From: Negaprion brevirostris
Lineage: Eukaryota
DNA length: 64,000 nucleotides
Reading direction: 5' to 3'
Assembly (NCBI GenBank): GCA_030324005.1
Contig: JARDVH010000132.1
Span: 66,669,491 to 66,733,490, forward strand
Shown: positions 1 through 64,000 of the stretch, piece by piece
How the letters are laid out: each line of letters begins with the position of its first letter
Position numbering within the stretch: position 1 is the stretch's first letter
The notes under the pieces: model-generated
What the model saw: the letters and a program-made list of their open reading frames with translations, nothing else
What the model was told of the DNA's origin: nothing
Databases searched by the model: none
Position numbers and translations under genes: made by a program

Positions 1-149
1 CCTCCAGCATAATGAGCAGGAAACATGCACCATTTCTAATAAATTCACCTCGTGGGAAACTAACATCACAATAGATGTTACTTTCCATTGACGACAATGG
101 AGAGTGAAAACAGGCAGGGTATAAAGCACTCAACTCATCTGAACCCATC

Positions 150-441
150 AAAGTTCAAAGTTTATCTATTAGTCACAAGCTGGCTTACATTAACACTGCA
201 ATGAAGTTACCGTGAAAATCCTCTAGTCGCCACACTCTGGCATCTGTTCGGGTACACTGAGAGAGAATTTAGCATGGTCAATGCACCTAATCGACATATC
301 TTTGGACTGTGGGAGGAAACTCAGGCAGACACAGGGACAATGTGCAAAACTCCACACAGACAGTAACCCAAGCCAGGAATCAAACCCAGGTCCCTCGCAC
401 TGTGAAGTAGCAGTGCTAACCACTGAGCCACTGTGCCGCCC
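150..441 (-). mobile_element. tRNA-derived SINE (HE1-like), tail type A
   Basis: Minus strand begins GGGCGGCACAGTGGCTCAGTGGTTAGCACTGCT...GGGTTTGATTCC (A/B-box-like) and ends in an AATAGATAAACTTT tail; homologous to copies at 2127 and 24100. Confidence 0.85.
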
Positions 442-469
442 AGTTTTCCAGCAGGCAAATTTAGTTACC

Positions 470-1100
470 ACATCTTCACTACCTTCATCTAAGTCATTGA
501 TATGAATTGTAAAATGTCGAGAGTCCAACACAGACCCCTGTAGGGCTCCATTCGTTACCTACTGCCACTTAAAAAAAGACCCATTCATGAATACTCTGTC
601 TTCTGCCGACAAGCCAATTTTCCTTCTGTACAGTTATGTTATCCCTCCAGCATGAGCTTTCATTTTCCATAATAACCTTTGATATGGTACTTTATCAAAT
701 GTCTTCTGGAAGTCCAAGTATTGTACATCTACAGACTTCCCTTTATCCACAATGTGTGTTACACCTTCAAAGAGCTCCAGTAAATTTCTCTTTCACAAAA
801 CCATGCCAACTCTTCCTAATTACCTTCAGCTTTTTTCAGTGCCAGGCAATATCCTCCTTAGTGATTGATTCTAACGCCTTTCCCACAACAGATGTCAAGC
901 TCACTGGCCTGGGTTCCCGTCTTTTGCCTCCTTCCCTTGAATAAGGGGTCATATGTGCTTCTTCCAAGTCTGATAGAACCTTTTAAAAATCTAGTAATTT
1001 TTTCAAAATTAACGGCAACACATCTACTATTTCATCTTTTTTAAGACACTAGAATGAAGTCGATCAGGACTCTTATCAGCCCACAGTTGGATCAGTTTGC
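470..1100 (-). mobile_element. Decayed CR1-type LINE RT fragment
   Basis: Motifs typical of reverse-strand CR1 ORF2 (TTATCAAATGTCTTCTGGAAGTCCAAGTA = DFQKxFDK-like; TTCCCACAACAGATGTCAAGCTCACTGGCCT). Confidence 0.65.
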
Positions 1101-2126
1101 TCAGTAGGGTATTATGTAATAATTTGCGAACATCCCCACTTCTAACCTTATAATGAAGGTACATCATTGATGAAGCAGCTGAAAATGGATGGGCCTAAGA
1201 CACTATCTTATTTGTAAAGGGATATCTACTTAGTCAAGTAAATTCTGTGCCATTTTCTAACCTGTTACAAACGATGCATAGAAGATGCCAGGGTGCAATA
1301 ATTCTGGCAAAGGAGATCCCTGCTTCCATTGAATGGTCAACATGATTCAGCATAAATACAGGGAGGGAATTTTTATGTTAACTGGAGCTCTGCTGCTCTG
1401 TGCAACCATCCACCAGTGATAATTGATGTGTGTAAAGAAATTTCTCTGAACAGTTCTCCTTACTCCCTGAATAATTATTTAAAATTGATCTCCTTTTTCA
1501 CTGACATCCAAACCAAATGAAATATTCTTCCCATAATCATTCTGTCAAAAGTCTCACAATTTTAAAAGCTTTTTCTTAAATCACTCCCTTGCCTTCTATG
1601 ATCCACAGAAGAATGTCCCAATATCTCACATCTCTGATCACAACTACAGTTTCCAATCTCTGGTACAATGTACTTACATAGGAACAGAAAAAGGTATACC
1701 TTAAAATGAAAAGGTAATCTACTTAATTAGCAATGCAAAGTTGTCTAAATGACAAGTGCCATAAACAGCAGGAGGTAGAAAAAACTAAGCAGTCTGACAA
1801 GCAGCAGATCGAAATGAATACATTGTAATCTCTTGTGTCAGAGATGCTTCAGACCAAGGCATTTCTGGATTTTGGAATTTTCTGGATTGTAGAATAACGT
1901 TAGAATACCTAACAATAAATCTGTGAACCAGATAAAAACATGTACCTGACGCAGNNNNNNNNNNNNNNNNNNNNNNNNNNNNNNNNNNNNNNNNNNNNNN
2001 NNNNNNNNNNNNNNNNNNNNNNNNNNNNNNNNNNNNNNNNNNNNNNNNNNNNNNNNNNNNNNNNNNNNNNNNNNNNNNNNNNNNNNNNNNNNNNNNNNNN
2101 NNNNNNNNNNNNNNNNNNNNNNNNNA

Positions 2127-2392
2127 GTAGGCTTCCATTAACACTGCAATGAAGTTACTGTGAAAATCCCCACACTCCGGCGCCTGTTCAGGTACACTGA
2201 GGGAGAATTTTAGCAAGACCAATGCACCTAACCTGCACGTCTTTTGAGGGAACCAGGACATCCAAAGGAAACCCATGCAGACATGGGGAGAATGTGCAGT
2301 CTCCTAACAGACAGTGACCCAAGCTGAGAATTGAACCAAGGTTCCTGGTGCTACGAGGCGGCAATGCTAACCACTGTGCTACCGTACTGCCA
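2127..2392 (-). mobile_element. tRNA-derived SINE (HE1-like), tail type A
   Basis: Homologous to 150-441; the tail runs into the N gap. Confidence 0.8.
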
Positions 2393-2759
2393 ATGATTAT
2401 GAAAGATAGTTGCTGAGCATCAAAAGTAAGAGCTATGTTTGGTTGAGAATGCTGTTTGCAGAAATTAGGCTTGGCGATTTGATGGTATACTTGCCAGGAC
2501 CTTCCAAAATTATCAAACATTTTCTGCAACATCATTAGTTTCACGTAATTTGACTGCTGCTACTTTAATTTCTCTTCGATCCTATACACATGATTTATAT
2601 CTTATTGGCTTATAAAACTTTGCTGTTCTAGAAAATGGATGAAGCAGGAGGCCAGATTTATCCCTTCCTCCATTATAATCTTTTCCTCAGGAACATTATC
2701 TTCTTAATCACTGTCCTCATTCCCCACAGATTTAGGATGCAGAATGACCTCTTGATGTC

Positions 2760-3620
2760 TAGATTTGAAATGGTGGACCGTCCAGCAGTCAGCACCACAC
2801 ATGGATTTCATTAGAGACATATCCTATCTGTCCCACTGTCTGGTGATAGCATAGTCAATTAGATGTTGATAGTTAGAATGGGGATGCATCTGAGGCATCT
2901 TGTTGTGATTAGGAAGGCAGAAACTGTGTTGGTGATGAAAAACCCATGTTCACCACACACCTTCAGCAGGAGGAGGCCATTTCTGTTACAACTATCATCC
3001 TCATTTTCCCATGACTGGTGATCTGCACCAGGAACGATGAGCTTGTCTTACTTTGACACAGTAACTATCAAAGAGTCTTCATAGAGTTTATTCTTGACTT
3101 CATCAGAGTTGATTATGTAGGGGCATGCGCATTGATGAGTGATGCTTGCCTGTTGCCACGCAGAGAGAGTTTAAGCGCTACCAGACAATCACTACCAGAA
3201 CAGGTGCCGGAGTGTGGGGATTTTCACAGTAAGTTCATTGCACTGTTAATGTAAGCCTAATTGTGATACTGATAAATAAACTTTAAACTATTGGTGAAAT
3301 AAAGCAGTGGGTGGAATCATCTCAGAAAGACAAGTTGGCATATTGACGAGATAGTTCACAGCAGCGAAGTCAATGCCAGATAGGTCTTGCTGTCTTCCTC
3401 AGGTAGATGAGTCTTGTTGAGGACAACGAGCTAGATATTGTACTTTGACACAACCAGAATAGTTCTTCTCTTAAGTTTATCAGCTGTAGTGTGGTTGATG
3501 AGGCTGCGCATATTCCATGGCCCAGTGTTGACTGGGCTCAGCTTATTCTGAGATTGTCTTATGACTGTGTTGTTAGGATCCCTGCCAGCTGCAGCCTGCT
3601 GTGAGGGATAGGCATGATGT
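2760..3620 (-). mobile_element. Decayed RTE-clade LINE (AP endonuclease region), interrupted by a SINE-tail fragment at ~3197-3289
   Basis: Minus-strand GPWNMRSL...KRRTILVVSKYNI resembles the RTE N-terminus TWNVRTL...ERRTALVA..L..YNI; SLINAHAPT-like motif near 3120-3160. Confidence 0.6.
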
Positions 3621-5529
3621 GACATTAAGATAAGTCAATGATGGATGGTCAAATGGGGATGTGAGGAAGTGCTGAAGCAGACAGATAGGTGCACCTGCAA
3701 AGTGAGTTAACATATGGAGTGATGTGCTGGGGTAGGCTTGGGAAGGCAGTACAAGGTAGAATTGGTGGGCATTTGCAGGCCAAGGGAGGCATCAGTAATG
3801 TGTAATGTTGCCTTGCAATGATATGAATCCATTTCTGCAGATGCTTTCTGCACTGAAACTATAGACTATCCTTTAATTTTCATCCTGAAGCTAGATACAA
3901 ATTCAGTGGCTGTATTAAAAAGCCACTGACAAAGGTACAACTAAAAATTCTAGGTTCCTCCTGGCTGCTGGATGATCCAATGCCAGCGGGCCCAGAAATT
4001 TAAATCAAGTCAATAATAGTAAATCTTCTCCCCATTTACTATTATTGGAAAAGAGATTTTCCAAAATACTTTCCTATTAAGTGAGTAAAAGTAAGCAGAG
4101 CAAGTAATACCCCAGAGATTTACATTTTGTGCGGTGCACATGTATCTTGGTTTGTCTAAAATTCTATAGAATTAACCAACATTTTCACTACATGCAGTAA
4201 GTAGTATTTATTCATCCTTTAGTATTATGTTATCATGTGGGATTACATCACAGTTAAGTGCTACCTGCATTCAGGAGTAACTATAGTCAGAATTTCCCCC
4301 TGCATCACCAGGAAAATCATAACAAGACAGATATTCTGCATGAGCCTTTACCTCCTGAGACTTTCTTGTGAGGATGTGGTAGGCCTGAGGTAAAATAAAT
4401 TGGCCAATATCTTGTTAGCTTTGGCCAGAAAGTTAGTTACCTGGCAAGGCTCAGGCCAGAACCAACTATGTTTAAAATGGGACCTGAATTAAGTTGCAAT
4501 GCAATGGCTATGAAGAATTATCGTCTATTGTTTCAATTTTAAAAAATGGAGTTACTTGCTCTTAAATGTTTCAGTAGTACTGAAGCAACATATCAGTTTT
4601 CAGAAGCATAGCCTGAAAAATCTACATTGTGACATTACTATACAAATATTTAATACACTTTCATCATTGTTATTCTAACTTAAATACCAGCCTGTTTATC
4701 TTAAATGGCTTAATACCTCATGAACATAGTGATTGAAGAATTATATTCAAATGTGATAGGTACACAAAATACAGAACAGTATAGTTTCCTGTTGACTGTT
4801 ATCATTGCAATAAAGTTTGTCAAGTAATTATTTTAATATAGCTTTTGAGAATTGAATGCTATTCATTTGCCCCAGAATTTAGGCACATGGACCATGATTC
4901 ATGGTAGCTGCTAGAGACCAGGAGGATAAGGCACACAATTTGTCTACCCAAATCAACTCCCTGATAGTAGCAGGGCCACGAGTAGACCCCGCACAGCCAT
5001 GGATGCTGTTGTTGTACAGACGCACTGTGCACACTACAGGAGGTTGAGTACATTGCAAAGAAACTAAGTGCACCAAGCAACCCTCCATTTCTAAAAGTGC
5101 AGTCAATGTAAAACAGAAGTTCTAGCAATGCACTACAGGCTGCTGAATAATTATTACTCAGGGACAAGGTTAAGCACATCAGGCAAAGATGAGGCTCCCC
5201 AAATTAATAATGCAGTGCTAAATGAGGAATGTAGAGACTTCAAAGTCAGGAAGATGACCAATGACCGAATTGTCAGTCGATAAGTAATCAGCACTGGATT
5301 GCCACTCTGCTTACCCTAAACTCAAACTGCACATTTCTCACCCAGACATCTGACCTGGTCATGCTGAGAGGCGTGCAACATAGCAGTTCCACGTGCTCCT
5401 TCTGTGCTGTGCAGTAGTGTTGGGGAAAGTGAAACTACCGCCCATTTTGAAGCACCAGCTAATCTGAAACAATAAGCTTTCAGGCACTTCTTCTTCCTAC
5501 TGCTCCTCCTCTTCCAGCTGTCATGCCAG

Positions 5530-5710
5530 TCATAGCTTAGTTTGGTAGCACTCCTCCCTCTGAATGAGAAGATTGTGAATTGAAATCAAATTCCACTCCA
5601 AGTTTTAAGCAAAAGAGTCAAAGCTGACATTCAAATGCAACACCAAGAGAGTTCTGCACTGTCAGAGGGGCTCTCTTTCAATAAAATGTAAAAGCCAAGG
5701 CCCCATCAGA
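5530..5710 (+). mobile_element. Old tRNA/Deu-domain-like SINE (SacSINE1-like)
   Basis: TTGGTAGCACTC...CTGAATGAGAAGATTGTG...CTGCACTGTCAGAGG; similar degraded copies at ~22680-23320 and ~27400-27680. Confidence 0.5.
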
Positions 5711-5729
5711 TATGGGGAGGTTTGTTGAT

Positions 5730-6800
5730 CATTGCACAATCATCAGCACCATTTGCAACTCCTCAGATGTTGATCTACAAATGCAACAGACATGGACAAT
5801 ATCCAGCTTGGGCTGACAATTGAAAAGTCTGCAGAACTCCCTCAAGATAGCGTCTTCGGCCCAATCATTTTCAGCTGCTTCGTCAACGGCCCTCACTCCG
5901 TTATAAGGTCCAAAGTGAGGATGATTGCACAATGTTCAGCACTACTTGTGACTCCTCAGATACTGAAGGAGTTCATGTTCAAATGCAACAAGATCTGGAC
6001 AATATCCAGGCTTGGGCTGACAAGTGGCAAGTAGCAATTGCACCACACAAATGCCAGGCAATGGCCATCACGAATAAGAGACCTCTAACCACTGCTCCTT
6101 GACATTCAGTGGTGTAACTATCTGAATCCCCCACTATCAACATCCTTGGGGTTACCATTGACTAGAAACTCACCTTGACTACCACATAAACACAGCGGCT
6201 ACAAGAACAAGTCAGAAGCTAGGAATACTGTGGTGAATAACTCACCTCCTGACTCGCCAAAGCCTTCCCAAGGCACAAGTTAGGAGTGTGATGGAATACT
6301 CCTCACTTGCATGGATGGTTGTAGCTCCAGCAACACTCACGAAGTTTGACACCATCCAGATCAAAGCAGCCCGCTTGATTGGCACCACATCCACAAACAT
6401 CCACTCCCTCCACCTCCAATGCTCAATGGCAGCAGTGTGCACTGTCTACAAGATACACTGCAGGAATTCACCATAGATCCTTAGACACCACCTTCCAAAC
6501 CCACAACCATTTCCATCAAGAAAGATAAGAGCAACAGATAAGTGGGAACACCACCACCTACAAGTTCCCCTTCATGCTACTCACTATCGTGACATGGAAA
6601 TATATCACCATTCCTTCACAATCACTGGGTCAAAATCCTGGAACTCCCTCTCTAACAGCACTGTGGGTCAACCCACAGTATATGGATTGCAACATTTTTC
6701 ACAAAGGCAGCTCATCACTAGCTTCTCAAGGCCAACTGGGAATGGGCAATAAATGCTGGCCAGCCAGCGATGGCCATGTCCTACAAATGAATAAAAAAGT
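5730..6800 (+). mobile_element. CR1/L2-clade LINE 3' fragment (RT C-terminus and tail)
   Basis: QQDLDNIQAWADKWQ-like reading and MEYSSLAW...KFDTIQIKAARLI; tail GGGCAATAAATGCTGGCCAGCCAGCGA...ATGAATAAAAAA, also seen reversed at ~12848, ~20820, ~22265 and ~25375. Confidence 0.75.
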
Positions 6801-7315
6801 AATGACAAATGTGATCAAGTTAAATCCCACAGAAGCTTAATTGGACTTGTCTAATTACTGTGGCTACAAGAGCAGTTGAGAGGCTGTGAATCCTGTGGTG
6901 AGCAGCTCACCTCCTGACTCCCCAAAGTTATCTATGGGAGGCAGACCCCCTCCACCCCAAGGGACAGACTCCCCAGCAGACCACCCCCACCCTACAGCCC
7001 ACCCTGAACACTGGCCTCCCTCCAGCCCTGACCAATCCCAGTGCAGAGTGGCAGCAACAGCCCCCCACACCCACCAATTCCCCCTAGGCCCTGCCCACAA
7101 TAGGCCTTCTTGACCTGCTGTACTTCACATGGTGGGTCATGGTGACTGCCCTTCATATCAAGGATTGTGGCATCAAGGACCCCTAGCAAAACTGAAGTTA
7201 ACAGGAGTCAAGAGGAAAATTGGTTGCAGTCATACCTGGCATAGAGGAAGAGGGTTGTGGCATTAATAACAATGCTATTAGGGCGGGTGTTCTACGATTT
7301 GATCTTATGTCAGTG

Positions 7316-7650
7316 AAGGAACAATGATAAATTCCCGAGTCAGGATGGTGTGTGGCTTGGAGAGAACTTCCCGGTGGAGGTGTTCCCATGCATCTGCTGC
7401 CTTCATCCCTAAAGATATTAGAAGCCATGTGTTTTGAAGATGCTGTCTAAGGCGGCTAGGTGATTTCCTTTAGTGCATCTTGTCAAGGTACACACTGCCG
7501 CCATACTACATCAATGCTGGAGGAGGCAAATAGTTGTAGAAAGATAACCACCAATTGAAATGATTTGACCTGGATGGTGTCAAGCTTCTTGAGGGTTGTT
7601 GGAGTTGTACTCATCCAGGCAAATGGAGAGTCTTCAATCACAAAGCTGAC
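7316..7650 (-). mobile_element. Fragment of the same LINE family as 5730-6800
   Basis: Reverse-complement similarity to 6290-6630 (GGTGTTCCCA, GGATGGTGTCAAGCTTC). Confidence 0.65.
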
Positions 7651-8004
7651 TTATTATCTGGTTCAAAATGAATTCTAACTGCTTCTACTTTTCAGTGTTG
7701 AAAACACTATGGTTGCTTAGCAACAGCTTAGTTTTTGTTAAAGCCTGTAATTGCCTTTATGTTGTAAATCCTTAATTACAATGTAAGCAAAGTTTAAACT
7801 GAAACTAAAAGCCATAGATTTACCAACATCCGTGTTTAACATAAAGCCACACTAAATTTTTAACCCATTTTTAGCACACAAATATAGAAACTTATTTAAG
7901 CTTGAACATAGGCTTTATTCCTAACCCACACAATACAAATATAAACAACTTAAAAGATTTCTATTTCCTAACAATCAAGAGCACAAATACAAAATAATTG
8001 CCAA

Positions 8005-8260
8005 AAAGAGTAAAAGCAATGTGAGGAAAAATGTTTTTACCCATAGTATGAATGGGAGTGTGGAATGAACTTCTTGAGGGGGTTATGGAGGTAGCTTCAA
8101 TCAAAGTATTCAAAAGGGAATTGGGTTGTTATTTGAAAAGAATGTGCAAGTTTATAATGATAAGGCAGGGCAGTGAGATTTAGCAGAATTTTCTTTCAGA
8201 GAATCGGTGTTGACTCGATAGGCTGACTGGACTCCTGCATGGCAAAGATTCTGTGATTCT
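8005..8260 (+). mobile_element. CR1 LINE 3' end fragment
   Basis: GTGAGGAAAAATGTTTTTAC...TGGAAT...TTCAAAAGGGAATTGG, ending in a GATTCTGTGATTCT tail. Confidence 0.6.
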
Positions 8261-8959
8261 GTATCAGAAACAGAGGGACAGATCTTCCTGTTTAACACTT
8301 GAAAATAAAACTTCACTTGAATGTAGCATAAGAATGAAAATAGGACAAGGTGTATCACACACTCATGACAGAGTCTAGTTCATTTTTCATTCATTCAAAT
8401 TAATAGCTAGGCATCTCAGTGTAAAACAGTATTGGTGTGATCCAATTTCTAGACCCATAGTTTCAGTCTTACCAATTTTGAATGGAAGTTGTTGCTACTA
8501 CAAGGCTTGGATTCTGTTAAGCTGTCAGAGCTGGTCCAGGATTCATAGATGGTGGGAAATTTGTGGATATCACCAAGGCATGTCATGTAGATGAAAACAA
8601 AATAAATGGGTTTTGGAGGGAGCTTTTGGATATTCCCAAGATCATTGTACTGGAATAGGGGAATGAAACCATTGCAGGAAACAAAGGAGTTATTCATGGA
8701 GGAAACACAAAGTCACAAGAAGTGAAGAAGGCTGAGAATGGATATAGGGGCAATGATTGAATGGTTTTGAAGGGGAGTAATGGGAGAAATGGGCATGAAG
8801 TTAGGTGGCAATGACACATTCAAGGACTTTGAGAAGGAAAGGAACATTGGAAATAGAGCAATAATTGGAGTTGGTGGAATGATGGATGGTATTTAGCAAG
8901 GAGAAGGTCGATACAAGGTATCTTGACTCAGAATCTGAGAAGACAAAGCTATTGACAAT

Positions 8960-10222
8960 ATCAATGCCAATTGACGTGAGCACTTCAAAGTACCGCAAGC
9001 CCAAGGATAACCTCACTTCTCCAGCTTCCACCCTAAACACATTAAAGAAGCCATCCCCTCTGGGCAAGCCCTCTGTATACACAGGATCTGCTCAGATGAG
9101 GAGGATCATAACAGACAGCTACAGATGCTGAAAGATGCCCTTGTAAGAATAGGGTATGGCGCTCCGCTCATTGATCAACGGTTCCGAAACGCCAACAGTG
9201 AAAAACCGCACAGGCCTCTTCAGAAGACAAATACGGGACACGGTCGACAGAGTACCCTTCGTCATCCAGTATTTCCCTGGAGCGGAAAAGCTACGACATG
9301 TTCTCTGGAGCTTTTAACATGTCATCGATGAAGATGAACATCTCACCAGGGCCATCCCCACACCCCTACTTCTTGCCTTCAACCAATTGAACAACTTAAA
9401 ACAGTCTGCAGCAAATACCCAGCCTTCAAGACAACAGTCACCATGACACCACACAACCCTGCCACAGCAACCTCTGCAAGACGTGCTGGATCATCGACAT
9501 GGATGCCATCATCTCACGTGAGAACACCATCCACCAGGTACACGGTACATACTCTTGCAACTTGGCCAACGTTGTCTACCTGNNNNNNNNNNNNNNNNNN
9601 NNNNNNNNNNNNNNNNNNNNNNNNNNNNNNNNNNNNNNNNNNNNNNNNNNNNNNNNNNNNNNNNNNNNNNNNNNNNNNNNNNNNNNNNNNNNNNNNNNNN
9701 NNNNNNNNNNNNNNNNNNNNNNNNNNNNNNNNNNNNNNNNNNNNNNNNNNNNNNNNNNNNNNNNNNNNNNNNNNNNNNNNNNNNNNNNNNNNNNNNNNNN
9801 NNNNNNNNNNNNNNNNNNNNNNNNNNNNNNNNNNNNNNNNNNNNNNNNNNNNNNNNNNNNNNNNNNNNNNNNNNNNNNNNNNNNNNNNNNNNNNNNNNNN
9901 NNNNNNNNNNNNNNNNNNNNNNNNNNNNNNNNNNNNNNNNNNNNNNNNNNNNNNNNNNNNNNNNNNNNNNNNNNNNNNNNNNNNNNNNNNNNNNNNNNNN
10001 NNNNNNNNNNNNNGTAAAGACTTGCATTCCAACCATTATTTTGTAAATTGAGTTTGTGTTTTTAAATGCCCTGTTTGTGAGTAGAACTCCCCCTCACCTG
10101 ATGAAGGGGCAGTGCTCTGAAAGCTAGTGCTTACGCTACCAAATAAACCTGTTGGACCTTAACTTGGTTTTGTGAGACTTCTTATTGTGTTTACCCAGTC
10201 CAACGCCGGCATCTCCACATCA
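8960..10222 (+). mobile_element. Penelope-like retroelement fragment (RT C-terminus, GIY-YIG start, terminal repeat region)
   Basis: Frameshifted HPKHIKEAIP..GQAL.IHRICSDEE, LKDALVRIGY, CxxC and YSCNLANVVYL motifs typical of Penelope; N gap 9583-10013; hammerhead motif in the 3' part. Confidence 0.8.
10095..10129 (+). ncRNA. Minimal type I hammerhead ribozyme motif (Penelope-associated)
   Basis: CAC-CUGAUGA-A-GGGGC/agu/GCUCU-GAA-AGCU-A-GUG: core boxes, stem II, palindromic AGCU stem III, and a CAC/GUG stem I. Confidence 0.65.
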
Positions 10223-10429
10223 TTCAACTTGTATGCCATTAACTCAGTTCTGGGAGACTCAAGGATGAACAGATTCGCCTAGATTGCTGGGATTTATGAT
10301 TGCTCTCAGACAGCTTTATGTGTCCCAAATGTAAACGAACCTCAATGACCTTTATTCCATAAATGGACAACTGTTTTGAAACATCATGCAAACATTCTCA
10401 CGTGTGAATTTACAACATGCTGGTAGCTA

Positions 10430-11230
10430 CCATCGTGATTTAATACATTCTTTAAAATGAAAAAAATGCTTCAACGGTGTATTACAAAACAAAATTTGAC
10501 ACTGAGCAATATAAGGAGATAGTAGGCAAAATGAACAAAAACTTGGTCTAAGGGATTATTTTAATGAGTTTATCAAAAATAGGTTGAGAGGCAGAGAGGT
10601 TTAGTGAGAGAATTCTAGAACTTAGGGCCCAGGCACTTAAAAGCATGTCTACCAATAGTGGGGTGATTAAAATTGGGGATGTTCATGAAGCCAGAATTAT
10701 TGAATTACTGGTATCTCAGAGGATTGTGGAGCTGGAGACCGTGGGGAGTTTGAAAACAAGGACAAATTTCCAAATCAGTGTGTTGCTTAACTAGGAGGCA
10801 AAGGCAGTCAGCAAACATAGGAATGTACAGGACCTACTGTGCATTAGGACACAAGTAACAAAAATTTGGATGATCTCAAGTTTCTGGAGAATAGAACATG
10901 GAAGGCGAACCGGGGGGTGTTTGAGTGGTCAAGTCTAGGGGTAGTAAAAACGTGAGTGAGGGTTTCAGAGTAGATGAGCTGAGGCAAGGATAGAGTTGGA
11001 CAATATTACAAAGAGGAAAATAAATTGCAGTAATGATGGTGTGCACTTGGGGTCAGAAACATGTCTCAGGGTCAAATATGATGCCAAGGTTACAGGCAGT
11101 TAGGTTCAGCCACAGAAAGTTGCTAGGGGAGGGATAAATTTGGTGTTTGGAAAGCAGAGATCATGGTAGTGATCAGGCACAGGGGTAATAGTTAATTTGA
11201 GGAAATTTCCATTTATCCGTTACTCATCCA
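10430..11230 (-). mobile_element. Decayed L2-like LINE 3' region (similar material at ~8450-8940)
   Basis: Purine-rich degraded repeat with CAAAATTTGACACTGAGC...AGAGAATTCTAGAACTTAGGGCCCAGGCA, typical of reversed L2 3' ends. Confidence 0.45.
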
Positions 11231-11815
11231 GGTTAAGGGATATTGTCTAGCATTCTCTTGCAAATTGTGGTATCATGTAGTGTGCTTCGTTACTTTGCAA
11301 TCAGAGAAGGATGATGGTAACTGGTCAATGATAAGACTGTTGATAAGGAACTGAATACAGATGTGTTAGTAACAATTGTTGTGCTGTTGAGACTGACTTG
11401 TTCAGCACACATTCAGAAAAGAACAGATATTATTACTTGGAGAATGCAGCCCATAAAGGATTTGCCTCCTCTCAGAAACTTGTCTATGGCTTTTATGGTG
11501 CCAATTTTTCTTTACATGAGAGATAGAACAAAGAACAAAGAACAGCCCAGCACGGGAAACAGGCCCTTCGGCCAAATGAGCCCGCTCCGCCGCATCCTCC
11601 TACACCTACCCTGCCCTGTGTGTATGTGAGTGGAACCCCTAAGCCAGATTGAGGGAGAATAGTGTCAATTTGATATACCAATCAGCCTAAGAGCACATCT
11701 TTGGGCTGTGGGAGGNNNNNNNNNNNNNNNNNNNNNNNNNNNNNNNNNNNNNNNNNNNNNNNNNNNNNNNNNNNNNNNNNNNNNNNNNNNNNNNNNNNNN
11801 NNNNNNNNNNNNNNN

Positions 11816-11925
11816 AGCAATTTCATCTTTCACCTCCCTAAGCAGCCTGGGATAAATACCATCAGGCCCCAGAGCTTTATCCGTTTTTATGCAACCTAAA
11901 AACCTTAGCACTTCCTCCCTCATAA
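11816..11925 (-). mobile_element. CR1 LINE RT fragment
   Basis: Translates to EEVLRFLGCIKTDKALGPDGIYPRLLREVKDEIA (KSPGPDG motif). Confidence 0.85.
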
Positions 11926-12464
11926 TGGATCATGTGGTCTTTATAGCCAGTTTCTTCAATGCCCGTTCATTCATTTGTAAAGATATAGGACCAGGCTCCT
12001 TGTGCACCTATAGTGATCAAACAGCTTACTGAAATGTCCTCTCAGTGTTGAGCAGCTCTGCAACAAGACCCAGTCCCATTGATTCCAAGGGACTCATGAT
12101 ATTACAATGCAACTTAGCACTATTGACATCCCTAGAACTCATGTATCACTGCAGCAGAGGGCTCAGGTGGGTTTAAGAACAATACAGACAAGTACAATGG
12201 GTAAACTCAGAGATAAGGGATTTTATTTTTCTGTAAGCATTACGTACACGACACAATTACTATTTTGTTGGATTCTTGGATTGGAGTGCCCACAAACCAG
12301 TGGAAGAGCAGATCTGATACTATCAGTTAGGTTTTACAGATGTCGATATTATCTTGAAGATTTCAGAGATTACTTTCCAGTGTTTTTTTCAACAATCCTC
12401 CAGTAGTGAATGTATTCACTGTCAAGGGATTGACTGGTCAGGGAAGACTGATGCAAAGGTCAAA

Positions 12465-12560
12465 AAGGAAAATACTGGAAATACTCAGCAGGTCTGGTAT
12501 TATCTGTGGAGAGAGAAACCGAGTTAACATTTCAGGCTGAGACCTGTCATCAGAAATCGC
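12465..12560 (-). mobile_element. Short Penelope-derived repeat with degenerate hammerhead motif
   Basis: Minus strand TTCTGATGACAGGTCTCAGCCTGAAATGTTAACTC...CCAGACCTGCTGAGTATTTCCAG; related copies at ~18180-18240, ~27785-27895 and ~61435-61530. Confidence 0.55.
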
Positions 12561-15500
12561 AAAAAGTTCAAAATGTAGTTGGTGAAATGAAAAAAGATCA
12601 GACGGGAAGATGTGATAGGGCAAAAGACTGGAGACATTAGAAGAGAATTGGAGATGGAGTGCCAATGGGAATAGTAATGAGACAAATGAAGAAACAAAAG
12701 ATGTGTTCAGTGGAGGTTTGAATTGCAGAGTAATGAACGGCTACCAAAAGCAAAAGTGAGAACAGCAAGAGAAAGGCTGATACACACAAAGGGAAGGAAG
12801 CAAAATGGAAAAGCAGAGATTAAGGTCTGAAATCAATAAACACAATTTTTTTAATGCATTTGTGGGACATGGGCATCACTGACTGGGCCAGCATTTATTG
12901 CCCATCCCTAGTTGCCCTTGGAGGGCAGTTGAGCATCAATTACATTGCTATGGGTGTGGAGTCACATGTAGGCCAGGCCAGGTAAGGACTGCAGATTTCC
13001 TTTCCTTCCTTCANNNNNNNNNNNNNNNNNNNNNNNNNNNNNNNNNNNNNNNNNNNNNNNNNNNNNNNNNNNNNNNNNNNNNNNNNNNNNNNNNNNNNNN
13101 NNNNNNNNNNNNNTATGGGTGTGGAGTCACATGTAGGCCGGGCCAGGTAAGGACTGCAGATTTCCTTTCCTTCCTTCAGGTAAGAACATTAGTGAACCAG
13201 ATAGGTTTTACTGACAATGGACAGTGGTTTCAAGGTCATCAGTAGGTTCTTAATTCCAGATATTTTTCTGAGTCAGAAGTCTGTAATCTGTTTTAGCAAA
13301 AGATGAGGTGCTGTCCTTGAGGCTTTGAACTTCATGAGAACACCACAGTAGACAGCGTGAGAGTTAAACTGACAACTCACTGCAAGCTGAGGGTCACTGC
13401 TGGCAGATTGAAATTTTTACTGTTTGCGAATGTTTTACTTCAAGTGGAATTCGGCCCTTTTCAGCATTGATCTAGAGATGGTGTAAAGAAACATTGGGTT
13501 ACGTGATGCAATAAAACATTAAATTCAAAGTCGTTAATAGTTTCACGATTACAAACGTTACTGTTAACAAAGATAGACTTGTCGAACGTTTTCTTGATCA
13601 GAATTTTTCATCCAAGACCAGTTCGAACTTCAAGAATATTCACAAAATGTGGTCACCGACAGCTACAGACCACTGAGACTCTTTCTTGCAAAATGGAAGG
13701 CGCTTCCTTCTAATTGTATTGCTGGAGAGAGCCTATCTTTCCCTGCGGATCATAGTCATTTTAAAAGCATGTCCAGATGTGCATAAGGGATGAAATGCTG
13801 ACTCGGGTACGGCTGGGGAAAAAAACAGCCGACATTCCCATTGTCTCCATAATTCAAACTTAGTATCCCGGATCATTTAGAAATAACCGTGATTAAAACA
13901 ATGTGATCTCGCTGCCTGATAACATAGGTGAAATCCCGTCAACATGAATATATGGCCCCCGACCCAAGTTCACATCTGGCTGACATCTTTACATTTTAGA
14001 TAAGAGAACTACTCGGCAAGAAGGGGTGCTGCTGCCGCCTGCTACTTCTGTTTGTCTGAACATGGTTTCTCTTGCCCTGTGTCTCTTTTCCAATGAAATA
14101 TGAGCGGAGTTTTTGTTCCCTTTAGGCGCTAGTCTGTGTTAAGAATTTGCCGATAAGGCTGGGTGACCATCACCAAACTAAAGCCAACGCTACTTTCCTC
14201 CAAATGAGAAAGTTTCCAAAGGCAATTTGGACTCTCGCAGTGTCTCCATCTTCACCAAAATAGACAAGTGGTTCCGGAGATGTACAAAATGTTACTGATA
14301 CATGTGCGATTGTAAAATCACTAAATTACTCGGTTATCCGGCGTTTTTTGTTTGACGTTTGAATGGCTTGGTCTGACTGACGTACAATTCAATAGACACA
14401 AAAGGAATGTGAGTATGTGGCATTGTCTACAGCTCTTAGCTGCAGATAAGAGCACAGTATCTGGTCATCTGGGGAGAGAAAACCTCAGCCACGATTACAA
14501 TTAACACTGCATTTTAAATGTAACATTTTCAAATCAGTTTGAATAGAAGATATTGTGAAGTGGTGAAATTAATCTGCATAGATACTGAAACTAGCACGAA
14601 GTCAGCAATAGACAGGTTGTATGGTTATATAATTTTGGACAGTCACTGTCTTTAGAAAATATGTGAAAACCTTCTGTAAGCATAGCACCACCCCCACTCT
14701 CCAATCTTCCCCCGCCCCCATCTCAAGTACAACTGCCTTCGTGTGATGAAACTTGAATTTGGAACTGGAATGGCAATTCCATCACTTTTTTTTAAGAAAC
14801 TGACACAATTGAATGCGTTTCCGCTAAGCCACGAGTACACTTTAGATGAAGGCTGGGTTCTGATGAGAATGAAACCCTTTTCGGTTTAGCAATGATAAGA
14901 CTTGCAACACTACTATAGCGGGGGCAATTCTGCATGGCGCTAACTTTCGGAGGCAAAAGGATGAACGGACAACTTTGACATTGCTGTTAAAAAGTTTTGT
15001 AAGCTTTTCAGAAGACACTAGTGGTGGAAGCTTACTGAATTAATCGTTTTATTCACAGAGACAACCAGCGTCACCTGATCCTTTAACTAAATGACATTTT
15101 GTACAGAGAGAGACGAAATGTTCCTCACTCCTATTGTAGCTGATGAAGGGACTTCATGTACATTCGGTGACAGTTCATTATGGTCCTGTGTAATCTTACA
15201 ACTGCATTGCGACAAACACTCAGAAACGACATTGATGTAAATTAAATGTGGATTCAAACAAAAGAAAGTGTGTTTTTTTTACATTAGATGGTGCCATGCA
15301 TGTTTCATTTTGTCAGATATGGTTTATTGCATAGGGATACACTTATTTCTCATATCCTTCAGGGTGATTTTCAAGCGTGGTAGTGAGCATCTCTCTCTCT
15401 GCAAGGTACTTAAATAATCTTTCGGTTGTCTCTGTTCCTTCACAATGTAATTTGAACCCCTGCCGTTAGCGGTCTGTATACAATCGGTACCCTCGAGCAG

Positions 15501-16094
15501 GTTATGAAACCTTTTAGGAATCTAAAACAAAAGCAAGGTGTTTTAAGAGCCTTGTTAAAAGTGGCTGGGTTGAAAGAAGGGAGCCCTTGGGCAAAGGGCG
15601 TGGAGCTCAAATTATCATCCTTTTGATTTCGCTGTTCTTCCTTCTCATTGAAATAAGTGTCGAAGTTTCGACTAAATCCACTGGAATTTAATAACTGCCC
15701 CGTAGTTAGCACAGATACCCGTTCTTTCCGATACAAGTAACTGAGACGATCGTTAAGCTTTTGCTGCCGGAAAGATCGAATTTGTACCCAAAGNNNNNNN
15801 NNNNNNNNNNNNNNNNNNNNNNNNNNNNNNNNNNNNNNNNNNNNNNNNNNNNNNNNNNNNNNNNNAAAACATTTGGTCCCTTTTTTGCCCCCCCCCCCCC
15901 CCCTACAGTCTCGCTTGGTTAGTGCTAGCAGTTTGCTGACAAGGTAACCATCAAGGTAGGGGCAGATATTAAATACCCCAAGACAGTTCGCAAAGACTGA
16001 CCCGAGGAGGCAGAGGGCTGGATTTAATTAAGTGTTTGTGGAGTCGTCACTGCAGTGATGCTGTGCCAGTATTCCTCTGGCAGGCTGGCCGCAT

Positions 16095-16200
16095 GCTCCT
16101 CCAATGGACCTGTTGGGGTTGATAGCATTGGGCCGTAGAGTTTCTATTGGCTGAGGGGATGTCCTGACACGCGGACGGGGATCCTCCTGTACTATAAGAA
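16095..16200 (+). promoter_or_regulatory. COL1A2: COL1A2 proximal promoter (inverted CCAAT and TATA-like box)
   Basis: ATTGG at 16146-16150 and TATAAG at 16193-16198 (47 nt apart, similar to mammalian type I collagen promoters); CTCCTCCAAT at ~16096-16105; 140 nt upstream of the ATG. Confidence 0.65.
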
Positions 16201-16301
16201 GGGTACATCACGCTGAAGATACGGCAGGAGGGTTCTGTAAAGTCTGGAGTTATCATCACCTCTGTTTTATGCTTGCTGGGTAAAAAGGCTGGGCTATTTT
16301 T

Positions 16302-16347
16302 CACAAGGAGTCTGCATGTCTAACATTTAGACATGCTCAGCTTTGTG
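16302..16347 (+). promoter_or_regulatory. COL1A2: Collagen 5' stem-loop (LARP6 site) containing the uORF ATG TCT AAC ATT TAG (16316-16330)
   Basis: CACAAGGAGTCTGCATGTCTAACATTTAGACATGCTCAGCTTTGTG; GCATGTCTA/TAGACATGC upper stem and CACAAG/CTTTGTG lower stem; matches the human COL1A2 5'SL except in the loop. Confidence 0.95.
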
Positions 16348-16414
16348 GATACACGGATTTTGTTGCTGCTTGCAGTAACGACGTTCGTTGCAAGAGGCCA
16401 AAATGAAGATGAAT
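16333..16414 (+). CDS. COL1A2: COL1A2 exon 1 (signal peptide)
   Basis: MLSFVDTRILLLLAVTTFVARGQNEDE plus 1 nt, GTAAGT donor, phase 1. Confidence 0.96.
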
Positions 16415-19400
16415 GTAAGTGCCCCTTTTAAATCTGAAAATATAATGTGTATGTTTGTTTAGACGCTGCAGCCCAGTAAGATAAGGCATGCCAGATTCTT
16501 TCAGAAACCCGAAGTTCAAACTTATCAAAAAGTATAGCTGTGCAACAAGACAAATAAAGTTTGACCCGCTACGAATCCAGTAATTTGCAATGAACAATCT
16601 CTCTTGAACAAGTAAGGCACTACAATAGCGAAGAATCGCACCTTGCTTATTTCATAAAATATATACAGAAATAGTTGCTTTAAAGTTGCCGTGTATTTTA
16701 AGTATTTAAAGGTGTGGCTCGCACAAGCGTTGAGCTTTTCACCGAAAACGAGTGCGGGTGCATTTAATATGTTTCATCCTTAAATTAGATCTATGCCACT
16801 TACTCTGTTCCATTGGGGCCCAGGTGATACAAGAATCTGTGGTCAATTTTTAGATACAAATAAATAGGAAAGTATGTAGTCTGGGAGGGAAGGGTGGACT
16901 TTTTAAAATTGATATAAGTTATGATTTCAGTGATAAATGCTGGGCTAAACGGGGGAGGAGGGGGGAATGTGGCGAATATTTTGCTGTGTCGCCACCTCGC
17001 GGTAGTCCTTACACTTGTGTTGGGCGCTTTGGCTCATTGTTCTGCCCAGACTGCAGTGAAGACCGCTTTACTGAGTTTTAGAAATAGTTTTTTTAAGGGT
17101 GTTTGTTCTCATTTCCCATATCTTTGGTATGACTGGAGAATCGGCGAGGTTGCTGTCAGGGTTCTGAGCTGTGTGTTCCGTGCGCCTGGGGTTTTTTTTG
17201 TTAAAAGCACTGCCCACTCTCATGTTGCTCTCTGGGGAAGAGGCAGTGTAGTTTAGAAAGTGCCCACACAAAGGGCGGTTTCTAAAATCTTAAATCCACT
17301 CAGAGGGCGTGGTTTTACTGAGCGGGTGTGTTGATGGCAATGTGGGGGAGGTCAGCAGGTTTGATCATTGGCAGGAATGATAATACATCTGCAGAGCCTC
17401 GTCCAGCTCCAAAAAAAACCCCCAAAATTGTACAGCGGCGAAACATACGTGGTGGCATTTTTCTAATTAATAACAAATGCGTTTGGGCTTTTTAACGTAT
17501 TTGGCAGATTATATTGCCTGCAATGGGATTTACATTATGTATATATATGCCTGCAACGTATAGATGTAAATTGACCACACCTCCCTATATAGACACACGT
17601 AAAGATGTAGATTGAATGGAAAGATCTGAAACAAACGCTAGTCCTTTGGAGCCTCCTACTGGTAATTTGAAGTAGGTGCTGATTTGGCCCTGGCGAAAGT
17701 CAGAGGAATCATTCTTTCCATTTTAGTTTGTTTAAGGGATTTCTTACTCGGCCGTTCTCATTTTTTGGGCCGTCTTTTTTAGGGAGCTCTAAAGATAATC
17801 TTCGGCTGTGCAAGGCAGCTAGATTGTTTACCACATCACAGTGATTTTATTAAAGCACTTATCAGAGTGATTAATATGCATCTGCTGCCAGTGCTTGCTT
17901 ACCTGTCCTCATATAAGGGCAAACGAATAATCAAATAATTTCTATCTCAGTGTTATATGATCCATATTATAAATATCATGCATCATCATAAATATGGTAG
18001 AAATATTTTTTAAAATATCATTTCTCTACCATTGTTTGAAGTGTATAGTTCTATACTCATATAACATTGCCACCACCAAGCTGGCCGATATACTCACTAA
18101 AAGGTCAAGCAAGTTTGTACTGTTAAGCCTTTTTTATGAATAATTTGATTTTAGTGCATTTGTGTATATATACATGAAACCAAAACTGAAAACGCTGGAA
18201 AATCTCAGCAGGTCTGGCAGCATTTCTGAGGAGAGAAAAACCATATATATACACGGTTTGTGATTTGTGGCCGCTCGCCATCACCTATCTCCTGTTGCAG
18301 CAAGTCTAGCTAACAGCGTTGAATGAATGAAAGTGCAGGAAATTAAGAGCAAGGAGGTGTTGAAACCTCTGCCTTGTTGGCGGGTTTTGTGTGTCAGCAG
18401 TCTGATGATATCATTGGAGCGTCGACAAGGTGGCTCCAAAGTCATAGGGAGGAAATGTCGGCAGATTGTCATCCTTGATCCTAACACCACTAGCCTTAAT
18501 TGGTCCACCAGACCACACTTTTTACCTTCTGCTTTCATCTGCGTCACTGACCTGTTAATGTCAATATATAACTGGAACCCAAACTGAAAGCCGATAAGAT
18601 AACTAACTACCTAAAAGAGATTTACGCATTTGTTCTTAGTGTATAAATACTAGAAAATAATAGTGCTAATCTAATTAAGCAAATTAATAAGGATAAACAA
18701 TGATTAAGACATTCGCTTAATTTTCTTTCACATTTCTGATTAATGTGCACTGGGACAATATAAAGCCTTTGCTTCACTAAAATTGGCATTTGAGAGAATT
18801 TTTAAAATACGTTTTTTAAATTTTTATCTTTTTTAATTGCATTTTTAAATTTAAACTTATTTATACTCATTAATTTCAAGACCAAGGTGAATATGCACCA
18901 TACTGATAAATAATAAGATTCATTAGGAATAATTCTTAAAATCAATTCCAAAATAATCTCTCTGCAAACTTGGTGCAAAGCATACCTGCTGATTGATACA
19001 GTGACAACAATGGACACGAGTCTCATTTCCCTTCAACTGAAGATAAGTTTCTCTTCTAATTTACAGAGATTAGCTCTATTCTAGTCTGAATCCTACTTTA
19101 ATGAGAACCAACAAAAAAAATGTTTCCTGCCATATCCTGTTTGGATGAGGAAGGGGATAAATAAGATATATCCTTAATTGGTACATTTGGTTTATTATTA
19201 TGAGTTTATAGAACAGTCCAAAGAATAATCACTGCATGATAGTAGAGTGACATTAGATATCATATTTTTGTTCCTAATTCCAGTATAACAAGATAGGTTA
19301 AAGGTTTTTTTTAAGAACTGACAATAAGAATTATATATGAACTTAGGTTGGATGGTCTCAACCTTGTCATCCAAATACAAAGAGCACAATTGGTGTATTT

Positions 19401-20160
19401 TTCCAATAGATGGCAAGCCCATTTCTCAAAGTTTAGCTATAGACAACAGGGATTCACTTCTGACAGTGGGCATTGTGATTCAGCCACATTCTTACATTAC
19501 ATCTGACCCCGATGTGCCTGATCCGGGAGAACTTGATGCTGGATGCCTGAAATGCAAATATGTTCCATTTATCTATGAATGCAAAATTCAGCACAGAAAT
19601 CCAATATTGCATTTAAAAATATTTATGATTCTAAGAAGTCATTTATCATATTAAGAAGTGTATTAATTACTAAGAATTAAATTTGTCAGATTTTGTTTTG
19701 ATACTCCTATGAAACATCTTGGGAATCTATTACATTAAAAGCACTGTGTTCATTATTGTTATTCATAGCTCAGAATTCAGACGTTTATTATTGAAAAAAT
19801 TATGGTGATAAATGTCTTCATCAATGTAAGAAATATATTTTTATTTACTTCATTTTTATTTGGTACATTTTGAAAAATATCACAGGACCTCCCCAAATAT
19901 GGGAGAACATCTTACTGTTATTTTTAGCAAAACCACATATATGTAAAATGCCATTAAAAATTCACTGCAAGTAATGATCTAACAAAATATTCTGCCATTT
20001 TCACTGTATATATATTGGCTAATTAATACCACAGAATTAACCAGAGGATTGATACTTTTCATATGGAGTGTTGTGTGTGTACACAATGTACAATTGACAC
20101 CACAGTTACATATGTCATGAATTCATAACTAATATCTTATTTCCTGCTCTTTTTCCACAG

Positions 20161-20177
20161 ACACATATGAAAGCGAG
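20161..20177 (+). CDS. COL1A2: COL1A2 exon 2 (17-nt microexon)
   Basis: ttttccacag|ACACATATGAAAGCGAG|gtaagt; completes phase 1 to give YTYESE. Confidence 0.85.
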
Positions 20178-20269
20178 GTAAGTATTTCCCATCATAATCA
20201 TTAGAAATTCTATTGTACTTGAGCTAGACAAGATAATTAAACAATTTTGTTTTCTCTTGCTTCTTGCAG

Positions 20270-20287
20270 ACTGACCAAGAATTGATG
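20270..20287 (+). CDS. COL1A2: COL1A2 exon 3 (18-nt microexon)
   Basis: cttcttgcag|ACTGACCAAGAATTGATG|gtatgt = TDQELM, phase 0. Confidence 0.8.
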
Positions 20288-20344
20288 GTATGTATAATGA
20301 CATTTTTTCTTTATTTGATTGTGAACTCTGGATTGGTGTATTTC

Positions 20345-22176
20345 TGCAGACTACTGAAATACAAATACAGTGAGGCAACAAGCTATAGTCTCAACCAGCA
20401 CTTGACTACATTTCAATACTAATTAGACTTCAGGAACTATAGAACATTTAACATATCCATTGGAAATTGCAACATCAATGTATAATGTAGACACAATTCA
20501 CGAGCCATGATTATTATCTTCTTCATGGTGTTCCCCATACTTTATGGAATCTATTTTACTCATGAGATACATATGTCCACACTCATGTGGGATAAATGAC
20601 ATTCTATTTTTGTTGCCTGATTGTTTGCATTATATGTCCACCAATTTGATAAAAACAAAGATACAGCAAAAAATTAAAATACAAAAATTCGACATCCTTA
20701 TAGACATGGATGTTGATGCTCCACTAATATTTGAAGTGTGCTGCATGTGAGTTGTTTGTCCCATTCAGTTTATCCCATTTCTCCCTTCCTCTTTAACTTC
20801 ACACCTCTTTTTGTATTCATTCCTGGGATGTAGGCCAGCAGTTATTGCACATCCCTAATTGCCCTTGAGAGGGTGGTGGTGAGCCACTTTCTTGAATGTA
20901 ACTGAGCGTTTACCAGACCATTTCAGAGGCAGTTAAGAATCAAGCACTGGAATTCTGTTTGATTATCACAAAGATTTCAACTGTGATTCTTACATGCTTT
21001 TTTTCTCATGGAACCTTTTGCTGTGAGATGCAGACATCATACATCCTTCTCCAGTTTTGATTGCAGGATAATCTGAAGCACAGAATTTATCTGTATGATT
21101 TTTACGGATTGCAGATATGATTTCACTCAGGAAATTAATTTATTATTCGATGATGTTACTTTATTTCCTTCCATCCATGAAATAACGTTCATTGTTAATG
21201 TTTTATTGAGCTGTTTGGCTGAGCATTGACCAACCAAAGAGGCTCTGAAATAAAACTTGGTGATGGACCAAGCTGCATAATCTTTCTCTATTCCTATTAC
21301 ATATGATCTGATGCTAAGGTAAAGTCACCATAGGCCCAGATGACCATAGGAGCTGACTGCTGGTGATTTAACATGAGCATCACCACACCTCGAGCAAGAG
21401 GTGAGGTTGAGAAGGTGAGGCCTTCATGAATAACCTCAGCCAGTACAATAATTTAACCCACACTGTTGATGTTGCTTTGCACCATGCATCAGCTGTCCAA
21501 CCAGCTGAGTTAACTATTCTTTTTGACAAAACAAATAAATTAAACCAAATAAACTGAGGGACAAGTTAAAAAGGGCAGCCCCCAAAAAGGAGGGAACCAC
21601 CTAAAACAAAAGGCAAAGCAAAAAGGAAACTTAAAACATTAAATCAAAATGTAGTTAAAGGGGTCAATAATACACCCCAGTCCCCAACTGAGCTAACTGA
21701 CCCCCATGTTCTGGTGTAATAAGCAAAAAGCAGTACTAAGCAGCCCTGAATAAGCATTTGACTGGTTGGCTACTGTGAAGCGAACATACAAACAACTACA
21801 TTATCAAACTTATCCTGTTTGCCTATCTTTTAATTAGGTGGCTTTTCATTCTGTCACTTGTCATAGTACCTTCACACACTAACTGGGAGAGACAGTAGGC
21901 TAAGTTGAAAAGGGAGGTTGGAAGCAGCATTCGAATGTAGACTGTGCTTTTTATTTAGATGAAGGAAATAAGTCTGCAAAAAATTGCATTGCTTCTGAAC
22001 TCATTTTCAGTGTATACAGTGAGACAACTTTACATGTACACATTGATGTTGCAATTTCCAATGGATATGTTAAATGTTCTATAGTGTCTGAAGTCTAATT
22101 AGTATTGAAGTGTAGTCAAGTGCTGGTTGAGACTATAGCTTGTTGTATCACTGTACTTGTATTTCAGTAGTCTGCA
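20345..22176. repeat. Long inverted repeat pair (arms ~20345-20481 and ~22040-22176) in intron 3
   Basis: TGCAGACTACTGAAATACAA...GCAACATCAATGT is the reverse complement of ACATTGATGTTGC...TTGTATTTCAGTAGTCTGCA, about 6 mismatches in ~137 nt by eye. Confidence 0.92.
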
Positions 22177-22855
22177 CTCATCCATGCTTGATTTTAAAGG
22201 ATTTATGTTAATTCTCTTTTCCCAGTCTCTCTGAGTGATCTTCTTATATTCCTTTGTGTAATATGGGCAATGCTGGCTTATTGCCCATCCTTAATTGACC
22301 TAGAACTGAGCTGTTTGCTAGGTCATTTCAGAGGGCATTTAAAAGTTAACCACATTGCTGTGGGTCTGGACTTACATATCGGCCAGATTAGGTAAGGACG
22401 TCAGATTTCCTTCCCTAAATGGCATTTGTGAACCAGATGGGTTTTTGCGATAATCAACAATTGTTTCATGGGTCATCAATAGACTTTTAAATTCCAGATT
22501 TTTATTGAAGTATCACCATTTATCATGGTGGGAATCAAACCCAGGTCCTCAGAGCCCTGTCCCTCTAGGTCTCTAGACAATACCACTTTACCATCACCTC
22601 CCAAATCCTGTGCAATTTTTTTGCAAAATTCTTTTGCATTTTCTGGGATCATTGTAGGGCTTTTCAACTATGTGTCAGCTTTGGTTCAATGGTAGCAGTT
22701 TTGCCTCCATGGCTGAAGGTTGTAAAGTTAAAGCTCCAATGCAGAAGGTTGAGCACATGATCCAGACTGAAACTTCAGAGGAGTACTGAAGCAATGCTGG
22801 ACTGTCAGAAATGAATAATGTTAAACTTGGCTCATCTGCCTTCCCAGGACATGTT

Positions 22856-23061
22856 GGCCTGAATTCTCCAGCCAAGCACACCAGTGCAATTCTCTGGCCT
22901 CACCAGAAGTGTATCCCCGCGCAGCTTTCCCAGCAGCATGGAGTGGCTCCAGTGAAAGTCCCCATTGACAGCGGCGGGACCAGAGAATCCCATCACCAGC
23001 AAACGGCATGCCACCTGCCACCACCAAGAAACACGTGGCTGGGAGGCTGGAGGATCCAGCC
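22856..23061. mobile_element. Short MITE-like repeat with imperfect terminal inverted repeats, nested in an old SINE
   Basis: GCCTGAATTCTCCAGCC ... GGCTGGAGGATCCAGCC; internal AAAGTCCC(C)ATTGAC motif shared with copies at ~24015-24610, ~47937-48062, ~48301-48461 and ~56455-56650. Confidence 0.55.
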
Positions 23062-23452
23062 CACTATGGGAATATTGAAAGAAAATTTGAGAAACCCCTC
23101 AAATATTCTGGCCCAATATTTATCCCTCAATTAATGTCAGCAAAATAGATTTCCAGATCATTTATCTTGTTGCCACTTGTGGGAGCTTGCTATGCACAAA
23201 GTGCTCTTCAAGTTTCCCTACATTTGCAATATAATCACCATTATATAATCAAAGTATTTCATTGACTGTGGAGTGCTTTGGGATGCCTCAAGATTATGAA
23301 AGACCACGGTTTAAGTACCTCTGCCCATCTATCTATAATAGGGTCCTATCACACACGAGTCCAGGCAAAGTGTAATGTATCAATCTTATAATCATTTGGG
23401 ACTACGTCACATCCTTGTATATCTAACTTGATTTAAATACTTATGTTTATAG

Positions 23453-23497
23453 GGACCACAAGGACCCCCTGGCAATCAAGGTCCAGAAGGAGACAGG
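23453..23497 (+). CDS. COL1A2: COL1A2 exon 4 (minor helix)
   Basis: 45 nt, GPQGPPGNQGPEGDR, AG/GT. Confidence 0.92.
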
Positions 23498-23769
23498 GTA
23501 ATTATACTTAAATTCTATGAGTTTACACCAGCTTTTTTTTATTACAATATTAGTTGAACTTGTTTGGAGATAATAGTGTTGCTGTAGAATATTGTCAGGT
23601 TTTTCTAGTTTTGTTTTCTGCTCATAATACTGAATTGATTAATATATTAACTGAAATTATAATGTATTATCTCTCTACTATATTGACTAAATTGCTAAAC
23701 CTAAACATTTCCTTTTTTTAACAAATTGCCAATGGTGCTTATTCACAATTTAAATACTTTCTGTCACAG

Positions 23770-23822
23770 GGCCCTCAAGGACCAGATGGCAAGGATGGAT
23801 TACCAGGAACACCAGGCCTTCC
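23770..23822 (+). CDS. COL1A2: COL1A2 exon 5 (partial, 3' end in N gap)
   Basis: cacag|GPQGPDGKDGLPGTPGL..., then Ns at 23823-23877. Confidence 0.9.
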
Positions 23823-24099
23823 NNNNNNNNNNNNNNNNNNNNNNNNNNNNNNNNNNNNNNNNNNNNNNNNNNNNNNNTTCTATCAATTATTAGACCAATA
23901 ATTTAGACCAAAGTCAATTACTATTAATATATGTAAGTAGTACTAACTAACAAAAGCATATAGTCCATCTCCACTGCTCTCCCTTTCACCAATAACATTA
24001 AGAAAAATACTTATGCTGAAATTTTGCTGGCCTTTACACCAGCGGAATCTTATGGTTCTGTTGGCAGCATAACCCCGCCAAGAGTTTCCTGGTGATGAG

Positions 24100-24408
24100 T
24101 TTAAAGTTTATTTATTAGTGTCACAACTAGGCTTACATTAAAACTACAATGAAGTTACCATGAAAATCCCCTAGTCGCCATGCTCCAGCACCTGTTTGGG
24201 TGCATTGAGCGCGGATTTAGCATGGCCAATGTGTCTGACCAGCACGTCTTTCAAACTGTGGAAGGAAGCCGGAGCACTCAAAGGAAACCCACTCAGACAC
24301 GGGGAGAACATGCAGACTCTGCACAGTCAGTGACCCAAACCGAAAATTGAACCCAGGTCCCTGGCGCCATGAGGCAGCAGTGCTAACCACTGTGCCACTG
24401 TGCTGCCC
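24100..24408 (-). mobile_element. tRNA-derived SINE (HE1-like), tail type A, inserted in a MITE-like repeat
   Basis: Full-length homologue of 150-441. Confidence 0.85.
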
Positions 24409-25374
24409 ATGCTTGGTGGGAAGTCCCATTGACAACGGCAGGACCATAAGATCCTGCCACCAGTGAGNNNNNNNNNNNNNNNNNNNNNNNNNNNNNNNNN
24501 NNNNNNNNNNNNNNNNNNNNNNNNNNNNNNNNNNNNNNNNNNNNNNNNNNNNNNNNNNNNNNNNNNNCCAGTGAGAGACGCACAGCTTCCCGCCATTGAG
24601 AAGAATGAATATCCCACCCTTAGTTTATTCATTTCAATTACTTTTCCTGTGCAGTTACCACAGTAAAATTTAATGTTTTAATGAGAGCTTATTGATAACA
24701 AAAAAATGGGCTGTATTGACAATTATGCAGTGCCTTATCCAGACACCAACTCTTGTATCTTTTAAAGACTGTGTCAGAAGTATAATGCAAAGTAGGAACA
24801 TCACAACCCAATCCCATCCTGCATTCACCCAGACATATCCTTCTAGCTGGGGGAGATGGGAGGTGAATGCAGTGAGAGAAGGAGGCAAACATGGACACAA
24901 GTTACTGAAAAGAAACTAGAATTTAATTGGTTTGTTTTCTCTTTATTAACCTGCAGACAGTGGAAATAATTTTTGTGTTTCCCCCATATTCACCTTAACT
25001 GAGTTCAACATAGCCCAGGAAATGAAACTGGGGCCAGGAGTTTCTGGTCCCTCCAGCAACGGGTGGGACCAGAAACTTTCACCCAAAGTCAATAGAACTC
25101 AAGGACACAGAAATCCGGCATAGAACTTTTCTACTCCATAAAGCAACAGTGTGGTATAATTTACATACAAGTATGTTTTTTTACTTTGATTCATAACAAT
25201 CGAATATTTAAAAATTATTGATAAGGAAAATAAGAAGTGATAAATGTAAAAAATAGTTCAATTTTTCTGTCTTTTTTCACTACCTCATTCCCAGTCCTGT
25301 CCTTGTAAACAACTAGTTAATTAGGATGGCAGCTTTATTCACTGAAAGAGTTTTGTGTAGGTTTTAGTTTGTTC

Positions 25375-25755
25375 TTTCATGGGATATGGCATCGCTGGCT
25401 AGGCCAGTATTTCTTGCCCATCCTAATTGTCCTCAAGAAGGTGGTGGTGAGCTAACTTCTTGAACCGCTGCAGTTAATGTGGTGTAGCTACACATTCACA
25501 GTGCTATTAGGGAGTGAGTTCTGGGATTTTGACTCAAAAACAGTGAAGAAGCAGCGATGTATTTTCAACTCAGGCTTGGAGGAATATTTGCTGGTGATGA
25601 TGTCCCCATGTATGTGCTGCCCTTGTCCAATCTAAGTAGTAGAGGTTGTGGGTTTGGAAGGTGCAGTTGGAGGACCCTTGGTAAGTTGCTGCAGTGTATC
25701 TTGTAGATTGTATACACGGCTGCCACTGTACATTGGTGGTGGAGGGAGTGAATGA
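25375..25755 (-). mobile_element. CR1/L2-clade LINE 3' fragment
   Basis: Reverse complement of the 6400-6800 tail region. Confidence 0.7.
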
Positions 25756-25950
25756 GAGAGGTTACTATTGCTTATCTATATATTATTGGTTTTTAACATG
25801 GACAAACTGTACATGCATGCCTGTCTCTGCAACACTCTTTAATCAGTGTAGACCTGATGCTGTTAATAATAAATATTTCAATGACTGCATACAAGTTAAT
25901 AATCAGTTCAGTCCTCTCTTAAAATAATAACGTATCTGTTTTTTCCTCAG

Positions 25951-26001
25951 AGCTTTGCTGCTCAGTACATTAAACGGGATGAGTTGACACCAGGAATCCT
26001 G
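25951..26001 (+). CDS. COL1A2: COL1A2 exon 6 (N-proteinase site, N-telopeptide, first helix triplet)
   Basis: 51 nt, SFAAQYIKRDELTPGIL, ttcctcag/gtatgc. Confidence 0.9.
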
Positions 26002-28175
26002 GTATGCATTTACAACCCCATTCTCAATCATTTCACAACACAGTATGGTAAATTTCAAGATCCTACTCCCCCAATGTGGAAGCCACATTTGAAGAGATTG
26101 TACAGCCTTGGTAAAGTTACAAGATTGTAGCTATGATTATTCAGCCTACGTTTCTGACAAGTGTGGCTGATCACTGGGACAGTAGGATTGAAGGAATAGT
26201 CTTTACGTCATTCTATATCTGAATGTTCTTATTTCATTTAAGCATCCTGAAAATGAATCATGTATTATTTGAAAGTATTACTTAAAAAAACTGAAACCGT
26301 ACATTGGCTGAAATTTTCCAGCCATTCACACCAGTAGGATTCTCTGCTCCGGCTGCAGGGAACAGAGATTCGGCCTCTAACTTTAAAGAGTGCAAGTGGT
26401 AGAATTTTTTTAATATAAGGAAGCATTAGAAACAGCAAAATATACATGAAAAACACCAGAATATAATTGAAAGGGTGAACTTAAGCTGTTACACCATCTT
26501 GTTATTACCAAGATCGTCTTTACTCCATGTTGTATCAAGGAATTGCCAGTTGTTCAATAACATTAAGTCACTTCATAATTAATCTTTAATATGATGTCTC
26601 AATGTAAGGAAAAATTTCAATATGAACTATACCCAAGACTATTTATTTAGAGGTGTGAANNNNNNNNNNNNNNNNNNNNNNNNNNNNNNNNNNNNNNNNN
26701 NNNNNNNNNNNNNNNNNNNNNNNNNNNNNNNNNNNNNNNNNNNNNNNNNNNNNNNNNNNNNNNNNNNNNNNNNNNNNNNNNNNNNNNNNNNNNNNNNNNN
26801 NNNNNNNNNNNNNNNNNNNNNNNNNNNNNNNNNNNNNNNNNNNNNNNNNNNNNNNNNNNNNNNNNNNNNNNNNNNNNNNNNNNNNNNNNNNNNNNNNNNN
26901 NNNNNNNNNNNNNNNNNNNNNNNNNNNNNNNNNNNNNNNNNNNNNNNNNNNNTTTTCTATAAAGTCCTTATTTCTGACATTAAATTGATCATGATAGTGT
27001 TTCGCTAAATCTTCCCAAGCACATAAAACATAACAAACCCTGTAATGCCCCTCCAAACTAAGGCAGAAGGCGATAGCCATTAAGGAATATATTGGGTATT
27101 TTCACTCACTTTGTTTTTCTCCACTTAGGTTAGTTGAGTAGAATTAATTTAAATCAAAACTTGACAATGGTCAAGAAACCACTGGCAAAATAAAGATAAA
27201 GTAGAAGAGCATGAATAAAAATATCTCACACAGCTTGTTCTCGCCTTGTTAGCAGAAGATTTGTTTCTATTCTCATTTTGCGACAGTGAACAAATTATGA
27301 TTAGAACACAGTTAACGACATTTTCCTTTGTCACTTTATTTTGGGCAGTTCCCTTTTAACATACACATTTCTTTTGATTTCCACTTCCCATTGTGAGCTT
27401 TGGATAGTTGGCAGTCGCCTCTATCAGAATGTTCAAGAGCCATTCTAGCATTTCAGCAAAAATATAAGCTCAGACTTGGGGCAGTACTATTGGGTGTTAC
27501 ATTGTTGAAGATGGGGCACTTCAGGTGACCCAGAAATGAACAAACTGATTACTCATCTCACCTTTTGGTGAGAATAATTGGCTGTAACTTTTATCCAAAT
27601 TAGAACTCACTGCACTTAAGTGTAACTCATTGTGAGGCTCCTCAAGATGTTTGCAAGGCGCAATAAAGCCTTATATAAATCTAAATGTTCATCTTTACTT
27701 TTAACTGGTAGAGAATTAAATATGTAAATGTAGGTTAACTTGTTTGAAATATAAACAAATGAAAATACAGCTAACAAATAGGAAAATACTGCAGATGCTG
27801 GAAATCTGAAATAAAAACAGAAAACGCAGGACTCAGCTGACCTGTCAGCAACGACAGAGAGAGAAACAGAGCTATCTTGTGACTTTTCATCAGAATCCTT
27901 ATCTTTTAAATACTTTCAATTCAGTTAAATGATCACCTAATGTCCGATTCACTATGGAATAAATTTCTGCTAAGTGCCATCTGTTTGTGAAGACTAAAGT
28001 CTAAAGACAGTCAAAAATATAATAATATGAATTGTTTGTAAGTCATCATCATCACCCCAATGTTATCTGTCTTGCCTCCGACTATATTGTGTTTCTGTTT
28101 TGAAAGTTTACCTTGCTGTTTTGATACTGATTAGCATTGAATGTACTAATTCCAAAATGCTCTTTATTTCTTCAG

Positions 28176-28220
28176 GGACCAATGGGACCAAAAGGCCCAC
28201 AAGGAGCCCCTGGTGCCCCT
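28176..28220 (+). CDS. COL1A2: COL1A2 exon 7
   Basis: 45 nt, GPMGPKGPQGAPGAP. Confidence 0.95.
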
Positions 28221-28379
28221 GTGAGTTTTACAACTTTTTGATATTTTTCTCTTGCTCATTTATTATTGAAACTATGCAACACATTGTACTACCTCCATTT
28301 GGAATTACCGTGTTTAATGATTATTTTAGATATCTCACTTCCAAAAAATCTTGAATCAAATGCATGTGTTCACTTCCAG

Positions 28380-28433
28380 GGTTCCCCTGGCCCCCCAGGA
28401 ATTCCAGGTGTTCCAGGTGAAGCTGGTGCATCT
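28380..28433 (+). CDS. COL1A2: COL1A2 exon 8
   Basis: 54 nt, GSPGPPGIPGVPGEAGAS. Confidence 0.95.
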
Positions 28434-28537
28434 GTAAGTACACGTTTGAATCAGCAGTTTCATTTCGTGGCAGCTTAAGTAATTTGTGATTCTTTTCATA
28501 ATGAGTTTGATCATCTTTCCGTCTCTTTACTCACTAG

Positions 28538-28591
28538 GGTCCAGCTGGTCCTCGTGGTCCTCAAGGTGTACCTGGAAAACCTGGTGAAGAT
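28538..28591 (+). CDS. COL1A2: COL1A2 exon 9
   Basis: 54 nt, GPAGPRGPQGVPGKPGED. Confidence 0.95.
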
Positions 28592-30332
28592 GTAAGTATA
28601 GATTATGAAGAAGTAAAATAGGAACCATGGCAACATTTTTAAATGTTCTCAGCTCCCTGAATCACAACTATATGTATCAATCAGATAACATGACTCATTG
28701 GGATGCCTCACCCTATCTGAAATTGGTTATCAGTCATGTTCTGTTGCCAAGCAATGGCAATGTCCAGAGAAAATAAAATAGAGTTAAGTTCTGAATAATT
28801 GAAGGAAGTCTCTAGAAACTAGAGCTGGATATTTGGATAATTCTGAACTGCAAATTGAGAACACCACACACTTCCTCACCCTGTTAGAAATTTGTTGAAT
28901 TTCAAGTGCAAAATTGAATTCATAGAAACTATTTCTGAACCATCAGAGTTACGATGTTAGACCTATCATAGTGATTTTCCTTTATGCTAAACGGCATACT
29001 TCAAAGAATTAGTATGTTGTCAAATAGCTCTGCAGCTTTGACTTGGAGATAGTTCCATCAATAGAAATCTGCAACCGCTTGGTGTTTCGCTTTCTCCTTT
29101 GTGCCAAAGATAAGAGCTTACATTGGAATGTAAGGAATCGTCAAGGGGTGGGATTTTGCGGCTGCACTCACCCCAAAACCAGAAAATCCGGCTNNNNNNN
29201 NNNNNNNNNNNNNNNNNNNNNNNNNNNNNNNNNNNNNNNNNNNNNNNNNNNNNNNNNNNNNNNNNNNNNNNNNNNNNNNNNNNNNNNNNNNNNCCGGCTC
29301 GAGGTCCATGGACCTTTGCATGGTCTGCACCCCCCCATCCCCACCTCCCTGCCCGCTATGATTCCCATGGCAGGTGGGATGGGAAAATTCCCCTCCAAAG
29401 GTATTTCGCAATAAGATAGATTGACAGCGTTACTAACACATATGTCATTTTTCCTTTCTGTGACTAACAAACATCTGCCCTCTTAGAATCTCATCAAACA
29501 ATAAATTAATTAATGTTACAGGGGAAATTGGTCTCTGCCAGAAGTACAAATTAGCAGCTAATTTTTAATCACTCCTGACCTCCTTTTCAATAGTTTCCAG
29601 AATGATAGTTCAGACTCTTTGGTGACTCATTTCGTGGTCTCACGATTACTTTTATTTGGTTTGAAATGAAAAATCTTGGCAATATTTTCACAAGTTGATG
29701 GAAACTAAAAAGTGGCAGTTCACTATAAGCCAGTTTTGTCACTGCATCCCCCTGCCCCCCAACCCACCTCATGTTACCCTGATCAAAAGCATAGCTAGTC
29801 ATCTGTTGCCAGTGCTTATTGGTTTCTATAACCACCATAATGCTGATGAGCACCTGAGAAATTAAAATCAGCCTCCCCATTATAGAGAAACAAGCTTAGT
29901 TCCTCTCTGCAAGTGGGTCTAGATGAGATCAAAAGTAACCCAGTGGCATATTTGAGACCTATCTGTCCAGGATACAGTTTTAGGAATTTCCCTTCAGTTT
30001 GCCTCCAAAAAAAATGAATTCAGCTATCATCTGATCTGGAGATCAAAAAGGCATTTGGATCCACCATGTTGGATGTTAGCATTTTGGTATATGGTCCTGA
30101 AAATCTATTCACCCAGCTGCGAACAATTCAAAAATGCTTAACGTAAGAACATCCTACTTTATATCAATAGTTGTAAATGTACCAGAAGTAAATACATTAA
30201 CTATATATTTTACCATGTAGAAGCATGCTTCACATACCTGAATTACAATTACCTTATTGTACAAATATATGTGTATCTCTTCTTTAATGGATGCAGTATT
30301 AATATTAAAAATATTTGACTTTTCTCTAACAG

Positions 30333-30386
30333 GGTTCAAATGGCAAACCTGGCAAACCTGGTGATCGTGGTATTGCTGGACCTCAG
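30333..30386 (+). CDS. COL1A2: COL1A2 exon 10
   Basis: 54 nt, GSNGKPGKPGDRGIAGPQ. Confidence 0.95.
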
Positions 30387-30546
30387 GTAAGTGATACTGC
30401 CACATGAGGTTTTATCTGTGCAATCTATTATCACCTGAAGGCACTGATCTTTCAGTTCAATGCAAATATTTATTTCATACTTTCTTACTAAACAGCCAGA
30501 GCAACAGTTTGATGATTGGGTTGTTTTCTCTGCTTCCTTTACATAG

Positions 30547-30600
30547 GGTGCTCGTGGTTTCCCAGGAACCCCTGGTCTCCCCGGCAGGAAAGGACACCGA
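30547..30600 (+). CDS. COL1A2: COL1A2 exon 11 (helical Lys87 cross-link site)
   Basis: 54 nt, GARGFPGTPGLPGRKGHR. Confidence 0.95.
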
Positions 30601-30712
30601 GTGAGTCGGCAATTTCATTTTTGATACCTTTGATAACTTTTTTTCTACCCCAGTAAATAATTAGCCCTATATGTTTAACTGACATGTTTCATTATCTTCC
30701 ATTTTACAACAG

Positions 30713-30766
30713 GGTTTCAATGGTTTGGATGGAATTAAGGGAGAGCCTGGTGTCGGTGGTGAGAAG
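30713..30766 (+). CDS. COL1A2: COL1A2 exon 12
   Basis: 54 nt, GFNGLDGIKGEPGVGGEK. Confidence 0.95.
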
Positions 30767-33700
30767 GTAAGAAATATACAGCAATGATCAAGTTACAGTC
30801 TGAGTTTTAAAATATTAGTTGGGAAGTATATTAAGCAAATTTTTTTTTTCTTTTTTTTCTAAATTTCAACATATAACCAATATACCAGGAAATTAAACAG
30901 AAAACCATTAATGTTTTCTGTGCATGTTTAGCTGTTTACACATTTTAGGTGTCATTTCTGACATTTCAAATATTGGTGAAAACTAGGCATGAGTATAAAA
31001 CTGAATGTGCAGTATCACACTCATTTCACTGGGAAATTAGAATGTCCAGGACCAGAAAAATCAACTGCAGTCCATGAAGGAGAATACAGATTACTCAAAT
31101 TGTAAGATTCCTTGTAAAGGGCAAGGTTAGAATTTTGTCACATGGACCCCACAGTGCAAATCTTCCTACACTGATAATTCAGCTAAAACTGAGGAGGTCA
31201 TTTCTTGTCATTTTTAATCTTATTATGTCTGAATTGTTCACTACTGCTCACTTCCAGATCCGAATATTGATATAGATCTCTTACAATGTAGATCTCTTCT
31301 GCTGTATGGGTTTTCCTGGATATCTAAGCTCTTAGTTTAGGTCCTGCATGTAGTTCTTTCCTCTATATGTCTAAGGTACACCTTCTTAATTACATTGATA
31401 GCATTGGTATTATACTGTAACAACTAGCCTTTCATATGCCGCAGCATCCTATTAAGCGACATCAGTGTTACATTGTATGTGTGTCATACTAAAATATGCC
31501 ATAAAGTACTGAGAGTTAAGGCAGTCATTTGCAGCTAACACTATTGCATAAAGGGTTCATAAAGCACTTGGTTGAGCAGATTTCCTCTTCAATTTCCATG
31601 CCAGTCCCAAAATTAAAGGCTTCATGATTCTCAATTATAAAGACACCCATTGGACAAAACTGATTAATATCAAGGAACAATCGTACAAATAAAACAGAGA
31701 TAAATAGCTGTGATTTTGCCTGATATCCCAGGAATTGGAGCCTGGCTGGAGGTTATCAGACACAATGCACATTGTTAAACAGAATTAAATTATGTGGCTG
31801 TGACTCATACAAAAGAGTACAGTGCCAAATATGGCTAAAAACTGCTTTGTTTAATTATTCCCCATAGTTGTGGTTTGAGATGCCAAATGTTCTTTCTGCA
31901 GCACATATGTGAGAAGTTACTGTACTGTGAGAGCAATGATTCATTCTTTGTCAAAAGGAAACACATTTTAGCTTCATAGCCATGTATATCCCAGAGCAGA
32001 AACAAGAAACAGATTGATAACTTTAGGGCCATTAATTGTTCACCTGGCAGAACATGGTAAATGATACAAATCAAATGTTTGCTGTTTTCATCGTATCTTT
32101 AAGACATTGGAAGCTGCTTTGGGGTTTTGAAACTGCAGTAAACAGGGGACATACTTTAAATATATATTTAAGTTCACCATGCAACAACCAAAATAGTTCT
32201 CCAACACACATGCCAGACGTAATTCTCTGGCTACCCAACACCATGGATGCAGGTTGCCCATGAGCAGTCAACAGTGGTTAGGCAATTAGAGGGAAAAGTG
32301 ATAGCACTCTCTCCCTGCCTCCCCCCTCATCCTCCCCCTTCCAATTTCTTACCCATGGTGGAAGCACATCCCACTCAGAGCCCAGAATTGACCCAGAAGT
32401 GTCTTCGTGGCAGCAGACTGGGAGCCATTGAAACCTCCTTTCAATTGCCTCAATCAATGGAGTTTCTGCTGCACAACATCATCAGTCTGACAGTTGTGCC
32501 AATGCTTGATTTTTTAATGTCTCACAATGTTACATTTTGAGGCATCTTCAAGATTTCCTCCCTGTCTCAGCATCGCCCACCTCTCCCAATGTGGCTACCA
32601 GCCAGATAGTATTGCAGGCCTTCTGATTGGACCTTGTACTTGCTTGGTCTGCCCACCATCCTTAATTGGATGGGACTTCTAGAAGAGGCTTCTTAATTGG
32701 TTGCCTCCTGGAAGATTGCGTTCAATGTCCTGCCACCATCACTTCCGGGTACCCCATCCCAAATTAAGGCCAACTTTGGGATCATGAAATTTCAGCATTC
32801 TATAGTTAATGATTTCTTTTAGATAACTTGATGTTATACAGATGGCAACTTTCTACAAGAACCAGAAATGCTTATTTTCTTTTGAATCATCTCAGAAGTT
32901 CCAAAATTTACATATCATAATTCAATTGAAGAATCCTCAGTGATTGGAGATTTAACAATGATCATGGCAGATAGTAAGAATCTGGTATTATTTCTGCTTT
33001 GAATCATATTTCTGATAATTTGAAGAAGCAAATGTTTACTAAAACTGAATCCAGGTACACTGCATAAACATTTCTTTGCTTTTGTTTGATAAGGGCAAAT
33101 CTTTCTTCTTCCTTCCCCACCCCGCACTTATTTTTATCAAGCCTTTTGGTTCAGCCCTTGGGCAAACATGAAAAGATTGCTGCAGTATAGTATCATGACA
33201 GGCCAGAGAAATTCACATCAATATCCTTCAGTTTTATGAAGGTGATACTATACACATTATGCAGAGTAAAAGTAATAAGTTGAATGGCAGAATTCTCTGT
33301 TCTCTTATATCTCGTTGTTATCTTGCAGCAGATTTAAGTGGGAAAATGTTATTACCATTTAACATCACCATGTTAGCATTCTCTTCCTCAAGCCAGTGAG
33401 GAAGTGATGGACAGTCTGACTCATCCTGAGTTAAAGTTGCTTGCTTCAAACAAAATAATAATTTAACTTCTTAGTATTGCATTTACAATTAACCCTTACA
33501 TTTGCACTACTTTATTCAAATTAATAGATATTTTTGAATCTTTTCTGTCAAAAAAATGACTGACCTTTATCAGGATTAGTCTGTAAATGGATTATCTCTG
33601 TTACTAAATATGAGCATTGAGGAATCTCTAAGCTATAAACACAGCCTATGTCATTCATCACTGCAATAGATTTTCCACTGTTACCAGAACAGTGGGCATG

Positions 33701-33937
33701 TGCATTTCTCAATTTTATGAAGAAAGTACAGAGCAAAGCAAAATTTCTTTTGATTATGCTTGTTTCAAACTGATGAGATGTCAGGTAATGATGTATTTTG
33801 CAAAAATTGGGATCTTTGTCCCAAGGTAAGATTAGGANNNNNNNNNNNNNNNNNNNNNNNNNNNNNNNNNNNNNNNNNNNNNNNNNNNNNNNNNNNNNNN
33901 NNNNNNNNNNNNNNNNNNNNNNNNNNNNNNNNNNNNN

Positions 33938-34060
33938 ATCTGTAAAAGTTGGTGAGAATCGTAGCAGACATGCCAAATTTCCTTAGCATCCTGAAAAAGT
34001 AGAGGCATTGGTGGGCTTTCTTAATTGTAGCGTTGGCATGAGGGAACCAGGGCCTAGACA
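33938..34060 (-). mobile_element. LINE RT C-terminal fragment (Rex1/L2-like)
   Basis: IKKAHQCLYFFRMLRKFGMSATILTNFYR (KAxQRLYFLRxLRKF motif). Confidence 0.75.
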
Positions 34061-34229
34061 TATTCTTCCAGGCAGAATGAGTGAATAAGAGAATCATTCC
34101 AAAGGTGGAATCATTCACACTTTAATTTTGGTGAAAGTTTGTACGTGTGTAGAGGGAAGGGTGTGAGATGAGCGAGTAAGTTTTACCTTGGATAGATCCA
34201 AGCCCATTGACTTTATCTTCAAGGTTATC

Positions 34230-34537
34230 GAATCATAGAATCCTACAGTGCAGAAGGAGGCTGTTCGGCCCATTGAGTCTGCACTGACCACAATCCCATC
34301 CAGACCCTATCACCATAACTCCATGCATTTACCCTAGCTAATCCCCCTAACACTAAGGGGCAGTTTAGCATGGCCAATCCACCTAACCCGCACGTTGCTG
34401 GACTGTGGGAGGAAACCGGAGCACCCTCTGGGTGCCCATGCAGACACGGGGAGAACTCCACACAGACAGTCACCAAAGCTGGGAATTGAACCCAGGCCCC
34501 TGGCGCTGTGAGGCAGCAGTTCTAACCACTGTGCCGT
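34230..34537 (-). mobile_element. tRNA-derived SINE (HE1-like), CR1-type tail B
   Basis: Same head as 150-441, but ends GGGCCGAACAGCCTCCTTCTGCACTGTAGGATTCTATGATT. Confidence 0.85.
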
Positions 34538-34734
34538 TCATCTGTTAAATTCTATGATGAGGTTTGGCTCTAAATGAAGCAGCTGGATGGCAGAGGGAGA
34601 ACCCAAACTGGACACTCAGACACTAGGCCTCAATGACTAAACACCAGGCAAACGGCTTTGCGTGGGCATTGAACCCTAATGATCACCAAACCTTGAAAAG
34701 CGATGGAGATTTGCATTTTCTAAACACATAATCC

Positions 34735-34950
34735 ATAAGACATAGGAGTAGAATTAGACCATTCGGCCCATCGAGTCTACTCCGCCATTTGATCATGGTT
34801 GATCATGCCCCAATTCTCCTGTCTTCTCCCCATAACCTTTCAACCCATTACCAATTAAAAATTTGTCTAACTCCTCCTTAAATTTACTAGCATCCACTTC
34901 ACTTTGGGATAGTGAATTCCACAGATTCACAACCCTTTGAGAGAAGTGGT
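34735..34950 (-). mobile_element. CR1 LINE 3' end
   Basis: CATAAGACATAGGAGTAGAATTAGACCATTCGGCCC..., a reversed CR1 tail like the 59220-59312 copy. Confidence 0.75.
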
Positions 34951-35329
34951 TCTATCTATTGGTATCCCTAGCATGGAACTGCATGAAACAAGAGGCAGAT
35001 CAGACAATTTGGCTTGGTGATTCATAGCCCTTATAATTATTTACTTATAAATTGACAAATCAGCCTTCAGATTGAATGAGGATATGTTTTAATATCACCA
35101 TTAATGTTTTTGAACATTATGAATTGTATGCCATTAAAATAATTTTCTCAGATGCATTTTTTCTATTTGTGATGCTATATTGTAACCCTTTCTAACATTT
35201 TCATGAAAGCTTTTATTTCAGTGTTTATGCTTATTTTCAATGTGATGCCTATTGACCATTCGTCTTACAAGATTGAGCATTCGCAAGTTTTAATAAATTT
35301 AATAATGCAATTTTTGTGTTTCCTTTAAG

Positions 35330-35374
35330 GGTCCCCGAGGCAGTGATGGTATGACTGGACCTGCCGGCCCTCCT
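35330..35374 (+). CDS. COL1A2: COL1A2 exon 15
   Basis: 45 nt, GPRGSDGMTGPAGPP (matches human exon 15 GARGSDGSVGPVGPA). Confidence 0.93.
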
Positions 35375-36519
35375 GTAAGTACGCAAATAAAACTTAATTA
35401 ATCATTAAATTGACAAATGCACAATTATTAACAAGTTACAAGAGTAATTCTGTAATATAATACCCTGAGAGTTACAGTCTCTAGCAAAGCGAAGAGTGAA
35501 TACTGGGCAACTTACTGTATAGCTAGCTGATGACTTCATTGCACAACCCAAATGTACGTGTGCAGCATCCATACAATGAAAGCCTAAAATGTAAGAGAAA
35601 CATTTCTGTTGCCTGGACCTCTCCAGAAGAGCCCTAGAGCCCTCAATAATGCCGGTGACAAAATTTGTAATAGTCTGCTACATACTGTACAACCCCACCA
35701 TTATAAGGCCAAAGACCTTACCACCAGCTACATAGTAGTTATTTGAGGTACAGAATGATGAGAAGGAGGATCAGGGGAATGTGGAAGGAAAGGAAGAAAA
35801 GGAAGGAACAATTCACGCATTTGCTATCTGTCATTGACTTAACTAAGAGCGATATTAGTAATTGCAACCCAGTTTCCCCCATTCACAAACCTTTACCTTC
35901 TATCTGTCACTGACCATCACAGTGTCCACTGGCCACAATGATAGAATAGAAGTCATCACAAAAGAAACCAGGTTTAAAAGTGAAATCATATAGCATACAA
36001 AAGTTAATTAACCTCCCTTGCATATTCCCTCAGTGCCTGTCCTTTGTGTGCCTTTGCCTCTCCTACAGCAGAATTTTATACCAGCTGGGATTTTACAATC
36101 CCATCGAAGTCAATATAGTTTTAAACAGATTGCACATTTTACTGCCCCAGCCCCACTGCAATGTAGTTATAAAATTCCACTCGTAGTACTCCTACTCAAT
36201 ACAACCCCAGTGGTGACAGCAAGTGGAAGGCAACTGACTTACACGCTGGCAGATTGCAAGTGGTCTTGCAGGGCCCCCTTGAGCAGCTCCAGGCCTTGAG
36301 TGCCTCACTGCAGATTGCAACATCTCAGCTGGATGGCATCAGTCTGAGCTGCCTGGCTGACAGGCAACAATAAGGACACTAGTGAAGTGTTAGAAATGAG
36401 AAGATGAATGCTGTCTTCCTGAGAGTTTAGTGCCTCCTGGAGCCATTGACACTCTCCAAGCCAATGACTCCGAAATCCTAATAAAGTAAGAGAACAGACT
36501 GCAAAGTAAGAAGGTAGTG

Positions 36520-36782
36520 GAGGCAGGAAACCTTACAACCTTTAAAAAATGAGCTCTTGAAATATAACATTCAAGGATATAGGATAAGTACAGTAAAATG
36601 GGATTAGAGTGCCTTTAGTGGTAGTTGTTATTGGTGCAGACCCAATGGGCCGAAGGGCCTTTTCTGCACTGTATAACTCTATGAGCAGGATCTTAGAACA
36701 TAGAACACTACAGCACAAACAGGCCCTTCGGCCCACAAGTTGCGCCGATCACATCCATACCTACCAATCCATAGACCTATCT
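36520..36782. mobile_element. Two CR1-type 3' ends tail-to-tail (+ 36520-36683; - 36693-36782)
   Basis: ATGGGCCGAAGGGCCTTTTCTGCACTGTATAACTCTATG, then TAGAACATAGAACACTACAGCACAAACAGGCCCTTCGGCCC running into a 100-N gap. Confidence 0.75.
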
Positions 36783-38427
36783 NNNNNNNNNNNNNNNNNN
36801 NNNNNNNNNNNNNNNNNNNNNNNNNNNNNNNNNNNNNNNNNNNNNNNNNNNNNNNNNNNNNNNNNNNNNNNNNNNNNNNNNNTCATGGATAATCATGACC
36901 CTCTGAAACTTGCTTGAATGTCTTTAAGATGCTGGGTACAAAATTCCAGGGGATTTTCCTTAAATTGAGCATTGTTTCTTTTTAGATTGTTATCTCCTAA
37001 TGCAAAGAGTTCAAGTGTATTTAGAACATTGTGCCATTTGGCTGGTAGGATGGGCAGTACTGGGTTTTTTTGCATCTTTCTTGTGCATTTTTAAATCACT
37101 GTTCCTAAATGTGATCTTGCCATGTGGTCTCTACAACATGAGAAATCTCCTGTCACAAAGCTGTAAAATGTTACATGAATAGAACCACATTTCCAATTCT
37201 TCAGTATCACAATATGCTAATTAGGCACACAGGATCTAAATTTATTCACTGTCTCATTCTGTCACGCACATAATTTTGCATTTTCCAAAGCAATTACGCT
37301 ATTATCTTGGCTAAATGAGCCAAAGGCCCGCAAGTCACACCATCGCCCAGGGGATTTGACACATTCCTTAATAAATTGAGGTCGAGTGCTCAGGAAAATA
37401 ATGGCTTTCATGTTCCATGTTAGCATTAGGAAGATCACCGTCATGTTTGATTAATGGAGTACCACGTAACAAAATTCGTACAAGAATCAATCATCTATTA
37501 GTATGAGGAGGCAGAAAAACCAGAACTGCAAGAACATTAATTATAAAATGGATGTCCTCTAACACACACAATAAACTGCTCTCTCATGCCAGGTTCTTCA
37601 GTTTTACCACATTCCCATAAAGTCTGGTTTCAGAGTAGGTGAAATCTTCAGTGCCAAAATTCACTAATGTCCCGAAGCAGCAGAAATGCCAGCAGAACAC
37701 AATGTGGACCACACTAATATCATTCTCTGGCCTTGTCCTCAGAATTCAGGCCAGCACCAGTCAGGAAACAGGTTGTTTTCAAGGTCTTAAAAATTGCAGG
37801 CTGTGAGGTTGAGGAAAATAAAACTATGTTCTAAAAGATGGATAAGTCCAAATTTTAGCAAAGAAGCCGACAAGATAATGCTGAAGATTTCCTCAAGAAT
37901 CTCTTTAATAGCAAATTGTTCACTCAGCTGTCAGAGTTATATCTTTCTGCTATGAACCCGTTCGCCTGCTTCCTTTTAGCCAGGTATTGAGTGATATTAG
38001 CAGAAATCTTGGAGAAACTTCTAGTCCTCCCCGTAATACCTTTCCCATTAATCAAGGTCAAGTCAAAGTGAATGGGCTTCGTAGGAAGATGGGAGGAAGG
38101 GAAAAAAAGGCAAGAAAAAAGACTCATGTTTTACAGTTCCAAAGTGCAAGATTAGTTACTCAACCTCTGTATTTTCTTTCTCCAAGGAATCCGTCAAAAT
38201 GGAGCAAAGCTGAATGATTTGTTCACCAGCTGCAGGAATGATAACCTTTTTACAGATGGAAGATTTCAAGGGGACATCAGTTTTCATCTTCCAAAATTTC
38301 TGCAGCCGTGTCACCCCTCATCATTACAAAGATAAGCAAAAAATCTCATCGATTCCACTCTAAGAGAATATTTGTGGGAGCGGAGCTATCTGATTTGGTG
38401 AAGACATCGGCGAGAGAGGATTATACA

Positions 38428-38624
38428 ATGGGGCATTATTATTACCATCTCCTATTCTTGGGATTTACTCTTCTTCAGTCACACAGTGTTTCAGGATATG
38501 GTCCACACCAAAGGGCACAGAAAAAGGGAGACATTATACTGGGAGGTCTTTTCCCAATACACTTTGGAGTAGCTGTAAAGGATCAAGACTTAAAATCTAG
38601 ACCTGAGGCAACTAAATGTATTAG
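38428..38624 (+). CDS. CASR: Isolated first coding exon of the calcium-sensing receptor (orphan fragment inside COL1A2 intron 15)
   Basis: [65 protein letters not shown](R); phase-2 donor AG|GTAGGA at the conserved CASR intron position; acceptor tttctttctccaag| at 38186 leaves 241 nt of UTR; no other CASR exon in the window. Confidence 0.9.
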
Positions 38625-38695
38625 GTAGGACGTTAAGTACAATACATTTTTCAAACAAATTTGTGGTATATGTATGCATTTATTAAATATATATA

Positions 38696-38900
38696 TAGAA
38701 CATAGAACACGACAGCACAAACAGGCCCTTCGGCCCACAAGTTGCGCCGGTCACATCAAGACCCACCAATCCATAGACCTATCTATAACCCCCAATCCCA
38801 TTAAATCCCATATACTCATCCAGAAGTCTTTTAAAAGACCCCAGTGAGTTCGCCTCCACCACCACCGACTGCAGCCGATTCCATTCACTCACCACCATCT
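38696..38900 (-). mobile_element. CR1-type LINE 3' end, near-identical to 36693-36782
   Basis: TAGAACATAGAACACGACAGCACAAACAGGCCCTTCGGCCCACAAGTTGCGCCG...CCAATCCATAGACCTATCT. Confidence 0.8.
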
Positions 38901-38959
38901 TCCGGCTGCATTCGACCCAAGAGCAGAAAACCCCGCCTAAGATGAATGGATCTTTGCAT

Positions 38960-40420
38960 GGTCAGCCCCTGCCCACTACAGTTCCCTTGGCAGGCAGCAT
39001 ATGGACTCTATGCTGGACAGCTGTGAGGTTCTGAAAACCCCTTTGAACATTGTAGTCCACAGCCTTGATAACAGTAAGCTGACCTTGCATGATAGCAAGC
39101 TGAACTTTCACTGCAGCAGCCAGACATTGGGTGGCTGCTGCTTCTGCTGCACTGGAAGTTGTGACATTAACCATCAGTTGCTTCGTTATAGTTGACTCCA
39201 CAAGTATTCTCATGGAGAATACATTGACACCATTTCCAAGTCGAAAATAATGGGCTCCAAGCTCTGTGTAAAGTCTTGTGTTGAATTAGTGCTGGATTCC
39301 TTCATGCTTCTGGACATTGTCCACAGGATTTCTGATGGACTTACAATGCAGCAAACATTTAGTTGTGTATGCCCATTCAACATGCATCTGCAGACTGCCC
39401 CATTGAAATACTCATCTGAGTCCTAGGCAGCAGAACTTGTCCACACCTGAACCTTCGGTGAGCTGGCACCTGTGCTCCCCTTGCTCCCCCTCTTCAGGTC
39501 ACTCAGGCCCAGTATCATACCACATGCAGATCTCACCTCAGTATGACCCTTTGCTTGGTGTTTTTCCAGTGCCAGGCCAAGTTTCATTTCTTGGATATCT
39601 GAAAGGAGAAATACACAATGAAAGAATTACGGGATGGGGGAAAGTAAGTGTTGTGTGTCTACACCATCTACAAGTTCCAAATCAGAAAAAAAGTGTAAAA
39701 AGATAAGGAGGGGGGAGGGGTGTGAGAAGATGGATTGGGTATGAGGCTATCTTTATCTTTAATAGTTTCATCCCCATTAGTGGCCCTATCCTCAGCAATC
39801 ACTATTCCCATAATAGTTAGTACCACCTCCTCCAGGAGGGTTAGGAAAAACAGCCCACCTGTCTCTGTCTGGTTTGCTACTACAGTTGTCCACAAGCTTA
39901 TCCTGCAAAGAAGAGGGAAGTGTGTCAGTGAGTGTGGTGCAGTCTGTTGTTTCTTTGGATATAATAGCTGCCAGTGTGTGAAAGGTGTGAGATCGGCGTA
40001 CGAAGATTGCAAAGGTGCTAATTGTATGAAAGTGTAGTGGTACGTGGGAATGTTGGTCATTGATACCAATTGTTGGTAGGTGATAATTAGTCATGGTAAA
40101 TTAAGCAGGGTGAGAGGTTGAGTGGAGTTGCTGGTGTATGGCATTTGAAGATGTATAAACCTTGCTCACTGAGGAGGTGTGTTAAAATCTCACAGCACTC
40201 TATTCAGATCCTTAGGGTTTGACCCCTGCCACTGACCTCTATAACTATCAGCTCCCACAGTCTCCTGTGAGTTGGTCTTGTGGACTATATGGCCCCCCCT
40301 GCAAACAGATGACATATCTCCTCCTCTGCCTCTTCTTAACCAAGGCCTCCAATGCAGCCTTGAAAACTCATAGAGCCCATCCTCTCTATTTGATTCTCCA
40401 ATAATCCCTGGTCAGATCAC
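38960..40420 (-). mobile_element. Decayed PIF/Harbinger-like remnant (Myb/SANT-like ORF), probably continuing at ~36200-36500
   Basis: Minus strand 40160-40400 reads AALEALVKKRQRRR...WELIVIEVSGRGQTLRI*IEC, a degraded Myb/SANT-like pattern; assignment by pattern recognition only. Confidence 0.4.
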
Positions 40421-41884
40421 TTTTTGCATGACTAACAACACCTGTTTCAGCCATAAGGCAGCTCCACTTAAAGAAGCACAAGGTTAGGTATAAACACAGC
40501 AGCCAGACTAGCTTTAAGTGATGCTAGCCATTCATGATATTGGCCCCTGCTACTGTATCAAGGTAATCAGCAGCATAGGGTGGGAATCACTGGCCATTCA
40601 TGCCGGCGGAATTCTCTGGNNNNNNNNNNGGCGCTGCAGTGAATGGAGGTCTGGCTGAGCACCAAATTTTCCCTCCTTGCTGGCAGTGGCAGCGGGGCAT
40701 GATCAGGCACAGAATTCGGCCAGTTTGTGTTGCCTGGGTGAAGAAAACATTGAAATGAGCAGGCAGCACAAAGGTGGTATGTTGCCCACATTGCAATCAA
40801 TAGATACGGGTTATCATGAAGCCTGGGTCCATTTTCAGATGCAATTAAATTTCGTCATCAGTCCACCAACATATATTATTGATATTACTTTGTTTTGTAT
40901 ACTACTGCTAGTCTGGTACTGCACATTAATAGTATGAAAAAATGATGTATAAATGCTAAGTTAGGTTAGTTTGTGTTATGTGACTTCCATGGAAGTTACT
41001 GTCCATGGTGGTAGGTCTGGAAAGGTGCTATAATAGAATGTGGGTAGATAGATACAATACTGGAAGGGTAGTTGTCCAGGCACTAATGCCTAATCTACAA
41101 TAAGCAGGTCCACTCTGATGGCATTGAATTGATTTGAATGGAGGTTTTATCAACTTCTCCAATTACTTTAGTCTTCATTAGCATTAGCAAAAGTGTTGCT
41201 CCTGCAGACTTTGATAAAGCACAGAAACACAAGGGTCTGAATCTTTCATCCATTGGGCACATGCACTTGGTAAACAGTCATAATCGTTCTTGGAGTGTGA
41301 TTTCAAGCCTGCTGGCCAGTTTATAGCCAGTCAGCGTAAAATGTGCACTCTGAAAGGCTGAGCGCTGCCAGGGAGGACAGGAAACGAGTGGGTGCTGAGA
41401 GCAGTGACAGTGCAAGAGGACATTTCCAACAAGCTTCCTGAAGTTTGACANNNNNNNNNNNNNNNNNNNNNNNNNNNNNNNNNNNNNNNNNNNNNATTAC
41501 AGAAACAAGCAACTGGTAGCATAACACATAACACCTCAACCCTCAGAATTTTTTTTTATCCTAGATATTTAATGCCATCCTGAATTGGAAATGGTGAAAA
41601 AACATGAACACCATGTGGGTCACATAAAATTAGGGTCAATGGCATGCTTAATGGACTTAGTTGCCCTTTCAACTGTCAGTGAGCACGTCCAACTCTTGTG
41701 CGTAACCATCGACTGAAATATTGCACCAATATATTGGGACATGTGTCTAACTTCTTACTGCGCAAGTTGGGAATGGACACCCACCCACCCAAGCTCTGTT
41801 AAAATTCTGGCCACAGTAAATTCTGGTATAAGAGGAACACAAAAAAGGCAAACTGTTAATATTTGCAATTTTATTTCTTTATAG

Positions 41885-41938
41885 GGACCCAATGGTGCAA
41901 CTGGTCCCCCAGGCTTCCCAGGCAGCCCTGGATTCAAG
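41885..41938 (+). CDS. COL1A2: COL1A2 exon 16
   Basis: 54 nt, GPNGATGPPGFPGSPGFK. Confidence 0.95.
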
Positions 41939-43177
41939 GTAATATTTTTAATGACAAAAAGTGAATGCAGTACAATATTACCGTATTGAATAGGTGAATA
42001 CGTAATATCATTTTTTTAAAAATCATTTGTGGTTTGGAATATCTTTGTATTTCTATCATCCTTTATCTCAAACCATTCGGAATGCTCTCAGTAAGTTGTC
42101 TACCAATTAACTGCAACCTGCCAATATTCATTAAAAGCATAATTTTAAAATGTTTGACGTCTAACAATAATTTCCATTCACAAACCCTAGTAGTAACACT
42201 GGTGTTTCAGTTGATGGCCACAATTGTTCAGTTGTTTGAACATAATTCTACACAGACCAAACATTTAACTTTTTGTTACATAGATGACAAACTTATTGTA
42301 TTCAACATCGTATCAAAATAAACATGTATAATCTGATAAATTACGGAATTACTGCAACTTTCCAAACTGTAAGTAAAGCATCACAATCAAGAATAACCAT
42401 TGAGTTAATTTTATCTTTATGATAGCCGTGTAGGAACTATTTTGAGTTAGGTTCCCACAAACCTAAGGGTATGGTAGTTGATAGCTGTAATGAGGCACCT
42501 ATTTATCAGTTGGATTTCTTAACTGTAACCTATTATTTGTAATGCTTCAAGTATCACAGCAGTTCAGAAACCCAGTGCTACTAAAGGCACAAAACTCAAG
42601 TTTACAACATTCCCCAGAAAACAAAGGCAGGCAGAAATAACTAAAATTATGCTGAGCTTTTAACAACTAAGTTAATTGTCATAACTGTCTTAAGACATTC
42701 CGCCTACAAGAAGAATGTTGCATCCATAACTTATTTCAGACAGTAAAATAATATACCATCAAAATGAGCTTATCGATTATTTAGTGAAGTCTCAATAAAA
42801 TGGTGACTTTCTAAGCCTGTGAAAGTCATGCTTTGGTTTTGATCTGTTATCACCTCAGTCAAGGAAATGAATATTTATTTGTGGGTATGAAAACATTAAA
42901 AGTATTCTGTTTCCTTCTATTCTCAATAGCAACCTCTTATTAGACCCAACAAATTGATCATTATATTAATATAGTATTAATTTATATCACCAAGTCAAAA
43001 GCAAATCTACTTTATAATTAGGTTAGATTCTGGAACAGAATGGCAATCATTCAGCTGTACAAAAAAAATCATCAATTTGGTGATTAAAAACCTTAAAAGG
43101 TTCTTCAAATACTGAATGTAAATAAGAACAGTAAATTACAATTTATTTATTCTAGCACCAAAAGATGTTGAATTAAA

Positions 43178-43495
43178 TGCGGCACGGTGGCACAGTGATT
43201 GACACTGCTGCCTCACAGCGTCAGGGCCCTGGGTTCAATTCTGGCCTTGGTCACTGTCTGTGTGGAGGCTGCACGTTCTCCCCATGTCTGTATGGGTTTC
43301 CTCTGGGTGCTCCAAAGTCCAAAGATGTGTGGGTCAGGTGCATTGGCAACGCTAAATTGTTCCTTAGTGTCCTAAGATGTGTAAGTTAGGGTGGATTAGC
43401 AGGGTAAATATGTGGGGGGTGGGATGCTCCATTAGAATGTCGGTGCAGACTAGATGGGCTGAAAGACCAGCTTCTGCACTACAGGGATTCAATGA
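43178..43495 (+). mobile_element. tRNA-derived SINE (HE1-like), CR1-type tail B
   Basis: GCGGCACGGTGGCACAGTGATTGACACTGCTGCCTCACAGC...GGGTTCAATTC...GATGGGCTGAA...CTTCTGCACT. Confidence 0.85.
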
Positions 43496-43843
43496 TTTTT
43501 GTGATAAATGTCCATTTTTCGTTGTCCATTAAAATTATTCAATGGTAGTTAATTATTGTTAGATAGCATCTATTGCAGCAACAAATCAATTTGTTTTAAC
43601 ATCCTCATGAAAACAAAACTAAAAAGAATTTGAATTTAAATAGTGCATCACCAAACCAAATTAAACAGCTTACCAGTCTGTAATTTTCAGTAATCGGGTT
43701 TGGTGAGAAGATTGAGTGTTTGTGCTAGATGTGTTTAGTTTTGTATTAATGAGCTTTTAGCACCTTAATAGGCGCAGCATAAGTGTGGTAACAACCTATA
43801 TTGAATATATAAGTTGATTTTCTTTTACTTCCATATAACATAG

Positions 43844-43942
43844 GGTGAGGTTGGACCAGCCGGTGCTCGTGGTCCATCTGGGGCTCAGGGCGCTAGAGGT
43901 GAGCCAGGTGCTGTAGGTCCAGTTGGACCAGTGGGTCTTCCC
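43844..43942 (+). CDS. COL1A2: COL1A2 exon 17
   Basis: 99 nt, GEVGPAGARGPSGAQGARGEPGAVGPVGPVGLP. Confidence 0.95.
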
Positions 43943-44040
43943 GTAAGTAGTTTTGGTAACAATATCATTACTACCTCTTGAGATATGATTTTACCTGACT
44001 GGATAAATTGCACCTATAATATTCATTATTCTAATCCTAG

Positions 44041-44085
44041 GGTAATGCTGGTGCAAACGGTCTCACCGGAGCAAAGGGTGCCATG
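44041..44085 (+). CDS. COL1A2: COL1A2 exon 18
   Basis: 45 nt, GNAGANGLTGAKGAM. Confidence 0.95.
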
Positions 44086-44195
44086 GTAAGTACATATGAC
44101 ACACCTATTTAGTACTTTCATGAACAACCTCATTGATAAATCCACTTTCATTTTAAAATAACAAATGTTTGTCTTGTGCGTTTTCTAAAATAAAG

Positions 44196-44294
44196 GGTGC
44201 TCCAGGTATTGGTGGTGCCCCTGGTTTTCCAGGACCACGTGGTCTCGCTGGCCAAGCTGGAGCAGTCGGACCTGCAGGTCTTCGGGGTCTCAGT
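44196..44294 (+). CDS. COL1A2: COL1A2 exon 19
   Basis: 99 nt, GAPGIGGAPGFPGPRGLAGQAGAVGPAGLRGLS. Confidence 0.95.
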
Positions 44295-44427
44295 GTGAGT
44301 AACAAATATAATCCTATAGTGACACAATTACTAGAAATAACTCATTCTTTGATTACAATAATGGCATTTTATTAAAGTTATAAGTAAAATTCTAAGCAGA
44401 TTTTCCTTTCCTAAACTCACCATACAG

Positions 44428-44481
44428 GGTGATCCAGGCGTTCAAGGTGTCAAGGGTGAGACCGGTGCCAAAGGCGAGCGT
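44428..44481 (+). CDS. COL1A2: COL1A2 exon 20
   Basis: 54 nt, GDPGVQGVKGETGAKGER. Confidence 0.95.
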
Positions 44482-44590
44482 GTAAGTACTATGTAATAAG
44501 CATGCATTTTATATTTCAATTGTGTAATTTATTTCCTATTTTTGATTATGCATTGCCCATGTCCTCACTTTTTTTTTGCTCTAAAACCAG

Positions 44591-44698
44591 GGTGACATTG
44601 GCCCAGCAGGTGCCCCTGGTACAGCTGGTGAAGAAGGAAAGAAAGGTCAACGTGGGGAACCTGGTTCTCAGGGACTTCCTGGAGTTCCCGGTGAAAGG
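44591..44698 (+). CDS. COL1A2: COL1A2 exon 21
   Basis: 108 nt, [36 protein letters not shown]. Confidence 0.95.
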
Positions 44699-45232
44699 GT
44701 AAGATGTATTTTATATCCTAAGAATTACATCGACACATGATTTAAGTATATGTAGAGATCTTCAACTTTAAAACAATAAGTCATGGTAATTCTGAAACGA
44801 TGAAATAAACTAATAAAATGCTTACAGTTATAAAGTCCTAGTATCCTGGCTGTGATCTAATGAATGTCAGATTATTAAAAGATTTTGCATACTCATAAAT
44901 TAATTTGTGTCTGAATACAGTTGATAATTAGAACATATTTGGATATTTTAAACAAATTTTAATGAGCTGATCACAGGAACTTTAGTGGAACGATCCTCTA
45001 CACACAAACTAGACATAATAGTTTTGACGTCATAATATTAGTCCATTTACTTCATAATAATTCTATACATATTAATAGTACAGTAAATGGGAAAATGTTA
45101 ATTTTGAGTTACCATTCTTTAATGGTAAGCTTAACTCATTCACAGTTCATTCCCAGTTCATTAAATTCTCTTTAATTAAAAGAGATAAAATAAGTAGATT
45201 TTTTTCAACTTTTTCTCTCATTTCACATGCAG

Positions 45233-45286
45233 GGTTCCCCTGGTCCCCGTGGTATCCCAGGTCGTGATGGACCAGTTGGCGGCATG
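45233..45286 (+). CDS. COL1A2: COL1A2 exon 22
   Basis: 54 nt, GSPGPRGIPGRDGPVGGM. Confidence 0.95.
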
Positions 45287-45446
45287 GTAAATTTTGCTTT
45301 GTTATGCTTAGTGCATCGAGTAAAAAATGAGAAACCTGTTTTTCATTTTTAAGGAACAGTGAGATTTTCTTCATTAGGTGATTAGAATGGTTCATTTATG
45401 TGAATCATTCAGAATGATGCTACCTTATTTTGTAATTCATTTCCAG

Positions 45447-45545
45447 GGTGCACCTGGCAGACGTGGTGAAGCTGGTCCTTCTGGTGCCAAAGGGCCTCCT
45501 GGTGACGTTGGACGCCCTGGTGAAAGTGGTGTGCATGGTGCTCGG
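45447..45545 (+). CDS. COL1A2: COL1A2 exon 23
   Basis: 99 nt, GAPGRRGEAGPSGAKGPPGDVGRPGESGVHGAR. Confidence 0.95.
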
Positions 45546-46212
45546 GTGAGTGAAATTGAAATAACTATCACAGCAATAGCCATAGATGTACAGCACGGAA
45601 TTAAACGTTTCTTGAATGATATTTATCATTTATTCATATACTTTTGGATTTATTTCTCACTCAGATATACCCCCTAGTTTTTTAAATGCTAATTAATTGT
45701 AAATTACATTTTAGTAGAAACCCCCAGAATTAAGTTGAAGACAATAGAAATTATTTCTTTATTAAAAAGTACCATGTAACTTACACATTTTAACCTATCT
45801 CCTGATTTTGTAAAAATAAATTTGTTCTCAAAAGAATGTATTTTCACTGATGTTGTTTTTCTTATTTCTTACTTTGGATATGGGCCGGATCTTACTGCCA
45901 GGGTGGGCGAGGCTCGCAGAACGGAATTCTCCGTTGGCCTCAGGCGGGATTCCACGAGCCTCGTCCGAGTGAGGTCATAAAATTCTGCATATGATGTTCC
46001 ATTGGTTTTTCTAAGATTTGAACACTGTTAGAAGCAACAAACTTTATTTGGACAAATGTGATTGTTACCACGCCCAATTAAAGTTAATCCTTGAGTTTTT
46101 AAAAGAGTTTGCGCAATGAAATAAGTGTCATTGAAAATATAAAATAAAGTATCTTTGCTGTATACACGATGGAATGAAATCTAAAATTGCTTTGCCTCCT
46201 CAACATTTATAG

Positions 46213-46266
46213 GGTCATATTGGACAACCTGGTAGACCTGGCACTGTGGGAAATCAAGGTGTTGCA
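46213..46266 (+). CDS. COL1A2: COL1A2 exon 24a (extra 54-nt Gly-X-Y exon, candidate mutually exclusive)
   Basis: catttatag|GHIGQPGRPGTVGNQGVA|gtaagt; six intact triplets, phase 0. Confidence 0.8.
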
Positions 46267-46306
46267 GTAAGTTTTCTCACCTTACAGTAATGTGTTACTT
46301 TTTCAG

Positions 46307-46360
46307 GGTCTCGTAGGTAGTGCTGGCATTATAGGTGCTCCAGGCAAATCAGGTCCTGCT
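46307..46360 (+). CDS. COL1A2: COL1A2 exon 24b (closer to canonical exon 24)
   Basis: ctttttcag|GLVGSAGIIGAPGKSGPA|gtaagt; resembles human GLPGSPGNIGPAGKEGPV. Confidence 0.88.
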
Positions 46361-47557
46361 GTAAGTTGTTTTTGAGGTTTTCTGCTCCCCATTCTTGACA
46401 GCTTATTCAATCTAAAAGTAGGTTTGAATCAAGCATGGCAAATTGCATGGGGATATTACATGACATATGTTGCAGAACATCTAAAAATGAAAAGGCTTCA
46501 ATTGTTAGGTTTTGCTAACGTCTAAAGTAACAACTCTTTTAATTAAGAAGCAATTGAAATAATTTATTAATATAGGTACAGTAACTGCAAACACTGCGCC
46601 ATTTAGTGATACTAACAATTACTTATTTATGATGCAATAATATTGCATACTCATTATTATTTAACAAACGCTATGTCCAGTAACCCGAAATAATATTTTC
46701 TTTCCATATTGTAATTGAAATTTCCCCCCACACAAAACCTGTACTTCACAATTAATTCAAATATATAATTATGGTGATTGATTACCCAACTCATACTTAT
46801 TTTAAAAATACATGTTTAGGCATAATCCATATATGGTGTTGTGGAATTCAAAATAGTCTCTTAAATACAACATTGCAATCACACATGTATGAGAAGGCAC
46901 ACAAGGAATTCAATGTATTAAAACAGTATTTGGCTACATAAAAGACAAAAAGTCAGAATAACCTGTTTGAGAAAGTAAGTGTCCATATGGAAACATTTTG
47001 AATGTTAGATTAGAACCCTATTATGCACTGAGCACAAAGAATTCTGAATCATAAAGAGCATCAGCCATCTCAGTACAATTACAGCAGTCGATTTTGATTT
47101 GGTTGCTGTTTTATGTGTTACTGTCAAGTGATCATTAGAGTATTATTAAGATTATAATATCCTGATTTAAATCCCAGCCCCTCAGACCAATACATAGACC
47201 AGTAGATTAAAGGTATGAATCCTACTGCAATTCACGTATCACTGGATATATTATAGGAATAATAGTAATTCTCAGTTGTGTTCCCCAAACTACAATTATC
47301 TTCAAAATAGAATGTCATCCTTAGAATACTAAAGCGTACTAATGTGTTAGATTTGTGCATTGTACCTATGCCAACTACTATGAAATTACAAATGAATAAC
47401 CCATGCGGAATATTTACTCAAATGTTTTTGCAATAAGTAATAACATGCATGGAAGTAAAATAATAAACCAAAACACAATTAATTGACTTATATGCAAAAA
47501 TAATCTCCAGTAACTTGTGAAGAGCATTGTTTCATTGTCTAAGATTGTACATTTTAG

Positions 47558-47656
47558 GGCCCAGCTGGTGAAGAAGGTCGCACTGGTCCCCCTGGTCCTG
47601 CTGGCCCAAGAGGTCAGGCTGGTATGATGGGCTTCCCTGGTCCAAAGGGTGCTACT
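47558..47656 (+). CDS. COL1A2: COL1A2 exon 25
   Basis: 99 nt, [33 protein letters not shown]. Confidence 0.95.
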
Positions 47657-48648
47657 GTAAGTGACAGTTACATTTTTTGTCAGTAAATAAATTCTAAATA
47701 TTCTGTCTTAACATTTTCTGAGTAGCCTTTACAGTTGATCTATAAATGCCTTTGTTGCAAACTGAAATTATTTAGATGATTTTTAAATAAGCGTTTCTTT
47801 AAAAACGTTTATATTATAGCCAAATCCTTGGTGTAATCTAAGAATTTTAGCTTAGATGCTTAAAAATGGCTTTAGTTGGATTAGCAATAAGTGATTGGAG
47901 GTTGATTCTATGACTAAAGCAACGCAAAAGATGTTTGCTGGGGTTTTCTAGCTCCACTGTAGCAAGATCTGCCACAGGGGAGTGGCGGGCCTGCTAAAAG
48001 TCCATTGACTTTCAGCAAGATGGGGAGATCCCTGTGGCAGGCAGAGCTGGAACTTCCTGGCCATTGTTACTTATTGGCGAGCTAAATGTTTAACGCGCAA
48101 TTGTTTGGGTTGTGCCTGAGTGATTTATCTCTGCCGGTTCTGGCATTTTAACATAACTAAAACCAGCTCCTGAAACTGAATGGCAAAATTGACAGCCTGG
48201 GCAATATAGATCCAGAGAACTAGTTGTTATTGTCTCAGTGCCAGAAGTTTGAAACATGGAAAGCAGCTTTAACATTGACTGCACGAGCTCTGCCATATAT
48301 TGGCTGGAATTTTCTATCTGTTGGAATTAGTGGGACCCCAACGTGCTAAGTCCCTACTGTGGGAAATTCTGTTGACAACGAAGGAAACCCCACAGTTGGA
48401 TAATGTCGGGTCGCCTCCGCCATTGGGAAATACGCTGTAGCGGGTGCAAAAAGTCCCATCCATTGTCTGGTATTAAGCCCCCACATTTTGGTTCAGAAAT
48501 AAACCCTATTTGTCAAGTTAAATAAAATATAAGTTTATTTGAACTAATTTAGATGCATCCAAACGAGATTTTTCAAAATTCCAAAGATTAAAAAACTTGT
48601 AATGGGATCATAACTTATTCTTACTAATATATATGTTTTATTTCCTAG

Positions 48649-48702
48649 GGTGTACCTGGCAAACCTGGTGAGAGAGGCGCTACTGGTCCTGCTGGTCCAA
48701 GG
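48649..48702 (+). CDS. COL1A2: COL1A2 exon 26
   Basis: 54 nt, GVPGKPGERGATGPAGPR. Confidence 0.95.
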
Positions 48703-50015
48703 GTATGTTTAATGCCATTAGTTCTTCTGTATGAGTTTGAACAGTATTGTTTACATTATTTTCCATATAAAGTCAATGGGTAATACACTCAAGCTTTAAT
48801 GTGTTGTATTTTCCCAGGGACACCTACACTGGGGCCAAATGGAGCCCCAAATCACCACCCACTAGGAGCAAGACAGTAGGGAAATTTTCCCAGAGGCGGC
48901 ATCCTAATTGCCTGCCTCTCTGCTCACCAGCTAGTACCGTGAGTGTCTCCCATTGCAGCCAGCACAATCAAAGGGCAAGCATCTGGCGAGCCTGGGCTAT
49001 CCCATTGGGAAAGGTAGATACTGCTGAGTAACATTGGAGACCATATGGGTGTCTCAACTTGGAGGCCAAAATTTTAATAAAAATTTCAGAAGGGCCATGC
49101 CTGTAAGTCTGTAAGAACAGAGTCGAAACCACTCTGGCTAGAACATATGGCCTTTCTTGCTGGCAGGCTCTCAGTGGAACATGGGGCCATCGGCTTTGAT
49201 AGCTCCAGGGCAGGTCACCTACATGAAGTTGGTGCCACCCACAAGTGGCAGAGGGTGGGGATGGGGGGCTCTGCTATCAGCAGTACAGCAAAATAAGATT
49301 GCCCTGTTTGTAAATCGGATACCACCCTCCATTCAGAAGGTGGCCAATGTGACCTTGGAAACTTCTCCAACAGAAATACGCATGTACCCACTCCCTACTA
49401 TTTTCACAGATCCCCTGTCTCCAAGCCCATCATCACAAGGTGAAAAAAATTCTGCCCAATATATTTACTTAGGCACTTAAAGTAAGAGTGCGCTTTCATA
49501 GAACAGTTTAAGTACATTACCCCCAACCCCCACTGGCATGGAAATTCTGCCATGAAATACAGCCATTTAAATTTTAATATGTCTTCTGAAATTCTTTCCT
49601 CCAGTACCTTAGCAGAAATATCAACTGATTTATTTCAGATCGGTTTATGGCTCTACTAACATGATGAACGAGGAATTTCAGACCATTGTATTAGCACACA
49701 TATGCAATATTCCATCATATAATTCAAACTGTAGTCCTTTTAGTCCAAAATGGTTATCTCTGCCTTAGCCTTAGACTATTCAGATAATCAAAAGATTCTC
49801 AGAAACAGGTAGCTAGACAATACAACACTGTAAGGACTGAAGTGGACCTTCAAGGGGAAGGTACTTAAGAAAAAGTATGATAATATCTATTACAATCAAA
49901 TGGCAGTTTGATGTTCTATCAGGCAATCTGGTAAAAACATGCAATATGCTTACATTTTAGTAGCCCACCCTTCAATTANNNNNNNNNNNNNNNNNNNNNN
50001 NNNNNNNNNNNNNNN

Positions 50016-50093
50016 NCATGATCTTATTGAATGGCGGGGCAGGCTCGAAGGGCTAGATGGCCTACTCCTGCTCCTACTTCTTATGTTCTTATG
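50016..50093 (+). mobile_element. CR1 LINE 3' tail
   Basis: CATGATCTTATTGAATGGCGGGGCAGGCTCG...CTTATGTTCTTATG, near-identical to 59238-59313. Confidence 0.8.
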
Positions 50094-50931
50094 GAACTTG
50101 CAGTGAATCCAGGCCACATGCCTAAAGCCTCAATCCTAAGGACCCTATCATTTTTGTGGCCTGGCCTTATTTGAACTTGACAGCAAGTTGTAGGAATAAA
50201 ATAGGTACAGGTTATAGTTTCTGGACCTCAGAAAATTACCAGTGTCCACAAAAAGTGATCCTTCTGATCTCTCATAACCTTAGAATAAAATATAAATTTC
50301 TTGCCCTGTGAACTTTGGATGTCTGGTAGAAATCTAATTAGCGTGCACACTTCATCCTCATTTCTATTAGCATTACAGTCAGAATCCTAAAACCCAAGGT
50401 TTTGGGTGAAAGAGACTGGACCCCTATTTCAAGAATTGCCTGAAGGTTGAACCAGTTGGACAGATTATTGTCCAAAATACTCTCCAGGTTTTCCTCTGCT
50501 CATCACTTGTTTCCCAGGCAAGGAAGGAATAGCCACCAATTGAAAATTGCTCCCCAGTATGAGAAAGTAACTGTTGTTAATATTTTTGACCTGTTGCTCT
50601 TCTTAATTAAAGTTCTTTTGAGAATTACACAAAATAAAATAGATCATTTATTACATTTAGAAAAATGCAAAGATCTGTAGATGATTCTCCATTTCTGGAA
50701 ATGATATAACAACAATTCCTGATTCTTCAACAAATTCAATATTTGAACAGCAGGGCACTGTGCAGAGTATAGAATCACAAGAGTCTCCTAAAATGGCAGG
50801 CACAAAATGTAAGTTAGCTATTTGTTCTGAATGTTAAATTCGCCATGAGGAATAGAGACATGCATTAAGTTATGTTTAGCAATGTATGTAATACCACAGA
50901 CAAGATATTTTTTGATCTCTTTGCTTCTTAG

Positions 50932-50985
50932 GGTGTACCTGGCAAAGATGGTGAGATTGGAGCACAAGGTCCTCCTGGTATTACT
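50932..50985 (+). CDS. COL1A2: COL1A2 exon 27
   Basis: 54 nt, GVPGKDGEIGAQGPPGIT. Confidence 0.95.
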
Positions 50986-51482
50986 GTAAGTAAATAATTA
51001 CAAGCATAATACAATACTATGCCTTAAAATAGTGCTGTATGAATATTAATTATGAATGTTTAATTCCTTATATTTAGTTCATGTTTCTTTATTCTTAAAA
51101 TGTGGGTCAATGCCTAGATTTAAATTACAGAGATGAACTTGATATTGTATAACATTTTAACCTGATTACATACTAATATCAACAGACTTTAATTTGAAAA
51201 CATTAAGTTTTTATATAGACTGTAATTTGAAATTTTCAAAATGTTTTCCTCATGCACTGTTATGCTGGAAGATGTTACATTGCTGCTAAATCAATAAATA
51301 TATGTAATTGACTTACTAAGATTTTCATATTAGAAGGTTTTAAATGCCAATATTACTGCTGAATAAATACATTTACTACTTTTTATTACCATAAATATTA
51401 TGTTCATAAATTTGACAAGTTAGTTATACTTTTCACTCAGCAATCTGGACAGTTAAACAATTTTAATGTGTTTTTTCTTTAG

Positions 51483-51536
51483 GGTCCCATTGGAGCAAGA
51501 GGTGAAACAGGTCCAGCTGGCGGTTCTGGCTTCCAG
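51483..51536 (+). CDS. COL1A2: COL1A2 exon 28
   Basis: 54 nt, GPIGARGETGPAGGSGFQ. Confidence 0.95.
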
Positions 51537-52090
51537 GTACGTCCCTCAAAATGAGTATTCTTTCTTTCTTAGATACAATTGAATATGCTTGTTGAATTAT
51601 AATACTTTTGAGTGGAGCAGCAGAGTAAAATTACACATTTAAATAGATAAAGCAATCCTGTTTTTACGATAAACACAAATGGCTTACAACTGATTGGTTT
51701 ACTAGCCTTAAATTTAAAATCAACTGGTTTGTATAAATAATGGATGTTCAAGCGTTTGTGTTAATCTGTGTCTTATTGATATCACACTAAAGATATCCTA
51801 GAATNNNNNNNNNNNNNNNNNNNNNNNNNNNNNNNNNNNNNNNNNNNNNNNNNNNNNNNNNNNNNNNNNNNNNNNNNNNNNNNNNNNNNNNNNNNNNNNN
51901 NNNNNNNNNNNNNNNNNNNNNNNNNNNNNNNNNNNNNNNNNNNNNNNNNNNNNNNNNNNNNNNNNNNNNNNNNNNNNNNNNNNNNNNNNNNNNNNNNNNN
52001 NNNNNNNNNNNNNNNNNNNNNNNNNNNNNNNNNNNNNNNNNNNNNNNNNNNNNNNNNNNNNNNNNNNNNNNNNNNNNNNNNNNNNNNNNN

Positions 52091-52146
52091 AATCAAACCC
52101 GGGTCTCTGGCACTGTGAAATAGCAGTGATAACCACTGTGCCACCC
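52091..52146 (-). mobile_element. HE1-like SINE head (rest in gap)
   Basis: Reverse complement of GGTGGCACAGTGGTTATCACTGCT...CCCGGGTTTGATT. Confidence 0.7.
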
Positions 52147-52509
52147 CTCCTCTTCAAGGATCAAAGCTAATGATATGAAAGTACAAATATTCAAGACATT
52201 CAGAACAATTAATTCATTCATTCATCTGAAAATATTAGCGGGAAGAAGTTGGTATTAACAAGTTAAGCAACCCATGCATTCATATCTCCAGCAATCATTT
52301 CTGTACTTTTTAAATATGGTGTAATTACTGAGAAGAATAACATGAAGCGGTTTAGTTTTTATTCTTAAACGATAGAAGATTTTATAAATGTTATAAATTA
52401 TATTACTAGTCTTGTCTGCTAGCTACACATCTTCATGAATGAAGTCCCTTTCAGTTGATTTTGTAATCAAAATGTGCTAATGTAAAGAATTTTTTTTCTG
52501 TTATAATAG

Positions 52510-52563
52510 GGATCCCCTGGTCTGCCTGGCGCAGCTGGAGAGCCTGGTAAACCTGGTAATCAG
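52510..52563 (+). CDS. COL1A2: COL1A2 exon 29
   Basis: 54 nt, GSPGLPGAAGEPGKPGNQ. Confidence 0.95.
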
Positions 52564-53664
52564 GTAAGGCAGCCAATTATCCATCCTCTCCAGGAGAGGC
52601 AAAGTATGAGAAACAATCGTGTGATCTATATGTTTGAACTTAAATGTCGAGTACAAGATTATACCAGCATGAACTTTAAAATAATGATACCACCCCTACC
52701 CAGTTTATTGAGCAAACATTGGTCAGAAAAAATGGAATAAACCCACCCATTTACTGGAGATCCAGACCACTTTCATGTTTGGACCTCATTAAAATTTTAT
52801 TGTAGATAGAGAAATTTATTTGGAGTACTCCCTTGAGCAGACTTCAATGGCATGTTTAAGGACTAATAGTCTGGCCAATTTACTTTAAGTTCTGCTAGGT
52901 GGTGCTGGCACATGCACACGTGTTGCAGTATTGAACGCCTATCAGATTACTATATATTATCAGACCCCAATTTGCATGAATGAATGAGGTTCCTCTGCTT
53001 CAGATGGCTATGGCGGCCCAGTCCAAAATCTTGACAGGCCAGAGATCAGCAGGAATAGGGGAATAAGTGCAACCATCACATGCACAGAGAAATGGAGCTG
53101 AAATGAGAGCGACATGTGCCTAATTACCTTCAATTCCTTGAGTTAATTAAATAATGCATCAATAAATCATCTTTTCTGCTATTCTTTATGAATTGAGCAA
53201 AGCTGAAGGACAATTATGCTTTCAAATTTATATATTTGTCCTATCACAAATAAACTGTGGCAGTAATCAGCATAGTGACATTCATGTGTATTAATTGTTG
53301 TTGAAAGAATTTCAGGTTGATTTTCGTACTCACACCTGGGTGATAATTTGGTAAGGCCCTTTATGGAACATATCTGATTTCCAGTGCATTCATTTCAACT
53401 GGATTAAAATCAGATGGTCCGTACAATGGGCAGACAACCCAGACAAGAAAGATGTTTCCCTATATTTCCAACATTCATACCATCTCTTATTGCTATATGT
53501 GATGAAATCATTCATCCATAAAACTTAAGAAATTATTACAATAGCATTCAGAAAAATCTTCATCCTAGTGGTCAAACTTAAGATTTTTTTAAATTACAGT
53601 TTGTACTTTATAATGCATTGCATTGTCAAAATATCATACCTATGTCCATGCTTTTTCTCCACAG

Positions 53665-53709
53665 GGCATCCGAGGTGACACTGGTGCTCCAGGAGTTGCT
53701 GGTACAAAG
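53665..53709 (+). CDS. COL1A2: COL1A2 exon 30
   Basis: 45 nt, GIRGDTGAPGVAGTK. Confidence 0.95.
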
Positions 53710-53804
53710 GTAAGCTTAAGTTCCTTCTGTAATTTTGTATTTTCAGTTTATTTAATTTTATGACATCATGATTAAAGCATAACGGTTCATATTTTGCTCT
53801 TTAG

Positions 53805-53903
53805 GGTGAACGAGGTCCCCCAGGTGAACGAGGTGCTAAAGGTCCCCAAGGTCTCCCTGGTAACCGTGGTCCCTCTGGTGCTCCTGGTACTGATGGCGGA
53901 AAG
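53805..53903 (+). CDS. COL1A2: COL1A2 exon 31
   Basis: 99 nt, GERGPPGERGAKGPQGLPGNRGPSGAPGTDGGK. Confidence 0.95.
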
Positions 53904-56094
53904 GTATGCTCAAAACAAAAAAAAACTCAGCTCAACAAACGATGCCTGTTTTTAAAAATGTTCTTTCAAAACAAGGAAGTTGCTTGATTGATATCTTAAA
54001 ATCTAATTGCAAACAACACAAATGTGTGATCGATTTTATCTAAACTCACTGAACAGCTCATTAATGAATTTCTGTTGGCTTTATTTTTAAGTTATAACAA
54101 CACTGCCACACATTGATCATTTGCCTCCTGTCTAGAATTAATTGTAAAGCTCTAAAGTTCATTTTATTTTAAAAATTAGAATATTTAGTTTGAATAAATC
54201 ATAATATGGATTACTATTAAACCAAAATAATCTAGGGTAAGTAAATCACCTGTACTTTTCCTTCTGTCTAAAAACCATGGGTCAACAGACCTTCCCGTTG
54301 TCCGCCCCTCACCTGCTTCGATTCCCATGGAGGGTGGGCTGGAATCAAAGTCAGAGTTTGCACTCTTGCAAAAGGCAATTTATATATATGTTTGTAGCTT
54401 TCGCAAATATTATGCTGTGGTAAATCATTCTCTGATATCTAATTAGATGTCACTATATTTTGCGCAAGTCCAGATATCAGCTTGTGAATTAAAGAGAATA
54501 AAATTAGGTTTATTGATGCCAAATGAATTGATTTGAACAAGGAAATATGTATAAAGAAATATATGTGACACAATGGGTCATGAATAAAATGCATTTAATT
54601 TAGAAGTTTAGACTTGAGGAGGATATTAAAACCCAAACTGAGATTTCGGCAATGAGAGTTAATGAGAAACTCTCCCAATATATCTCACTCTCCTTTACTC
54701 AGGTGTCAGCTAGCTCCTAATATTGGATTCCCATTGTAACTGCTGTGTCAATATAAAATGTATTTCCTTTTGAAGGTGATGGACAGCATTTCTTTAAATT
54801 CATGGGGATTGGCTGCAGTTTGTAAATTATAATACAATAAAAACCTCACACAGTGGAAAAAATATGAAGTGAAACCGCTTCGAACTGGCTATATGCCATT
54901 AAACTATGAATTCAGCCAGAACTTCCAGGGAAAATCTAATCAGTCATTCACAAATGATACTTTCTCCCTTGTCACTGATGTTATTTTCTCACAATTTAAT
55001 TCTTAAGTTTCTAAACACATTTTTACAGTAGCTAATAGGAATATTTTTAGACAACTCATTACCAACCCTCTGCTTTGGTATCATCTCCTTTAGCACTTGC
55101 AATATTTTTTTGAAATCATTTAAACATATTTCACAGTGGATTTAGAAGGGGACAAATTTATATTCTTCAACTTCTCTTGTATAAGAAGTTCAAATTTCAT
55201 ATCATCATCTATCATAGTTAAGTTGTGTTGGTAATATACTGGGATGTCATGCTGACCATTAGGGGAGAATCTTCCCAATCCCCCGAAGGCAGCTCTGCAG
55301 GCAGGATGGAGAGCAAAATCAGAGATAAGGGCATTGGTTCGGTGCCCCGACATATTGCCATCTGTGGGTGGTCATGCCAGAAGTGGGGTCAACGTGGCAC
55401 TGGCTACCCATCAGGCAACGGTAGGAAGTCAATTAGTTAAATTAAATGCCCAATAGGGGGCATTGATGAGGACACTTGGTATCAAAACAGACCATCAATG
55501 AGTGCAGAGCCATGCAGCTCCGTGGAGTTGGGCTGAAGGCCAGGGAGGGCCATCAAAGCAAGAGGTTTGTGGGTATGAAGGGTTGTACTCAAAGCTGCCA
55601 CCAATTCTCTGGAGGGGTTTTCCTACTCTAGTGGACTCGGATCTCTTTATTTTCAGTATTTCATTCACACTTCCAAGGACGCTTCCATTCTGAGGTGTCC
55701 TTGCAGTTCCCTAGCCCCCTTCGCAGAGCCCACCTCTCCAAGTGAGGCTGCACAGCTTCTGGACATCTGATTGGACCTGAACCTCAGAAATGACTAGCCA
55801 TCCTTACCTGGAGGTCACCACCCAGAAGGACACGTGGGAGTGTAAATTACACATCAGCATTGGATCAGGACTTGGAGATGGTGCCTACACCTGAAGATAA
55901 TCTATCAGCAAAATATTCTGCCCTTAGTTATCCAAAGTACATAACTGAAACTAGCCTCCTTTTAAAAGGGGTTTTATGGTATTACCTGGATTTCTTAGAA
56001 GGAGGTAACAAAGGGGCTTTCAGTATGTTTGAGTGTGGCATTGTACTGACTAACTCTTGACAATCTTCATCAGTTGATCTTTATTCCTTATTAG

Positions 56095-56202
56095 GGTGAA
56101 GTTGGTCTTATTGGTTTGGTTGGTAATCCAGGAGCCCAAGGAGCTCAGGGTATGCCAGGTGAGAGAGGTGCCCCTGGAGCCCCTGGCCCCAAAGGTGAAA
56201 AG
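56095..56202 (+). CDS. COL1A2: COL1A2 exon 32
   Basis: 108 nt, GEVGLIGLVGNPGAQGAQGMPGERGAPGAPGPKGEK. Confidence 0.95.
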
Positions 56203-56895
56203 GTAAGTTGTTTTTAATATTGTGAACCTATTTTGGAACAGTCTGCAAATGTCTTAAAAGCTTTCCCTTTTTAAGGTCCCCTAGCTTCCATGTACATTTG
56301 TAGTGTTGGCTTCTTTAGCCTCCCCCCCCACCGCCCCCAACTCCCATGCCCTGCATCACCACTGCAGCAGTATCAATCTAGATAAAAACTGATAAAATTT
56401 ACGGATCTTCTGTGCTTCATGCGAGAATCTCTATAATGGTGTCTCATGCTGTGGTGAGAACTTTCCATCCATTCACACCAGTGGGATCTTCCAATCCTGC
56501 CACTGACACACCCCACCACAGGATTTTCAGTAGTGAGAGGTGCATTCGATGGAAAACCCCATGAGACCAGAAAATTGTCACCAGCCCATGGTGGGCTGCT
56601 TCCTGCCACAGCAAAACACTTGGCAGGTCGCTTGGTAAATCCCGCCCAATGTGTTTCTATTATTTAGTTTTGTTTTTAATGATTTAAAGGATACATTATG
56701 GTGGACGTGTATACAGAGCAACTTCAGCTCATGGAGAGAGCAATAAAATATTCCAACAAAAAAGTATAAAATTAGTCGCAGTTTAAGATAATGCTTTAAA
56801 GAATTCATTGAGGTATTAAGCAACAATATGTGTTGTTATTTCTAATATATGCACCACCCTTTAATCAATCTAACTTATCATGCATATTTTTCTAG

Positions 56896-56949
56896 GGTGA
56901 TGCAGGTCCAGCTGGTCCTCAAGGAAGTGCAGGCATGGATGGCCCACGG
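56896..56949 (+). CDS. COL1A2: COL1A2 exon 33
   Basis: 54 nt, GDAGPAGPQGSAGMDGPR. Confidence 0.95.
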
Positions 56950-57067
56950 GTAAGAGTCCCATAACATATTGCATAAATTTAAGCCTTTAATATGCTGTTT
57001 CTGTAAGTAAACACAATCTAACCTTGATCTTGACTTGAGCTTTGTATTAACATTTGATATTTTACAG

Positions 57068-57121
57068 GGTGCTCCTGGTCCTGCAGGTGCTCCTGGTCCC
57101 AGTGGCCCTCCTGGTGATAGG
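57068..57121 (+). CDS. COL1A2: COL1A2 exon 34
   Basis: 54 nt, GAPGPAGAPGPSGPPGDR. Confidence 0.95.
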
Positions 57122-57301
57122 GTAAGTTTCTGAGCAATGATCAGAATTACTATTCTATTAATATTCCCATTGCTGTCCTTTATTACTGACATCAGTATCA
57201 CATTGTGCTCATTAGTGTTCCAAATCAGATATTCTTTTCATAATAGTTTTCATGTCTGTACCTTTTCATTAACATCATCAGTTGACTTCCTTTCTTTTCA
57301 G

Positions 57302-57355
57302 GGTGAATCTGGTGCCGCCGGTCATTCTGGTCCAGCTGGTCCTCGTGGTGCTCCA
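57302..57355 (+). CDS. COL1A2: COL1A2 exon 35
   Basis: 54 nt, GESGAAGHSGPAGPRGAP. Confidence 0.95.
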
Positions 57356-57556
57356 GTAAGTAGAGAACACAAGTGCAACTGGGAAGATTAACTTCGACTG
57401 AGATCTTGTACTTTATGTTCTTCTAAGTATTTTTGTCAATAATGCAATAGAATTTCTGGTGTAATTAACAGTACTAGTAGTGACATTTTAATAGGGCCAC
57501 TGTTTGAGAAGGAGCATGGACAATAAGATTATTTGGTTTGATTTTCCTCTGCCTAG

Positions 57557-57610
57557 GGCGAACGTGGTGAAGCTGGTCGTACTGGTCCTCCTGGGTTTGC
57601 TGGTCCACCT
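57557..57610 (+). CDS. COL1A2: COL1A2 exon 36
   Basis: 54 nt, GERGEAGRTGPPGFAGPP. Confidence 0.95.
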
Positions 57611-57705
57611 GTAAGTTTCAAAACTTTCTCTTTATTTGAATTAATTCCATTTTGTTTCAAACAATTGCCTTTTTCTTATTTAAACCTTATTGTTTTCTCA
57701 TGCAG

Positions 57706-57813
57706 GGTGCAGATGGACATTCTGGAGCTAAAGGTGAGAAAGGTGTTCCTGGCGCCAAAGGGGAAGTCGGTCCTGCTGGTGCTGTTGGTCTACCTGGTCC
57801 CGCTGGTGCTGTG
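57706..57813 (+). CDS. COL1A2: COL1A2 exon 37
   Basis: 108 nt, GADGHSGAKGEKGVPGAKGEVGPAGAVGLPGPAGAV. Confidence 0.95.
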
Positions 57814-58319
57814 GTAAGTATTCTGATGTAAGATAAAGAGTGATTCTACCTTCAATCATTTCAAGTAATTCTCTTTATACATCCAGCTCATGGTTTAAAA
57901 TAATATAAATCATTTGACATAAAAATGGGCAGTGATCTGGTTTAATGCATCCTTGTCCAATTTTCTGCTGCCACCCCACTCTTACTATAACTAAAGCAGC
58001 AGTAAACCAGAGGAAAGTCCTGCCTGAACGGTCCAAACTCGAGGACAGTTTTGGTNNNNNNTAAGATATTCCTGACATTGAAAATGAAAGATTAGCTGGG
58101 ATTATGATCCTAAGGACTAGTTTGCGCAGAAATGAATTGTTGAAAATGCTGAAGGGCACAATTTATTTTAATGACAACATACTTGTGCAGCATATGATTT
58201 AGGTTGCTATCCAGACAAACATTTCATTTTTTTATGCCTGTCTCAGTTTATCTATGTCACTTAACCTGACATAATCAGTCTTACATGATCTGAAGAATTT
58301 GCAAAATGTTTCTAAATCA

Positions 58320-59313
58320 GGCATTGCCCATTTAGGACAGAGCTGAGGAAATAAAATTTCTCTCAGAGGGTTGCGAGACTTTGGAATTCTCCCCTTCAAA
58401 AGGTGGTTGAGGCAAAATTCTTGATTATCTTTAAGGCAGAGCTAGATAGATTCTTGATAACCTTTCACCCCTTTGCTTATCGGGGAGGTAGGCAAGAATG
58501 TGAAGTGGAGGTTAAAATCCGATCAACTGTGGTTTTATTGAATGGGGGCAGAACAGGTTTGAGGGACCAAGTGGTCTACTCGTGCTCCAAGTCCATATGT
58601 TTGCTTATAACTTAGAAATGGTTCTTCTGGCAATAAAGAAATATTAAGTGAATATTGCTCATTTGCTTCAGCATTATTTTGTACATTTGAACCCCACAGT
58701 TTTACTCTTTTTATTCTGTGCACACAATAGTAGATGTAATATTAGCTATGTTAGTCTTGTCCAGCACCTTTGTAATGTGGTGAGCATCCACCTAGGATAT
58801 GAAAATTGTACCTATCACCTCAGTACAGCATTTCTGTAGGCAATCTCACTGCAACAATCATGGACTTAGGGCTTTGATGAAGGAAATAAGGGCATGGAAG
58901 AATACCACTGACAAGGCAGAGTAGTACCCTTAGATCAATATACTTGGTGTAGGGGCTAGACAGGGTAGAGACAGAGAGATTATTTCCACTTAGAAAGGAA
59001 ACAAGAACTCGAGGGCACAGCCTCAAAATAAGGGGGAGTCAATTTAAAACAGAGTTGAGGAGGAACTTCTTCTCTCAAAGGGTAGTGAATCTTTGGAATT
59101 GTCTGCCCACTGAAGCAGTGGAGGCTACCTCGTTAAATGTGTTTACGTCACGGGTAGATAGATTTCTNNNNNNNNNNNNNNNNNNNNNTTATGGGGAGCA
59201 GGCGGGTAAGTGGAACTGAACCACTATTAGATCAGCCATGATCTTATTGAATGGCGGGGCAGGCTCGAGGGACTAGATGGCCTACTCCTGCGCCTATTTC
59301 TTATGTTCTTATG
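58320..59313 (+). mobile_element. Two CR1 LINE 3' fragments (~58320-58612 and ~58935-59313)
   Basis: RTRGHSLKIRG..FKTELRRNFFSQRVVNLWN CR1 ORF2 C-terminus with a (TTCTTATG)n tail. Confidence 0.85.
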
Positions 59314-60839
59314 TGTGCCAGGCAGGGGCAGAATAAGTCAGCAATGTTGGTGTCTGCAGGGGAGCCCCTAGTGATGCATGGCATAGCCATGTGAAGGCTG
59401 CCAAAACTGTTTTTCATCCAGAAAGGCTAGGCTTTCCTCTCCAGCACTATCATTAGCAGACATTTGGTGGGCAGGAGTTCCACCAGCCTGCCAGACTCAG
59501 CACTGACCCCAGTGAACTTTCTGCTGTTAGCTTAATTTAGGTCTATTAAATCTATTAGATGGTGGCCTTATGGCACTGATAAGTATTCCTGGGAACTCAT
59601 CACTGAAATCTTGTTGCTGCGGAGTTGCACTACCTGAAACAATTTAAAGAGCTGAGCAATATTCCCAACAATTAGCATGCAGCTGTTTCCACTCTAAACC
59701 ACAAATTTCATGAATAAGAAACATTACATTGAACAACCTTCTTTCCATCAAAGTTGTTGATGCGGCCATTTAAACATTCTTGCTCATTATTTACATTTTA
59801 GTGTATCTGTTATTAATGCAAAAGTTTCATGAGCTATGATAGCAGAAGGTGCAAATGCAACTAAACTTCCAATCTTACTTTCCTGCCAAACAACAATGAT
59901 ACAATAAAATCTTAATATAAACATGCTACGCAAGTTCCCTGGGAGGTGACCACTAAATCATATAATTCTAAGCTGGTAACAGCAAACTAGCTGCTTATTT
60001 GGTCAATAAAACCCCTTGCAGTTCATATGGAGCTTTATATTACGCATATAGAAACAGATGTCAAGATGCATACAGTGACTCCTACACCTTTGAGAAATAA
60101 GTTGCTTATATTGCTTTTTTGATGCTGCTAGTCAATTGAGAAAGGAACTAAACTATTGGCCTGGCAATAATTATTTATCATGGCTGCGATGGATCTGAGT
60201 ACAACAAATTGGTTCACATATTCGCAGTGCTTGCCAGGAATATCTCCAAGGAACAGTAATTCCGATGAGGTTTGGTGTGACTGGCATGCTGTATGAAGAT
60301 GTACCACAGGCCTTTAACAGGGGATGATTGAAGTTTTGAAGAATCCAGCACCAGGAATCTGCAAGGAATAATACATTTGATGCTTCAGCTTCTGCTTTCT
60401 TGCATTAACTTGCCACTCAAGCTGCCCACTGTCATTTTAAGCTGCTCCACCTGGAGCCAGTTGTGCCGTAAATGGCACACTGAATACAGTTCCACTTGTT
60501 GCTTTATAATGCTCACTTGTCCACTCTGATTTATTCTGAGCAGAGCAATTACAAGAATCAGCATTCAATCCATCACTTGGCAAAGCAATATCACCGAAAT
60601 GCGCAAATTGAATTTGAATAGCCATTATGCAAACATTAGTGCCAAACAATATTACCATGAGGAATCAACAAGATATTACCTGGTCACTTCACGCTGGGTG
60701 TCATTTTGTAACATATAATGAAGATAGATAATATGTGTCTGCTGCAGCAATCAGAAAATGATTTCTTTGTAACAATCTCGTGCATTACTTGTTATCACAA
60801 AAACAAAATCTAACCTGTTATTCATATTTCTCTTCTTAG

Positions 60840-60893
60840 GGTCCTGCTGGAGTTCCTGGCCTACAAGGACCTGTTGGTTCTATTGGACCACCA
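60840..60893 (+). CDS. COL1A2: COL1A2 exon 38
   Basis: 54 nt, GPAGVPGLQGPVGSIGPP. Confidence 0.95.
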
Positions 60894-61132
60894 GTAAGTT
60901 GAATAATAATTGTATTGCAAATATTTCATTGAGTCAAATGGGATCACATTCCATACAGTATAGAAAAATAAGATTTCATAGCAAAGTGAAAAATTCTTAA
61001 AGCTTTTGAGAGGATAGTTGTAGGTTGTGGAGTGGTAAGACTAAATGCTGTTCCGAATTCCAATGATCAAGCTGAGAAATGTGACTTGGTATATAACCGG
61101 CTAATTTCAACTAATTGCTTTCCTTTTTCTAG

Positions 61133-61186
61133 GGTATGACAGGTTTCCCAGGTCCAGCTGGTAGAGCAGGCGCACCAGGTCCAGCA
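61133..61186 (+). CDS. COL1A2: COL1A2 exon 39
   Basis: 54 nt, GMTGFPGPAGRAGAPGPA. Confidence 0.95.
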
Positions 61187-61908
61187 GTAAGTATTTTGTT
61201 CTACTGTTTAGCAATTCACTTTGACACTGACACTGTGATGAAAGTGATGCAGAACATTTAAGTGGCTCAAGTTAATGTTAGCATTAATTCGTGTGCATCG
61301 AGCAATATTTGTTTCTTTCAACAGTAATAATTTCAGTGTTTAATGCTCTGAATGAAAAATTGAGACTGAAAGTTAATGTTGCAAGGTCAAGGCCATTATC
61401 CAGTACCACTCAGTACATGGATGGTAATTTTGTCAATTCTGATAAAGGGGTAAACATGAAACATTAACCCTATCTTCCTTTTTCCACGATGAATTCTGAT
61501 CTGTTCAGTGTTCCCAGTATCTGTCTTTTTTTTAATTACATAGTTATTGTTCCCTGTTTTAATTATTCCTTTTGTTAAGTCATCGTAGAAGTGATCATGC
61601 AAATTTAAGATCAGATTTTAAAGACTTCCAGATTTATCTTTTGACATTGTTATATCCATAGAGCTATCTATCAGAATATATCCCACCAACATTCATACCA
61701 TAGCAGAAGACACCCATGTGTGGTTCTTGGAATGCATATTCTGAAAATACATCATAATGCAGACTTTTGAAGACTTTGGCAACAAGGAAGAAACATGTTT
61801 TCTATTAGGGAGTGAACAATAGAAGATGTGTTATATCAGGAGGCATTAGAAGAAGTAATCAGGAATAGAAATATAGGTAATTGTGATTAATACATTGCAC
61901 TTTGATAG

Positions 61909-62070
61909 GGTCCTGCAGGTCCACAGGGTCCTACTGGTCCAACTGGTAATCCTGGCCCACAAGGTCCAAGAGGTGATACAGGTCCACAAGGTCGTCCAGG
62001 TTCAGCAGGTCCACTTGGTCCAATTGGTGCACCTGGAGAAAGAGGTCCATCTGGTGAATCAGGCTCTGCT
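61909..62070 (+). CDS. COL1A2: COL1A2 exon 40
   Basis: 162 nt, [54 protein letters not shown]. Confidence 0.95.
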
Positions 62071-62189
62071 GTAAGTTACTTCGAACTAGTAGTAAAATAA
62101 TGTTATAATTGATATATAACTTTATTATTTCCATTTCTTCCTTCGATCAACATTCTTACTTGTTCACTTCTGTTAATATTTCTGTCCAG

Positions 62190-62297
62190 GGAGCTCCAGG
62201 TCCTCCAGGTCCTCAAGGTTTCCTTGGTAATGTTGGTTTAATTGGTCTTCCTGGTTCAAGAGGTGAGAGCGGTCTCCCAGGTGCCCCCGGTCCACAT
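62190..62297 (+). CDS. COL1A2: COL1A2 exon 41 (collagenase cleavage region)
   Basis: 108 nt, [36 protein letters not shown]. Confidence 0.95.
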
Positions 62298-63498
62298 GTA
62301 AGTGTAACAGTTTTATCAAACAATATCTGCTGAAATTGTTAACTGCTCAATTACATAGTGCCTTGCATGAGGTGATAATATATTAAAAGCTTGAATGTTG
62401 TTCAGTACCTTTATTATTCAGAAACCTAAGTAAAAGAGTTGAAAAGAGTGAGTGAGGAAAGAAGGTAGATCAAGAAACTATCACCAGGTGCTAACAAAAC
62501 TGTGTTTTTAAAAGCCAAGGATTCCCACTGAGAAATTAGTCATGGAATTTTATCCCTCAAGTATGCCAGCAAAATTCCGACAGCTTGAGAGCAAACTACA
62601 AAGAGCAAAATATTTTGGGCTAATTGCTCCAATTTGGGTTATTCTTCCACAATGGTGTTTTGGAGTGAGTTGTTGTTCTTTCACATTCAACTAGTGTAAA
62701 TAGCACATCCCGAAGGAAATTGCACAAGGGTTAAAATTGCCCTGTTCTTTAATTTGTAAATAGGTTAAAAACATGGAATTTTTGCAGCAAGAAACAGCAT
62801 CCCCCTAGTGCGGAAATCAGAAAGTTGCATCTCTGATTGTCAGTCTGTTCATTTAAATAGAAAGAAAATCATTACCTTAGGCCTGCAGTTCCTTAAAATA
62901 CTGCTTACATTCTTCTCTGGGGATACCAAAATATGGAATCGGACTTTGCAATTACCCTTTTAAAACATTTATTTCATATTTATTATCGTTATCATAATTA
63001 TCCAAAACAGAAGGGGCACTTTTTAAATTATTTTGAACCTTTCTGATATTGATCAATACATCAATCTGAAGTCTCAATGTTAAAGATCAGAATAGCTATT
63101 TTAGATGCTTCCAATATGTGTAGCGTTAGAATTTGTTGTTAAAAGGTGTATAAAAACAATGTTCCACAAACTTAACAATCAAGGGATTCATTTTTTAGAA
63201 CTGTACTTATTTAGACTTTCACTAATAGACATTGGCCATAGGCAGCTATTTAAAAAATTATCCCTTTCAGATACAAAATGTATCAATGTGCTACTCATCA
63301 TAATTCCGACAGAGGACTGACGAGAGCCCATGAGGAAACCAAGCAATCAGAGAAATATACCAGAACCTCTGCAGAATTTCTTTAGGAAGTGTTGGGATAC
63401 TGTTCAAGTTTATGAAATGTTTCACTTTCCATTTAAGATTTGTCTTGCTCAGAATAGTTCTGCTATATTAAATTTTATTTCACTGTTTTTATTTCTAG

Positions 63499-63606
63499 GG
63501 TCTGCCTGGTCCAACTGGTCGTGCAGGAGCTCCTGGATCCCGTGGTCCAGCTGGTCCAGTTGGTTCTAGTGGTTTGACTGGTCAAAATGGTGAAAGTGGC
63601 CGTGAT
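63499..63606 (+). CDS. COL1A2: COL1A2 exon 42
   Basis: 108 nt, GLPGPTGRAGAPGSRGPAGPVGSSGLTGQNGESGRD. Confidence 0.95.
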
Positions 63607-63704
63607 GTAAGTGAATGAATCAATTACAATTGTCGGTATTATTGTAAGTGAATAAACTATACAAGATTACATGATCTTTTCTCTTTGTTTCTTTTGCTTT
63701 TAAG

Positions 63705-63758
63705 GGAAATCCTGGTCGTGATGGTCCCCCTGGACGTGCTGGACAAACTGGACCTAAG
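63705..63758 (+). CDS. COL1A2: COL1A2 exon 43
   Basis: 54 nt, GNPGRDGPPGRAGQTGPK. Confidence 0.95.
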
Positions 63759-63870
63759 GTATGTGCAGTCCTGACTTCTATCCTCCAATAAAGTCAAAGC
63801 TTTTTGGCCTAATGTCACAGCTTTTCTTCAATGATTAATTTTTTTCTCTCTCTGTTTTTCTTGTTTTCAG

Positions 63871-63978
63871 GGCGAACGTGGTGAGCCTGGTAGGGTTGGC
63901 TCACCTGGTCCACTTGGTCAACCTGGTGCCCATGGTCATGCAGGTCCTGCTGGCAAAGCTGGCAATCGTGGTGAGGCC
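63871..63978 (+). CDS. COL1A2: COL1A2 exon 44
   Basis: 108 nt, [36 protein letters not shown], gtaagt donor. Confidence 0.95.
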
Positions 63979-64000
63979 GTAAGTTTACAATTTTGTTTTG

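Follow-up and report, generated by a model that had tools for sequence, protein, structure and literature searches.

The gene and its exon map

The window, by which we mean the whole 64,000-nucleotide stretch of Negaprion brevirostris DNA analysed here, contains one collagen gene, on the + strand, as found when both strands were scanned for exons of the form AG-(Gly-X-Y)n-GT. Exons 7–12 and 15–48 were recovered, with sizes as expected for the clade A pattern, and the 3' end of the gene lies in the next stretch of the assembly. The position of the second C-propeptide Cys is occupied by Ser (among the matched database proteins, it is Cys in 21 of 24, Ser in two and offset in one), a replacement that we take to be the hallmark of alpha2(I). 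Both the exon sizes and the Ser hallmark fit a COL1A2 orthologue, and the gene is, judged from its sequence, of putative col1a2 type. When C-propeptide exons were used as queries in two protein searches, the best identities were 74% and 67%, and neither search turned up a full-length protein that was closely related. The last C-propeptide exon (L002:6057–6197) encodes two Cys, of which one is presumably extra to the canonical pattern; presumably, too, the chain is missing the canonical second Cys and has another Cys near its C-terminus instead.

Helix exons 13 (45 nt) and 14 (54 nt) were not found between 30767 and 35329, relaxed scan included. A gap of 100 N at 33838–33937, between exons 12 and 15, probably hides both; if they were truly lost, the helix would be 33 residues shorter. 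In the alignment of exon 25 with rat alpha2(I), the match begins at chain residue 390 (helix residue 379), and exon 24 therefore occupies helix residues 361–378, the segment given in an earlier note on this DNA; exon arithmetic (with exons 13 and 14 assumed) also puts its start at 361. Used as a query, exon 25 matched three loci in G000: the window gene and the genes on C154 and C188, for which resemblance suggests the names col1a1-like and col2a1-like, respectively.

Two versions of exon 24

In the place of a single exon 24, two 54-nt exons lie between the 99-nt exons 23 and 25. The relevant features are as follows (organisms A and C and runs X1, X5 and X14 are introduced in the next section).

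45447..45545, + strand: exon 23 (99 nt), the common exon on the upstream side; X1 and X14 contain its join to 24a
46213..46266, + strand: exon 24a (54 nt, GHIGQPGRPGTVGNQGVA), apparently the derived version, without L2 and K14; join 46266>47558 in four of four runs
46267..46306, + strand: spacer of 40 nt, with the 24a donor and 24b acceptor back to back; no substitutions in the organism A contig
46307..46360, + strand: exon 24b (54 nt, GLVGSAGIIGAPGKSGPA), apparently of ancestral type, with L2 and K14; join 46360>47558 in X5
46361..46555, + strand: conserved intronic block 3' of 24b, with 0 substitutions in organism A
46361..47557, + strand: intron 24b-25, with low-depth unspliced contigs in four of four runs
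47558..47656, + strand: exon 25 (99 nt), common downstream exon, with GMMGFP at helix residues 400–405

The coordinates and peptides of the pair check out, and each exon has, as the earlier note claimed, AG and GTAAGT sites, phase 0 and six Gly, with 1 of 12 X/Y residues common to the two. The exons are identical at 27/54 nucleotides (13/36 outside the Gly codons), and they agree in length, phase and protein position (between exons 23 and 25), the features by which a mutually exclusive exon (MXE) pair is recognized. Exon 24a brings in His, Arg, Asn, Gln and two Y-position Pro; 24b has Lys, four aliphatic residues, and one X and one Y Pro. At any one position, an exon of this kind would arise by chance with a probability of about 1e-11. 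The stretch with the exon pair is single copy in G000, and a contig from organism A runs continuously across the end of 24a, the spacer and 24b; because this independent contig spans it, the arrangement is not an assembly error. That there are two intact exons 24 is thus confirmed.

The spacer is indeed 40 nt long; the next in size among the window's 36 inter-exon gaps measures 95 nt, and no gap in the col1a1-like paralogue is shorter than 101 nt. Reading through it gives the in-frame TAA that had been noted, and the CTCAC near the 24a donor has its adenine at +13 from that donor; further branch-point candidates lie at +18, +24 and +31, and a second AG at +20. Inclusion of both exons would indeed add 18 residues, since the helix length, summed by hand with exons 13–14 assumed, comes to 1014 residues if one exon 24 is used and to 1032 if both are. 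On a splice-site matrix trained on 70 sites from this gene and its paralogue, 24b scored higher than 24a both as acceptor (13.3 vs 10.0 bits) and as donor (12.1 vs 10.6), and the weak 24a acceptor fell at the 6th percentile of the 70 training sites.

Some further features of the region may be mentioned. The 24a acceptor has no AG in the preceding 63 nt (46149–46212) and is, like that of exon 25, one of the lowest-scoring acceptors in the gene. About 200 nt 5' of the 24a acceptor, intron 23 contains (at 45880–46000) a G+C-rich interspersed repeat of some 100 nt, with 38 other copies among 40 scored matches (2739 candidates).

Splicing of the two exons in related organisms

A search with 46213–46360 listed 19 runs from seven organisms and nine studies, none of them recorded as RNA. 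Four of the 19, presumed to be RNA, were mapped on 45200–48750: X1 from organism A, X8 and X14 from a single sample of organism D, and X5 from organism C, so that three organisms, three samples and three studies are represented, all from relatives rather than from the window's own organism. All four behave as spliced RNA, with GT..AG joins and an intron 22 depth of 0 in 4/4, from which it follows that they are not DNA.

The join 46266>47558 (GT..AG), which links 24a to exon 25 and skips 24b, is present in every one of the four (depths: X1, 285.9; X8, 6,536.4; X14, 1,309.7; X5, 18,262.8), and 45545>46213, from exon 23 to 24a, is listed in two of them, X1 and X14. The join from 24b to exon 25 (46360>47558) is found in one of the four, X5 of organism C, at a depth of 3,985.7. 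In this run, letters resembling exon 23 precede 24a, and a contig stops 4 letters past exon 23; 24a and 24b have a common prefix of exactly 4 letters, of which intron 23 shares 1, and the assembly forks precisely at the first difference between 24a and 24b. To account for the depth bin over 24b, a second contig of about 3,700–3,900 is required along the entire exon, and the depth of the 24b>25 join, 3,986, is close to this. The fork, the bin arithmetic and this join together imply that 23>24b>25 exists in X5 beside 23>24a>25; the 23>24b join is absent from the listed joins, and it is from these features that we infer it. A contig of X8 has 31 unaligned letters before 46311 (the letters themselves were not seen), which is consistent with RNA in which exon 23 is joined to 24b and the following intron is still present. 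An intron contig of X5 starts 29 letters inside 24b, and 24b therefore belongs at this locus.

Three of the five joins proposed in the earlier note as diagnostic were thus found in contigs of relatives, and a fourth, 45545>46307 (23>24b), is the one implied in X5; the fifth, 46266>46307 (24a>24b), which would mark co-inclusion, was not among the 15 of 18 joins seen, and neither was 23>25, in contigs that drop rare forms. (Beyond those in view, the contig data of the four runs hold 3 further joins, 35 loose ends and 96 pieces, and 239 substitutions and 45 indels besides.) Both exons are present and spliced in relatives, so neither of the outcomes that would have told against the earlier proposal (one exon never used or absent, or both always included together) was encountered. 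Alternative use is thereby supported at the RNA level in relatives. As to mutual exclusion, the alternative joins to exon 25 are observed (24a>25 in 4/4 runs and 24b>25 in 1/4), and the 23>24b half of the exchange is deduced as above.

It was unexpected that the exon commonly seen should be the divergent 24a and not the canonical-looking 24b. In X5 the 24a:24b ratio is roughly 82:18, a figure that is a hint only, because contig depth cannot rank gene parts; taken with the 4/4 and 1/4 runs, it hints that 24a is the commoner. Runs X8 and X14, with word shares of 0.25 and 0.17, do not carry different exons: both show 24a>25.

Low-depth unspliced contigs cover intron 24b-25 in all four runs, more than they do neighbouring introns, and intron 23 is mostly uncovered in three. 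It is likely that intron 24b-25 is removed late, and it may possibly be a detained intron; an unspliced intron 24b-25 together with a bare intron 23 suggests that selection between the exons takes place at the upstream acceptor.

Conservation and the relative age of 24a and 24b

Both paralogues (on C154 and C188) have one 54-nt exon 24 with L2 and K14, as in 24b; 24a has neither residue. In each paralogue a single exon 24 was found, leaving 24a without a counterpart, although N stretches in the flanking introns could hide a copy. Compared with exon 24 of the C154 gene, 24b matches at 36/54 nucleotides and 4/12 X/Y residues, a nucleotide score tied with that to one other C154 exon, and 24a at 32/54 and 2/12. 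The L2/K14 pattern and these matches point to 24b as the ancestral type and to 24a as derived. A profile made from 24b and the two paralogue exons matched mammalian alpha1(I), alpha1(II) and alpha2(V) chains of the PDB at the place that exon 24 occupies; as two of its three rows are paralogue exons, this locates the position and is not a test of 24b alone. The rat alpha2(I) chain was not among the listed matches of the profile search, and PDB searches with 24a or 24b singly gave only non-significant collagen-like matches.

The earlier note took the pair to be an old exon duplication, which could not be demonstrated: the 27/54 identity falls inside the background of 19–32 against other 54-nt exons, and a tandem duplication is therefore to be read from position, length and phase only.

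The organism A contig covering 46247–47587 has 32 substitutions, all at 46556 or beyond, so that 309 nt (46247–46555, made up of the end of 24a, the spacer, 24b and 195 nt of intron) have none and the following 1032 have all 32 (Fisher p 0.0004; 9 gap letters were unplaced). In organism D, the block 46311–46729 differs at 21/408 positions, compared with 63/616 in the distal intron (p 0.004). Organism C can be aligned over the proximal 440 nt, with 51 differences, and not over parts of the middle of the intron. Regulated alternative exons typically show conserved flanks, and 24b with its flanks is under the unusual constraint expected of such an exon. We also considered whether 24a is unusually fast-evolving (in organism A it has at least three substitutions, with two residues changed), and found no support for this: its differences in organism D (5/55) match those of exons 22 (6/56) and 23 (8/92).

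Comparison with known exclusive exon pairs

The nearest known case is exons 9 and 10 of let-2, the alpha2(IV) gene of C. elegans, which are reported to be mutually exclusive and separated by a 30-nt intron too short to excise (PMC2119826; PMC4165533). The choice there is reported to be under developmental control, with ASD-2 promoting the downstream exon from the downstream intron (PMC4165533), and the mammalian orthologue of ASD-2 is QKI (PMC3875643). The two systems share a collagen gene, two exclusive exons and an intervening intron too short to excise; they differ in that let-2 encodes a network collagen with an interrupted helix, whereas the window gene encodes a vertebrate fibrillar chain with uninterrupted repeats. 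The let-2 exons, of 108 and 111 nt with 57% protein identity, are described there as differing mainly in a Gly-X-Y interruption, unlike 24a and 24b, which are equal in length and have 1/12 X/Y residues in common.

Among vertebrates, a human MXE catalogue includes a 69-nt exon pair in COL5A1 (PMC5740500, supplement 3). Like 24a and 24b, these are equal-length exclusive exons in a vertebrate fibrillar collagen gene, but they are not Gly-X-Y. We take them to belong to the C-propeptide. A COL24A1 candidate in the same supplement pairs a helix exon with a 42-nt non-collagenous exon; none of the 27 collagen rows there consists of two intact helix exons from a fibrillar collagen, and COL1A1, COL1A2, COL2A1, COL3A1 and COL11A have no row in the 10 supplement files of PMC5740500. 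The main text of PMC8373072 makes no mention of collagen. The statement in the earlier note that no such switch is known in a type I helix held good in a full-text literature search, the coverage of which lay mostly outside subscription papers; annotations of related genomes could already list both transcripts.

Exons 2 and 3 of alpha-tropomyosin are a sterically excluded pair. In OGDH exons 4a and 4b, a donor-to-branch-point distance below about 50 nt is likewise reported to block joining (PMC7969005). Both cases have a distant branch point in a longer intron, whereas in the window gene the whole intron is 40 nt.

Proposed mechanism and its alternatives

We consider it highly probable that 24a and 24b are two functional helix exons used exclusively, so as to give two equal-length alpha2(I) chains that differ only at residues 361–378. 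Both chains would keep the same 1014-residue helix length. The exclusion would be steric, with the 24a donor and the 24b branch point too close to be joined: two reports put the limit below which joining is blocked at about 50 nt (PMC5740500; PMC7969005), more than the whole 40-nt spacer, and the candidate branch points lie at +13 to +31. Co-inclusion of 24a and 24b is judged improbable in view of the 40-nt intron, the 1032-residue helix that would result and the absence of a 24a>24b join from the 15 of 18 joins seen. A duplex and folding scan gave no clear docker/selector pairing (the best, at about -20 kcal/mol, was bulged and had no shuffle control).

Exon 24a would be the default: it emerges from transcription ahead of 24b, and U1 bound at the 24a donor would cover the 24b branch point. 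That 24b has the stronger sites and yet 24a is seen more fits this model of a masked 24b needing help. Such help might be given in some cells by RBFOX/QKI-type proteins acting at the conserved block downstream. This block contains GCATG (46433), TGCATG (46444) and CTAAC (46515), the first two of which we take to be RBFOX-type and the last QKI-type motifs, and RBFOX bound downstream of an exon promotes its inclusion. The two GCATG lie 73 and 85 nt past the 24b donor, and none of the 34 other introns has two within its first 200 nt (Poisson p 0.014, before correction for six motifs in seven regions). The block (46361–46555) is accordingly presented as a candidate RBFOX/QKI-type enhancer of 24b, a lead and not a result. 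The scheme further supposes that both mRNAs would be translated into fibril collagen, and that the window's own organism would splice like its relatives. In its fullest form, which we offer tentatively and with rather more doubt than belief, an RBFOX/QKI-controlled, tissue-regulated switch of 18 alpha2(I) residues in the second D-period would yield two fibril types from one gene, the derived segment being the default and the ancestral segment frozen for particular tissues.

It might be supposed instead that an exon replacement is in progress, in which 24a has taken over and 24b is a leftover, occasionally spliced but without a function of its own. X1, X8 and X14 have no 24b>25 join, and contain 24b only in intron-containing contigs (depths 21.3, 54.7 and 13.8, against 286, 6,536 and 1,310 for 24a>25), and 24a differs between species at a rate like that of its constitutive neighbours (organism D: 5/55 vs 6/56 and 8/92). 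Against this, 24b is spliced at substantial depth in organism C and retains six Gly and good splice sites; moreover, in organisms A and D fewer changes have accumulated in it and its flanks than in the remainder of the intron, whereas a leftover would decay at the intronic rate, and we regard this explanation as unlikely. We give still less weight, judging it very improbable, to the idea that the spacer-24b block serves mainly as a brake on alpha2(I) output, through slow removal of intron 24 or RNA containing a stop, with the 24b protein secondary; if true, the balance between alpha1/alpha2 heterotrimer and alpha1 homotrimer would be altered. Unspliced contigs lie over intron 24b-25 in all four runs and over intron 22 in none, a contig of organism A continues across the spacer, in-frame TAA included, and the conserved block is largely non-coding; but the intron-containing contigs amount to only about 0.1–7% of spliced-join depth, a long intron will be caught unspliced more often than one of 160 nt, and a brake has no need of an intact Gly-X-Y frame or a clean 24b>25 join.

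The least probable of all, to the point of being hardly credible, is an artefact, whether a misassembly or two near-identical genes or alleles with one exon each. The assembly is a draft with many N gaps, and the RNA came from other organisms; yet there is one locus in G000, a run of organism F contains 12/12 sampled words, the organism A contig spans 24a, spacer and 24b, and in X5 both exons join the same exon 25.

Implications for fibrillar collagen

Because any change in length breaks chain register, the type I helix encoded by each gene is regarded as a single, unvarying sequence. An equal-length exon swap escapes this limit, since local chemistry changes while length stays, and it is likely that one gene here makes two equal-length collagen chains with different local chemistry. 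The earlier note drew attention to the GxMGFP site near the swapped segment; it does indeed start 22 residues after the segment, but an effect on the site is without support because it is identical in both isoforms. For collagen proteomics and annotation in these animals, one peptide region would have two forms. The exon pair is a natural experiment on the role of alpha2(I) residues 361–378 in the fibril, and shows a route by which a new helix segment may replace an old one without a broken intermediate.
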